Below, in pieces: positions 1-64,000 of a stretch of 64,000 nucleotides of DNA (within the stretch, counting starts at the first letter, position 1; each line of letters opens with the position of its first letter). The DNA lies in contig NC_086097.1 in the NCBI RefSeq assembly GCF_963921235.1, positions 122,328,001-122,392,000 of the forward strand, read 5' to 3'. Origin of the DNA: Mobula hypostoma (taxonomy: Eukaryota). The position numbers were made by a program, and so were the translations under genes. The notes beneath the pieces are model-generated. The model saw nothing but the letters and a program-made list of their open reading frames with translations. It did not search any database and was not told the origin of the DNA.

Positions 1-910
1 CGCTATGCTAGAATTACGGGTGTGTCGGGGGCAGAAGCAAGTTTCGTTGCTATTACTAAGAAGGAGGTGTTTGGGAAGTTGAAAGGTCTGAAGGTAGTAA
101 GTCACCTGAACCAGATGGACTACAGACAAGGGTTCTGAAAGAGGTGGCTGAGGAGATTGTGGAGGCATTAGTAATGATCTTTCAAGAATCACTACATTCT
201 GAAGTGGTTCCGGAGGACTGGAAATTTGCAAATGTCATTCCACACTTTATGAAGGGAGGGATGCAGAAGAAAGGAAATTATAAACCAGTTAGCCTGACTT
301 CTGTAGTTGGAAAAATATTAGAGTCCATTATTAAGGGATGATGTTCCAGGCTACTTGGAGGCACATGATAAAATAGGCCAAAGTCAGCATGGTTTTCTTA
401 AGGGGAAAAACTCCCTGACAAATTTCTTGGGATTCTTTGAGGAAATAACAGGCAGAGGTGACAAAGAAGAGTCAGGGGACAATATTTACTTGGATTTTCA
501 GGAGGCCTTTGACAAACTGCCACACATGGGGCTGCTTGACAAGGTTAGAACCCATGGTATTACAGTAAAGATGCTAGCATAGATAGAAAATTGGATGACT
601 GGCAGGAGGCAAAGAGTGGATATAATAGGGGCCCTTTCTGGTTGGCTGCCGGTGACTAATGGTGTTCCGCAGAAGTTGGTGGTAGGGCCGCTTCTTTTCA
701 TGTTATATCTAAATGATTTGCATAATGGACAATTAGAAGATAGGAGGGGTGGTGGCAGGTAGTGTTGAGGAAGCAGCGAGTCTGCAGGAGGACGTAGACA
801 GATTAGGAGAATGGACAAAGAAGTGATGGATGGAATATAGTGTAGGAAACGAGACAGTCATGCACTTTGGGGAAGGAATAAAGGCACAGCCTATTTTCTA
901 AATAGGGAGA
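1..910 (+). pseudogene. CR1 LINE ORF2 (RT) fragment with frameshifts and stops
   Basis: Peptides EDWKFANVIP, GNYKPVSLTSVVGK, QHGFLKGK and YLDFQEAFD; collinear with ~16230-17160 of the full-length CR1. Confidence 0.93.
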
Positions 911-972
911 GTTAACCCTTGTTACTGATCATCGATCACTAGTGTCCATTTTCAATTCACAGAAGGGTGTCC

Positions 973-1624
973 CAGACATTCCACCCTGCAAAAACTCATT
1001 TCAGGGAGGTAGCACCATCAATTTGCGGGAGACTTCCGGGAGAGGTGGGATGTCTGCAATAGAGTAGCTCCTTACCAGCCAGCCAGCTAGTTTAAATAAC
1101 GTTAGCTATGCTAATGAACGAATGACACCTGATAAACTCACCTCAACATGTCTTTTACAGTCTTAACCCACCATGGGCAATAGAAAAGTCACTGTTGCAA
1201 ACAGTGCAGTGAGCAACACTGTCATTATTTTTGACCCCTATTAGGCAGGGATACACTTTAGTGTAGTCTGGGGTGACGTACGTTTTATATTTTTTTTGGA
1301 ACACTCTGCCATGGCACGCTCTCACTCGCGCTCTCTCTCTTTCTCTCTCTCTCGTGGTCGCTTGCGCGCTCTCAAGCACTCTCACTTGTTTTCTCTCTCG
1401 CTCGCTCTCTCTCCCTCTCATGCTTGCTTTTGCTCTTGCTCGCTCTCTCTCTCTCGTGCGCGCTCTCTCTCTCTCGTGGTCGCTCTCGCGCTCTCTCTTG
1501 CTTTTCTCTCGCTCGCTCTCAAAAAAATTGATTTCCGTGATATTGTATATAATTTGCGGGCATCAGGGAGCCACTATTAATATGCAGGAGACTCCCATAA
1601 GTTCCGGGAGAGGTGGGATGTCAG
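973..1624 (-). mobile_element. Non-autonomous hAT-type DNA transposon retaining a BED-type zinc-finger remnant
   Basis: TIRs CAGACATTCCACC / GGTGGGATGTCAG; near-perfect 8-bp TSD GGTGTCCC (966-973) / GGTCTCCC (1624-1631), so the boundary is uncertain by 1 nt; minus strand encodes AHCTVCNSDFSIAHGGL..CKRHVE followed by GTGAGT. Confidence 0.75.
1316..1520. repeat. Degenerate (CT)n/(CTCG)n microsatellite inside the hAT element
   Basis: Directly visible low-complexity tract. Confidence 0.9.
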
Positions 1625-2548
1625 GTCTCCCCCTAACAGCATCGGCTCAAATGCAGAGGTGGGCTCTGTTTCTTGGAGGACACAATTACAAGATCGAATT
1701 CAATAGGACAACTCTTGAATTATGGAAATACTGATGGATTGCCCTATTTATCCTTGGAAAAGGAAATACCTCAAAAATTTGAAAAAGAGGACACTCCTTT
1801 TGATGTATTCTTCCCAATGCAAATTGAAAGTCACCCTATTATGGTAGTGATGATCCAAAGGGAAACCAGAAAAGATCCCACACTGTCTCAGGTCCACATG
1901 GCAAACCAAAATGGCCAGAATGTGTAGCAGAAATCTCAGTTCACTCGTTTTTATCAGGGGTAGGATAAATTTGCTTTTCACAAGGGTTGCCTTATGTGGG
2001 GATTGAGAGTTGCTGTACATCCAAGCAGGCAGTTAAAGCGTTGGTGGAGCTAGTCATCTAAGTGTGGGTAAAATGAAAGTGTTGGCTGAGATCTTTGTCT
2101 GGTGGACTGGGAGATGTCTGCAGATCGAGCAGCTTGTCATGCACTGTTCAGGATGCTAACGTGTCCAGAAGATGCCATGAGCAGCGCTTCCCTATGCTCG
2201 GGCCTCCATTGTTACATCTGCACCATACCAGCCAGCTACAAATAGCTTGGAGGAAAGGTTTGTCTAGAATCTAAAGAATACATTGCAAGCAATGTCAGCA
2301 GAACACTCTACACTGACACTGAATCAGAAGCTCGCCGATTTCCTCCTAACATATCGCAATGCAGCTTACACCACACCAGCTATGCTGTTCTTTAGTCATC
2401 CCTTGCTAGGATTTTCTCAAACCCAATCTCAGAAGTATGCAGAACAAGCAGCTGAGGCAAATTGAGGGCCCCTCAAACAAGGGGTGTTCGATGTTTCGTC
2501 CCTGCACAAGCAGTCCTGGCAAGGGACTACAGAAGTGATCAAAGTCTT

Positions 2549-2627
2549 GAGTCTCGGCCCGAAACATCGACCGCTCACTTTTCCATAGATGTTGCCAGAT
2601 CTGCTGAGTTCCTGCAGCATTTTGTGT
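2549..2627 (+). mobile_element. Penelope-like terminal-repeat fragment (3' half of the hammerhead plus tail)
   Basis: TCTCGGCCCGAAACATCGAC..CATAGATG..CTGCTGAGTTCC..CAGCATTTTGTGTG matches the other copies. Confidence 0.7.
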
Positions 2628-3165
2628 GATTAGGGGGAACATCTTCACTCAGAGGGTCCTGAGAATGTGGAATGAGCAAGTGGTGCACGCAAGCTTGATT
2701 TCAGTATTAAGATAGGTTTGGATAGATACATGGATAGCTGGGGTATGGAAGGCTATGGTACCAGAGAAATTTGATGGAAATAGGCAGTTTCAGCGTGGAC
2801 TAGATGGCCCAAAGTGCTTGTTTCTGTGCTGTGTTTTTCTATGACTTTATGACTCTATATGGTCAGTCTAAATGAATATGATGCTATTAGCAGCCCTCAC
2901 ATTGAGTATTGTGTATAGAACTGATGACTTATTTGTATTAGATGTTGGAAAGGCCAAATTTGGGGTACTGTGCACAATTCTGACCATCTTTCTCCAGGAA
3001 AACTATCAACATGCTTAAAAGGGTGCAGAGAAGATTTACAAGGATGTTGCCAGGACTTGATTACCAGAGTTACAGGGAAGGGTTGAACAGGTTAGAACTT
3101 TATTCCCTGGAGCATCAGGAATCTTATAGAGTTATACAAAATAATGAGAGCTGCAGATAGGGACA
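2628..3165 (+). mobile_element. Degraded CR1 3' fragments
   Basis: TTCACTCAGAGGGT..TGGAATGAGC; tail TCTATGACTTTATGACTCTAT; RVQRRFTRMLPGL-type segment. Confidence 0.8.
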
Positions 3166-4740
3166 CAATGTGTCATTAATTGAAAACACAAAAATAATCT
3201 ACCCTTCAGCCTCCTAAATTATCATGCACTAACAACATCTCTGAAACTCTTCCCAGTAGAACATCTGATTAGTTTTCATCCTTTCACAGAAAGAGCGTAA
3301 ATATAAATAAGAACCCTAATGAAATTAAGGAAGCAATAAAAAAGGGATTTAATAATGATATAAATGAAATTTTCTCTCTATTCTGGTGTGGGCAATAGTT
3401 AACATTTAATTTGCTAAAAGAGTATTGAATCATTTGCAAATGGTGCCAATGGGCAAAAAGATTCATTGCAGACACTGGCCTCAAATGGATTCTATTTTCT
3501 GATCCCTCTCAAGTCAAACTGCCATCCTCTTGAAAACTCCCAGCAGGTAATCTCATTAGCTGTGCCAGATACTAAATCAAATACCCCTCTGAGTTATTTT
3601 GGCCTGTGCTATGGCTTATTGTACAAGTCACCTCTGCTGAATTTCCTCTAAAATAGATAGTTCACACAGCACAGAAATTCTCTCTCCCCAACAACAAAGA
3701 AAAACAACAGATTTTGTTTTTCTTCCTCGATTGTACAGCTTCCAGTCATTACCAAATTGAGCCGGCAATTAGCTTGGGCTTTCTTGATGGACACTCCAGT
3801 AGTCCACAGTATTTTTAGTCAAAGCTAACCGTGTCAATTCATTGATATGTATAAGTTTAACAGGGCTGTTAATGATGTTAAACTTGTTGATGCTATTCAA
3901 GCATCTGCTACAGAAAGTGTGCAGGGGCTCAGTATGGCTTTGTCAGTCTGGTCACCATGTACACAAATGCAACTGCAGGAGCTTAGCCAACTGCATGGCA
4001 CAGAGCTACATTGGACTTTGTTGATAATCTTTCCCACCCAGCAGCAAAGAATATTCCTCTGCTGTAAGACCAAGTCGAAGACATTGATCACTTTCCACCA
4101 CAAATGCGGCATTCGTGGAAATTGATTAAAGTTGAAAAGTTCAAAGTTCAAAGTAAATTTATTCTCAAAGTAAGTGTATGTCACCACGTACTCCCCTGTT
4201 AGCTTCGATGTACATGTGAAAAATAAACTTGATTCTTGAATATTGAGATCGCTTTAAAAACTTTCACCTCCCACCTAAAGCTGTGTCATACAGTTTTTAA
4301 ATTTGCTTTCCCTGGTAAACAGCAATATGCATTCACCCTATCTAAACCCCTCATGACTTTATACATCTCTAAAAGGTTACCTCTCAAACTCCTACATTCC
4401 AAGGAGATTTATACCACATTTTCTGATAAACTTGCCATGCAAAGCTTCCAGGACTCCTGTAATCTCTTTCAAACTATCAGCAGCCCCTTCAGTAGTTCTT
4501 GGGTGACATGGCAGCAGACACTTCAGATCATCATTGGCAGGTCAAAGGAGTACCAGGGCTGGAGTAAACAAGCCTCCTTTGCCTGAGAAGCTACTGCAGG
4601 GTTATTGAAAGGGAACCTTTGCCAATCATGCATTGGCTTGGTTTGTCTTATGTTGAGGCAAGAGGGGATAGGCAGTCATTTCATACAGATCCACAACCAT
4701 GGCACATTTTATGGTAAAGTTTCATGGAACGTCTGCTGCT

Positions 4741-5350
4741 CAGATTCAGATTTATTTGCCGCATGCACATTGAAACATAAAGTGAAATGTGTCATTTGTG
4801 TCAACAGACAATGTAACCTAAGGATGTGCTGCGGGCTGCCCACAAGTGTCACCCACATTCTGGTGCCAACATAGCATGCCCATAATGCTTGGCAGAACAG
4901 CACAATAAGCAATGAAACACAGCAGCAGGCCAAGCCCTTTTCCTCACCCCACCCACCCACATACAAGAGCAAGCCTTCAGTCTCCAGTCCCCGGGCTATA
5001 GCCATCGGACTTCGATGTCCAGACTTCCGACTTTCGGTATCAAACTAATCGCAGGACAAGGAAATGGCAGGTTGCCGAACTCCAGGCTCGCCGACTCACT
5101 GGCTCTCATGCCTTCTTATGTCTCCTGCTCGCATGGAGATCTGATCCTGGGATCCATTGACCAGGAATGGCTCGACATCCACAGGTGCCCTTCCTCACCC
5201 GTCCACGTCGCTGGCCTTTGAGCATGGCGCATGGGATCAATCTGTTGTATCGCCATCAACGATTTTGAAGAATCACTGCAAACACCTATAAACAACCTAG
5301 AAAGGTGACAAGAGGTTGGTGTGAAAAAGATACTCACGCAGTGACACACT
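4741..5350 (-). mobile_element. Abundant non-autonomous non-LTR (SINE-like) repeat with (TCTGAA)-type tail
   Basis: Block TGAAACATAxAGTGAAATGTGTCATTTGTGTxAAC..GGATGTGCTG..CAAGTGTC recurs, in either orientation, at ~6105, 7850, 9630, 19180, 21550, 22680, 56650, 57760. Confidence 0.65.
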
Positions 5351-5417
5351 GCAAAATTGTCTCCGCAATGTCGAGGGATAACTCATTCTGGTTAAGGATC
5401 CATTGAATGCATTACTG

Positions 5418-5873
5418 GCCAGGCAGTATCTATGGAAAAAAGTACAATCGAGATTTCAGGTCAAAACCCTTTGGCAGGACTAGAGAGAAAAAGCTAAGGA
5501 ATAGATTTGAAAGGTGGGGGGAGGGGAGAGAGAAATGCAAAGTGATAGGTGAAACCGGGAGGGGGAGGGATGAAGTAAAGACCTGGGAAGATGATTGGTG
5601 AAAGAGACAGAAGGCCATAGAAGAAAGAAAAAGGGGGAGGAGCACCAGAAGGAGGTGATAGATGAGCAAGGAGATAAGGTAAGAGAGGGAAAAGGGGATG
5701 GGATATGGTGAAGGGTGGTGAGAATGGGGGGCATTACTGGAAGTTGGAGAAATCGATATTCAAGCCATCAGGTTGGAGGCTACCCAGATGGAATGTAAGT
5801 TGTTGTTCCTTCAACCTAACTGTGGCCTCATCACGACAGACGAACTTCCAGCATCTGCAGATTTTCTTGTTTG
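5418..5873 (-). mobile_element. Penelope-like element insertion: ORF end, terminal repeat and inverted tail piece
   Basis: 14-bp TSD TGAATGCATTACTG at 5404-5417 and 5874-5887; GIY-YIG C-terminus; decayed hammerhead ~5440-5481; plus-strand tail 5843-5873. Confidence 0.85.
5734..5838 (-). pseudogene. C-terminus of Penelope GIY-YIG endonuclease
   Basis: Own translation CRDEATVRLKEQQLTFHLGSLQPDGLNIDFSNFQ*, matching the E..L...L.(S/T)..P.GLN ending of PLE endonucleases. Confidence 0.8.
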
Positions 5874-6146
5874 TGAATGCATTACTGTGCAGCTTTATTA
5901 TTTCTGCAATTTAAAAAGTCTAGGCAGAAGTAAGACTGCTAACGCCTAATGATTTCCAACACTCTCTGTGTACTATATGTATATAATTGGCGACTAAGCT
6001 ACCGACTGAAATCTTGGCTTGTGGTAACTTCTAGTAACACAGGCATTTGAAACAGGAAGTGCTGATAGAACAGGCTCCATTGGAAAAGAACAAGATCATT
6101 CGGGTTCAGATTCACACTTATTTATCAGATGTATCTTGAAACATGA

Positions 6147-6200
6147 ACTCAGTGGCTATGTCAGTAGGTATCACCTGTACCTAATAAAGTGGCCACTGAG
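6147..6200. mobile_element. Tc1-family TIR pair (mini fold-back remnant)
   Basis: ACTCAGTGGC..TAGGTA / TACCTAATAAAGTGGCCACTGAG. Confidence 0.65.
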
Positions 6201-6914
6201 CATGTAGCCCATGTGATAAATAATTCCAGTGTTATATCAACCAATAAATCCCAAGGATATGCTGGGGGCATCCCGTAAGTGTTGCCACACATTCTGACAC
6301 TATCCAACATCCAAGAGACGAGAGCATGGATTAAATTCTAAGCAAGAAAGACAATTTGTGCGGAAGAGCTGGGAAGGAGATATGATGAAATAATAGCGAT
6401 ATAAATAAAGAACAGCTTGAATTATTGACCGAGAGAAGAAATGTAAAAATTAGTGCATTATTGTTTTGTTGTGCAACTAAATAAATTGCACAAAACATTA
6501 TCCAAATCAAAACAGGAAAAACAAAATAAAGGCTCAGTACATGGAACCAGATGATGACTGAAACACAGCCACAATAAGATCAAGAGCAGCTGTTAAATAT
6601 TGCAGCGCATTATTGCCCAGAAATTGCATTCTTATTATGCCATGTTATTGTGTACTGTGTGATACAAATTCAACAACAAAAAATCAAACATAATCAAGAA
6701 AAATCAGAGACTTTGGGCCATTTGCACAGCTGTGGTTTTTATTCTGGATACTCCTCGCCCGAGGCTCTAATGCACAAAGAAACCTGGAAAATGTGCCAAC
6801 ATAATCAAAACTAGATAAGTGGCTTTCATGTGTACAGTATGGTGGTGCAGCAGTTCGTGCAATCGCTTTACAGCACCAGTGATTACCAATCAGCGTTCAA
6901 TTGAGCACAGCTAC

Positions 6915-7383
6915 ATGAAACCTTGCCGTCGGAAAGCAGCATCCACCAACAGGGACCCCCACCATCCAGGTCATGCTCTCTTCTCGCTTCATCAGGAGGA
7001 AGGTACAAGATCCTCAGGACTTGCACCACTAGGTTCAGGAACAGTTATCACCCTTCAACCATCAGGCTCTTGAACAAAAGGGGAATAACTTCACTTGTCC
7101 CATCTTTGGAATGTTACCACAACCAATGGACTTACTTTCAAGGAGGAGTCTTCATGTCATGTTCTTGATATTTATTGATTATTTATTTACCGTATATTTG
7201 AATTTGCATAGTTTGTTGTCTTCTGCACTATAGTTGAATGCCCTAGTTGGGCTGTCTTTTGATGATTCTGCTATAGTTACTCGTGTATAGATTTGTTGAG
7301 TATGCCCGCAAGAAAATGAATCTCGGCGTTGTATATAGCGACATATATGTACTTTGAAAATAAAATTTGCTTTGAACTTTGAA
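6915..7383 (+). mobile_element. Rex/Babar LINE 3' fragment
   Basis: RRKAAS..DPHHPGHALFS, SGGRYK..TTRFRNSYHP; (TTTGAAC)n tail. Confidence 0.8.
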
Positions 7384-9351
7384 TTCCCACTGCTATCTGT
7401 ATGGAGTTTGTACATTCTCCCTGTGACTGTGTAGGTTTGGTCCAGGTGTTATGTTTTCTCACGTTCCAGAGAGGTACCATTTGGGCTAGGGTTAGTGAAT
7501 TGTGGGCATGCTATCTTGACGCCTGAAGCATGACAGCACTTGTGAGCTACCCCAGCAAAATCCTTGTACTGTGCTTGTCTGCGATGCAAAACAACACATT
7601 TTGCCGTATGCTTCAATGTTTCAATGTACATGTGCCAAACAAACCCACATTTAGCACTAACAGCTTCCCAGTCCACTCAAGGTGCAGTTAGAGGGTGAGG
7701 GAGACAAGCACAGAAAACCTTTTCCTTATGAGATGGCAAACCATTCGACCTGTCAAGTTTTTGTCAATTCTCAGGACAATATTCTCAATTCATTCCTACC
7801 ATTTAACTCGTAACCTATTCTTTTACATATTCATTAAGTCCCTTCTAATTAATTGTAGGCAGCCATCAGCACACCCTTGGGTGTGTTGGCTGTTAACACA
7901 AACAATGCAGATCACAGTATATTTCAATGTACTTGTGATAAATAAACTTGAATCTTGAACCTTGAATCCAATTATCCTGCAGACCAGGGCTAATTTACAG
8001 TTGCCATTGGCCTACAATCAGAACATCTTTGGGATGTGCAAGGAAAGTAGAGCACCAGGAAGAAACCTGTGTGATCACAGGAAGGTCATACAACGTCCAC
8101 GAGGTCAATGCCGGAGGTCATGATTGAACTCAGGTAGCTAGAGTTATGGAGCAACCGCCCTACCTACTACATAACTGTACCAACCTAAAATCTTGATGTT
8201 CAAGTTCCTTGGCCTTTTCTCTTTGCTTTCAATAAATACTTTCAACATTATTGTCAAAGAGAAATTATGAATATACCTTGTGGAACATTAAAAGAATATA
8301 CACACTCAAATAACAATACCAAGAACAAATATAGAGCCATTAAGTGAAACACAAAACAAATTTATGGATATTGAACATTGCAGGCTATCAAGATAGAACT
8401 GAATAATAACAAGATATTGAAGATATAAATAAAGGTTTCGTACAGACACTAGAAAAATTAGTTGCAAACTCTGGGGAAAAAATCAGAATCAAAAAAGGTA
8501 GCAAGAGATCTTAATTTGGTCAGCAAAATTTGAATTTTATTCATAAGGAAAAATATGGTCCTGTTCCACATTAATATTTGGAATTGCAATGGAATCTTTA
8601 CTCAAAAGCATCTAAAAATCAAACACCAAATCACCAATGGGGAAGATCATTTTTGATCAAATATATTGAATTCTTTGAAGTAGCATAAGTGTAAGTCAGG
8701 TTAATGTAATAGTTTGATTATTAATACCAATATTTTCAAACATTTGGAAATCTCCAACATAGCAAACTCATGACTACAAATCACAGCATATGCAATGAAT
8801 GAACAGGAAGCAGAAAAGATTTGAGCTAGCTACAAAAGAGAATAAAGTATAAGTTAATAGTCAGACTGTGTAAAGATGGAAAAAGGTTGTTCCATAAACC
8901 TTAGTACTGATGGGAATCAATGTTGTTCAAACAGTACCAATCATTCGAATGCTCAAAATCCACAGATGACTTCAAATTCGAAAATATGCTTAATCTGGAG
9001 AAACATGGGTGAAAAAAGCAAAAGTACATTGACAAAATGAACACTTTATCTTGAGACGAATTTCAGTAATATTGAAATGAGAACAAGGAGGCCAAAATGT
9101 TCCTTCGGAATTAGGGTACAGAGGCAAATGAAATAAACTAAATTATCAAGACCAGGAGTGCAGGATGATTAGACAAATGAAAGTAAACAGAAGTGTGGAA
9201 CTTTTGGGTAAGAGTCTTTGAGTGGCTCAGGAGCTGGAGATGGTTTACTGAGATCATCCTGGAAAGATTTGAGCATGAGTTCGAGAATTTCAAAATGGAA
9301 AGTCTAGGACGAGAAGGTATGGCCTCAGAACAGAAGGACAGTAATTTGGAA

Positions 9352-9411
9352 TAGGGATTCCCAACATTTTTTATATCAAGGGGTCCATGGACTCCAGGTT
9401 CAGAACCCCTA
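9352..9411. mobile_element. Tiny hAT-type MITE inside a CR1 3' fragment
   Basis: TIR-like TAGGGATTCCCAAC / GTTCAGAACCCCTA; degenerate 8-bp flanks. Confidence 0.5.
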
Positions 9412-10229
9412 GTTTAAAACAACGATGAGAAAGAATAGCCACAGGGCAGTGAACCTGTGGAATTCATTGCCACAGAAGGCAGTGGAGGACAAGTCATTAG
9501 TATATTAAAGTGGAGGTTTATGGGTTCTTTATTAGTAAGGGTGTCAAAGGGTACAGGGATAAGGCAGGAAAATGGTGTTGAGAGGGAAAAAAAGTAAATT
9601 ATGATTGAATGGCAGAGTAGACACAGGATTAAAGATTCAAGTTTATTTATCACACGCACGTCAAAACATACAACAAAATAAATCATTTGTGTTAACAACC
9701 AACACACTCATGTGAGCTGTGGGCACTCCGCAAGTGTTGCCACGCATTCTGGCACCAATGACCTGAATGATGTGATTCTGCTCCTAAGTCTTATGGTCTA
9801 ATATTGAGGAATATTATGGAATGAGGTACTCAGTGTCGGTCAGCAAGCACAAGGATAATGGAAGAGAGGGATGGAATGAGAAAGCACATGGACAGTCAGG
9901 TATAAGATGGGACAAGTCAAATCTTCTGCTAACAATGGATAAACTTTCAGCAACAGATGGGCTAACGTGGGGCAGGAACAGGAATGTTTGGTGAGTTTGC
10001 ATGTTTTGCTCAGAGTTAGACAGGACAGTAAGTTCACAACCACTCTTTGCCAGCCTGCTGTGTTTGGGAAAAGGGATGGAACAGGGTGAATTGTGAATCA
10101 AGTGTTCAATCCCTCACAGTGGCAATCAGAGGAGCTCTCCGAACAATCCATCACCCCACGATCTGGATCAGGGTTTATGTAACAAACAAAACGCTGTTTA
10201 ATTTAATTTTACTTTTACTGTGTTTAGTG

Positions 10230-10465
10230 ATATAGCACATTAGCAGGCTATTCCAGCCCAATAAGTCCATGCTTCCCAGCTACACCCATGTGGTCAACTA
10301 AGTTATAACCCGGAAGTCTCTAGAATATGGGAGGAAAATTGGAGCACCCACAGGAAACCCGAACGGTCACAAGGAGAACATACAAACTTCTTACAGGCGG
10401 TGGCAGGAATTGAACCTGGGTTTCTGGCGCTGCAATAGTGTTATGCTGACAGCCCCATCCCACTG
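10230..10465 (-). mobile_element. tRNA-derived V-SINE (HE1-like); other copies ~7385, 8000, 24050, 29950, 35120, 41000, 63020
   Basis: V-domain-like GGGAGGAAAxxGGAGCACCCxxAGGAAACCC and B-box-like GGAATTGAACC, as read on the + strand. Confidence 0.75.
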
Positions 10466-11794
10466 TTGTAAATTCCCTCTGAAACAATCCCGCCCAACTG
10501 CTCAAAGAAAACCATGGAACTAAAGAAGACAGTGAGCAACTACTGCATTTGAAAAGGAATAGAGATGTCAGAGCAGATACTGAAACGAGAAGTTAGCACC
10601 GACTCAGGTGAAAGACAGGATGTCTAGGTCCCCGTAAGTTTATACCAGTTATCGGAAAATGTAACCAATTATTAAAACAATGCAAAATATTGCAAATGCC
10701 TCCAAGAGTTATTAAGATAACTGTTCTCTATAGGTTGTGATTTTTAACAAAAAGTGCCAATTGAACACATTCTCTGGTATAAGATCTAAAAAAAATCAGT
10801 GAAAAAGTGCAAAGTTTCAATCTGAAAATGAGGCAATGCACAATAAATTTTCACAACCAAGTGGCAGCATAGAGTTTCACCTTCATTATCATACCCATTG
10901 ATGACATTATGGGAAGATAAGGGGGAAATTAATACTAAAGGGTCATAATGACATGGGCATTAATGAAAAGTTGTATTCTTATCTCCATCTGTTAAAAGTA
11001 TGCTGGCTGTGTGAAAACATTACGACAACGCACAGGTAAGAGAGACTGGCATGGGAAGAAGTTGGCTGGCTGGCAGATCCATTTTGATCAGGGAGAAAAA
11101 AACTAAAATATGCTGACCAATGGTTGAGAAACTGCAAAAAAAAAAGATCTGATGTCAAGAGCACAACTTGCAGAAGGTTGGTAGCAGGTGCGGCAAGAAA
11201 ATAGAGAAGCCAACAGAGTGTTATTGCTTATCGCTAGTGGAATTGAATACACAAGAAGGCCAATTATACTTCAGTTATGTGAGGCATTGATGAGACACCT
11301 GCAGTACTGTGTATGCTATTGGCTTGTTTAATTAACCAAGGATATTAATCTTTTGTAAGAAGTTCAGAGAAGGTTGATGAGACTGAAACCTAAAATAGGC
11401 GACTTGTCTCAATGAGGAAAGGTTGGAGAGACTCGCCTTGCCTCTGTTGGAATTTTGAAGGCCAAAAAGGGACTTGACTGATGGGTTGGATGTGGAGAAA
11501 ATGTTTCCTCTTGTGAAATAATATAGAAAAGGGAGCACTGTTTAAAAGAAACAGATCACTGTTAAATTAACAATAAGCTATATTGTATTTCTTTCAGATT
11601 GATGTGTGCCTTTTAAGAGACAGCAGAAGCAGAATCTCTGATTATATTAATGCAAAGGAAGATAGTCGTTTGTTAAGCAGAGGGCTTACAAATTATCATG
11701 GATAGTAGAGAGTGCAGAGTGAAAATCAGATAAGCCAAGGACCTTTAAAATCTCAGAGCAGACTTGAAGCACCAGATGGCCTACTCCTGCCCTT

Positions 11795-12008
11795 CACACG
11801 CAAAATGCTGGAGGAACTCAGCAGGTCAGACAGCATCTATGGACGTAAATTAAGTGTTGATGTTACAGGCTGAGAGCCCAGTCCTGATTAAGTGTCTCAG
11901 CCTGTAAAGTTAATAGTTTATACCTCTCCATAGATGCTGTCAGAACTGCTGAGTTCCTCCAGCATTTTGTGTGTGTCACCCTGGATTTTCAGCATCTGCA
12001 GAATCTTG
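11795..12008. mobile_element. Penelope-like terminal repeats in fold-back arrangement
   Basis: CAAAATGCTGGAGGAACTCAGCAG ... CTGCTGAGTTCCTCCAGCATTTTG; decayed hammerhead CAGTC-CTGATTA at the turn. Confidence 0.8.
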
Positions 12009-12269
12009 AGTTTATTATTTGCTGCCCAATGGATTGATCTTAATTAGCAAGCTCGTTAATATGCTGGAAGGCAACCCAGAGCAATTGGAAGGTGAGTAGG
12101 TGGCAGCAACCAGTGTATGTGTGGAAATGGGGCTGTCTGAAAGGCATGATTAATAAGGTGTTGAAGAGATGCCTAGAATTCTCATGTTATTTCTGGCTCC
12201 AGTCCCATTTGCCTGAAGTGCTCAGGATTATAGATAAAGGGTATTCCAAAAATTCAAATAGATGTTTGA

Positions 12270-13374
12270 ATGGATAAATCATCAGGGCTTGGCAAGGTAA
12301 TCCTTCGGACCCTGTGGGAGTCCAGTGCAGAAATTTCAGGAGCCCTAACAGAGATATTCAAATCATCCTTAGTCACGGTTGAGGTGCCGGAGGATTGGGG
12401 GATAGCTAATGTTGTTCTATTGTTTAAGAAAGTCTCTAAGCATAAGCCATGAAATTATGGGCCAGTGAGTCTGATATAAGTAGTGTGTGAGGTATTCTAA
12501 GGAACTCAGCATTTGGAGAGAGAGGGACTGATTAGGGATAGTCAAGATGGCTTTGTGTGAGGTAAGTTGTGTATAGCCAATCTTATAGAGCTCTTTAAGG
12601 AAGTTACCAGGAAAGTGTCACAATCACTGATTCGGCATCACAGCAGATTCGGCAATTATGCTCGTGAATATGCACATGTCAGCTAGTTATTATTTCATTG
12701 TGATAGTATTTAACTCCATTCATTCTGTTGTAGTTTTTCTCGACACTTAGACATAGCTACGCTTCATTATCTGCCTTGCCTGAGAAATTGGACTGTCGAG
12801 TCAACTGACTCTGAAGACTAGCGGTATTCATTTTATTCTTAGTTGTTCTTTTCAGCTGCAGTGTAGACTTCATTTTTCATTTGAGTGTTTTAGTCAATGG
12901 CCCTGTTTGGCCTAGTGTTTATTGTTTTCTTTTCTCATTTAACATTGCTCGCTTTAAAGTCTGTGAAATATCAACCCGCTTCAGTGTCTGTTAATCCACA
13001 CTTGGGCCATGTCTGAACCTCGGTGACAGAAAGCTGATGAAGGCAAGGCAGTGGAAGTTGTCTACATGGATGTTGGCAAGGTTTTTGACAGGATCCTACA
13101 TGGAAGGTTGGACAAGAAGGTTCAGTCACCCAGCATTCAAGATAAGGTAGTAAATTAGATTAGACGCTGGCTTTGTGGGAGAAGCCAGAGAGCGGTAGTG
13201 AATGGTTGGCTCTCTGGATGGAGGCCTACGACTACTGGAATGCCACGGGGATCAGTGCCAGGTCCATCTATATCAATGCTATGGTCCGGGTGCAAGTCGA
13301 TAGGACTTGGCAGATTTAGAGTTTACAATGAACTCGATGGCCCAAAGGGCCTGTTTCTATGCTGTAGTGCTCTA
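12270..13374 (+). mobile_element. CR1 RT fragment with 3' tail, interrupted by a solo LTR
   Basis: VPEDWGIANVV.LFKK; VTRK|ADEGKAVEVVYMD split by the insertion; tail GGGCCTGTTTCTATGCTGTAGTGCTCTAT. Confidence 0.85.
12616..13028. mobile_element. Solo LTR
   Basis: Termini TGTCAC...GTGACA; perfect 5-bp TSD GAAAG (12611-12615, 13029-13033). Confidence 0.85.
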
Positions 13375-13624
13375 TTTTTTTAAAACTTCTTGGAGTGCAA
13401 GAAGAGCGAGACTGCGCAGGCGCGTGATGTCAGCAGGACTGCGCGGAGAGTTTAAAAAGGCAGGTTGCTACCAACGGCTCTCCTTTGGATCGGGACTACA
13501 GAGCGTCGTGGGAGCTGAATTGTGAAGGAAGGCAGTTTTTTTTTTAAACTTCTTGGAGTGCAAGAAGGGCGAGACTGCGCAGGCACGTGACATCAGCAGG
13601 ACCGCGCGGAGAGTTTAAAAAGGC
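13375..13624 (+). promoter_or_regulatory. Duplicated ~88-bp promoter-like module of the CR1 5' end (period 163 bp)
   Basis: Copies at 13375-13461 and 13536-13624, each with TGCGCAGGCRCG (NRF1-like), TGATGTCA/TGACATCA (CRE-like) and TTTAAAAA (TATA-like). Confidence 0.6.
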
Positions 13625-13907
13625 GACCACCCTATACAGCGGGCAGCTGTCGGAGCGGGCAGCGGAGTGAGCAGTAGCAGAGTGTAGGGCTTTGGCTTCA
13701 ACGGGCTTCGGCGACAAACAGGAAGAGGCAAGAGCGAAGCGCCAACTTTTTTTCTCTCCCCCGCCCCCACCTCTTTCGCGAATCGGCCCGGACAGACAGG
13801 AACAGCAGGGCTCTCACAGCTAACGGTTTAAGAAGTTTGTCTGTTTGGCGAGGTAAGTGGGTGAGTAGACTTATTTTTCCTGTTTCATTCGTGTAGAATT
13901 AGATAGC

Positions 13908-14843
13908 ATGCCTGCAGGGTTAGTGCTTTGTTCAGGGTGTCAGATGTGGGAACCCTGGGAGACCTCCAGCCTCCCTGATGGCCACATCTGCGCCAGGTGC
14001 ACCGAGTTGCAGCTCCTCAGGGACCGTGTTAGGGATCTGCAGCTGCAGCTTGATGACCTACTGCTTATCAGGGAAAGTGAGGAGGTGATAGACAGGAGCT
14101 ACAGGGAAGTAGTCATCCCTAGGCTACAGGAGTCAGAACATTGGGTCACTGTCAAGAGAGGGAAGGGAAATGCCCGGATAGTGGAGAGCACCCCTGTGGC
14201 TGTCCCCCTCAGCAACAAATATCTTGTTCTGGATGCTGTTGAGGGGGATGACCTGACGCGGGATGCCCACGGTGACCGGGTCTCTGGCACTGAGCCTGGC
14301 GCTGTTGTGCAGGAGAGAAAGAGGGAGAAGAGAAATGCGGTAGTCATAGGGGATTCCATAGTCAGGGGAACAGACAGGAGATTCTGTGAGCCTGACAGAG
14401 ATACCCGCATAGTGTGTTGCCTCCCAGGTGCCAGGGTACGGGATGTCTCGGATCGGGTCCTGAATATTCTAAAGGGGGAGGGTGAGCAGCCAGTTGTCTT
14501 GGTACATGTTGGTACCAATGACATAGATAGGACAAAGGAGGAGGTCCTGAAGAGAGATTTCCAGGAGTTAGGAAGGAAGCTGAGAAGCAGGACCTCCAGG
14601 GTAGTAATCTCGGGATTGCTACCTGTGCCACGTGCTAGCGAGGGCAAGAGTAGTTGGATCAGGCAGATGAATGCGTGGCTGAGAGACTGGTGTAGGGGGC
14701 AGGGCTTCAGATTCTTCGATAATTGGGATCTCTTCTGGGGGAAGTATGACCTGTTCAAAAAGGACAGGTTACACCTGAACCCAAAGGGGACCAATATCCT
14801 GGCGAGAAAGTTTAATAGAGCTGTTAGGGAGGGTTTAAACTAA
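13908..14843 (+). CDS. CR1 ORF1p: CxxC..CxxC zinc finger, leucine-zipper coiled coil, SGNH/GDSL esterase
   Basis: 311 aa with ATG start; CSGC..CARC; LQLLRDRVRDLQLQLDDL; VIGDSIVRG, VHVGTND, DRLH. Confidence 0.92.
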   Translation: MPAGLVLCSGCQMWEPWETSSLPDGHICARCTELQLLRDRVRDLQLQLDDLLLIRESEEVIDRSYREVVIPRLQESEHWVTVKRGKGNARIVESTPVAVPLSNKYLVLDAVEGDDLTRDAHGDRVSGTEPGAVVQERKREKRNAVVIGDSIVRGTDRRFCEPDRDTRIVCCLPGARVRDVSDRVLNILKGEGEQPVVLVHVGTNDIDRTKEEVLKRDFQELGRKLRSRTSRVVISGLLPVPRASEGKSSWIRQMNAWLRDWCRGQGFRFFDNWDLFWGKYDLFKKDRLHLNPKGTNILARKFNRAVREGLN

Positions 14844-15021
14844 TTTGGCAGGGGGTTGGGAACCAGAATGATAGAGCGGAGGAAGGGGAAAACAGAAATA
14901 AATCTAAGATAGTGAGCAGTAAAGATGTCAGGAAAGACAGGCAGGTGATGGGGCAAATGTGTAGCCATTGGGATGAGTTGCAGTGAAATCAAAGCAAAAA
15001 GTATGAAATACTGGTCTTAAG

Positions 15022-17787
15022 GTGTTGTACTTAAATGCACGCAGCGTAAGGAATAAGGTGGATGATCTTGTTGTACAGCTACAGATTGGCAGGTATGATA
15101 TTGTGGCCATCACTGAGACCTGGCTAAAGGATGCATGTCTCTGGGAGCTGAAAGTCCAAGGATACACGGTGTATCGGAAGGATAGGAAGGTAGTCAGAGG
15201 GGGAGGCGTGGCTTTATTGGTAAGAAATGATATTAAATCATTAGAAAGAGGTGATATAGGATCGGAAGGTGCAGGATCTTTATGGGTTGAGCTAAGGAAT
15301 AGCAGGGGTAAAAGGACTCTGATGGCAGTTATTTATAGGCCTCCAAACAGCTGCGGGGATGTGGACTACAAATTACAACTGGAAATAGAAAAGGCTTGTC
15401 AGAAGGGCAGTGTTATGATAATTGTGGGGGATTTTAACATGCGAGTAGATTGGAAAAATCAGGTCGGCACTGGATCTCAAGAGAGAGAATTTGTAGAATG
15501 TCTGCGAGATGGCTTTTTAGAACAGCTTATTGAGCCCACTAGGGGATCGGCTGTACTGGATTGGGTATTGTGTAATGAACCGGAGGTGATTGGAGAGATT
15601 GAGGTGAAGGAACCCTTAGGAGGCAGTGATCATAACATGATTGAGTTCACTGTGAAATTTGAAAAAGAGAAGCCGAAATCTGACGTGTCGGTATTTCAAT
15701 GGAGTAAAGGAAATTACAGTGGCATGAGAGAGGAACTGGCCAAAGTTGACCGGAAAGAGACACTGGTGGGAAAGACAGCAGAGCAGCAGTGGCTGGAGTT
15801 TATGCGAGAAATGAGGAATGTGCAAGACAGGTATATTCCAAAAAAGAAGAAATTTTCGAGTGGAAAAAGGATGCAACCGTGGTTGACAAGAGAAGTCAAA
15901 GCCAAAGTTAAAGCTAAGGAGAGGGCATACAAGGAAGCAAAAATTAGTGGGAAGACAGAGCATTGGGAAGTCTTTAAAACCTTACAAGAGGAAACCAAGA
16001 AGGTCATTAAGAGAGAAAAGATTAACTATGAAAGGAAACTAGCAAATAATATCAAAGAGGATACTAAAAGCTTTTTCAAGTATATAAAGAGTAAAAGACA
16101 GGTGAGAGTTGATATAGGACCGATAGAAAATGATACTGGAGAAATTGTAATGGGCGATGAGGAGATGGCAGAGGAACTGAACAAGTATTTTGCATCAGTC
16201 TTCACTGAGGAAGACAGCAGGATACCGGCCACTCAAGGGTGGCAGGGAAGAGAAGTGTGCGCAATCACAATTACAAAAGAGAAAGTACTCAGGAAGCTGA
16301 ATAGGCTAAAGGTCAATAAATCTCCTGGACCAGATGGAATGCACCCTCGTGTTCTGAAGGAAGTAGCTGTGGAGATTGCGGAGGCATTAGCGATGATCTT
16401 TCAAAAGTCGATAGATTCTGGCATGGTTCAGGAAGACTGGAAGATTGCAAATGTCACTCCGCTATTTAAGAAGGGGGCAAGGAAGCAAAAAGGAAATTAT
16501 AGACCTGTTAGCTTGACGTCGGTGGTTGGGAAGATGTTGGAGTCGATTGTCAAGGATGAGGTTACAGGGTACCTGGAGGCATATGACAAGATAGGCAGAA
16601 CTCAGCATGGATTCCTTAAAGGAAAATCCTGCCTTACAAACCTATTACAATTTTTTGAGGAAATTACAAGTAGGCTAGACAAGGGAGATGCAGTGGATGT
16701 TGTATATTTGGATTTTCAGAAGGCCTTTGACAAGGTGCCACACATGAGGCTGCTTAACAAGATAAGAGCCCATGGAATTACAGGAAAGTTACATACGTGG
16801 ATAGAGCGTTGGCTGATTGGCAGGAAACAGAGAGTGGGAATAAAGGGATCCTATTCCGGTTGGCTGCCGGTTACCAGTGGTGTTCCACAGGGATCAGTGT
16901 TGGGGCCGCTTCTTCTTACATTGTACATCAACGATTTGGATAATGGAATAGATGGCTTTGTGGCTAAGTTTGCTGATGATACGAAGATAGGTGGAGGGGC
17001 CGGTAGTGCTGAGGAAACAGAGAGTCTGCAGAGAGACTTGGATAGATTGGAAGAATGGGCAGAGAAGTGGCAAACGAAGTACAACATTGGAAAGTGTATG
17101 GTCATGCACTTTGGCAGAAAAAATAAACGGGCAGACTATTATTTAAATGGGGAAAGAATTCAAAGTTCTGAGATGCAACGGAACTTGAGAGTCCTCATAC
17201 AGGATTCCCTTAAAGTTAACCTCCAGGTTGAGTTGGTAGTGAAGAAGGCGAATGCAATGTTGGCATTCATTTCTAGAGGAATGGAGTATAGGAGCAGGGA
17301 TGTGATGTTGAGGCTCTATAAGGCGCTGGTGAGACCTCACTTGGAGTACTGTGGGCAGTTTTGGTCTCCTTATTTAAGAAAGGATGTGCTGACGTTGGAG
17401 AAGGTACACAGAAGATTCACTAGAATGATTCCGGGAATGAGAGGGTTAACATATGAGGAACGTTTGTCCGCTCTTGGACTGTATTCCTTGGAGTTTAGAA
17501 GAATGAGGGGAGACCTCATAGAAACATTTTGAATGTTAAAAGGCATGGACAGAGTGGATGTGGCAAAGTTGTTTCCCATGATGGGGGAGTCTAGTACGAA
17601 AGGGCGCCCTTTCAGAACAGAAATGCGAAAAAAAATTTTTAGTCAGAGGGTGGTGAATCTATGGAATTTGTTGCCATGGGCAGCAGTGGAGGCTAAGTCA
17701 TTGGGTGTCTTTAAGGCAGAGATTGATAGGTATCTGAGTAGCCAGGGCATCAAAGGTTATGGTGAGAAGGCGGGGCAGTGGGACTAA
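15022..17787 (+). pseudogene. CR1 ORF2p: AP endonuclease and reverse transcriptase, with one premature stop
   Basis: APE motifs NARS, ETW, YRPP, GDFN, SDH; RT motifs YLDFQKAFD, GVPQGSVLGP, KFADD; TGA at 17530-17532 with the same frame continuing to 17787. Confidence 0.95.
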
Positions 17788-17960
17788 ATAGGATAAAATG
17801 GATCAGCTCATGATAAAATGGCGGAGCAGACTCGATGGGCCAAATGGCCTACTTCTGCTCCTTTGTCTTATGGTCTTATGGTCTTATAACAATGACTATA
17901 ATTTGGAAATCCAGGCTAAGATGCACATCTACAGAATGATCCTTCTCAGTTTCAGTATTC

Positions 17961-18152
17961 TGACACACCCTGGTTTCCATGGCTGCGTAAGTCAAGGGAA
18001 GACACTCTCAATTCCCATCAAACCTGTGAGATTGATACAGCTCATCCCATCCCAAACCCCGGTTTGTGTGGATGCTGTGTAATCTGTTACCCTGTTTCAA
18101 ATTAGTGCCACGAAACCACAGACGGTACACTGCATACGATTACAGGAATTAT

Positions 18153-18197
<45 letters not shown>

Positions 18198-19048
18198 TGG
18201 CTATCCATCCCATAGGATGATGATGGTTGCTTTCAGTCAGTTAGTGGGGTGGTACCCTACTCTTCAGAAAGGAACAGCATGTGCGTGAGTGGATTTGAGG
18301 TGAGTAGGGGGTTGCACAGGTCCAGACCCACCCTCTCGACATCCCCTCCCGGATCCAGTGGCATGGTGGGGTCCAAGACAGCTGAGGGAAGTTCTGTTGC
18401 AGTGAATGGCCAGACCAAGCTTCGATGCAAGGGATGCCCTTTCCGCGCTTCACGGCACGTTTGCTAGATGGCCGTTGACCCTGCGAGAGGGTTCATCTGC
18501 TCTTTGACAGGTCTTGTTTTTTGTCCTGCAGGGTGTCTAGCCACCCTCCTCACCAAGCAAGCCTGGTGGGGGAGCCGGTTTAGTCGCCGACCACCCGACC
18601 GTGCAACTGGTAGTACTGGGTTACATGGTACCAGTAGCACTCAGACGAGTGACCTGACCAGGAATTATACTTATGAATCTTATCTTAACTGAAGGGTTAG
18701 TAAAGAATAACAAAAAGAAAAGGGCCCTCAGTCAGCGTAAAAGCACACACCACCTTCTGAATGTCGCATGCAATCCATCTCGAAAAAACAGGCCTCCCAC
18801 CAGACCGTATGTTACGGCCAGTTCTCCCCAGCATCTTCTTTCTCCATCTCCTGCCAAACGTAAGCACAAGACCAACCTTTTTGTCCCTCACCAAGAAAGC
18901 CTCCTACTAATTAGATGGCACACATTCCACATCATCTCTTATCTTCAACAATAACCCAAACAGGCTAAAAGCAGAACAACTGCTCTTTCAGAACTACTGA
19001 ATGACATACCTACAGCATAGCAGTAAAGATATGAACCAGGGCATTACA
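17961..19048. mobile_element. Solo LTR (Gypsy-like) containing a SINE
   Basis: Termini TGACACACCCTGGTT...AACCAGGGCATTACA; 4-bp TSD ATTC (17957-17960, 19049-19052). Confidence 0.8.
18157..18658 (-). mobile_element. ~500-bp non-autonomous retroposon with (GA)n tail, probably RTE-mobilised
   Basis: Perfect 14-bp TSD CAGGAATTATACTT (18143-18156, 18659-18672); 3' end ACCATCATC..GGATAGCC resembles the 3' end of the RTE at 60818. Confidence 0.8.
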
Positions 19049-20244
19049 ATTCTTTTCAGACTGTACACTAGAGGAGATTAATGTGGAAACTACAGGAACC
19101 TGGTGCGACATCAGCAGACAAGTCTCTGGTTCATTTCTATTGCGGATGCATTCAGATGCTTCCTGATTTCTACCAAGATTCAAGACTGAAGTTTATTTGT
19201 CACGTGTACATCAAAACATAGAGTGAAATGTGTCATTTGTGTTAACAACCAACACACTCAATGGTGTGCTGGGTGCAGCCCACACAATCCGACACAATAC
19301 TTGGCAGAACAATACAGAATTCAACAAACAACAAAACAACAACAGGAAAATAAGCCCTGTTCCTCCCTCCCACCCATGCAATAGACAGCCCTTTAACCCT
19401 TGGACAAGCTTAGAAACGTAGAAACATAGAAAATGCTTTCAGCTCTAGCAGACATGGACTCGGGCCTGCAGATACTGGTTTCAACTTCTCCAATGGAGTT
19501 GCATATATTTGCAGACTCAGCTCTGGCCGACAGGCCTCAGCTTCGGGACTTTTGATTCTAAACTTGCGCATCGATCCTAGGATACAGCGGACTGGAGGAG
19601 TTAAAGTCATTGCCAATTGTGTTCAATGATATATTTTGGAAACAGCTTCAATACACTCAAAACATATTTCTACTTTGACTGCATTTAGATGTGTTTCTAA
19701 GGAAATGCATTCCCTATCGCTGAAATAATACAGGGATCAAAGTGTAAATCTTAAGACATTACCATCTACTAGCAATAAAACCATTAGTGCCTTAGTAATC
19801 TTCTCGAAAAACTTTTGTAGCAAGGTACTTTTTTCATCATGTTAGTACTGTTTCTTTGCAGACACGAGTTGCCTATTTATTCCTAGGTTTGCATGTTCCC
19901 TTACAATAATGCAAGACCCCATGGCAAGTGCATTATTGTTTATAGTTTTTGCAATAAATTGCAATAAAATGTGTTGCTTGCATTAACAATGAAGCAGATG
20001 ACAGATGCAGTGTTACATGAAAATTTTACTATATGGCAGTAGTTTAAGTTTAATTCAAAAACCTCAAGATGGCACCAAGCTGTGATCTGTCAAGATTGTG
20101 GCTCAGACTGAGTTATCATTTTAGGGATGGTTTTGGGAACAGAGAGGCAAGTTATGGGTTAGGTTAGAGCTTGGGAACAGGCATTAGGGGAAGTATTTAT
20201 AAAAGCCATTGCAAAGAAAGCATGGCAACGACGCTGCTTTTTTT

Positions 20245-20925
20245 TAGATTAGATTATGAGGACACGCAGTCCTCTTTTATTGTCATTTAGTGATACATGC
20301 ATTAAGAAATGATACAATGTTCCTCCAGAATGATATCACAGAAACACAAGACAAACCAAGACTAAAAAAACTGACAAAACCCACATAATTATAACATATA
20401 GTTACAACGGTGCAAAGCAATACGGTAATTTGATAAAGAACAGACCATGGGACGGTAAAAAAAAGTCTCAAAGTCTCTCGAAAGTCCCATCATCTCATGC
20501 AGACGGTAGAAGGAAGAGAAACTCTCTTCCTGCCATGAGCTTCCAGCGCCACAAACTTGCTGATGCAGCACCCTGGAAGCACTCGACCACAGCCTACTCT
20601 TGAGCTCGTCTGAAAACTTCGAGCTTCCGACCAGCCCTCTGACACCGAGCACCGAGCACCATCTCTGCCGAGCACTTTGACCCCGGCTCCAGCAACAGGC
20701 AATATGCAAAGCCAAGGATTTGGGGCCTTCCCCTCCGGAGATTCTCGATCACACAGTAGCAATGGCAGCAAAGCGGGTATTTCAGAAGTTACTCCAGATG
20801 TTCCTCCGTGCTTCTCATGTCTGTCTCCATCAAATCAGGATTGTGCACGGCATCCTACTTACAAATACAATATCATTTCGGAACGGCCGCACGCGCTGCA
20901 TCGCACCGCCATCTTCTCCTCCCCT
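20245..20925 (-). mobile_element. ~680-bp non-autonomous retroposon with (TCTAA)n tail, inserted in a Rex/Babar fragment
   Basis: 5' GGGGAGGAGAAGATGGCGG; 3' AATAAA..CATAATCTAATCTAA; homologous to 25137-25772. Confidence 0.8.
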
Positions 20926-23419
20926 TAGAAGTGTGCGAAATTTCAGCATCACATCCAATATTTTGACTCATTTCTATAGATGTGTGGTGGAGAGTATATT
21001 GAATTGACTTTCTGCATCATGGCCTGGTATGGAAACACCAATACCCTTCAATGGAAAATCCTACAAAAAGTTGTAGATACAGTCTAGTCCGTTATGGGTA
21101 ATGACCTCCCCACCGTTGAGCACATCTACACGGAGCAGCATCCATCATTAAAGATCCCCACCACCTAGGGCATACTATCTTCTCCATCAAAGAAGGTACA
21201 GGAGCATCAACTGATACTGCAAATCCTGTGTGCTTGATTGTTGACTGGGCAAAATCAAATGCTTGCTAGACAGTCTGTTTCTTCTCATTGAGCAACCTAA
21301 TTTGCCCTCTTTGGCATGGATTCCACAAGCTATGGGATCTGCAACACCACCTTTGAACTTGTACAAGACTTGTAGTGCCCTGCAAATATCTCAACTCTGC
21401 AACAATCCCATCAGCATGCTGACCTCGGTCAACACCCTCCCTTGGCTCAGCAGATATAGGAGGAATGGCACAAAGGCGTTTCAGCTAGTTTAAACAGCTC
21501 TTAAGAGTCTTTTGGTTTCGTTTAACCTGCATGTCTCAACATCCACAGATTTCAGATTAATTTATTTATCACATGTATATTGAAACATACAGTGAAATGT
21601 GTTGCTTGCATTAACAATCAACACAGCCTAATAATGTAATGGAGGCAGCTGACAGGTGTCGCTACACATTCTAGCACTGACATAGCATGCCTATAATGTC
21701 CAGCAAAAAACACAAGCAACAACAGCAATTCGCAGATATTGAGCCTTAACTTCCCCAGTAGACTTGCAGACTCAGGGTTTCAGCCATCAGATCTCAACTT
21801 TCGAATTTGTTGACCGTCAGACTTCGATCTTCAGTATCAGCCCTAGGAATCACCAATAAAAGGACCCTGAACTTGCGTGACTTCATACATATATGATATT
21901 CCTTCAGATAATCTTTTAACACAGAAGATCTAACAGCATCTTGAAGATATCGACCTTAGCTTACCCATGAAGATAACTTCCTTCAACACATAAAAGTCCC
22001 AACTATAAACACATCAGTTATTTGGTATGCTAAATGATATTATCCATCTAGTCTGCAAACTCCCTTGAACTAAGCAACCTAGTGTCATCTTCTCTGTTTC
22101 AAAACAAGCCAAATTCAACAACGTATTGTCTTACACTACATCTCCTTAAGTAGCAAGTCAGGATGCCATAAACAGAGCTTGTTTGCAAACAGAGATGTAT
22201 TTTAACTTCAAGCTGATTACTGACTGCCATTTACATTTTAAGAAATAAAGACTGACTCCTGCATTTATGACCAGAAACTAAACAATAATACCATTTACGA
22301 GTTTACTTATATCTGTATGATACTATAAGTGGCAGTTGCTGTGTTTAGAAACTGAACTTTGTAAAACATGTGACCACATCTCAGGACTGTGAGCCGGCAT
22401 GCCCTGAGTTCGGCCCTGGAGTTCAGGGTCCTTCCATTGGCTAGTCAGGGGGCAATATTGAAGATGTAAGCCTGAAGATCAATCAGATGTCCAGAAATTG
22501 ATGCCCAACAGCCGAAACCTGGAGACTGGAGGTCCAGAGGCCTATCCTGGAGTTGGAGTACAGTCTGTGTGGGTGGGTGTGTGTGAGGGAGAGATGGGGC
22601 TTGTTTTACTGTTGCTAATTTGTTTATAGTTGTATCCTGCTTTGCTGCGTTTTGTGAATCCTGCCAGGCCTTGTAGACAGGCTACATTGTCACCAAGACA
22701 CGTGGCGACAATTGCGGGCTGCTCCCAGCTCGTCTCTGCATGTGATAGCTGTTAATGCAAACTATATATTTGGATGTACATATGATAAATAAATCTGAAT
22801 CTGAATCTAAATCAAATTTGTACAGTATGGAGATCTATTCATTCCTGCACATTTACTTTAGCCATTTTGGTATTTGCCAAGTCAAATACAGGAGAATACA
22901 GTCTCATAAATGAAACAAAAGCCCTTTTGCTATCGCTAAATTTAATTGACACAACAGTCCTACCCAATGACGAGTAACCTTCACAGCTCAGAGGAAGCAT
23001 CAAAGTGCGGGACCGTGTAGAATGCAGAGCGGGACCAGATCACTCAATCCTTGAATATGCTCCAATATTTGCACATCAGATTGATCTGTGTCCTGATTTA
23101 CTCATCCATAATCCAGTTCCCTCGCTGAATGAAAATCTATCGAATGCAGTACATTAAAGATTCTGGATGATCTAATTCTTGAGGAACTAGTATTTTGCCG
23201 CATTCAAAAGAAATGTCAACTCTGTGGTGAATGTAAAGTCAAATGGGAAACTGGGCAATCTGTGAGAACAATGTCATTACTGAATCCAAACCCTGGAAGT
23301 GTTCTTCTACATAATAATATTCTGATAATCTAGTTGAAATGCACAAATCTACTTTCATATGTTTGTCATAATGAACATACCTCACTCTCATCAACTTCCC
23401 AACTTCTCCGAGGATTGTC

Positions 23420-23720
23420 AGCTTGTTGAGATCCTAAGGGTGATGCTGTCTGGAACTTAGCTCATAGTAGGATCACCATAGTGGGAAGGTCAAGGGAGAT
23501 ATTCTGGGCAAAGAGTGACCCAACCAAGACCTCAACAGTGGAACTATTGGAAGATGATGACACATCACAATGGCAGAGAAGGTAGAGGAACCCTGGTTGT
23601 CTTGCATTCCGTGGCACTGGACCGTGACCTCAACCTAGCAAGGACTGTGTGCTGCATCAGCCTCATCACTTTAAACAAAGTGGTGCACAGGCATTCTCCA
23701 TGAAGGGAATCCACTCCTTA
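23420..23720 (+). mobile_element. Short repeat resembling RTE/Rex3 5' ends (uninterrupted copy of the element split at 42950-45700)
   Basis: AAGGTCAAGGG..CAAAGA..CCAACCAAGAC..TCTTGCATTC..CACTGGACC. Confidence 0.55.
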
Positions 23721-24364
23721 GGAGAACATTACACTCAACTTGAGTGATCGCACCTCTACGACATCTTCTCAAAAACTTGCTCATCACCTGAGTACTAATG
23801 TTTGTTTTGTTGATCAAAAATATATGCAAAGCAGCACTGCAGTTGGCATTCATTCTTTCACTTCTATCTGATGCTAATCTCCAGTGACAAGCTCTCCCCT
23901 TGACAACATGAATATTCTGTATTTGCTGATATGCGAATGTTGTTATAATGGTTAGTCAGACTTACCTTTCATCACTGGAACAGCATATTGCTCTGAAGGT
24001 CCTTTGCGTGTAACGTTCTGTTATGAATTTAGTGTGAACACAAAAGGAGCAGCATAGTAGCATGAGAGTTAACGCAACACTTCAGAGCACTGGCTGTAAG
24101 ATTGGGATTTAATTACTGCAGCATTCTGTAAGGAGTGTGTGTATTCTCACATGGGTTTCATCCCGGTGCCCTGGTTCCCTCCCACATTCCAAAGATGTAT
24201 GGTGAGGGTTAGTGACTTGTGGGCATTTTATATTGGCATCAGAAGAGTGGCAACATTTGTGGGCTGCCCAGCAAAATCCTCGCTGAATTGATTTGACGCA
24301 TAAGATGCATTTCACATTGTTTCGATGTACTTGTCACATATAAAGCTGAACATCACTACAGCAG

Positions 24365-24833
24365 TGCAATCATTACATGCTGTCCATTTAGAAATGTTTT
24401 TCTGCACACCACTGTTGTTACACTTGGTTACTTGAGTTGTTGTCACCTTTGTATCAGCTTGAACCAGAATGGCCATTCTCCTCCGACTTTCCTCATTAGC
24501 AAGGCATTTTTGCCCACAGAAATACTGCTCACTATCTGTTTTTTTTTTGTTTCTTGCACCAGTCTCTGTAAACTCTAGAGACTGTTACACATCAAAATCC
24601 TAGGAGGTCATCATTTTTCTAGGAGGTCAGGAGATACTCAAACCACCCCATCTAGCACCAACAAAAATTCCACAGTCAAAGTCAATTAGATCATATTTCT
24701 TCCCTATTCTCAACAACGACTGTACCTCTTGCCCATGTCTGCATGCTTTTATGCATTGAGCTGCTACCACATGATTGGTTGATTGGAGATATGATTTAAT
24801 GAGTAGGTGTACCTAATAAAGTACATTGAGTGT
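24365..24833 (-). mobile_element. Tc1-family non-autonomous element
   Basis: Antisense homology to 40325-40864; TIR end TACCTAATAAAGTxCATTGAGTG-TA. Confidence 0.75.
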
Positions 24834-24914
24834 AATTGTTCTTTAATTGGAATAGTTTCTTCTGACATATTAATTTTGAACACTGCTGAAATGATTCAAA
24901 ACAACCAAGGAAAT

Positions 24915-26100
24915 ACTTGGAGTATTGTCAACAGTTTTGGGCCCCTTATCTCAGAAAGGATGTATTGTCATTGGAGAGAGTCCAGCAGAGATTCACGAGG
25001 ATGATTCTGGGAATGAAAGAGATAACATATGAGGAGTATTTGGCAGCTTTGGGCTTGCACTCACTAGAATTCAGAAGAATGCATGGCGATTGCATTGAAA
25101 CCTACCGAATGTTGAAAGGACTAGATAAGTCCTTCCGCATGCGCGGCCACTCCTGTGAATGAAATCTGTAATCTGTCAAGTAGGGTGCCGTGTACAATCG
25201 TGATTTGATGGAGACAGCTATAAGAGAATGGAGGAACATCTGGAGAAACTTCTGAAATGCCTTTATCGCTGTCGCTGCTACTGTGTGATCCAGAATCTCT
25301 GGAGGGGAAGGCCCTGAGTCCTCGGCTTTGTTTGTTGCTCGGCGACCGGAACAGGGTCGAAGAACTTGGCAGATGTGGTGCTTGGTGCTCGGTATCGAAG
25401 GGCTGGTCGGAGGCTCGAAGTTTTCGGACGGACTCAGAGTTGGCTGTGGTCGGGTACTTCCAATGCATCGACAGTTGTTGGCGCCTGGAGGTTTATGGCA
25501 GAGAGATTCTGTCGCCTGCTATCGGGAACTATCGGGAGACAATTGGAACTTTGAGACTTTTGTTTTACCATGCCTATGGTCTGCTTTTTATCAAATTATG
25601 GTATTGCTTTGCACTGCTGTAACTATATGTTATAATTATGTGGTTTTGTCGGTGTTCGTCTTTGGTTTGTCCTGTTTTTGTGATATCACTCTGGAGGAAC
25701 ACTGTATCATTTCTCAATGCATGCATTTCTAAATGACAATAAATGAGGTCTTCATAATCTAATCTAATCTAAATAACGTGGATGTGGAGAGGATGTTTCC
25801 TCTGGTGGGGGCATCCAGAACTAGAGGGCACAGCCTTGAAATTGAGGGGGCGACCTTTTAGAACAGAAGGAAGGAGGAAATTTTTTAGCCTAAGAGTGGA
25901 GAATCTGTGGAATGCTCTGCCACAGACAGCGGTGGAGACCAAGTCCATGGATATATTTAAAACAGAAGTTGATAGGTCAGGGTGTCAAGGGATATGGTGA
26001 GCAGGCAGCTGTATGGGATCCAGGATCAGCCTTGATGAAATGGTGGAGTGGACTTGATGGGCTGAATGGCCTACTTCTGCTCCTATGTCTTTTGGTCTGA
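24915..26100 (+). mobile_element. CR1 3' fragment interrupted by the (TCTAA)n element
   Basis: EYCQQFWAPYLRKDVLSLERVQQRFTRM ... resumes at GTGGATGTGGAGAGG (~25778). Confidence 0.85.
25137..25772 (+). mobile_element. Second copy of the (TCTAA)n-tailed retroposon
   Basis: Collinear with the reverse complement of 20245-20900. Confidence 0.8.
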
Positions 26101-27069
26101 TAGTCTAAATATTTGAAGAACTAATTATATCGCAATCAATTTTTTACATGGGAGAACTGAAAAAGATTTCAAGGCTTTCAAAATGCAAAGGGTGCACTTG
26201 TAGAAGATCTCAACTATATTTATGACAACTGCCATCCGTTAATACATGATATCGTCAAGGCAACATCCTAGTCAAGAAATTCTATTCAGCAGCACAATAT
26301 TTATGTGAGCCGCAGAAGAGAGTTTCAACAGAAAACCCGTACTTATTGTTCGTTTCATACTGGCCATCAAGTTGCTGGTGCCCTCCACATTCATTTCTGC
26401 AGGGAGGCGCGATATAGGCATAGCAAGATCCAACACACAAATAAACCGTTCATCTTTGCATCTCAGGCCATTTAGATGGCAGCCCTGAATAGCAGGCTAG
26501 CTTCAGGCTGAGTCACAGATGAGCCGCTCCATTACACTGCTGAATTAGCTCTAGAAACCAAGCACAGGGAGAACTTTGGAGATTTTTTTCCTGCTCAAGT
26601 TACTCGTCATCATGGAAGTGGGGCATGCAGGTTCCATTTCAACATTTAAGAGAAATTTGGATAGATACATAGATGGGAGGTGTATGGAGGGCTAGGGTCC
26701 AACTGAGGGTCAAAGAGATTAAGCAGGATAACAGTTTGGCAAAGGCCAGAGAGCTTGTTTCTGTGCTGCAGTGCTCTATGACTCTATGACCATAATTGCG
26801 ATCCTAACTACCCTTTCTCTATATCCAGACCTTGACCAGGGCTCTCCTGTCCACAACCTCCACTGTCCCACCAGCAAGCAACTGCAATCCAGCCACCTAC
26901 AATGTTCTGATGCAACAGAGGTCCCGTTTCCTCATTCCTCACCTGGAATTCTTCTCCCACTACAAGGAGGCCTTCTACAGACACCTCCGTCTTTCCACTT
27001 ACAAAGATTTATGTACTCGTTCTGCAGTGGAATTTTACCCAGTACAAAATGACCATCATTTTTGCCATC

Positions 27070-27685
27070 TCCAGCATTCATTTCAAGAGGACTAGAATAT
27101 AAAAACAAGGATGTCAGGCATTAGTCAGATCATACTTGGAATAAAGTGAACAGTTTTGGGGCCCATATCTGAGAAACAATGTGCTGGCTGTGAAGAGGGT
27201 CCAGAGGAGGTTTGTGAGATTGGTCGCAGGAATGAATGGGTTAACGTATGAGGAGTGTTAGATGGCTAAAGTGCCTGTTCTCACTGGAGTTTAGAAGAAT
27301 GAGGGGAAATCTCCTTGAAACCTATCAAATATTGAAATGCCTAGACAGCAGATGTAGAGAGGATGTTTCTTATATTGATAGAGTCTAGGACCAGAGGGCA
27401 CAGCCTCAGAATAAGAGGATGTCCCTTTGGAACAGAGATAAGGAGGAATTTCATTAGCCAGAGGGTGGTGAATATGTGGAATTCACTGTCACAGAAGGCT
27501 GTGGAGGTCATCATTGGGTATATTTAAAGTGAGGTTTGATAGTGTCTTCATTAGAAAGGGCATCAAAGGTTATGGGGAGAAGGCAGGAGAATGGGGTTCA
27601 GCCGGATAATAAACCAGCTATGATGGAATATCAGAGCAGACTCAATGGACCAAATGGGTTAATTCTGCTCCTATATCTTATGGTT
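27070..27685 (+). mobile_element. CR1 3' fragment
   Basis: Collinear with 17260-17880. Confidence 0.85.
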
Positions 27686-29029
27686 CAAGGCAGCCACTTG
27701 CAGATGGCTGACATTTCACACGCGGCATCAGTGACAGTCTGTAGGCACCACGGGGTCTTTTGGGAACTCCCCCACTTCACCTTTCTGCATGATGGTTAGC
27801 AAGTACACATTTTCCATCAAAGTAAGTCCTCAGAGCAATTAGTGTCAGCAACTGAGAAATAGTCCACCGTGCCAAGTAGGCTGCTGGAGCTTAATGAGCT
27901 ACAGACAAAGCTCCTGAATAGGAAAAGTATTTTCACTGACAAACACTAATTGTGCTTTGCAACCACTCCACCCATTACAAAGCCTTATAATGATTAGTCT
28001 CCTTTAACTGGTGTGGGTAATGGGATCTATGGGGAATATAAGCAGAGGTACTCCTGGAAGCCTAGTTTCCAGGGAGCTGGAGCCCAACAAACTATTTATT
28101 TTCATGTAGGCTGTTTGTCACCCCGAGTTCCAATGCAGAGCTTGAGCACCATCGTTCCCCCAAATTCCAACGTAGCACCATTTTGAGCTCTCCAGCACCA
28201 TTGTTTTCAGTCTACAGCAGGATCTGGTTCATTCTTAAATTGCATTCTGGAGGTCCAAGGTCCGGTTGCCAGTGCTGGTGGAAGAAGACACCTGCAATAA
28301 AAGGTTAGGCTGGTAATTTTGTAAACATGCTTGGGAGACTTCGAAATGCTGTACAGTTTCAGGTCCTCCAATCGTATTGCATGCCAGATATCAGAGACAG
28401 GTGTTTCTTTGTAAGTCCAAAATGTCTGTGAGATTCATTCTTCACTGTATATAAAGTTCCTTGCTAAGCAAAGAAAAATAACATTTTATAATGTGTTACA
28501 ACATTTTTAATGCAGAATAGTGTCCATGTTGTCTCTCCAGAGTGCTGACAAAGAAAAGACTGGTAGCCAGGACACTTTGGTAATTGATTTATTATTGTCT
28601 CTTGTATAAAGGGACAGTGGAAAAATTTGTTTTGTGTGCCATACATATAGATCATTTCACCCCATTTCTACCTCAAGGTAGCATCTGGGAAAATCAATAA
28701 CAGAATGCAGAATATATTGTTACCATTACAGAGAAAGTCCAGTGCAAAGAGACAACAAGGTGCAAGGCTTGATGGGGTAGATTGTAAAGCCAAGAGTCCA
28801 TCTTATTACACAAGAGTTCTATTCAGTAGCCTTACAACACCAGGACAGAAGCTGTCCTTGAGTCTGGTAGTATGTGCTTTTTGGCTTTTGGATCTTCTAC
28901 TTGATGGATAAGATGAGAGTGGGGAGAAGAGAGAATGTCCAAGGTGGGAGGAGTCTTTTATTATATTGACGACTATTCTGAGGCAGCAAGATCAGAAACT
29001 GAGACAGGTAATCAATTTTTTTTTGAAAA

Positions 29030-29672
29030 CCTACGGCACAATATAGGCCTTTCACCCACAACTTGTACTTACTTTCACCAGAACATGTACTTACTTTAGA
29101 AATTACCTTCAGTTACCCATAGCCTTCTATTTTACTAAGTTCCATCCACCTATCCAGGAGTCTCTTAAAAGACCCTATCGTATCTGCCTCCACCACCGCC
29201 GCTGGTAGCTTATTTCACGCAGTCACCACTCACAGCATAAAAAAAAACTTATCCCTAACATCTCCTCTGTACCTACTCCCAAGCACCTTAAAACAGTGCC
29301 CTCTCGTGTTAGCCATTTCAGCCCTAGAAAAAAGCCTCTGACTATCCACATGATCAATGCCTTTCATCATCTTGTACATCTCTATCAGATCACCTCTCAC
29401 CTTCTGCTGCTCCAAGGAGAAAAGGCTGAGTTCACTCAACCTATTCTCATAAGGCATGCTCCCCAATCCAGGCAACATCCTTGTAAATCTCCTCTGCACC
29501 CTTTCTATGCTTTCCACATCCTTCCTGTAGTGAGGAGACCAGAACTGAGCACAGTACTCCAAGTGGGGTCTGACCAGGGTCCTACATAGTTGTAACATTA
29601 CCTCTCGGCTCTTAAACTCAATCCCATGGTTGATGAAGGTCAATGCACTGTATACCTTCTTAATCACAGAGT
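29030..29672 (-). mobile_element. CR1 3' fragment
   Basis: LVRPHLEYCAQFWSPHYRKD..RVQRRFTRMLPGL. Confidence 0.9.
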
Positions 29673-30146
29673 TAATGGTCATGTCAAAGTCACAGTTCAT
29701 AAGGAACATCTTTGAAAGGAAGGGAGAAGCGGTCTTCAGCAAAAAAAGATTATGACTTCAGGAAATGGTGGCACTGAAATGAAAGGTGGTGCATTTAGAG
29801 GATGTGCTGAGCTTGAGGTCTAAGTAGAGAAGTACAAAGACTTCACAAGGCAGACTTTCTGATAGATTTTATAGAAAGTGGAATGAGGTTATAGAAGGGT
29901 TTGTATACAGGAATAAGACTTTTTAAATCAGCACAATGTAGAACGGGTTGGCACGGTAGCGTAGCAGATAGTGTAATTTTATTACAGTACCAGCGACCCA
30001 GGTGCAATTCCCACTGCTGTCTGTAAGGAGTTTGCACATTCTTCCCGTGATCACATAGATCTCCTCTGGCTGTTCCAGCGTCATCCGGCATTCCTCAGAC
30101 ATACGAGTTTGGAGGGTCATTGATTTCATGGGTGCAATTGGGTGGA

Positions 30147-30343
30147 GTAGTTGGCCGATGGTGAACCGGGCGTCGAGTTGAATGGTCCGGAGTCAAACCC
30201 TGCTGCCTCCTTGCACACCTTCCATCCACGCTGAGTTAAGTGTCGAGCTAGCAACTTGGCCTCGTAAAAAAAAACAATCAATTGCTACCGAAATGGCAAA
30301 AACGCCAGACAATGCTCCACAAAGCGTGAAAAGGAACAACAAC
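30147..30343 (+). mobile_element. Small tRNA-like SINE with (AAC)n tail nested in a V-SINE
   Basis: A-box-like TTGGCCGATGG and B-box-like GAGTCAAACC; tail AACAACAAC; host V-SINE resumes after it. Confidence 0.5.
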
Positions 30344-32064
30344 AGGGCGGTGCGGGCTCATTGCTATACAAGCTCTGCTGTATCCCTAAATTTAAAAAAA
30401 ACACCCAAAACTAAATGGATTTAATGCAGTTGACCAAGAAAGTGGTTTCTAGAATGTTCCAAATGTCAGTTGGGGAAGGGCAGTAAATGTTGAATTTACC
30501 AACAATACTCATGGCTGTAGAGGCCAAGTTATTGGGTATACAGTACTTAAAGCGGAGTTGGGTGCTTGATTTAGTAAGGGTGTCAAAGGTTGCAGGAGAA
30601 TGGCGGAAAATAAATCAGTCATGGTGGAATGGTGAAGAAGACTCTGTGGGTCGAATGGCCTAATTCTTCTCTTATGCCTTATGGTCTTATGGCTAGTTAT
30701 ATAAATGATTTGGATGTGAATGCACTAAGCTTGATCAGTAAGAGTGGATAAGAGTGGACATGGAGAGGACATTTCCTACACTGGGTGAACCTCGGACCAG
30801 AGGGCCCAGACTCTTTAGAACAGAGATGAAGAGAAATTTCTTTAGCCAGAGCGTAGTGAATCTGTGGAATTCATTGCCACAGATGGCTGTGGAGGCCAAG
30901 TCATTGGTTATATTTGAAGTAGTAGTTGATAGGTTCTCGGTTAGTAAGGGCATCAACGGTTATGGGGAGGAGGTAGGAGAATGGAGTTAAGAAGGATAAC
31001 AATTCAGTCCTGATGGAATGGCAGAATAGACTTGATGGGCCAAATGGTCTATTGTGCTCCTATGCTTTCATGTCTTATGGCCCCAAATATGAATGATAAA
31101 ATTACCATCTGCTGACTCTGCACCTCCCCAAAGCTGTTGAAATGTCCAGGAAATCCAGCAATTTAAAAGCCACATTGTTAGCTTGTAAAGTGGAGACCAT
31201 CGGTGAGGACTATCTCATGTAGCAAATCGCAACAAGTTTCTCTTTCCTTCCAGCAGCACAGAGGGAGGAAAAAAACATGTCCTGCAGCAAAGATCAAAGG
31301 CACAAGCATGATCTCATCTATAATGCAGAACAGAATCAGGGCTGCCTCTGGCAGCAGTGCTTTAGACACGATGTTAATTAATTGCTTCTGGGACTAACAT
31401 GACATATCAACTAAATCTGTCAGCAAAGAATGGAGAATCAAATATTTGGACTAAGGAACAAAGACTAGAGTTGAGCAAAAGTATAATCCACATCATTGTT
31501 TTGTTCGAGGCTAAATGTTATCAAACTTTCTATTATGTGACGCACTTCTAGGATTCCAGGATGGTTCACACATTAGGGATAGTTCAGAGATCCAGGTTCA
31601 AAAGGAACATAGATCTTTGATTAAGCTCAGGAACTATAATTGTAACATCCTCAAGTTCCATGATAGGGTACCGAATTCCCTCATGTGTGCACGAACAAAA
31701 GTATGGTCGCTACTGTGATATTCTGAGTAAACATTCGCAGCAAAGCTGACCTACCGCTTTCTGAGGCCCCATACCCTAGTGACACCGAAAACACAACGGC
31801 TCATTCACAAACTAACCAATGGCTTCTGCTCCAGTTCATTAAGTTTTATCTTGCTACACAGCACCCAACAAATCAGAAGTAACATATTACACTATTTGTA
31901 GTTTATCATACAATTCTCAAATAGCCAATCATATTATCCACCATATACAACAGCAAAACACTGCATTAATATATCTCTGATCCTGGTTTAACACATGAAT
32001 GTTGCACTTCAGTGTGTCACATCGTTACACTTTATAGCAACACTCTTGAAAGCAATTGAATTTA

Positions 32065-32403
32065 CACTCAGTGCACACTTTATCAGATACCTCTTTTACC
32101 TAATAAAGTAGTTACTGGGTGTATGTACATGCTGCTGTAGCCTGTCCACTTCAAGGTTCAACATGTTGTGCATTCAGAGTTGCTCTTCTGCACACCACTA
32201 TTGTAACATGTGGTTATTTGAGTTACTGTCCCCTTCCTGTCAGCATGAACCAGTCTGGCCATTCTCCTCTGACCTCTCTCATTAACAAGGCATCTGAACC
32301 TCTTGACCATAGCTGCATTGAGTTGCTGCCTCATGACTGGCTGATAAAATATTAGCTTTAATAAACAGTGTGCAGGTGTACCTAATAATGTGTCCATTGA
32401 GTG
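32065..32403 (-). mobile_element. Tc1-family non-autonomous element
   Basis: TA-flanked TIRs CACTCAGTG.. / ..CATTGAGTG; peptide NERGQRRMARLV..DRK.TVTQITT.YNSGVQKS. Confidence 0.8.
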
Positions 32404-33535
32404 TATATTAACCTCACCTGATCATATTATATAAAGAAAAACCTCATAGTTCTGAGATAAGTTGGAAGGAACCAGCCAATCAAAAATCTAATCAAGGATT
32501 ATACTAGGATGGAAAACTATGTGGTTATTCTCACTTCTTTCTGAAGATTATTTTCATCTGATTGCTCACCTTGCCAATTGTCTCAGGAGACTAACGAAGA
32601 TTTTACATGAGAAAGGCATTACAATTGCCAAATCATGTCAAAACTTGATGTACACATGGATCTTTATAGGTTTTGTGGCATGATCTTTCTAGTTCAATCA
32701 AAAGGGCTAGGTAAGTTTGCTGAATTCAGGAGTTTGAGAGTGAAGGTAGTGTTCCAAATAAACAGATCCTCAGAATTCACACAGTGAAGCATTGGATTAT
32801 GAGTCACATTACATGCAATTTTCAAATTTTTCCCTGTTACCACAGGTCACAACTCCCAAAATGCAACTTAGAAGTCCTGCCTGCCCAGCAAGTCTTACAA
32901 CAAGTTCAGTATTCCAACATTAGTAATCTTAAAGTGTATTCTGTCTGCTTCATAATTCTCCTTCCAAAATTGCACCATTATGTAATTCTCAACATTCAAT
33001 ACCATCTAATATTATAAAGGCACCATTTCATTATTGAGCCTTGTCTATGAAATTGCTTACAATCTTTTTCTATGTTAATCCTTTGCGGCATATTTTTATG
33101 TTACAAAGAAATATATAGAATATGCAACAATTTGAAATGGGGCCATTCAACTCAACAATACTGTGTCCGTGTTTAACTTTCAAACAAGCAAGCATTCAAT
33201 CACACCACCACAATGTTTCAACACCCATTCGTCTCCTTAACCTTCAAACACTAAATCTAATTCTGAATTCTGAGAAATATAACTGCCAAAAAGCTTTGAT
33301 ATATAAAAACACTATTTCTGTTAACTTCCTATGTTTTAAATTTATCAGCAACTGTGTTTACATATTCAGGGTCTATCAAAGAGTGGAGCCCATCATAAGT
33401 TAAATATCTTATTGATACAAATACTTTTTCCTTTGTAAAGAAATAATCTCAAGATGCCCTTTAAAGTTGTTAACATAGATTATAAGACCACCAATATAGA
33501 ATGCTTACAACTGACTAACCCTAACCCATACACTA

Positions 33536-35119
33536 CATGTGGCCCCCATTTTCCGAACGTTCGCTTTGCAACACCTCGCTGTAACGAAAGACCTACATTA
33601 GGTACCTGTTTTCGCTAACAGAAGGTATTTTCACTGTTACGAAAAAAGGCAGCACACGCCCAAACAGCCAAGCTCCTGCCCCGGAACGCATTCTAGCCGC
33701 AGCAGCTGCCATTGCTTAAACACGTGCTTTATCTCGATTTATTTTGTGCATCCGTTAGCAAGATGAGTTCTAAGGTATCGGAAAAGCCTAAAAGAGCTCA
33801 TAAGGGTGTTACACTTAGCATAAAACTAGACATAATTAAGCGTTTCGATCGTGGTGAACGAAGTAAGGACATTGTCCACGCGTTGAACTTGCCTGCGTCC
33901 ACCATTCGCACTATTTATACGCAGAGAGAAATGGCGTTTGGTTATTCGTATAAGCAAATGTTTAACTGTGACGAAACTGCAATTTATTAGAAAAAGTTGC
34001 TGAGCAATACATTTATTTTGATAGAAGAAAAGCAGGCTAAGGGACACAAGGCATCGAAGGACAGGTTTACCCTAATGCCTATTATTAACGCCACTGGTGA
34101 TTCTGTCCTTAAGCCTCTACTGGTGTACCATTCAGAAAATCCGAGGGCACTTAAAGGCGTTGATAAGAAAACACTTCCCGTTGTGTTCCTTTCACATCCA
34201 AGTGGTTGGAATACCCAAGTGTTCTTTTCTGAGTACATGAGTGGATACGTTAGTCCTTTTGTTGAAAAATACTGTAGAGAAAATAACCTCGATAATAGGT
34301 GTTTTGTGATTGTCAATAATTGTGCTGCTCGACCACCTGGCATTACCAAGTATGGCGGTAACATTCGTGCTGCGTTCTTATCGCCGAATACGACATCGTT
34401 GCTGCAGCCGTGCAACCAAGTTCGAACAGCCACAATTAAGACTTACTATATGCAAAACGTGATGCGTTTTATTGTAAGTACCATTGACAGAGAGGGCAAC
34501 TCCGAAGCGTCTTTGCGAGAGATCTGGAAAGATTACAATATAAAATTGGCAATCGCCAACATTGGAGATGCTCTCGATAGGCTAACAGTCTCAATGAGAA
34601 ATGGCATTTGGAGGAAACCGTGTCGCAAAGCAGTGAACGATTTTAAAGGCTTCAAACCATCAACAATAAATATGGCAATAGTGAATTTGGCTGCTGTACA
34701 TACATTATTTCTACTTTATATAGGATGTGCATTTTTATGCATTATTTGGTATGATTTGTTATTTGGTATGATCTAGCAGCTTCATAGCTTAAAGGTTACT
34801 GGAGAAAGTGTTTCTGCCAAGAGCACTTGCGCCGAGAGTGCTGCCGTGAGATTTTCGCGGCACTAGACAGTGCTGAAAAGTATTTCTACTTTATATAGGC
34901 TGCGTATTTATCACATCATTCCTGCTTTTACTATATGTTACTGTTATTTTAGGTTTTATGTGTTATTTGGCACGATTTTGTAGGGTATTTTTTGGGTCTG
35001 GGAACACACAAAAATTTTTCCCATATTAATAAATGGTAATTCCTTATACACTTTACGACATTCTGGCTCACTATCTGTTTCATAGGAATGCTCTACCTTC
35101 GGATAGCAGGGGAAACCTG
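33536..35119 (+). mobile_element. Tigger/pogo DNA transposon, internally deleted, nested in a V-SINE
   Basis: TA TSDs (33534-35, 35120-21); TIRs CATGTGGCCCCCATTTTCCGAA / TTCGGATAGCAGGGGAAACCTG. Confidence 0.88.
33763..34776 (+). pseudogene. Tigger (TIGD1-like) transposase: psq-type HTH fused to the DDE_1 domain
   Basis: VTLSIKLDIIKRFDRGE..PASTIRTI; FNCDET; KASKDRFTLM..NATGD..KPLLVYHSENPRALK; PNTTSLLQP; single TAG at 33988-33990. Confidence 0.9.
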
Positions 35120-35735
35120 TATATCTTTGGAATGTGTGGAGAGACTGGAGCACCTGGAGAAAACCCACATGATCACAGGGAGAACGTGCAAACTCCTTAC
35201 AGACAGCGACTGGAATTGAACCCCGATTAGTGATCACTGGCCCTATAAGGCATTATGCCAACCGCTTTGCTACCGTGCCCCTCAGTAATTAACCTCATGG
35301 TTGATAGGTTCTTGATTAGTAAGGGTGGCAAAAGGCAAGAGAATGGGGTTGAAAGGGACACTAAATCAGCCACGATCGAATTGTGGAGCAGACTCAATGA
35401 GCCGAGTAGCCGAATTCTGCTCATATGTCTTATGGTCTTCCAGTCCATCCTCATTATTACTCTATAATAGGAATCCATTAACATACATGAGTCCAACTCA
35501 AGGCTTAATAAAGGTAGTTTTATTTAGACTTCTTGTCATCTCTTGGTCGTATATGCAAATTGTGATCTTATGCCCTCCATTAAAAACCCACATCAATGAT
35601 CATTTGAAAAGAATGATGATTTTAACACAGTCCCTGGGGAGGACACAACATTTCTTTCATCAATTAACCACTTCTAGTTCCCACCTGCCCTGCAGTAAAA
35701 CATGAAAACATGCCACAATCCCGTTAATATCTAAT

Positions 35736-35737
<2 letters not shown>

Positions 35738-35777
<40 letters not shown>

Positions 35778-36106
35778 GGTGGGTGGATGTGTGTGTGTGT
35801 GTTTGTGTGTGTGTGGGGGTGTGTGTGGGGGGGTGGGTATGTGTGTGTGAGGGAGTGTGTGGGAGTGGGTATGTGGGTGGGTGGATGTGTGTGTGTGGGG
35901 GTGGGTATGTGTGTGTGAGGAGGTGTGTGGGAGTGGGTATGTGGGTGGGTGGATGTGTGTGTGTTTGTGTGTGTGGGGGTGGGTATGTGTGTGTGAGGGG
36001 GTGTGTGGGAGTGGGTATGTGGGTGGGTGGATGTGTGTGTGTGTGTGTGGGGGGTTGGGTATGTGTGTGTGAGGGGGTGTGTGGGAGTGGGTATGTGGGT
36101 GGGTGG

Positions 36107-36149
<43 letters not shown>

Positions 36150-36419
36150 GAGGGGGGTGGGTATGTGTGTGTGGGAGGGTGTGTGGGAGTGGGTATGTGG
36201 GTGGGTGGATGTGTGTGTGTCTGTGTGTCTGTGTGTTTTGTGTGTGTGTGTGGGGGTGGGTATGTGTGTGTGGGAGGGTGTGTGGGAGCGGGTATGTGGG
36301 TGGGTGGATGTGTGTGTGTGTGTGTGTGTGCGGGGGTGGGTATGTATGTGTGGGGGGGTGTGTGGGAGTGGGTATGTGGGTGGGTGGATGTGTGTGTGAG
36401 TGGGTATGTGGGTGGGTGG

Positions 36420-36483
<64 letters not shown>
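35738..36483. repeat. Compound (GT)n / GGGAGTGGGTATGTGGGTGGGTGGAT minisatellite
   Basis: Directly visible; about seven higher-order units of variable length. Confidence 0.97.
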
Positions 36484-36487
<4 letters not shown>

Positions 36488-36631
36488 CTTTTCTTTCAAA
36501 CAATGTATTAGAAGCTGCTTTTGTTATCGTTTATCTTTAACTGACACAACTGGGTACAGTCAATCAGTGGACACAAAACTGCAAGGATTATGCAATATTG
36601 TAAAAGCCAGGAAATTAGGACAGTAAAACAT

Positions 36632-37070
36632 AAACACAAAAGATTCTGCAGATGCTGGAAAATATGTGCACCACACACAAAATGCTGAATGAACTCAGCA
36701 GGTCAGTTAGCATCTATAGAAAGAAATAAAAAGTCAATGTTTCAGGCCAAGACCCTTCATCTGGACAGGAAAGGAAGGAGGAAGAAGCGAGAATTAAAAG
36801 GTGGGGGGGGGGAGGGTACAAGCTGGTTGATGATAGATGAAGCCATCCGAGGGGAAAGGTAGGTGGGTTGGGGAGGGGGGATGATGTGAGAAGGTAGCAG
36901 GTGATAGGTGGAAAGGGGAAAGTGCAGAAGAAAAAAGAATCTGATAGGAGAGGAGAGTGGACCATGGGAGATAGGGAAGGAGGAGAGGCACCACAGGAAA
37001 GTGACGGGTAGGTAAGGAGAAGAGAAGAGGTAAGAGGGGAACCAGAATGGTGAACAGAGAAGGACAGAAA
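36632..37070 (-). mobile_element. Penelope-like terminal repeat with mutated hammerhead (36731-36768)
   Basis: Minus strand TGTC-CAGATGA-AGGGTCTTGGCCT-GAAA-CATT-GACT; purine-rich body. Confidence 0.8.
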
Positions 37071-37249
37071 GGGACAAGAGATCAGGTATGTCCAGATGCA
37101 ACTGAGGGTCCATTAAAATAATAATAGTATATTCCTTTGAGAAAGCTTAACTTCAAATTATGACTTTATCATAGTGGCTGTGGAACAACCTGTAGTGCAC
37201 AGAATGAACTGTGATAAAGGACTACTGCATTGCTTTCCAGAATAACAGT

Positions 37250-37810
37250 CAAAATGCTGGAGGAACTCAGCAGGCCAGGCAGCATCTAAAAAGAGGAATA
37301 AACAGTCAACATTTCGGGCCGAGGCCCTTCATCCGGACTGGAGAGGAAGGGGCAAGGAGTCAGGAAAAGATTATTTATTATTAATCTTTATTGTTCTATT
37401 TGGTTATCCTTTGTTGGTCTCTAAGACTGTCCTAATTCTTCTCCTCCCCTCTTACCCCTCCTCTTCACATCGTCTGCCTGTCACTTCCCTCTGGTGTCCC
37501 TCCTCCTTCCCTTTCTCTCATGGTCCACTCTCCTCTCCTATCAGATTCCTCCTTCAGCCCTTTACCTCTTTCACCTATCACCTCCCAGCTTCTTGCTTGA
37601 TCCACTGTCCCCCACCCACCTACTTTCCCCCTCATCTGGTCTCACCTATTACCTGGCAGCAGGTACCTCTTCTCCTCCGCCCACCACTCTATTTTGGCTT
37701 CTTCCCCTTCCTTTCCAGTCCAGATGAAGGGTCTCAGACCGAAATGTCGATTATTATTCCCCTCCATAGATGCTGACTGACCTGTTGAGTTCTTCCAGCA
37801 TTTTATGTTT
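37250..37810. mobile_element. Two Penelope-like terminal repeats in inverted orientation
   Basis: Hammerhead-like motifs at 37303-37340 (-) and 37716-37753 (+). Confidence 0.8.
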
Positions 37811-38296
37811 TGCACAATATTGCCCCGTACCTCCCAGCCTGTATACAAAGTCCTTTTTGTTTAAACATTTTACTTGCATCACTTACTCCAATGCTGTACT
37901 ACCTTGCATTCTGTATTAACTTTAAAAGTCCTGATGCTACTGCTCTTTTGTTCTCTCTGATCTTATTAATCAACGTCGCCCTAAAACCATGTGGCACAAG
38001 CCAGATAAGCTTTGACTTCTCCGCAAAACAAATCAGATCTATTATCAGCACATCAGCATCCATCAGAAACAAAGTTTCATGAAACACATGGTACAAACTG
38101 ACAGGGTTGACCAAACTACTTTATAATGAAACATCTCCAGTACACAGTATGTGAGCTGTGCACAAGGAATTTAATAGGCTATTAATACCTAATATGAATG
38201 TGTTGAGTAAACCCAGGGAGAATAAATGCAATGATATCAACCATGCCTCTTATGGTGATTGGATCCAGAGCTAACAATTAGCCAAAGTCTGCGCAA

Positions 38297-38472
38297 TACA
38301 CACAAAAACGCTAGAGAAATTCAGCAGATCAGGCAACATCTATGGAAGGAAATGAACAGTTGACATTTTGGACCGAGACCCAATCTTAACAAAGGGTCTC
38401 GGCTCGAAATGTCAAATGTTCATTTCCTTCCATGGATGTCGCCTGGCTTACCGGGTTCCTCCAAAACTTTGT
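38297..38472. mobile_element. Penelope-like fold-back remnant
   Basis: ATGGAAGGAAATGAACA..GAGACCC / GGGTCTC..TGTTCATTTCCTTCCAT. Confidence 0.75.
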
Positions 38473-38477
38473 TTAAA

Positions 38478-39362
38478 GATCATAGTAAATTTATTATGAA
38501 AGTTCGTTTATATCACTATTTACTACCCTCAGATTCATTTTCTCGCAGGCATTCATAGTAGAGCAAAGAAATGCAATAGAATTAAGAAAAAAGCTACATA
38601 CAAAGACTGACAAGGAAGCAATGTGCAAAATGTGTAAGTACAAAAAACATAATAATAATAAATAAATAATTCAATAAATAATACTGAGTACATAAGTTGG
38701 AAAGCCCTTAAAAGTGAGTCCATGGGTTGTGGAATCAGTTCAGAGTTGAGATGAGTGAAGTTACCCATGCTGGTTCAGGAGCCTGATGGTTGTAGGGTAA
38801 TAACTGTTTCTGTATGTGGCAGTGTGGTACCCGAAGCTCCTGTACCTATTGCCTGATGGCAGCAGTGAAAAGAGAACATGGCCCAGATGATGGGGTGGGG
38901 GGGGGGTCCTTGATGATGGATGCTGCTTTCTTGTGGCAGCGCTCCCTGTAGATGTTCTCAGTGGTGGGGAGGGCTTTTCCTGCAATGGACTGGGCTGTAT
39001 CCATCACTTGTTGTAGGGTTTTCTGTTCTTGGGCATTGGTGGTTCCATACCATGCCTTGATGCAGCCAATCAGGATACTTTGCACTGGGCATCTATGGAA
39101 GTTTGTCAGAGTATTAGGTAACATCCTAAATCTGTGTAATTTTCGAAGAAGATCGAGGAACTGCTGTCCCTTCTTTGTAATGGCACTTACGTGCTGGTTC
39201 CAAGACAAATCCTCCTAAATGATAATGCCAAGTAACTTAAAGCTACTGACCCTCTCTTCCTCCAATCCCCGAATGAGGACTGGCTCATGGCCCACTGGCT
39301 TCTTTCTCCTATAATCAATAATCAGCTCTTAGGTTTTGCTGATGTTGAGTGAAATGTTGTTG
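38478..39362 (-). mobile_element. Rex/Babar LINE 3' fragment
   Basis: SWNQHVSAITKKGQQ...LRKL...LTNF.RC.VQSIL.GCI.AWYG. Confidence 0.85.
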
Positions 39363-40324
39363 TGAGACAGTCAAGTTAGCTGTTGAAAGGTAATTGACCA
39401 GAAACATTAATTTTGCCTTCCACTCTCCACAGGTGCTGCCAGACCTGTGAAGTACTTATTTTCCTTGAACTAAAGGGCTATAATCAGAATTCAGTATTTA
39501 ACCGCAAGCAGGGAGCTGTAAAGCACTCAACTATTGTTAAATGGAATGACATGTCTTTAATACAATAAACCATAAAACGAAGGTTCAAATGCTAGAGTGA
39601 ATGTAGAAACCTGCAGGAAAATAAAAGATGATTAAAATAGTTCAACATAAAATAAGCCATTAAAATTAATTGCTCAGGAAAATTAGGACATACTGCAATC
39701 CTGGTTAGTGATTTTAAAATGGAACTTCAAAAGAACGCAAATGAAGATATATCAATAATGCTAACAGTTCTGTCAGCAAGCCATTAGCAGAAACTACAAA
39801 TTGCCTGCTGTAATTCAACCCAATGAAAATCTATCAACTGTTTTAATTGAACAGTCATACATTTCAAATTAAAAGCTGGTTTTAAAAAATTGAAAATCAA
39901 AGAATAGGGAAAATTAAACTGAAAAGAACCTAGCTCATTATGTAGATTAGATTCCAAACTAAACTGTTATTCAGTTACACTGAACTTGTTTTGGAAAAAT
40001 ACTGAAAATGTGATCTGATATTATATTTTAGTGTGAGATTACTGACAACTTTAACTACATTATCTTAAACTTTTGCAAATGCTAAGCAGTACGGCAACAC
40101 CTAACATACTATTATTGTAAGTTAAAAATTTGTATTTCTTCTGAAATCTTTTCCTTCAATTCTTTTGAAGTGGAATGTGTTGATTATTTTTTAAGTGACA
40201 CAAGAGAATCTGCTAGCATGGGCTGCAATACAGGGAAAGACTACACATGCAAACACATATCAATAACCATTGATAACATTGAAGAACAGCAATTGCATTG
40301 GGTATAAAACTCGAGAAGAATATA

Positions 40325-40864
40325 CAGTCTTTGCCAACTTATGAAGTACAATTTATAACACCTGCTTGTGAATGCAAATATTGAATCAACCAATCATGTG
40401 GCAGCAACTCAATGCATACAAAGCATACAAAGGTCAAGAGGTTCAGTTGTTGTTCAGCCCAAACATCAGGGTGAGGAAGAAATGTGATCTAAGTGATTGT
40501 TACTGTGGAATGCTTGTTGGTAACAAATGAGGTGGGTTGAGTATCTCAGAAACTGCTGATCTCCTGGTATTTTCATGCACAACGTTCTCTACCGTTTACA
40601 GAAAATGGTGCAAGAAACAAAAAACATCCAGTGAGCAGCAGTTCTGTGACCAAAAATGCCTTGATAATGAGAGAGGTCAGAAGAAAATGGCCAGACTGGT
40701 TCAAGCTGACAGGAAGGCAACGGTAACTCAAATAATCACGCATTACAACAGTGGTGTGCAGAAGAGCATCTCTGAATGCACAGCACGTTGAACCTTGAGG
40801 TGGATGTGCTACAGCAGTAGAAGACCTAATTTATTAGGAGGTGTCTAATAAATGGCCACTCAGC
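40325..40864 (+). mobile_element. Tc1-family element retaining the transposase N-terminal HTH
   Basis: ORF 40537-40791 SISETADLL.FS.TT.S.VYR.W...ERGQ..MARLVQADRKATV.QI; TIR end TAATAAA-TGGCCACTCAG. Confidence 0.8.
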
Positions 40865-41573
40865 ATATGTCATTGAGTCATAGAGCATGGAAACTGGCCC
40901 ATTCACCCACAGAGTACCATTGACCTTCAACCACCTAGTTACACTACTCTTGCATTAACACTTTTTATTGCATTAACACTTTTTATTCTCTTCAAGTTCC
41001 CTCAGATTCTACCAACCACCTATGTACACAGGAAATTTACAGGGTCCAGTTAAAAACTACATGTCATTGGGGTGAGGGGGGAAACCAGAGTACCCAGGGG
41101 AACTCCACTTATTGCAGGTTAAACGTACAAACCCGACACAGAAATATTCCAAGGTCAGGATTGAATCTAGGGTAATTCAAGATCCTATAGATGCTGCTTG
41201 GCCTGCTGCGTTCACCAGCAACTTTGATGTGTGTTGCTTCAATATTAAAGGTTGTTTATTGTCATTCATCAGTACATAAATTTAAATGAGAACGAGAACA
41301 AATGTAACTCCTACAATTACAAATAATTGGTAGTGTGAGGCAGAGGGTCTACCAGCTATACTATTGTGCTGTCTGTCCTACACTCTAAAATGAAATTAAC
41401 TGACGGGATAACTTTAAGAATCAAATCTGATTTATTATATGTCATGAAATTTGTTGTTCTTTTGGCAGCAGTACAGTGAAATACATAAAATATACTCCGA
41501 ATTATAATTAGAAATATATTAAAAACTAAATAGTGCAAAAAGAAAGCAAAATAGGATTCATTGGATCATTTAA

Positions 41574-41712
41574 ACGCAAACAACAGGAATTCTGCAGATG
41601 CTGGAAATTCAAGCAACATACATCAAAGTTGCTGGTGAACGCAGCAGGCCAAGCAGCATCTGTAGGAAGAGGTGCAGTCGACGTTTCAGGCCGAGACCCT
41701 TCGTCAGGACTA
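41574..41712 (-). mobile_element. Young Penelope-like terminal repeat, 5'-truncated at the hammerhead
   Basis: Nearly identical to 62579-62678 and 62698-62820; inserted in a Rex/Babar tail. Confidence 0.85.
41675..41712 (-). ncRNA. Minimal type-I hammerhead ribozyme motif (intact core)
   Basis: UAGUC-CUGACGA-AGG(GUCUCGG)CCU-GAAA-C-GUC^GACUG. Confidence 0.75.
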
Positions 41713-43082
41713 TCATTGTCTGTTCAGAAATCTGATGACAGAGGGGAAGAGGGTGCTCCTAAAACATTGAGTGTGTCTTCATGCTCCTGTACCTCCTAAA
41801 ACATTGATTGTTGAGTGTTGAATGATGGGAAAATTCTGCACATAAAACTTTTGCCAATCGTTAGAAGCTGCTGGGCTAATTTGATTGTGATGTGGCATCT
41901 ATTTTTTAAACTCGATCATGTTAGCATCGCTCTTTGGACATGTGTCCCAACATGTAAGACTGGCAAGTGAAAAACTCGCAAAACAGACTAGAATGCTAGT
42001 CTGAAATGCTGAGCACTACTGCCAATGGACACAGCTACAACTAACCTTCCTTTAGAAGTTGAGTAGGTGAAATGCCCCCTACGCACCCCCAAAACCTTTT
42101 CTATAGAGCCTTAATGAATTATTAATTGCAGGTTTGCAGTTAATCATTTAAACCAACAATCTAGAAACCACTCAACTAACTGATGTATCTCACTTCTGTG
42201 GGGCCCCTCATCTCCGTCGGACATTCTGCCAATAGCTGTTGCATCACCGGAGAACTTACAGGTAGATGGTGTTTGAACTGTGTCTAGGTACACAGCCATG
42301 GGTGTACAGAGAGTAGACCAGTGGACTAAGTACTCATCCTTGAGATTTACCTGTGTTGATTGTCAGCAAGAGGAAGATGTTATCTCCAATCCCTACTGAC
42401 TATGGTTTCCTGATGAAGTCAAGAATCCAGTTGCGGAGGCAGGTACTGAGGCCCAAGTTTTGAAACTTGTTGATTAATACTGAGAGGAGGATGGCATTGA
42501 ATGCTGAGCTGTAATCAATGAACAGCAGCCTGACCAACGTCAAAATCAGATCCAGGTTTAATGTTACTGGCATATCTCGTGAAATTTGTTCTTTTGAGGC
42601 AGCAGTTAATTGCAGTCCCAATGGTGTTAAGACAAATTGCAGTGGATCTAGGTCTGATAGAAGATCACCCCTCTTTCTCCTATGCTGCAATGAATAAAGT
42701 CCCAGCTTGCACAAACTCAGTCCCTCAAGTCCTGACAACATCCTTGTAAATCTCCTTGGAATCCTTCCCAGTTTAATGGCTTCTTTCCAATAGCAGGGTG
42801 ACCGAAACTAGTACAATATTCCAAATGCAGTCTCTCCAACTTCTTTGACAAATGCAAAATGGTATCCCTACTTCTACAGCCAATGCCATAGCAAAGGCCA
42901 AAACGGCAAAAAGTCTTCCTGTGCAAGGGTGAAGCTACATATAGCATATCTTCTCTGAGGATCATCATCTTGTCATGGCGGAGAGGCTCCTGAGATCCCA
43001 AGAGTGACATCATCTGGAATTTAGCCATCTGGCACTTAGTCTTGGCTGGGTCACCCCTGGTGTAAGGTCAAGGGGGAGGTTC

Positions 43083-44055
43083 ATAGAACATAGAACATCG
43101 AATAGTACAGCACAGTACAGGCCCTTCGGCCCACAATGTTGTGCCAACCCTCAAACCCTGCCTCCTATATAATCCCCCACCTTAAATTCCTCCATATACC
43201 TGTCTAGTAGTCTCTTAAACTTCACTAGTGTATCTGCCTCCACCACTGACTCAGGCTGTGCATTCCACGCACCAACCACTCTCTGAGTAAAAAACCTTCC
43301 TCTAATATCCCCCTTGAACTTCTCACCCCTTACCTTAAAGCCATGTCCTCTTGTATTGAGCAGTGGTGCCCTGGGGAAGAGGCACTGGCTATCCACTCTA
43401 TCTATTCCTCTTATTATCTTGTACACCTCTATCATTTCTCGTCTCATCCTCCTTCTCTCCAAAGAGTAAAGACCCAGCTCCCTTAATCTCTGATCATAAT
43501 CCATACTCTCAAAACCAGGCAGCATTCTGGTAAATCTCCTTTGTACCCTTTCCAATGCTTCCACATCCTTCCTATAGTGAGGCCACCAGAACTGGACAGA
43601 GTACTCCAAGTGTGGCCTAACCAGAGTTTTATAGAACTGCATCATTACATCGTGACTCTTAAACTGCATCCCTCTATTTATGAAAGCTAACACCCCATAT
43701 GTTTTCTTAACTACCCTGTCCACCTGTGAGGCAAATTTCAGGGATCTGTGGACATGTACCCCCAGATCCCTCTGCTCCTCCACACTACCAAGTATCCTGC
43801 CATTTACTTTGTACTCTGCCTTGGAGTTTATCCTTCCAAAGTGTACCACCTCACATTTCTCCGGGTTGAACTCCATCTGCCACTTCTCAGCCCACTTCTG
43901 CATCCTATCAATGTCTCTCTGCAATCTTCGACAATCCTCTACACTGTCTACAACACCACCAACCTTTGTGTCGTCTGCAAACTTGCCAACCCACCCTTCT
44001 ACCCCCACATCCAGGTCGTTAATAAAAATCACGAAAAGTAGAGGTCCCAGAACAG
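43083..44055 (-). mobile_element. 5'-truncated young CR1 with uninterrupted RT C-terminal frame
   Basis: ORF 43151-44074: SVLGPLLFVIFINDLD, KFADD, LVRPHLEY; (TTCTATG)n tail. Confidence 0.93.
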
Positions 44056-44080
44056 AAAGCAAAGAACAATCCAACCAAGA

Positions 44081-45436
44081 TGCCTTAATGACTATCGCCC
44101 GGTAGCACTCACAGAAACTGTGATGAAATGCTTTGAGAGTTGGTCATGACTAGACTGAACTCCTGACTCAGCAAGGACCTGGACCCACTGCAATTTGCCT
44201 GTCGCCACAATAGGTCAACAGCAGACGCAATCTCAATGGCTCTTCACACAGCTTTAGATCACCTGGGCAACACAAGCACCTATGTCAGGATGCTGTTCAT
44301 TGACTATAGCTCAGCATTTAATACCATCATTCTCACAATCCTGATTGAGGAATCTGGGCCTCTGCACCTCCCTCTGCAATTGGATCCTTAACTTCCTAAC
44401 CGGAAGACCACAATCTGTGCAGATTGGTGATAACATCTCTTCCTCGCTGATGTTCAACACTGGTGCACCTTGGGGTGTTTGCTTAGCCCACTGCTCTACT
44501 CTCTCTATACCCATGACTGTGGTGCTAGGCATAGCTCAAATACCATCTATAAATTTGCTGATGATACAACCATTGCTGGTAGAATCTCAGATGGTGATGA
44601 GAGGGCGTACAGGAGTGAGATATGCCAACTAATAGAGTGGTGTTGCAGCAACAACCTGGCACTCAACATCAGTAAGATGAAAGAGTTGATTGTGGACTTC
44701 AGGAAGGGTAAGAGGAAGGGACACATACCAATCCTCATAGAGGGATCAGAAGGGGAAAGGGTGAGTAGTTTCAAGTTCCTGGGTGTCAAGATCTCTGAGG
44801 ATCTAACCTGGTCCCAACATATTGATGCAGTTATAAAGAAGGCAAGACAGCAACTATACTTCATTAGGAGTCTGAAGAGATTTGCTATGTCAACAAATAC
44901 ACTCAAAAACTTCTATAAATGTACCATGGAAAGCATTCTGACAGCCTGCATCAATTGTCTGAAATGGAGAGGCTACTGCACAGGACTGAAAGAAGCTGCA
45001 GAGGGTTGTAAATTTAGTTGGCTCTATCTTGGGTACTAGCCTACAAGGTACCCAGGACATCTTCAAGGTGCGGTGTCTCAGAAAAGCAATGTCCTCTATT
45101 AAAGACCTCCAGCACCCAGGGCATGGCCTTTTCTCACTGTTACCATCAGGTAGGAGGTACAGAGGCCTGAAGGTACACACACAGCAATTCAGGAACAGTT
45201 TCATCTCTGCCATCTGATGGCTAAATGGACTTTGAACACTTGAACACTACCTCAATTTTTTAACATTTACTATTTATATTTTTTGCACGATTTTTAATCT
45301 ATTTGATATATGTATACTGGAATTGATTGCTTGATAGATTTTTCTTCTATATAATGTATTGCATTGAACTGCTGCTGCTAAGTTAACAAATCTCACGACA
45401 TATGCTGGAGATAACAAACCTGATTGTGATTCTGAT
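44081..45436 (+). mobile_element. 5'-truncated Rex/Babar LINE (RT, frameshifted)
   Basis: [51 protein letters not shown]; tail GATTGTGATTCTGA. Confidence 0.9.
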
Positions 45437-45815
45437 CTCAGTGGGAGAGATGGCAGAAAATGGTGACACAATCACACTGGCAGTGCAGGCGGAGGAAGGC
45501 TGCAGCAGGGAAGGGTACACAATCATCTTGCATTCTGTGCCACTGGACCCTGACTCCAATCTGCCAAGGAGTGTGCATCAGCCTCCATATGTTAAACAAA
45601 GTCATGCACAGGCATGCTCCATTAAGGAATTCACCGTAACAGACCATGTGGATCCTGGATCAGCCTCTATAGCCACCTAGGACCCATCAATAGATAACAC
45701 TTAGGAGAACATCATACTGCACCTGAGTGATCGGACTACTGTGTAGCACCCAGGCTTGCTGTAAGCTGTAAACTGTAAAGGTCAGACACATTCAATATTC
45801 CAAAACACTTGTATA

Positions 45816-47384
45816 CACTCAGTGGCCACTTTATTAGGTGCATCCTGTATTAATTAAAAAGGCTTTTTCACCCACAGAACTAACGGTCACTGGACGTGTT
45901 TTGTTTCTCACATCATTTTCTGTAAACTGTAGAGACTGTTGTGTGTGAAACTCCTCAGAGATCAGCAGTTTCTGAGACACTCAAACCGCGCCAGCCACCA
46001 AGATAGTATTGGCCACATACGGCAACATTTGTGGGCAACCCTCAAAACTAGTAAATACTCTACTAGTCATACTTCTTTTTGACTACAATCTCTGCAATCC
46101 ACAGCCTGTAATTTACCTTTAGTGAAACTGTTGTAGCTTTGAATTGTCAACAAACGAGTGATTTTACAATCTACTGAACGATTCTCGAGAATGAAGGTAC
46201 ATCCGGGGTGGCCATCACTGGAGCCGAACGCCGTGTTGAGGCCCGAGAGTGGGGAAGGAACCAGAGTTCAATGGCATCTTCCTGCATTTGACTTGTCTCC
46301 CTCTCTGCTCACAGCTATCACCAGGTGGAGAGGTGCAAGAGTCCACCCTGGCACTTCTGGAAGCAGTTGTTGCCCTGTGGCCATTGGGCTTCTGGACCAC
46401 CTTCCCTTGCCTCAGCACTGAACTGACCCACTGACTCTATAGCTGTGGACTCACTTTCAGGGATTGTGTAGATCATGTTCTATGTATTACTTGTTTACCT
46501 TTCTTTTAAACTACTTGAACAATTTGTTCCCTTTTGTACATTAGATGCTTGCCAGGCTTTGTTGTGTGTGGTTTATTGTGGATTCTATTGTGTTTCTTTG
46601 TTTGATGGGCATGTCCCAGACACTCACAATTTTCTGCAGATATACTGAGGAGAGGATTCTAATTGGTCGCATCACCATCTGGCATGGAGGGGCCACTGCA
46701 TAGGATCGGGAAAAGCTGCAGAAAGCTGTAAGCTCAGTCAGCTCCATCATGGGAAGTAGCCTCCCCAGCATCCAGGACACCTTCAAAATGTGATGCCTCA
46801 GTAAGGCAGCATTCATCATTCAAGACCCCAATAATCCAGAACATGCCCTCTTCCCATTGCTGCCATCAAGGAGGAGGTACAGGAGCCTGAACGCACACAC
46901 TCAACATTTCTTCCCCTCCGCCATCAGATTTCTGAATGGACAATGAACCCATGAACACTACCTCAATATTTTTTCCTCTCTGTTTGCATTACTTATTTAA
47001 TTTATTATTTTATGTGTACTTCTTACTGTAATTTAGTATTTTTATTATGTATAGCAATGTACCGCAAAACAACAATTTTCACGACATACGCCAAAGATAT
47101 TAAACTTGTTTCGGATACAGAAGGTTGTGTGTGGTATACATACTTCGATAATAAATTTGAATTTGAACATTGAACCCCATCTGGCACCAACAATCATTCC
47201 ACGGTCAAAGTCATTTAGATCACATTTCTTTCCCTAATCTGATTTTTGGTCTGAACAACAACTGAACCTCTTGACCACATCTGCATGCTTTTATTCAGGG
47301 AGTTGCTGTCAGGTGATTGGCTGATTAGATGTTTGTATTAGTGGGTAGATGTACAGGTGTACCTAATAAAGTGGCCACTGAGTG
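45816..47384 (-). mobile_element. Tc1-family element split by ~1.2 kb of inserts, including a Rex/Babar 3' fragment (~46600-47170)
   Basis: TIRs CACTCAGTGGCCACTTTATTAGGT / ACCTAATAAAGTGGCCACTGAGTG; body breaks at ~45993 and resumes at ~47175. Confidence 0.75.
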
Positions 47385-48417
47385 CACATCTCATTCTCCT
47401 CTGCCAAACCGCAACAGAATGAAGGCATAGATTCACCAGGGTTGTGGGCATCCCCATGGTACAAGGTGTCATGGCCTGTCTGCATCCGCAGTGCTTTACA
47501 GAAGCCATATGGATCATGTCTGGAAAGAATTCAACTTCCTGAACGTCCAGATGGTCCTGACCATGCACAGTGGATTCATGTTGCTTAATGCTGAGTATCC
47601 TGGCAGATGTCTCAATGCACAATTGTGCAGCCATCTGTGCCCATCGATATCTAAAACTCCACATTAAAGCAACGAATGGCGACAGTAGTGACCAGAGCTA
47701 CCCTCTGATGACCTCAATTCTGACATCTAACTTGGTCTCAGATGGACAATGTGCAACGCCGTGCTGACTGAGCAGATAATTTGAATCCTCAAGGAACAAA
47801 CAAGCCATCTCAATAACTTCACTCATCTCATGCCGAACTGACTTACTTTCAAGGACTCTGCAACTCATGTTTCCTGTATTATTTATTGATATATATTTTT
47901 TATTTATGATTCGCACCATTATTTATAAAAGAAAGGAAGAGGCAAACTGAGTAGTTGCAGGTCAAATGGAAAAATGACTGGAATCGATTCTTAGAGACAG
48001 AATATACAGAGAATGAGAGGTACCTGGAATGAGTTACCAGGGTTAATCATGGAATCAGATAGTTTGGAGGACTTTGGGGCATTATTTATTGACTCTTTTT
48101 CATTTACTATTTTCACGATTTGTCTTTTTTGCCCATTTTGTCAATCTTTGCTATGCGTAGCTTTTTGTAAATGCTTTTATATTTATTTATTTTCCTGTAA
48201 ATGCCTACAAGGGACTGCGTCTCCGGGTAGTATATGGTGACATAAATATGTTTGTGGTCTTCTGCTGCTGGAGCCCATCCGCTTCAAGGTTCAACGTATT
48301 GAACATCCAGAGATGCTCTCTGCAAGGTACTGTCATAATGCGTGGTTATTTGAATTACTGTCACCTTCCTGTCAGCTTAAACCAGTCTGGCTATTCTTCT
48401 GTACCTCTCCCATTGAA

Positions 48418-49740
48418 ACCATAATACCATAAGATTTAGGAGCAGAACTAGGCCATTCAATCCATTGAGTCTGCTCTGCCATTCCATCATAGTGGATTAT
48501 TTTATCCCTCTCAACCACATTCTCCCACCTTCTCCCCGTAACCTTTGAAGCCCTGACTAATCGAGAACCTATCAACCTCCACTTTAAGTAAACTCAATGA
48601 CTTGGCTTCCAGAGCTGTCTGTTGTAATGAGTTCCACAGAATCACCAACCTCTGGCTAAAGTAATCCTCTGTTCTCAAGAGAAACCTTGCCCCCTGCACC
48701 AGTTCCTCAGCTACACATTCATCTGTACTATAATCCTACTCCTGACCAGCACTGGGAGTAATCCAGAGGTTACTACCTTGGAGGTCCTATTCTTCAGCCT
48801 CTTCCCGAGCTCCTTATGCTCAATGCACAGGACCTCTTCCCCCTTTCTACCAACGTCATTGGCGCAGTGAGTACCGTGACCTCTGGCTGCTCACCCTTCC
48901 CCTTGAGAATCTTCAGCAGCCATTCTGAGACATCCTGGATCCGAGTACCTGGGAGGCAACATACCATCCAGGCATCACTTTTATGGACACAGAATCTACT
49001 GTCTTTTCCCCTAATTATCAAGTCTCCAATCATCATTTCTCTGCCTGACTTTACTTTTCCCTGCTGATCCTCGGAGCTGGCCGCAGTGCCACTAGCCGGG
49101 CTGCTGCTGCTGTGCCTTGATAGGTCATCACACTCCGACCCCAGTAGTATCCACATGTGTATACTTGTTACTGAGGGGAATGGCCAGAGGGGAGCCCTGC
49201 ACTGACTGCTTACTCCCCTTACTTCTCCTGGTGGTCACCAAGTTACGACTTGAAGCCTGCACTCTGAGTGTGGCCATCTCAGTAAAAGTCTCATCTATGA
49301 GGTTTTCAATCTCCCAGATTGCCCTGAATACTTCCAGCTCCACTCCTTGACCTTGTTAGTCAGAAGCTAACGTTCGGCATACTTCTTCCAGATGCAGTCA
49401 TCAGGGAGACTGTTAGGTACTCTGAAATCCCACTTCTCACAGAAGGAGCATTCCATTGCCTTAACTACCATCCAACCTGTACATGTTATACATCTAACTT
49501 CTCAAAAGTTCTATCCTGCGCCTGTTCTCAACCAAGCCTGTTGAGCCAAAGCCTGGCAACTCTAACACTATCCACTCCAACAATGGCCACTCCACTTACA
49601 TCTCGTTCCTTTTTATTAGCCCCTGCCTAAGATAACACAATGACTGCCAAAAACTTTCAAAAGGTCCCAAGCACTTTTTAAACCTGGTGCTGCCTCACCA
49701 ATGAACGACATCTCAACATGTTTGCAGAACTGCCACCCAC
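48418..49740 (-). pseudogene. Old internally deleted CR1: 5'UTR and esterase ORF1 remnant joined to a 3' tail, nested in a Tc1 element (~48250-50023)
   Basis: AIPLSNKY; IGDLIIRGKDSRFC..MVCCLPGTRIQDVSE..ILKGKGEQPEV, homologous to ORF1 at 13908. Confidence 0.85.
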
Positions 49741-50819
49741 TGGCTGATTTTTTTTTTTGTTTTTCACAGCATTCTCTGTAAACTCAAGAGACAGTGTGTC
49801 AAAATCCCAAGAAATCAGCAGTTTCTGAGAAAATCAAAACACTCTGTCTGGCACCAACAATCATTCCACAATCAAAGTCACATAGATCACAGTTCTTCCC
49901 CATTCTGTAGTTTTGTCTGAACAACTGAACTTCTTTTATGCATTGAGTTGCTGCCACATGATTGGCTGATGAGATATTCTCATTAAAGAGCACGTGTACC
50001 TAATAAAGTGGCCAATGAGTGTACGTACTTTGAACCTCGCGTGTTCTGAGGGATTTTGAGTGGAATTTAACAGAGCAAGTCATGAGAAAGCCGTCCAACC
50101 CCAATAAACCAAGGGCACCCTGTGTGCTTGGGTTTGTGCTACTAAGACACTTCAGCTGATATGATCTATAGCTCATTTCATTAAGTGTTTAAACATTAAT
50201 GTCTTCACCACAAAGACACGTAATTCCGCATGCTAACTGGATCCTTTAATCAATTAGCAAAACCCCATCATTACTTTTATGGTGGATTGCATACCACCCT
50301 TTTCCGAAGTGGTCCATTTGAAAATAGGTCAGTATTCTTTTAACACGCTGAGTCGCAAAGACCAAGGACTTTCATGGAATCTTCAAAACATTTTCTCAAT
50401 ATTTATTATTTATTTATTTGTTGTACATGGATTTTTATGACAGTTTGACAGCATCGTGCTCATCAAAGTTGATGCCATTTCTAATCTCTCCGCATCCCTT
50501 TCCAATTTAATTAACTGTCTTCTTTTGCACGTTGGTTGTTTGCCTGTCTTTGTGTGCAGCTTTCAATTGATTCTATTGTGCTTCTTTGCATCTATGACAC
50601 ATGCCCACAAGAAAATGGGTCTCAGGGCAGTATATGGTGACATACTGTACATACTTAATTAATAAATTTACTTTGTGTTTCGAATAACTTGGAATTTTTC
50701 CCCAGGTGGCATCACCATTTACAACGTTTGCAGTTTGAAAAGCGAAATCTGACAGAGTTTTGGCCCAGGACTGAAATGCAGACAAGGATAAATTCTTTAA
50801 AATGTTTTAATGTGGGCAA

Positions 50820-51220
50820 GGGATAATAAAATGGTTGCAATCGGACTGGTAATCCAGAGACCTAAACTAATGACTCAGAGACCCAAGATCAATTCCCACC
50901 ACAGCTGCTTTGGAATTCAATTAGTTAATTAGATTGGAAGGGGATGCGGGGAGATTAGAAATGGCATCAACTTTGATGAGCATGGAGCTGTCAGACTGTC
51001 ATACTGATCCATGTAGCTGATTGAAGTCCTCTCTCCCCAGAGGAAACCTTCCACCTTTATCTGCTTTGGCTTGTGCACAACTGTACATTCACAGGAAATA
51101 TTCCTGGTCATCAGCCACTCTCTGAACCAGGAGGCTTGCCAGGCTATTTCAAAGGATAATTAGGGATGGGTAATAACTGCATTACTCAACAGTCATGCCG
51201 AGATCCCATGAAAGAATTCC
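50820..51220 (+). mobile_element. Ancient SINE, DeuSINE/SacSINE1-like
   Basis: GGACTGGTAATCCAGAGACC head; tail AATTAGGGATGGGTAATAA..ATCCCATGAAAGAAT recognised from memory of the family. Confidence 0.5.
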
Positions 51221-51254
51221 TTCATAATGAACAATGTCCAAATTTTTGAGTAAC

Positions 51255-51390
51255 ACACACTTAACGCTGAAGGAATTCAGCCAGTGGGGAGGGGAAGCAT
51301 CTATGGTAGGAAATAAACAGTCAACGTTTTGGGCCAAGACCCTTCTTCGGAATGAAGTGTTGTGGCCTGAAACATCGAGTGTTTATAGCC
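51255..51390. mobile_element. Penelope-like fold-back remnant
   Basis: TAAACAGTCAACGTTTTGGGCCA / TGGCCTGAAACATCGAGTGTTTA. Confidence 0.7.
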
Positions 51391-51664
51391 AAATTTTATA
51401 CAACAAATGGTACAGGATTACAGCAAATTACATTGAGCAAATCAAGAAGCCAATCTCCCTGTTATTTCAGGTGTTCACCATTGCAGTTTTTTTTTGCTTC
51501 AGCTGCATTATCATGGCTTTATAAAAAGACTAAAAGATGTGTGAAAATAGCTCACAACATTACATCAAAATAGTTTGTGAAATCTACCAGCGATTATTTT
51601 GTTCTGATATTCAGCCATCTTCTCACACTCCTTTCAGACACTTCAGTTGCTTCTGTTTATTCTA

Positions 51665-52150
51665 TAAGACCATAAGACATAGGAGGAGAATTAGGCCATT
51701 GAGTCCGCTCTGCCATTCCAGCATGGCTGATTTATTATCCCTCTCAACCCCACTCTCCTGCATTCTTCTCATAAAATTTGATGCACAGACTAATCAAGAA
51801 CCTATCAACCTCTGTTTAAATATACCCAACGACTTGGCCTCCACATCCATCTCTGCCAATGAACTCCACAGATTCACCACCCTCTGCTTCAAGAAATTCC
51901 TTCTCATTTCTTTTCTAAATGGATGACCCTCTGTTCTGAGGCTGTGCACTCTGGTCCTAGATAATCCCACTATAGGAAATATCCTCTCCACATCCACCCT
52001 CTCTAGGCCTTTCAATATTCGATAGGTTTCAATGAGATTCCCACCTCATTCTTCTAAACTCCAGTGAGTACAGGCCCAGAGCCATCAAACGCTCCTCATA
52101 CATTAACTCTTTAATTCCTGTAATCTTTTCATGAACCTTCTCTGGAACCA
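51665..52150 (-). mobile_element. CR1 3' fragment
   Basis: KGLERVDVERIFP..RRNF..QRVVNLW; tail (TCTTATGG). Confidence 0.85.
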
Positions 52151-52429
52151 CGGTCTGCTTTATACAATAGAAAAGTGAGGTGATCAAATTAAATGTTTCT
52201 GAGTCTCCAAGAATTCTGGTACCAGAAAAGGCACTGCATATGCTGAACCGGAATCCATTTCCGTGCTAAGACATGTCTCTGCTATCATTTCCTCCAGTCA
52301 CACCACAAAATGCATGTCCACATAAGCAAGAGTAACCTCCTGCTGCTGAACTCACCCAGAACTTTGACACTTGCTGGCCAAAACATTTCCAAAAGCCTTA
52401 GAATATACTTGGCTTATTCCCTCTAATAC

Positions 52430-52750
52430 CACTGTTCCTCCTCCATCTCTCATGGTCCACTCTCCTTTCCTATCAGATTCCTTCTTCTTCAGCCCTACAC
52501 CTTTTCCACCTATCACCTCCCAGCTTCTCTCTTTATACCCCCTCCGCCACTCATGACCTCGCCCCTTTATGGTTTCACCTATCATCTTCTACTTGTACTC
52601 CTTCCCCTCCCCCACAATTCTTATTCTGGCTTCTTTCCCCTTCTGTTCCAGTCCTGATGAAGGGTCTCAGCCAAAACCTCAATTGTTTATTCCTTTCCAT
52701 AGGTGCTGCCTGAATGGCTGAGTTCTTCCTGCATCTTGTGTGTGTTATTC
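52430..52750 (+). mobile_element. Penelope-like terminal repeat with partly decayed hammerhead (52649-52685)
   Basis: CAGTC-CTGATGA-AGGGTCTCAGCC-AAAA; pyrimidine-rich body; standard tail. Confidence 0.8.
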
Positions 52751-54574
52751 TGCATAAAGCTCTATCCTCTTATCATGCATGACCCCATTCTATATTGACT
52801 TTTACCTCCAACATTTAAAGTTGAAAAGTGGATGTGTGCATGTACACACACAGGTCAAGGATGTGCACAAGGATTTTTAATGAATACAGAGAGGTCACAG
52901 TGGTCTTTAAAAAATACAGAGAATATGTTAAGTATTTCAAGAAGAGATGTGAAATATTTGTTGTACTATATAATAAAATATTAAGTATTGTGGGGTTTGT
53001 AAATAGTTAAAGATGAAACAGTAATGAAATATTAAAGAATTCGTGAAGGCTCTTCTCATGATTTTTTAAGTAGTTACAGTTGTCAGCAATGATACCAAAA
53101 ATGTACTAACATTTTACCATTGTTTATAAAAGAAAGGAAGAGACAAACTGAGTAGTTGTGGGTCAAGTGGATTCAGTAATGGGAAAAATGGCTGGAATCG
53201 ATTCTAAGGGACAGAATATACAGAGAATGGGAGGTACCTGGAATGGATTACTAGGGTGGTAGTGCAATCAGACAGTATAGTGGACTTTGTGGCTTTCAGA
53301 TAAACACATGGAGGAATATGGATGATAAACACGAAGATTATTTAGTATAAATTGACATTATGATCAGCACATCGTCCTCTGCTATACTGTTCTATGTTTA
53401 TGACATTTGAGAATGAATGCAAAATCCTTGCTCCAAATATGTTCCTGTTCTCCAAGTGTCATTCATAAAATTTAGTCAAGTCTCACTAACATTTAAACAG
53501 ACAGCATTAAGGTATCATTTGGGATACTGTTACATCTTTCAAGCTGGAAGATGTTATAGAAACATTAAATTGTCATGTCCTTATTTACTCCAAATAATAG
53601 TGGCCTCGTCTCATAGAACATCGAACATTATAGCACAGTATAGGCCAATCAGCCCACAATGTTGTGCCGATCTTTTAACCTACTGTAAGATCAATCTATG
53701 CCTTCTCTCCTAAATACTCCTCCATTTTTGTACCATTCATGTGCCTATCTAAGTGTTTCTTAAATACCCCTAATGTATCTGTGTCCACCACCATCCCTGG
53801 CAGGGTTTCCATGCACCCACCACTCTTTATGTAAAAAAAATACTTCTGACTTTCCCGCTATACTTTCTTCCAATCACTTTAAAATTAGGCCCCTCTTGTT
53901 AGCCACTTTCGACTTGAGGAAAAGTCTCTGACTATCCACTCAACCTATACCTCTTGTACTCCTCTCCCAAGTCACCTCTCATGCTCCCTCGCTCCAAAAA
54001 GAAAAGCCCCAGCTCGCTCTCCCTATCTTTCAACATATGCAAACCTTATCATCTTAATCAACTCTTGAAAGTGCGAAAAGAAGTTTCTGTGGGACTGAGG
54101 TTTAAAAATAGAATAATGTCAAGCACAGACCCAGTGTAATGATAGTCACCATGAAGGACCATCGATCAAATCAGCTCAGGTAATCCACAGAGAGAAACTG
54201 TGAGGCACTGTCTATTAAGGGAGATATCAAGACACTGTCCAGATTAAAGGCTTACGATGAGTCAGTGCCAAGCAAGATCAACAAATTCTAATTGGTTCAG
54301 CATGATTAATTGATTAAAATTGTTAATAGGTACAAACCCTGGAATTTGCTTTCAGATTCTTTTCAGAAAGGGTTGGCTTGGTACAGTGCAATTGATCCCC
54401 CATCTTGGGCTAATTATCATTCAGCGTGTGCAATCTTTGTGCACGAAGCACTAGTATTTAAATTAGGAGTGATGCGTTTGCTTCAGTCCAGTTACTGCAC
54501 AAAAATAATGATACAATATAAAGATTAATGTCATGAAGGGCTTTTACAGAGGAAGTTCTGATTTTTTTTTCAGG

Positions 54575-56035
54575 TTCGTGGGGATGGTCTCTGTCTCCAC
54601 ATTTCTGGAACATCCGGACAGAGAAGTTACAACATCAAGAAGCTCTTCATTGACTACAGATCAGCACTCAATGTTATCATCCCCTTAAAACTAGTCAATA
54701 AGGTCCAAGTCCTTGATTTCCTCTCTTGCAGACCACAGTCAGTTTGGATTGGTAACATCTTCTCCACAATCTCCATCAGCACAGTTGCATCACAGGGCGG
54801 TGTGATTAGCCCCTGTTCTACTTGTTTTATACTTATGACTGTGAGGCTAAATACAGCTCCAATGCCATACTTAAGTTTACTGATGACACCACTGTTGTTG
54901 GCCGAATCAAAAGTGATGAGGAATTGGCATATAGAAAGAAGAGTGGTGCCATAACAGCAACCCTTTACCCAAAGTCAACAAGACCAAGGAGCTAATTGTT
55001 GACTTCAGGAGAAGGAAACCAGAGGTCCGTCAGCAAGTTTTCTTTGGAGGCTTGGAGGTGGAGAGGGTCAGCAACTTAAATTCCTGGGTGTTATTATCAT
55101 TTCAGAGAACCTGTCCTGCACCCAGCACATTTGTACCTCTTACTTTCTACCGTAGGCCAAATCAAAGGTGGTGACAAATCAGCATATAGGAGGGAGAATG
55201 AAAATCTGGTAGACTGGTACCACAGCAACAACCTCTCACTGAAGGTCAACAAAACCAAAGAACCGATTATTGGAAGAAGTCTGAATTAAATTCCTTGGTG
55301 TTATGATTTCAGAGGATCTGTCCTGGACTTAGCATATAAATGCCTTTACAAAGCAGGCACGGCAGCACCTCTACTTTCTTAGAAGTTTGTGCAGATTTGG
55401 CATGTCATCTAAACTTTTGACAAACTTCTATAGATGCACAGTGGGAGTATCCTGACTAGTTGCAACATGGCCTCGAATGGAGACACCAAAGTCTAAGAAT
55501 GGCCTACAAAAAGTGGTGGATACAGCCCAGTCTATCACAGGCAATGCCCTTCCCACCATTAAGTATGTTTGCATGGAGCATTGCCAAAGGAAAGCAGCAC
55601 CCATCTTCAAGGACCCATACCAACCAGACCAAGCTCACTTCTCACTGCAACCCTCAGGAAGAAGGTATAGAAGCCTTCAATCCCACACAACCAGGTTCAT
55701 GAACAGTTATTTCCCTTGAACCATCAGGCTCCTGAACCAGCATGGATAACTTCACTCTTCTAAACTCTGAACTGATTGCTCAACCTATGGACTCACATTC
55801 AAGGGCTCGATAACTCACAGTATTTTTATCAACTTTTGTTTTTTAAATATGACTTGTTTTTGTATTTGCAGAATTTGTCTCTTTTGCATATTGGTTCTTT
55901 GTCAGTCTTTGTGTGTAGTTTTATCACAGATTCTACTGTATATCTTTGTTCAATGGTGAATGCCTGCAGAAAATGAATCTCAGGGTGGCAATGGTGACAT
56001 ATACACACTCTGATAATAAACTTACTTTGAACTTT
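54575..56035 (+). mobile_element. Two adjacent Rex/Babar RT fragments and 3' tail
   Basis: LFIDYRSA, KFTDDTT; the same segment occurs at ~54900 and ~55155; (ACTTTGA)n tail. Confidence 0.8.
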
Positions 56036-56789
56036 GAGAGACAGGAGTTAGGCGTCAGGCTAGGTTTTAGGGACAGGGATGTGGGAAATTGGAGCAACCT
56101 CCGTTCTATCTTCAAAAGATGATAGCGTGGGTTGAGCAGTTTGAGTCCTGGTTTTTGGGAGTCTGTTATCAGTGAGTCTGGCGTTTGAGGCCTAGAGTCT
56201 GGGCCCTCATCCAGGGTAGTCATTCATCATCATCTGTGAAGTCCTGGGTCAATACCAAAGGTCAAAGCTCAAAGGTTGATCAAAGCTTGAAGGTCTTGAT
56301 CAAATTCTGCAGGATAATCAGAGGTCCAGATCGAAAGCCAAAGATTGATCACTGGTCCGGATCGAAGCCTAAGTGCCAAACTGGGATCCAGATTGAAGCC
56401 TGAAGGATGACTGCAAATCCAAAATTTGGAGGTCTGAAGGCCAGAGGCCCAGGTCTGTGAATCCCTGCAAATCCTTTTGGGAAGTCAGGGCCCAGTGTCC
56501 ACTGGAAGCTGGAAGCCAAAGATATCTTGTCCTGGGATTAGAGGATTGTGTATTTACATGGGTGGGTGGGTGGTAGGGAGGGAAGATCTGGGTTTGTTTG
56601 CCGATGTTGCTTGATATGTTGTGTTTTCTGTTCTGTGTTATTCTGCTGAGCAATATGGGCATGCTATGTTGGCACTGGTAGGTGTGGTGACACTTGCCAG
56701 CTGCCCCCAGCACATCCATTGGTGATTTGTTTGTTAAAGCAAATGACATATTTCACTATATTTTTTGATGTACATGTGATAATACATGT

Positions 56790-57250
56790 GCTGCTGGGTC
56801 TGGAGGACCCGACTAATACAGTAAGATTGAATAAGTTAGGATTTTATTCCTTTGAACGTAGAAGATTGAGAGAAGATTTAATACAGGTATACAAAATTAT
56901 GAGGAATGTCGCTAGGGTATATACAAGCAAACTTTTGCCACTGAGGTTGGGTGGGATTACAATTATAAGTTAAGAGTTAAGGCTGAAAGTTGAAAAGTTT
57001 AAGGGGAACAAGAGGGGAAACTTCTTCACTCAGAGGTTTGTGAGAGTGCAGAATGAGCTGCCAGCGCAAGTTGTGTATGTGACCTCGATTTCAATGTTTA
57101 AGAGAAGTTTCTAGGGGTACATGGATGGAAAGCGTATGGAGGGTTATGGTCCAGGTGTAAGTCGATCAGGCTAGGCAGCTTAAATGGATCGGCATGGACT
57201 AGATGGGTCGAAGGGCCTGTTTCTATGCAGTATTTTTCTATGACTCTATT
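56790..57250 (+). mobile_element. CR1 3' fragment
   Basis: RLNKLGFYSFERRRLREDLIQVYKIM; tail TCTATGACTCTAT. Confidence 0.85.
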
Positions 57251-58584
57251 TCATGGTTTTAGTTTGCTCCTCCTCTAACTGCCCCATTAATCCATTGACC
57301 AGGCGACCTCCATAACTCATCCCCTGACCTAACAATGTAGAAATTCCTGTTATCTTGCTCATCCTGCCCACAATTTCTCTGCAACATCTTATGCTTCCCA
57401 GTTGTGTCAAATGGTCTTCCACCTCAAAGACCATCTCCACTTCCCTTTAGGCAGATCCTGCCTGGGATATTTCAACACATCTCTATCCACTAGTTCTTGG
57501 ACATTCCACATCTCCTATACTCTGTTTTTTGCACCGAAAAAACAAGTTTCATGACATACGCCATCGATAATAAAGCTGATTCTGATTCTGATTCATCTAG
57601 TTTATGCACCATGCAGAAGTGTGGCATTTGTCTTCATACCACAGGAACAGACCTTGCTTCACTTCTTCAGGACAGGACTTGTGCTGTGCTCTATTGTGTT
57701 CTGTCTTGTCCTGCTGAGCATCGTGGGTATGCTATTTTTGAACTGGAATGAATGTGAGGCAGCACTCGCAGGCTGACCTCACCATATTGTTGGGTTATGT
57801 TGGTTGTTAACACAAATAACACATTTCACTGAACATGTGATAAATAAATGAATCTATATCTGAATAGACATTGAGTCACAGATAGATTTCCAGGCACAGA
57901 AAGGAATCATGGGCTGTGGAAAAAGAGGTGCTGATAGTCGACACCAGGCATGATATTCTGGAATTGTAGAGCTTACTCAAATGGGCAAGTGGCCCACTCC
58001 AGATACACTTTAAATGTGACAGGTTTATGCTTCAGCTGAAGTTCACTTCAGTTAGCTGTTACCAAGGAGTCTGGTTGTAGGTGGCTAACATCGAATAATC
58101 CAACACAGCAATGGGCCCCATGTCTTCACTGATCATTGATCATGATGTCAATACAACTAACTCCATACTTCTGCATGTGCAATATCTCCCTCTATTCCTT
58201 GTCTGCCTAGGTGTCTTTCTCTTTAGTGTTTCTGTTGTATCTGTTTCTATAACCTCTCTTGTCAGCACATCTCGAGCATTTGCCAGTGTGTTAAAAAAAA
58301 CTCATTTCCCACATCTTCTTTAAACTTTCCCTCTCTTATGCCCTCTAACATTCAACATTTCCACCCCCGAAAAAGACTATCTAACTCTTCTGTGTCTCTC
58401 AAAAGAATGTATACACATTTTCAGGTTGTCCCTCACCTTTTGACACCCCAGCACAAACAGTCCAAGTTTGTCTGATCTCTTATAGAGTACTCTCCAATCC
58501 AGGCAATATCCTGGTGAATTTCTTTACACCCTTTCCAAAGCCTCCTTGTCCTTCACAAAATGTGGCAATGGAAGCATTCTCCTT

Positions 58585-58756
58585 CAATGGCATTCGAGAC
58601 AAAAACATCATCACCCTCATCCTCCCACAATGGCATCCAAACCAAAAATATCATCTCCCTCACCCTCCTGCAATGGCATCCAAGTCAAAAACATAATCTC
58701 CCTCATCCTGCTACAATGGCATCCAAGTCAAACACATAATCTCCTTCATCTTGCTT
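58585..58756. repeat. 43-bp tandem repeat, 4 copies
   Basis: CAATGGCAT starts at 58585, 58628, 58671 and 58714. Confidence 0.95.
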
Positions 58757-60817
58757 ATGATGCTTCACTGATGGAAATTTTTTCCATGTCTATCACTACA
58801 GGGCAAGGTTGGTGTTTCAGTGCAATCTTCCTGTAGTATCATTACAAGTCAACTCAGACATCACTATCCAGCTGTTGCCTGGAATAATTTATATTCCATT
58901 TTTTCATCTTACAAAATGCCATCGTGAGACATCTAGCAGGAGTCATTCTTTCTGAAGGCTGAATGATTTTGAAAGTTGCAGTTGACACATTCAAATAAAG
59001 ATGACTGAAATGAGCCACAAAGATGTTTCCAGAAAAGGTGAAAGCTGTATAGATTTGGCTGACATTTTAATGGATACTCCTTTATCAGGGAAATAGCAAA
59101 GGTGGATACTTTCCACCAAGCATTGATCATCTCCTCTTCTTCTACCCATTTTCTGATTCTTTTTTATCAGACCCCTCCCACAGATGAGTAAGAAGATTCT
59201 TCTTCCTGTTTGTGATCTCTCGCACTTGTTATGGATCATCTTTATCACCTTCAGTGGGTTTTGAGACGCTCCGGAAACACTAAGAAATGTCACTACACAT
59301 TCCAGCGCCATGTTCACATGCTCACCGTGTTCACAGAACAACAGAAGCAGCAACAAAAGAACAACAGCAACAAAACAACAACAGCATAACAAGCCCCGTT
59401 CCTCCCTCCCACGCACACACACAGACAGTCCTCCAACACCAGGACAGGCCATCTCTGGCCTCCATCGCAGATTCACACATACTGTGCCTTTGACATCCCC
59501 AGTGGACTCTCATATGCAGGGCTCCAGCCATCACAGTGGCATAACCATTATTTAAACTTCAGCCTAGCCAGAAGTAGATTGTGCTGGCAATCATTCTGAG
59601 GTGAAGTTGAGGCCACTGTGAGAGTGGATCAGGTACTCTCATGCAAAATTCACATTAGCAGCTCCCGACCACTTCTCAATGTCAAGTGCACCCTAATGAT
59701 GTCATTATTTCAGTCATATCCATAATGACACAAATTTGAGAAGAAACCAGCACACTGCAAACAGCCTCAGTAAAACAGGGAGCAATTTGTTACATTTCTT
59801 GCTTTAGTACATACAGCTGACTTCACTAAACTGACCAAGGAACTGTACCATCTTTTTAAGTCAATTGTACAACTGAGTGAGTCTTTTCTCCAACATGTAG
59901 TTGAGATACCTTCTTTATGTTGCTGCCTCCCTTGCTGAAGGCTTCAAAATAGTGAAGGCAAGCCATTCAGGGCAGGTGGACAACTCCCTAACAGCAGATA
60001 TGTCTGTCAGAAAAAAAGCCTACCACCATGGAATCTTCACATCTTTCTGAGGCTGTCGTCATTGATATGTGGAGAAGGTAATATGACACAACCGAGGTTC
60101 AAGAGCATAGCCAGAAGTCTTCCCAAAGATATCACTGGGGAGGCCATCTTAACTCTCAACTTCTCCAGCACAAAATCTTCTCTCATGCTCTACCAGATCC
60201 CTATCATATCTCAGTGGTCAAGCCGTGTTTTTGCTAGGAGACAGTTTCATCTGGTTTGATTTCAGCAAAGTTTTGGTGGCACTGAGATTTGACCATAAAA
60301 CGTTAAAACATAGAAGCAGAATTAGACTATTCGGCCCATTGAGCCTGTTCCACCATTCCATCATGGCTGATTGATCATGCCCCTCCGCCCCACTCTCCTG
60401 CCTTCCCACAAGTGCAGGCGTTAAATAATTTTCTTCCAGGTCTTATTAATGCATCACCAACCTTCATCGAAAATGCGAACCTTCAATTTTAATTTCTTCC
60501 GAGTACATTTAGACTGGAAGGTGACTGTTTAAATTTGTTCTTTCTACCCTTCCCGCCTCCAGCAGCACTGGAGAGCTACAGTGGTACAGTTAGCTGCTTC
60601 TCTGCTCACGGCAATCAGCCCAACCTCTTAGCTTCTGAAGAATGGGAAAAAGAAAAATCACACACAATACGTTAGAGGCATTTAAGAAACTCTTAAGGAA
60701 AATGATGATAGAAAAATGAAGGGCTATGTGAGAGGGAAGGGTTAGGTTGATCTTAGAGTAGGTTAAAATGTCAGCACCACATCAAGGCCCTGGACTTTGC
60801 TGCAACGTTCTACTTAT

Positions 60818-61144
60818 CGTCGTGGCTATCCCTCAAGGTCGAGGATGATGGTCTTCGTTCTGTTGATCTACTTATGGGCTCTCAAGTGGCTTATGAGTCC
60901 AATCTTGGCTCTGAAAGTTCTTCCGCATTCAGGACAGGTAGTTCCAGATGGCAGATCGGGCTTTGGTTGTTGCTGCCTCTCTTTCCATTTTCTTCTCTTT
61001 TCTTCTAATTCTGCACATCTGTTGGCTTCAAAAGTAGCTGTTCCTTCTCGGATGATGGCTTGCCAGAGTTTCCTGTCCTTGGCATTGGTTTCCCAATTAT
61101 TGATGTCAATGTTACATTTCTTCATGTTGGCTTTTAAGACGTCT
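60818..61144 (-). mobile_element. RTE-clade LINE 3' fragment with C-terminal C2H2 finger
   Basis: WETNAKDRKLW..CPECGRTFRAKIGLISHLRAH; flanks GTTCTACTTAT / GTTCTATTTAT (probable TSD). Confidence 0.85.
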
Positions 61145-61642
61145 GTTCTATTTATATAAAAGTGCTGGTATATCAAATTACATTTATGATTGTGATCGGA
61201 TTATTCCCAACCATTAATCCTACTCCTGTTAAGCCAGAGATGACACTTGATCTCAAAGGGATAGCTTTTTTTTAAATTATTTAATGCATTGCCAGGTCAT
61301 TAATCTGATATTTTAGATCAAGCCATCAGTTAACAAATCTGCCCAGCTGCCACTTGGAATGACACAGGACTTCAGAGGGTTAATCACTTCTGATGATATT
61401 TTTGAACACAAACTGTGGTATGCATGATATTTCAATGAAGTTCTAAAAAAAGTCAAGGTATCGCCAAAGTAGAATTCACAATCATTTCACTCAATGTTTA
61501 AGAAATGTACAAAGAAATTTCAGCCAGTACAGTGAAATGAACTCTTATCTTCCAAGGCGTTATGCCAAATTAAGCCCAAAGCACGAGAATAAAAGTCATT
61601 TTCTCAAAACCTTCCAGAAGATAAATAGAACACAAGACAAGA

Positions 61643-62448
61643 GCATAGAACATAGAAATCCACAGCACGTTACAGGCCCTTCAGCCCATAATGTTGTGCT
61701 GACTATGTAACCTGCTCTAGAAGCTGCCTAGAATTTCCCTACTGCATAGTCCTCTATTTTTCTAAGCTCCATGTACCTATCTAAAAGTCTCTTAAAAAGC
61801 CCTATTGTATCCGCCTCTATCACTGTCGCAGGCAGTACATTCCATGCACCCACCACTCTGTGTGTGAAAGACTTACCTCTGACATCTCCCTTGTACCTAC
61901 TTCCAAGCACCTTAAAACTATGCCCCCTCGTGTTAGCCATTTCAGCCCTGGGAAGGAGCCTCTGGCTATCCACATGATTAATGCCTCTCATCATCTTATA
62001 CACCTCTATCAGGTCACCTCTCATCCTCCTTTGCTGCAAGGAGAAAAGGCAAGTTCATTCAACCTATTCTCATAAGGTACGCCCTCCAATCCAGGCAAAA
62101 TCTTTGTAAATCTCTTCATCACTCTCTATACAGTATCCACATCCTTCCTGTAGTGATGTGACCAGAACTGAACACAATATTCCAAGTGGGGTCTAACTAA
62201 GGTCTTATATATCTTTAACATTACCTAACAGCTCTTAAACACAATCCTACGGCTGATGAAGGCCATCACACTATACGCCTCCTTAACAACATTGTCAACC
62301 TGTGTAGTAGCTTTAGGTGTCCTATGGACATGGCCCCAAGATCTCGCTGATCCTCCACACTGCCAAGAGTCTTACCATTAATATTATACTCTGTCATTAG
62401 ATTTGACCTACCGAAATGAACCACTTTACACTTATTTGGGTTTAACTT
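61643..62448 (-). mobile_element. CR1 3' fragment (same family as 29030)
   Basis: RRMRGDLIEVYKMMRG..NTRGHSFKVLG; (TTCTATG) tail. Confidence 0.9.
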
Positions 62449-62578
62449 AAGACTAATTTAAAATTCAGACAATCTTTGCATAGAAATTTCCTTCATGTAA
62501 CATACAGTCCAAATTATGTTGACGTGTCTCAGTGCTCAGAACTCTTATTCATTAGTCCAACAATCTAACAATCTTTTA

Positions 62579-62820
62579 GCAACATACATCAAAGTTGCTG
62601 GTGAACGCAGCAGGCCAGGCAGCATCTATAGGAAGAGGCGCAGTCGACGTTTCAGGCCGAGACCCTTCGTCAGGACTAACTGAAGGAAGAGTTTTCTTCT
62701 CGGCCTGAAACATCGACTGCGCCTCTTCCTATAGATGCTGCCTGGCCTGCTGCGTTCACCAGCAACTTTGATGTATGTTGCTTGAATTTCCAGCATCTGC
62801 AGAATTCCTGTTGTTTGCGT
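62579..62820. mobile_element. Young Penelope-like fold-back insertion
   Basis: 84-bp inverted arms 62579-62662 / 62698-62781 with one mismatch; TSD AACAATCTTTTA at 62567-62578 and 62821-62832. Confidence 0.9.
62641..62678 (-). ncRNA. Minimal type-I hammerhead ribozyme motif (intact core)
   Basis: Identical 38-mer to 41675-41712. Confidence 0.75.
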
Positions 62821-63172
62821 AACAATCTTTTAATCTGGATTTGTTAAACAGTGTTTGGAGTGGAGCATGATATAGAATAATTAATCTATTTATACTGTGG
62901 TAAAAGCTCTCTAGTAATAATATGACAAGGGTTGAGGAATTGAAGAATAGGGTACAATAAGAATTTAATGCAGAAGAAAGTAATTATAATTTTTCCACAT
63001 TTTGTAGAGATACAGCAGGGTAACAGGTCCTTCTAGCTAAACAAGCCTGTACTGTTCCATCACATCCATGCAACCAATTAAACTACCAATCCTTACTTTT
63101 GTGGAATGCAGGAGGAAACCAGAGCACCTGGAGGAAACTCACATGGTCACTGGGAGAATTTACAAACTCCTA

Positions 63173-64000
63173 ATGGCTTTGTGGCCAAGTTTGCAGATGA
63201 TACGAAGATAGGTGGAGGGGCTGTCAAGGTTGAGGAAGCAGGTTACCTGCAGAAAGATTTAGATAGATTGGGGGAAAGGACAAAGAAGTGGCAGATAGAA
63301 TATAATGCAGGGAAGTACTTGATCATGGACTCTATTACAAATGGTCAGAAAATTCAAAAATCAGAGATTCAGAGGGACTTGGGAATCCTCATGCAAGATT
63401 CCCTAAAGGTTAACTTGCAGATTGAGTCAGCGGTAAGGAAGGCAAATGCAATGTTAGCATTCATTCCGAAAGGACTAGAATGCAAAAACAAGGATGTAAT
63501 GCATTATACTACTTTATAAGGCATTGGTCAAACAGCAGTTGGAGTATTGTGAGCAGCTTGGGCCCCTTATCGAAGAAACAATGTGCTGGCATTGGAGAGA
63601 GCTGAGAGGAGGTTCACGAGAAAGATCCTAAGAAGGAAAGGGTTAACATTTGAGGAGCTTTCGATGGCTCTGGGCCTGTATTCACTGGAGTTTAGGAGAA
63701 TGAGATGAACCTCATTGAGACCTATTAAATATTGAAAGATCTAGATAGAGTGGATGTAGAGGGGGTGTTCCCTATAGTGGGTGAGTCTAGAACTAGAGGG
63801 CATGTCTCAGATTTGAGAGATTTACACTTTGAACAGAGATGAGAAAATATTTCTTGAGCCAGAGGGTAGTGAATCTGAGGAATTCTTTGCCACAGACAGC
63901 TGTGAAGGCCAAATCATTGGGTATATTTAAAGTGGAGGTTGATAGGTTCTTGATTAATTATAGTTTCAAAAGTTCTAGGGAGAAGGCAGGAGAATAGGGT
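63173..64000 (+). mobile_element. CR1 RT/3' fragment, running off the window
   Basis: GFVAKFADDTKIGGGA..LQKDLDRL; collinear with 16952-17780. Confidence 0.92.

Follow-up and report, generated by a model that had tools for sequence, protein, structure and literature searches.

The retroviral gag-pol layout places the polymerase in the -1 frame, and viral shift sites of the type U_UUA_AAC make use of a pseudoknot or stem-loop that follows within a few bases. The CR1 LINE that we describe here has the same heptamer in the same register as the viral -1 frameshift sites at U_UUA_AAC (e.g. IBV, in the passages of PMC5009743 on these sites), again with a polymerase in the -1 frame, but differs from them in that no downstream RNA structure is predicted. 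PRRSV is another relevant case. Its motif CCCANCUCC lies 11 nucleotides from the shift site, on its 3′ side, and is bound by nsp1beta and a poly(C)-binding protein (same passages of PMC5009743). CR1 shares with PRRSV a short motif at a fixed distance of ~11 nucleotides without RNA structure; however, the CR1 motif is G-rich, and a CR1 binding protein is purely hypothetical.

There is also a precedent among non-LTR elements. The APE-RT ORF2 of the Dictyostelium elements TRE5-A and TRE3-A is said to need a -1 frameshift (in a passage of PMC5911963), although these elements are amoebal and their ORF1 is unrelated to the esterase ORF1 of CR1. A different mode, termination-reinitiation, has been proposed for the ORF2 of L1 and shown for that of SART1, according to passages of PMC5972666. 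These elements resemble CR1 in having a bicistronic LINE RNA and little ORF2p, dependent on the translation of ORF1 (same source). They differ in that an AUG lies at or near the junction and ORF2p is free, whereas in several CR1 families the APE catalytic motifs are not preceded by any AUG.

Canonical vertebrate CR1 LINEs carry an esterase ORF1, then an APE-RT ORF2 and no poly(A) tail, as here (passages of PMC13343379 and PMC4120745), and those with an esterase ORF1 are placed in CR1 subgroup 7, ORF1 type IVB, in a passage of PMC4120745. The word 'frameshift' has no occurrence in the main text of PMC13343379, PMC4120745 or PMC3905857, and the relevant passages of these papers do not state how the ORF2 of CR1 is translated. 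We found no description of a CR1 frameshift in the open literature; the 1997 chicken and turtle CR1 papers, Kapitonov and Jurka 2003, the Repbase reports and supplements were outside the scope of this search and may mention an overlap.

The window, i.e. the whole 64,000-nucleotide stretch of DNA analysed here, hosts a broken CR1 LINE copy with the following features:

13380 to 17887, + strand: near full-length CR1 LINE copy with 5′UTR, ORF1, ORF2 and short-repeat 3′ tail (ends approximate)
13908 to 14843, + strand: ORF1, 311 aa, with N-terminal Cys pairs and a GDSL/SGNH esterase; ends Leu-Asn-stop
14828 to 14986, + strand: -1 frame, ORF2 N-terminal linker (FKLIWQG...), shortened in this copy; continues into APE in sister copies
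14834 to 14840, + strand: slippery heptamer T_TTA_AAC in ORF1 register, putative -1 shift site
14841 to 14843, + strand: ORF1 stop immediately 3′ of the heptamer, TAA or TAG across families
14851 to 14860, + strand: GGGGG-NN-GGG motif, a candidate stimulator that spans +11 to +20 as counted from the heptamer
14948 to 14950, + strand: -1 frame ATG (Met39), peculiar to the family of this copy
14975 to 14990, + strand: surviving unit of an imperfect tandem repeat (unit length 16 nt), one unit having been lost
15004 to 15006, + strand: TGA in the ORF2 frame, private to this copy and shared by none of the 29 other closest copies
15007 to 17787, + strand: ORF2 body, APE endonuclease and RT (PF03372 and PF00078, Pfam), with a further stop at 17530-17532

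With its esterase ORF1, APE and RT ORF2 and short-repeat tail, the element appears to fit the canonical vertebrate CR1 structure. Coverage by sister copies, which sets the 5′ limit, begins within 13360-13400, and the 3′ tail consists of TCTTATGG-type repeats near 17866-17887 (read directly) rather than poly(A). The esterase domain of ORF1 matches PF13472 in Pfam (E 2e-15). Homologues are repeat-derived proteins of shark, ray, fish, amphibian, reptile and bird; the teleost esterase ORF1 matches, which we take to be L2-type, are weaker and none ends in LN.

The original prediction was that a programmed -1 frameshift joins ORF1 to ORF2. It started from an ORF1 that ends GGT TTA AAC TAA, with the heptamer in X_XXY_YYZ register and adjoining the stop, and the window sequence confirms this. 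The frame layout also proved correct: the -1 frame is open from 14828 to 14983 and closed by a stop at 14984-14986, and the ORF2 frame opens at 14977, meets one TGA at 15004-15006 and is then open from 15007 to 17529. Why, then, is the ORF2 of this copy in another frame? A 3n+1 deletion near 14977-14985 and a point stop had been foreseen, and both were found. Compared with four of four sister copies with an intact linker, 16 nt (3n+1) are missing after 14979-14985, and the TGA at 15004 is private to the window copy (0/29 other closest copies). The loss of one 16-nt repeat unit has thus put ORF2 off the -1 frame. In the whole genome the deleted form of the repeat site has 380 exact matches, versus 1318 for the intact form. 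The idea that the deletion marks a non-autonomous subfamily using the overlapping GTG/TGA found no support: among the 47 of 76 copies retained at a coverage above 85%, haplotypes are common to deleted and intact copies and 0/40 informative sites track the deletion.

The bare 7-mer is common (27 matches in the window, both strands), so the evidence lies in the position and conservation of the heptamer, not in its presence. Three random ORF1 codons would give an in-register slippery heptamer with a chance of 0.1%. Among 90 copies chosen by an upstream ORF1 motif, 66 carry the exact heptamer, as do 20/20 copies of a young family. T_TTA_AAC-stop is the majority sequence in all ten families of the ray-type genome, where synonymous changes do not break the heptamer, as had been anticipated. 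It is exact in two of the four bird-type loci (of 19 metagenome loci) that extended to the junction, and the heptamer is damaged in the other two. We compared ten lineages, nine ray families and the bird-type L121; these are related, and the counts that follow are not independent. The terminal Leu is TTA in 10/10 and the Asn is AAC in 10/10, and the preceding codon ends in T in 10/10 while spanning five amino acids. Elsewhere in ORF1, TTA accounts for 23 of 155 Leu codons and AAC for 19 of 63 Asn codons, one codon is kept at just 3/29 amino-acid-invariant degenerate columns, and the other five invariant Leu columns all vary in codon. Fourfold sites match at 0.33-0.62 between distant lineages, versus three neighbouring third positions fixed at the heptamer. 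Conservation of the nucleotides here goes further than the protein requires. In four runs from other samples we saw no variant at or above 15% across the heptamer, stop and G motif (L241 2106-2141), where depth is lower and diverging contigs are lost, and 20 sites varied just upstream.

At the protein level, LN is the end of 108 of the 158 ORF1 homologues with a scorable end. The residue before LN is E, K, Q, M or W in 1/108, against 41 and 40 at one and two positions further upstream. No T-ending codon encodes these five residues. That said, positions -6 and -7 are likewise poor in them (11/108 and 5/108), and part of the pattern at residue -3 may therefore be structural. Nine homologues end in GN (eight in QGN) and three in KN, which at the protein level only is compatible with G_GGA_AAC and A_AAA_AAC; these heptamers and U_UUA_AAC are among the shiftiest in mammals, according to a passage of PMC5009743. 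A search for the DNA of the GN and KN enders and other non-ray relatives gave nothing usable among viral contigs or prokaryote genome contigs.

In the wider family ORF2 does extend, in the -1 frame, as far back as the heptamer, which is what a frameshift predicts: this is the case for 55 of the 80 motif-picked copies that could be scored, with 14 and 11 copies in the other frames. The 25/80 off-frame copies and the 24/90 without an exact heptamer we read as decay. An alignment of the closest copies had seemed to speak against a frameshift, with a -1 frame TGA in 28/30 copies. This was an artefact of the deletion-carrying query, which biases the closest-copy ranking, hence the reversal with motif-picked copies. 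The modal linker lengths are 123, 189, 183, 204, 303, 120, 174 and 177 nt, all multiples of three. In the young family the -1 frame is closed by a stop three codons upstream, there is no AUG ahead of the APE Asn and Glu, and none of the 18 open copies has a Met within the first 200 -1 frame codons; in two of its members, L241 and L242, this frame is open for 1004 codons and the first Met is at 207, beyond the APE catalytic motifs. The bird-type L121 reads TCT TTA AAC TAG, and its -1 frame continues open into APE. An FKL-type start (FKL in 20, FKP in 1) precedes the APE motif in 21 bird gene models.

The G-rich sequence reported after the heptamer is, more precisely, a GGGGG-NN-GGG motif that is conserved among lineage representatives: every position from +11 to +15 and from +18 to +20 is G in 11 or 12 of 12. 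A stable 3′ stem-loop was found in none of the 12 (MFE z-scores -1.99 to +2.47, none below -2, pseudoknots being outside the model). A G-quadruplex is predicted in just 5/12, and a search for a long-range C-rich partner gave no site common to L240-L242.

Taken from sequence, the frameshift interpretation is supported, and programmed -1 ribosomal frameshifting is the probable source of ORF2p, as an ORF1-ORF2 fusion. What is observed is the register, a conserved heptamer, a -1 frame open from heptamer to APE, families without an AUG and a G motif at a fixed distance. The majority of ribosomes would terminate at the ORF1 stop, freeing ORF1p, the esterase; the rest, a minority, would slip back by one base with tRNA-Leu and tRNA-Asn on the heptamer, bypass the stop and read a linker of 40-110 codons into APE-RT. 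We expect the adjoining stop and the G-rich motif at +11 to +20 to promote this slip. A bound protein would be the most likely means, given the lack of a predicted stem-loop and a spacing that agrees with that of the protein-bound PRRSV signal. Two details of the original prediction need amendment. The description 'gag-pol-like' suits the layout and not the identity of ORF1, an esterase rather than Gag, and the trans-frame peptide was given as G-F-K-L or G-L-K-L, whereas on our understanding of tandem tRNA slippage Asn would be incorporated and the main junction should read G-L-N-L-I-W-Q.

Could ribosomes instead restart after the stop? Termination-reinitiation, with a -1 frame restart at an AUG or near-cognate codon just past the ORF1 stop, a free ORF2p and a G motif that positions the ribosome, is in our judgement unlikely. 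Both reinitiation and frameshifting, with downstream signals, are described for non-LTR elements in passages of PMC5972666. Codon 5 is ATG, TTG or ACG in 6/11 representatives, and start-like codons also occur at codon 6 (TTG, family Y) and codon 4 (ATG, family H); yet the first such codon comes as late as codon 27 in family B and 19 in family C, and codon 5 is Ser in 12 bird models. An AUG next to the upstream stop was not found, and an in-frame ATG at codon 4 or 5 is present in 2/11 representatives. A UGGGA is present in the 150 nt upstream in 10 of 11, but mostly at two differing distances (96 or 117 nt), is absent in L121, and its matches appear to coincide with Trp codons. Reinitiation at the ATGs at 14948 or 14957, which had been offered as an alternative, is conceivable for the window family, where ATG 14948 is Met39 in 13/13 open-frame copies, and fails elsewhere, as the APE Asn is not preceded by any Met in most copies of families A, Y, E120 and E174. 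A restart also leaves the synonymous-invariant slippery heptamer and the GN/KN swaps unexplained.

A join at the RNA level or a separate transcript is very improbable. Here ORF1 would be spliced in frame to ORF2 at an AG just ahead of the heptamer, or TTTAAA and the G box would form a DNA promoter element for an ORF2-only RNA. One contig of a single run (X17) skips 83 nt (GT..AG, L241 2020-2104), a length that would shift to the -1 frame, but this is one contig in 1/7 runs, at a depth of 43 versus ~22,000, with just 21-23 letters on one side and intervening letters that are not known. The acceptor context is purine-rich. TTTAAA recurs in the 5′UTR units, but in the young family the first AUG of an ORF2-only RNA would come no earlier than codon 207, and a heptamer in ORF1 register is required by neither version. 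Least probable of all is an absence of recoding, with Leu-Asn kept for the protein, codons inherited and ORF2 started at internal codons that differ by family, through leaky scanning or internal entry. In its favour, families B, C, D303 and H do have a linker Met and three further ORF1 columns are codon-invariant, but it accounts neither for three adjacent fixed third positions, given the poor match of fourfold sites, nor for the AUG-less young family.

A broader proposal, which we make tentatively and consider rather doubtful, is that esterase CR1 LINEs from sharks to birds, and remoter animal relatives with G_GGA_AAC or A_AAA_AAC in its place, make RT only as a fusion via a new type of signal: a heptamer, an immediate stop, an unstructured GGGGG-NN-GGG 11-20 nt downstream and a trans-acting protein reader. 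If this holds, the signal would mirror that of PRRSV in G-rich form and offer the host a handle on the commonest transposon of sauropsids and chondrichthyans. The frameshift itself, if true, would be an ancient vertebrate -1 signal without apparent RNA structure. The N-terminus of ORF2p would then be the ORF1 esterase, for which a role in membrane targeting is proposed, and ORF2p output would be held at a low, fixed ratio; ORF2 starts as now annotated would be wrong, and constructs for CR1 assays would have to retain an intact junction. Among the interspersed repeats of the chicken genome CR1 is the most abundant, according to a passage of PMC11835228, and it is abundant in the ray genome, where a single ORF1 motif has 6098 exact matches.

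The near full-length LINE in the window fits a canonical esterase-type vertebrate CR1, with APE and RT domains in ORF2 and its closest named homologues in rays.

~13380-17887, plus strand: near full-length LINE
13908-14843, plus strand: ORF1, GDSL/SGNH esterase

ORF1 ends GGT TTA AAC TAA, which places the slippery heptamer T_TTA_AAC (14834-14840) in X_XXY_YYZ register; three random ORF1 codons would provide an in-register slippery heptamer with a chance of 0.1%. The -1 frame has no stop over 14828-14983; that of ORF2 opens at 14977 and meets a TGA at 15004. The coordinates of the original prediction, a programmed -1 frameshift joining the two ORFs, all proved correct on re-reading the window sequence. 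A second in-register slippery heptamer, G_GGT_TTA (14831-14837), overlaps the first one codon upstream; families whose GGT is preceded by GAG or GGG have it, the young family discussed below does not.

In the window copy itself the two frames are not contiguous, which had been attributed to a 3n+1 deletion and a point stop. Both lesions are borne out. The TGA at 15004 is private to this copy, occurring in none of the 29 other closest copies; the -1 frame stop is common to 28 of the 30 closest copies (window copy included), a sample biased by the query. Compared with all four intact copies examined, 16 nt are missing after 14979-14985, leaving a linker into APE of 173 nt versus the modal 189 nt of the window's family. 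What is lost is a single unit of an imperfect tandem repeat with 16-nt units; the remaining unit lies at 14975-14990. Genome-wide exact-pattern counts give 1318 intact and 380 deleted copies (~22% lost), the latter in two crossover forms. Deleted and intact copies have haplotypes in common. In the 47 of 76 copies that were retained for this comparison, the deletion is followed by none of 40 informative sites; the loss is therefore recurrent. Copies with an intact frame are still present in both older and younger haplotypes. The repeat has the look of a hotspot for slippage, either when the element is reverse-transcribed or when it is replicated.

Copies were also picked by a motif that lies in ORF1, ahead of the junction (6098 matches, the first 90 in genome order examined). 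ORF2 lies in the -1 frame of the heptamer in 55 of 80 scorable copies and in the other frames in 14 and 11; the ten left out comprise five whose heptamer has two or more mismatches and five without an ORF2 match. At family level, then, ORF2 reaches back to the heptamer as anticipated. Additional families were drawn from the genome by protein queries, and copies were sorted by hand into ten families according to linker type. Their linkers vary in sequence and length (120-303 nt), with modal lengths that are all multiples of three. In L121, a bird-type metagenome locus, the -1 frame is open into APE, and among 131 longer proteins there are 21 bird gene models, many from one species, in which FKL (FKP in one) precedes the APE motif.

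The heptamer is held against synonymous change across families, the outcome that the frameshift reading called for. T_TTA_AAC followed by TAA or TAG is the majority sequence in all ten families, with the exact heptamer in 21/22, 18/20, 5/10, 20/20, 16/17, 6/6, 5/5, 4/4, 12/16 and 3/3 copies. Four of 19 metagenome loci reach the junction; the heptamer is exact in L121 and L132 and damaged in L122 and L123. Codons were compared in nine ray families plus L121, with family C, L132 and L122 dropped for internal stops. The terminal Leu is TTA and the Asn is AAC in 10 of 10 lineages, against a background of 23/155 Leu and 19/63 Asn codons, and the preceding codon ends in T in every lineage, over Gly, Ala, Thr, Asp and Ser. 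A single codon is kept in just 3 of the 29 other amino-acid-invariant degenerate columns of ORF1, and distant lineages match at 0.33-0.62 of fourfold sites. Furthermore, in four sequencing runs from other samples, positions 2106-2141 of the young-family copy L241 have no variant at 15% or above, while 20 upstream sites varied.

The comparison was extended to proteins. Among 253 ORF1 homologues, 158 have a scorable end and 108 of these end in LN. The named ones of this set cover sharks, rays, bony fish, lizards and turtles, and bird-type proteins also belong to it. In 1 of 108, LN follows a residue that lacks a T-ending codon; the corresponding counts for the two positions before it are 41 and 40, although this residue class is also scarce at -6 and -7 (11 and 5 of 108). 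Among divergent relatives, GN is the ending in nine (QGN in eight) and KN in three, as would be compatible with G_GGA_AAC and A_AAA_AAC respectively; these and U_UUA_AAC are ranked among the shiftiest mammalian heptamers in PMC5009743. The distant esterase ORF1s ending QGN, SGN, SKN or AKN are P0291, P0293, P0294, P0296, P0310, P0311, P0317, P0360, P0361, P0304, P0379 and P0381, and two more have FFR ends. One shark- or ray-type ORF1, P0022, is labelled by NCBI as a Pseudomonas aeruginosa SGNH hydrolase and is likely host contamination.

The CR1 junction is a real, deeply conserved recoding-type junction. We consider a programmed -1 slip on the heptamer, yielding an esterase-linker-APE-RT fusion, the probable mechanism. 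A minority of ribosomes would slip and thereby pass the ORF1 stop, and the product would be the fusion protein. Tandem slippage would presumably give the junction peptide G-L-N-L-I-W-Q.

The strongest competition comes from reinitiation of ORF2 at a near-cognate codon after the ORF1 stop, a real competitor that we nevertheless regard as unlikely. Codon 5 is ATG, TTG or ACG in 6 of 11 representatives (picked because their -1 frame is open), and PMC5972666 describes reinitiation in L1 and SART1. Yet reinitiation gives no account of the heptamer, and families B and C have no near-cognate start codon near the stop. An ordinary ATG start, also proposed, is available in the window's family as Met39 (ATG 14948), but could serve that family alone. 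The young family, probably active recently, is informative here: its copies are 99% alike, the heptamer is present in 20 of 20, and more than 100 ORF1 copies share 98-100% identity without stops. All 18 of its open copies lack a Met over the first 200 codons of the -1 frame, and a stop three codons before the heptamer closes that frame upstream. L241 and L242 keep the frame open through 1004 codons, with codon 207 as the first Met, downstream of the catalytic Asn (codon 78) and Glu (codon 105) motifs of APE. The first Met also lies beyond the APE Asn in 15 of 19 open copies of family A and in all five of family E120. Joining of the ORFs by splicing, or a separate RNA for ORF2, is very improbable and is based on one low-depth contig in one of seven runs.

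As for a stimulator, folding of twelve representatives gave no stable structure 3' of the heptamer, with z-scores between -1.99 and +2.47; five of the twelve have a predicted G-quadruplex. The representatives have a G motif in common, with GGGGG occupying +11 to +15 and GGG occupying +18 to +20. Because this motif takes in the third position of three codons of the -1 frame, the constraint appears to act on the nucleotides. PRRSV, according to PMC5009743, uses a C-rich motif with a bound protein, placed 11 nt beyond the shift site on the 3' side; the CR1 motif is G-rich and begins at +11. By analogy, the CR1 motif may be read by a protein.

A search of the open literature, with subscription-era papers, Repbase and supplements outside its scope, found no description of a frameshift in CR1. 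The word is absent from the main text of PMC13343379, PMC4120745 and PMC3905857 on this CR1 group, and of the non-LTR elements the first 300,000 characters of the Atkins review name just HeT-A and TART, with no mention of CR1. Dictyostelium TRE5-A and TRE3-A are said, in PMC5911963, to need a -1 frameshift.

Some further observations concern the element and its surroundings. In sequencing run X17, ORF1 has far greater contig depth than ORF2 across L241:1500-2900, a measure by which parts of the element cannot be ranked. By eye, the 5'UTR of the window copy holds two copies of a ~85-nt unit with TTTAAA (13376-13462 and 13539-13625), possibly promoter modules. Immediately 5' of the LINE is a fragment of an older CR1 ORF2, itself truncated (13027-13375 and 12270-12623). 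Elsewhere in the window there are more than 20 further ORF2-like matches, along with a decayed minus-strand ORF1 (48681-49450).

Follow-up and report, generated by a model that had tools for sequence, protein, structure and literature searches.

Minimal type-I hammerhead ribozymes have been described in metazoan Penelope-like elements (PLE), among them the Xena, Poseidon and Neptune elements of fishes (PMC4209133). They have a U-rich 5' flank, a 5-bp helix I, a CUGANGA box followed by an extra base, a G10.1 that opens helix II, and a GAAA-C-G-U-C segment in which the palindrome carries no loop 3. They are present in both pLTRs of an element, and most copies are solitary, with some pairs on opposite strands. 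As monomers, the published minimal motifs show no activity, and as tandem dimers or trimers their activity is weak (PMC4209133); dimer cleavage has been reported for tandem constructs (PMC4209133; reviewed in PMC6765202). About 4,000 motifs were reported in coelacanth and about 9,000 in Xenopus tropicalis, and no cartilaginous fish was found in the searched part of that study's supplement. The EN+ elements of the Neptune clade (PMC8557442) have a single ORF with RT plus GIY-YIG at the C terminus, with a CXXC between the motifs of the latter, and are defined by a CX2-5CXXC zinc-finger-like linker between RT and EN. They are found as partial tandems and as inverted 5'-truncated copies with a 30-40-bp tail.

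In Anolis carolinensis, the Poseidon element PAc (Frangieh et al. 2024, PMC11167929) carries its hammerhead where pLTR and ORF meet, has two 3' ends that fall within the first codons, and inserts from uncut RNA. Its motif cut only with protein, was dispensable for insertion and left no read ends. Animal non-LTR retrozymes also carry type-I hammerheads, for which a PLE origin has been proposed, and they too reach very high copy numbers, up to 120,000 in axolotl (PMC7229834; bioRxiv 10.64898/2026.07.22.740005).

Here, we analyzed a 64-kb stretch of the Mobula hypostoma genome (the window), in which a sequence-only reading had recognized a minimal hammerhead. The motif is real, was correctly recognized, and belongs to an already known kind of element. 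Although the motif, its Penelope pLTR home and the dimer idea are already published, this genome adds scale and uniformity: it holds many more intact cores than the numbers reported for coelacanth and X. tropicalis, and the Mobula family is very uniform in sequence. The motif shares the sequence features and placement of PLE hammerheads listed above, including solitary copies and opposite-strand pairs, but its helix II is short (4 bp), with a G.U instead of a G-C at 10.1-11.1 in the youngest subfamily. The surrounding element has the same ORF architecture and types of copies as Neptune-clade elements. It resembles PAc in the position of the hammerhead, in its two 3' ends and, probably, in inserting from uncut RNA. 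PAc belongs to another clade, however, and its ORF starts inside the ribozyme, whereas here an in-frame AUG lies 60 nt past the cut. In addition, the helix I peak of 5' ends described below is not known from PAc. Retrozymes are short non-coding tandem repeats in which every unit has a hammerhead, mostly of the canonical type; the Mobula copies, by contrast, derive from the ends of a coding element and are truncated and dispersed.

Results

Direct sequence comparison showed that the two identical 38-mers announced by the sequence-only reading lie on the minus strand, at the positions given in Table 1. Their layout is that of a minimal type-I hammerhead, consisting of a 5-bp helix I, CUGACGA, helix II, GAAA and a loop-less ACGU palindrome. 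The core elements CUGANGA, GAAA and UH are all present in type-I order, and helix I closes. The original description holds for helix I, the core boxes, the palindrome and the GUC triplet, but the proposed helix II register (AGG/CCU) was off by one base, an unpaired A followed by a GGGU/GCCU stem being preferred. In fold predictions of the isolated 38-mer, the revised pairs have probabilities of 0.87-0.97, versus 0.02 in the earlier register, and the revised closing pair is found in 83/95 family copies, versus 48/95. Pair probabilities and family-wide counts together rule out the earlier register. The extra base between 9 and 10.1 is present, and 10.1-11.1 is a G.U in both window copies, as in some rows of the published alignment (PMC4209133 supplement); C11.1 is found in 8/32 young copies and in most older subfamilies. 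The 15.2-16.2 palindrome (ACGU) has no loop 3, and C-G-U-C is shared with many rows of that alignment.

Table 1. Hammerhead, element copies and element map; positions are those of the window unless marked as unit positions
Feature	Position	Strand	Remarks
Minimal type-I hammerhead motif	62641..62678	-	fits PMC4209133 supplement consensus
Helix I 5' strand	62678-62674	-	5-bp helix
CUGACGA box	62673-62667	-	
Unpaired A	62666	-	revised helix II register
Helix II	62665-62654	-	4 bp, CUCG loop
GAAA box	62653-62650	-	
ACGU palindrome	62650-62647	-	loop-less
Predicted cut, after GUC	between 62646 and 62645	-	
Helix I 3' strand	62645-62641	-	
Second, identical hammerhead motif	41675..41712	-	predicted cut between 41680 and 41679
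5'-truncated pLTR stump	62578..62692	-	unit 280-394, short 3' end; 100% identical to full-length unit in L043
Inverted arm, same insertion	62698..62820	+	unit 310-432, long 3' end with ~40-nt tail
Target-site duplication, copy 1	62567..62578	.	12 bp; last base shared with element end
Target-site duplication, copy 2	62821..62832	.	12 bp
Solo stump	41568..41712	-	unit 294-438, 97.9% to L043; helix I to tail
Young 61-bp fragment	41183..41243	+	unit 339-399, downstream of cut site, without hammerhead
Older relative	5415..5838	-	last 34 GIY-YIG codons (76% aa identity), then pLTR with decayed core
Five older pLTR fragments	36629..38471	.	36629-36806 (-), 37218-37356 (-), 37698-37815 (+), 38286-38381 (-), 38380-38471 (+); all cores broken or missing
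Unit map (unit positions)	294-331; 326; 387		hammerhead; cut after 326; in-frame AUG

These two motifs are the only CUGANGA...GAAA sites with a helix II of at least 2 bp in the 64 kb. The 38-mer has an ordinary fold stability (z -1.24, with 22 of 200 shuffles equally good), and a loose descriptor gave 3 matches in the window versus a mean of 0.87 in 60 Markov resamples, which is weak evidence alone. Rfam scans, a check suggested by the sequence-only reading, returned no hammerhead family up to E 5 or E 10, probably because the motif has no helix III, which these models expect. A sequence search against the PDB yielded no meaningful match. It is the copy number of the family, rather than the fold, Rfam or the loose descriptor, that makes a chance origin unlikely. 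The genome (3.48 Gb) contains 29,805 exact copies of the 38-mer and, using a tight core pattern, 78,971 intact cores versus 93 for a reversed control, i.e. a density of ∼23 per Mb. The genome is therefore seeded with tens of thousands of copies of the motif, as had been proposed. With a profile search, the window yielded 16 pieces of the family, of which 4 are young and 12 older; 704 kb of unselected DNA yielded 153. The earlier estimate for the window of about ten family copies was thus too low, whereas its two whole cores stand.

Loci around exact copies continue upstream into GIY-YIG and RT reading frames, and a protein search of the genome gave 73 scored matches with 97-100% identity, many with long open frames. 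The element unit is 3,515 bp long and consists of the hammerhead, 60 nt, an AUG, a 1,042-aa RT-linker-GIY-YIG ORF and the next pLTR. The ORF carries YIDD, a CX4CXXC linker (residues 909-917) and VIY-CXXC-YIG. Its Pfam matches, RVT_1 (E 3.8e-5) and GIY-YIG (E 1e-3), are both below the curated cut-offs, and it has 525 homologues with RT/GIY-YIG domains, the best of which (71% identity) is named from bamboo shark. We examined 16 full-length loci, chosen because of their long open frames. Each of the 16 is a partial tandem in which two intact cores of the same sense are spaced by one unit, and 14 have all motifs in one frame. The element is therefore an autonomous EN+ Penelope-like element with a single ORF, RT and C-terminal GIY-YIG, and hammerheads inside its pLTRs. 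This direct linkage of the hammerhead to an RT and GIY-YIG ORF bears out the earlier assignment to a young Penelope-type element. The linker and the motifs, rather than a tree, point to membership of the Neptune clade.

Visual inspection of the unit revealed several additional features. In the young family, an upstream frame of 16 codons begins at an AUG that lies 20 nt past the cut (L043:893-945; window 62580-62626); in older subfamilies, this AUG seems by eye to share the frame of the main ORF. GUG replaces the in-frame AUG in many young copies, which makes that AUG a putative start of the ORF. A pyrimidine tract, a branch-point-like word and tandem AGs lie just before helix I (L043:820-843; window 62679-62692), and a second pyrimidine tract with an AG lies just after the hammerhead. 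Both tracts are candidate splice acceptors that could possibly affect host genes. Another locus (L026:2295-5284) is a complex insertion. Its inverted frame of 745 aa has a ∼99-nt segment in triplicate, which ends by a jump to tail sequence, and stands back to back with a sense 3' half.

The hammerhead copies in the window are 115-145-bp stumps. At 62.6 kb, two arms of one insertion, joined through 5 nt, pair over 85 nt at 99%. The inverted arm has no CUGANGA box and a G-to-A change in the palindrome. The inverted 5'-truncated type of copy with a 30-40-bp tail at one end is therefore present at window 62578-62820. The solo stump has a possible 6-bp target duplication. Retrozyme-type tandem arrays were considered and rejected, the window copies being single or inverted, and only 4/100 cores having a same-sense partner within 1 kb. 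Debris of LINEs and DNA transposons surrounds the copies. There is a CR1-like LINE (window 13869-17532) with an esterase-like 324-aa ORF1 and an 841-aa open stretch of ORF2. A 261-aa remnant that resembles a Tigger/pogo DDE transposase lies at window 33991-34776, and a long degenerate (GT)n-rich array with 8-14-nt units lies at window 35650-36300.

Next, we analyzed how the motif decays, using the 103 of the 153 pieces from unselected DNA that cover the motif and its 3' flank. Core and flank accumulate non-CpG changes alike, with 3/314 versus 6/700 in 32 young copies (p 1.0), and 27/272 versus 52/694 in the 29 older copies of the largest old cluster (p 0.24). Core and palindrome are whole in 23/32 young copies and in 29/103 overall. 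A different picture emerged when we compared the majority sequences of five related clusters (32, 29, 7, 5 and 4 copies), in which variable columns amount to 2/11 in the core, 12/13 in the adjoining spacer and 6/27 in a downstream block. One of the two core changes is real (CUGCYGA in an older subfamily), whereas the other comes from the noisy 5-member cluster. The core being kept across subfamilies and decaying neutrally after insertion, the motif was evidently kept in master elements and is unmaintained in inserted copies. The sequence-only reading had looked to subfamilies for preferential conservation of the core and covariation in helix I. The former is seen, since the core is kept better than the adjoining spacer; the latter is not, since among the five majorities no helix shows two-sided covariation, all changes being one-sided (wobble/Watson-Crick) or in the loop. 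The CUGCYGA (A6C) subfamily has 148 exact matches of one 34-letter pattern, and it is linked to endonuclease fragments with ∼75% identity (G000, L227-L238; window 5415-5519), so variant-core elements spread as well. A6C is a natural, still active hammerhead variant (PMC7151607).

The ends of copies may record how they were made. The 3' ends form two peaks ∼40 nt apart, at unit 386-402 in 27/56 copies and at unit 421-439 in 25/56. These ends match the tail described in PMC8557442 and PMC11167929, and in the Anolis element such a two-end signature corresponds to two internal RT start sites (PMC11167929). For 5' ends, we used the first 100 listed of 14,046 copies in which the upstream match is broken by unit 276-277, a sample in which some inversions are represented by both of their arms and two loci are duplicates. 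Among the 100, 38 start at helix I (unit 293-298) versus 8.8 expected (p 2e-15), with a mode at G296, whereas only 3 start at the cut site (unit 326-328), which equals expectation (p 0.8). This make-up of the sample and inversion junctions with microhomology in the helices inflate the helix I peak somewhat. Still, direct repeats of at least 7 bp are found at both ends of 12 of 21 hand-picked non-inverted peak copies, indicating that these are whole insertions. Genome-wide pattern counts gave 1,797 starts at G296; the cut site had 112, and two control offsets had 54 and 89, these patterns differing in anchor and pass rate. By eye, 24/100 listed cut-site matches are helix I inversions and 27/100 are one-base insertions, and ∼31/89 in the larger control set are indels. 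We therefore rejected an accumulation of 5' ends there, any excess being ∼two-fold at most after rough hand normalization. Among 34 young pieces from unselected DNA, 7 have their start at 293-301 and 15 reach above 270; no start falls at 326-328. In the A6C subfamily, 5/12 loci start at the same place in helix I. Inversion junctions often use complementary stretches of helix I and helix II as microhomology (L137-L226), which suggests fold-back priming of cDNA there. Among the openly accessible papers found on shark and ray Penelope hammerheads and on truncation or start sites, none describes this family or a helix I peak of 5' ends, although the family may be among those of the one chondrichthyan genome in bioRxiv 10.64898/2026.07.22.740005.

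What produces the helix I peak can be explained in different ways. It might mark a processing or template-switch site, or splicing of a host exon into the acceptor-like sequence, instead of a transcription start. The pyrimidine tract and tandem AG dinucleotides that precede helix I fit this explanation, as do the many inversion junctions that use the same bases as the peak, and an intron of D. virilis Penelope ends at helix I (PMC4209133). We nevertheless find it doubtful, because target duplications flank the peak copies directly and no exon, shared or additional, precedes them, no spliced joint was among the joints listed, and a stall at a hairpin would be expected 3' of the hairpin, not after it. 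The target duplications specifically rule out splicing to a shared upstream exon.

A second alternative, the cut-and-circularize model of Cervera and De la Pena, holds that the two hammerheads of a tandem transcript free a unit-length RNA, which upon ligation forms a circle that re-creates the motif and serves as template for more-than-unit copies. All 16 full-length loci, with two intact cores one unit apart, fit this model, and the core is kept across subfamilies that differ in 12/13 columns of the adjoining spacer. But a circle has no 5' end and cannot explain a start peak 30 nt upstream of the cut, the cut site has no clear pile-up of 5' ends, and hammerhead mutants of the Anolis element did not affect insertion in vitro (PMC11167929). 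As a general account, it is therefore unlikely; it can coexist, for long copies only, with the uncut-RNA reading that we prefer.

The peak also raises the question whether the motif persists chiefly because of a non-catalytic function, such as an internal promoter or a binding site for the element's protein, and no longer cuts. The sequence of helix I, on which the peak falls, fits the initiator consensus. An internal promoter is located in this part of the D. virilis Penelope (PMC2377424), the older subfamily spread with its CUGCYGA core, and the downstream block is about as conserved as the core. On the other hand, the differences between subfamilies within the 38-mer are at N7, in the loop, at CpG sites or wobble-to-Watson-Crick swaps, as expected if the fold matters. 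Moreover, A6C remains active (PMC7151607) and the Anolis motif did cut with protein (PMC11167929). We thus consider a mainly non-catalytic role, with cutting lost, quite improbable.

Finally, we addressed the claim that copies embedded in host transcripts could cleave as intermolecular dimers. In equilibrium predictions for protein-free RNA, the hammerhead helices have a probability ≤0.01 in 271-nt contexts at both window sites and in the native pLTR. In read-through RNA at 62.6 kb, a predicted 85-bp hairpin buries most of the motif. An intermolecular ACGU helix III is worth only about -1.7 kcal/mol. We looked for partners within 4 kb of the first 100 intact cores of contig C1: 64 cores had none, 27 had an inverted one standing back to back, and 6 had one in the same sense. 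No host exon was found in the window, where 137 ORFs of at least 52 aa from unmasked stretches gave 2 weak matches below the cut-off; the window could still lie in an intron.

These results bear on the possibility that copies in host transcripts pair via ACGU with each other or with element RNA, and cut host RNA. With 78,971 near-identical intact cores, there are many potential partners, and tandem constructs do cleave as dimers (PMC6765202). Against this, the ACGU duplex is weak, the hammerhead helices are predicted hardly to form in their native flanks, nearby partners are mostly inverted, activity is low even in cis dimers (PMC4209133), the core is under no selection, for or against, after insertion, and the window has no detected host exon. 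The claim of dimer cleavage in host transcripts is thus unsupported by the predicted helices, the hairpin, the decay of the core or the exon search. Trans dimers of this kind are very improbable, and stranded stumps are unlikely to cut host RNA. We hold it to be just as improbable that element RNA, with its protein as chaperone, finds sense copies in host pre-mRNAs by pairing in trans and cleaves these transcripts, a process that would amount to genome-wide transposon-driven RNA cleavage.

Discussion

Taken together, these findings are probably best explained by a minimal hammerhead in the pLTR of a young Neptune-type element, the stumps in the window having likely been copied from uncut RNA and being likely inactive passengers. 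Transcription would likely start at the A or G of the helix I 5' strand, a sequence that fits the initiator consensus, YYANWYY. In D. virilis, Penelope has an internal promoter in the corresponding region (PMC2377424). Reverse transcription would begin at the two tail sites, as it does in vitro for the Anolis element, and run off the 5' end of the RNA, which would generate 100-145-bp stumps with a whole hammerhead. Longer copies would arise from tandem transcripts primed at their downstream tail. Cutting by the ribozyme, if it occurs, is likely weak and limited to tandem transcripts of the element, which offer two ACGU palindromes for pairing, and the protein of the element probably helps cleavage. 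Most insertions would need no cutting, which is consistent with unprocessed RNA being the main template of the Anolis element in vitro (PMC11167929). Two points count against this explanation: 15/34 young pieces in the unbiased sample extend well upstream of the peak, and re-ligated circles would also yield intact motifs. The start site, and any cleavage, are read from DNA and should be taken as predictions.

A more specific version, which we put forward tentatively and would rate slightly below even, is that element RNA starts on the first helix of its own ribozyme. Cutting would then remove a leader of ∼31 nt, and stumps would be copied only from uncut RNA. From this start-at-ribozyme reading, the positions of capped and cyclic-phosphate RNA ends can be predicted precisely. 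If true, cutting of host RNA in trans would matter much more, but nothing here supports it. The ends of copies provide a natural readout of the function of Penelope hammerheads. In Mobula, these ends point to uncut templates begun at the ribozyme, in agreement with one in vitro study.
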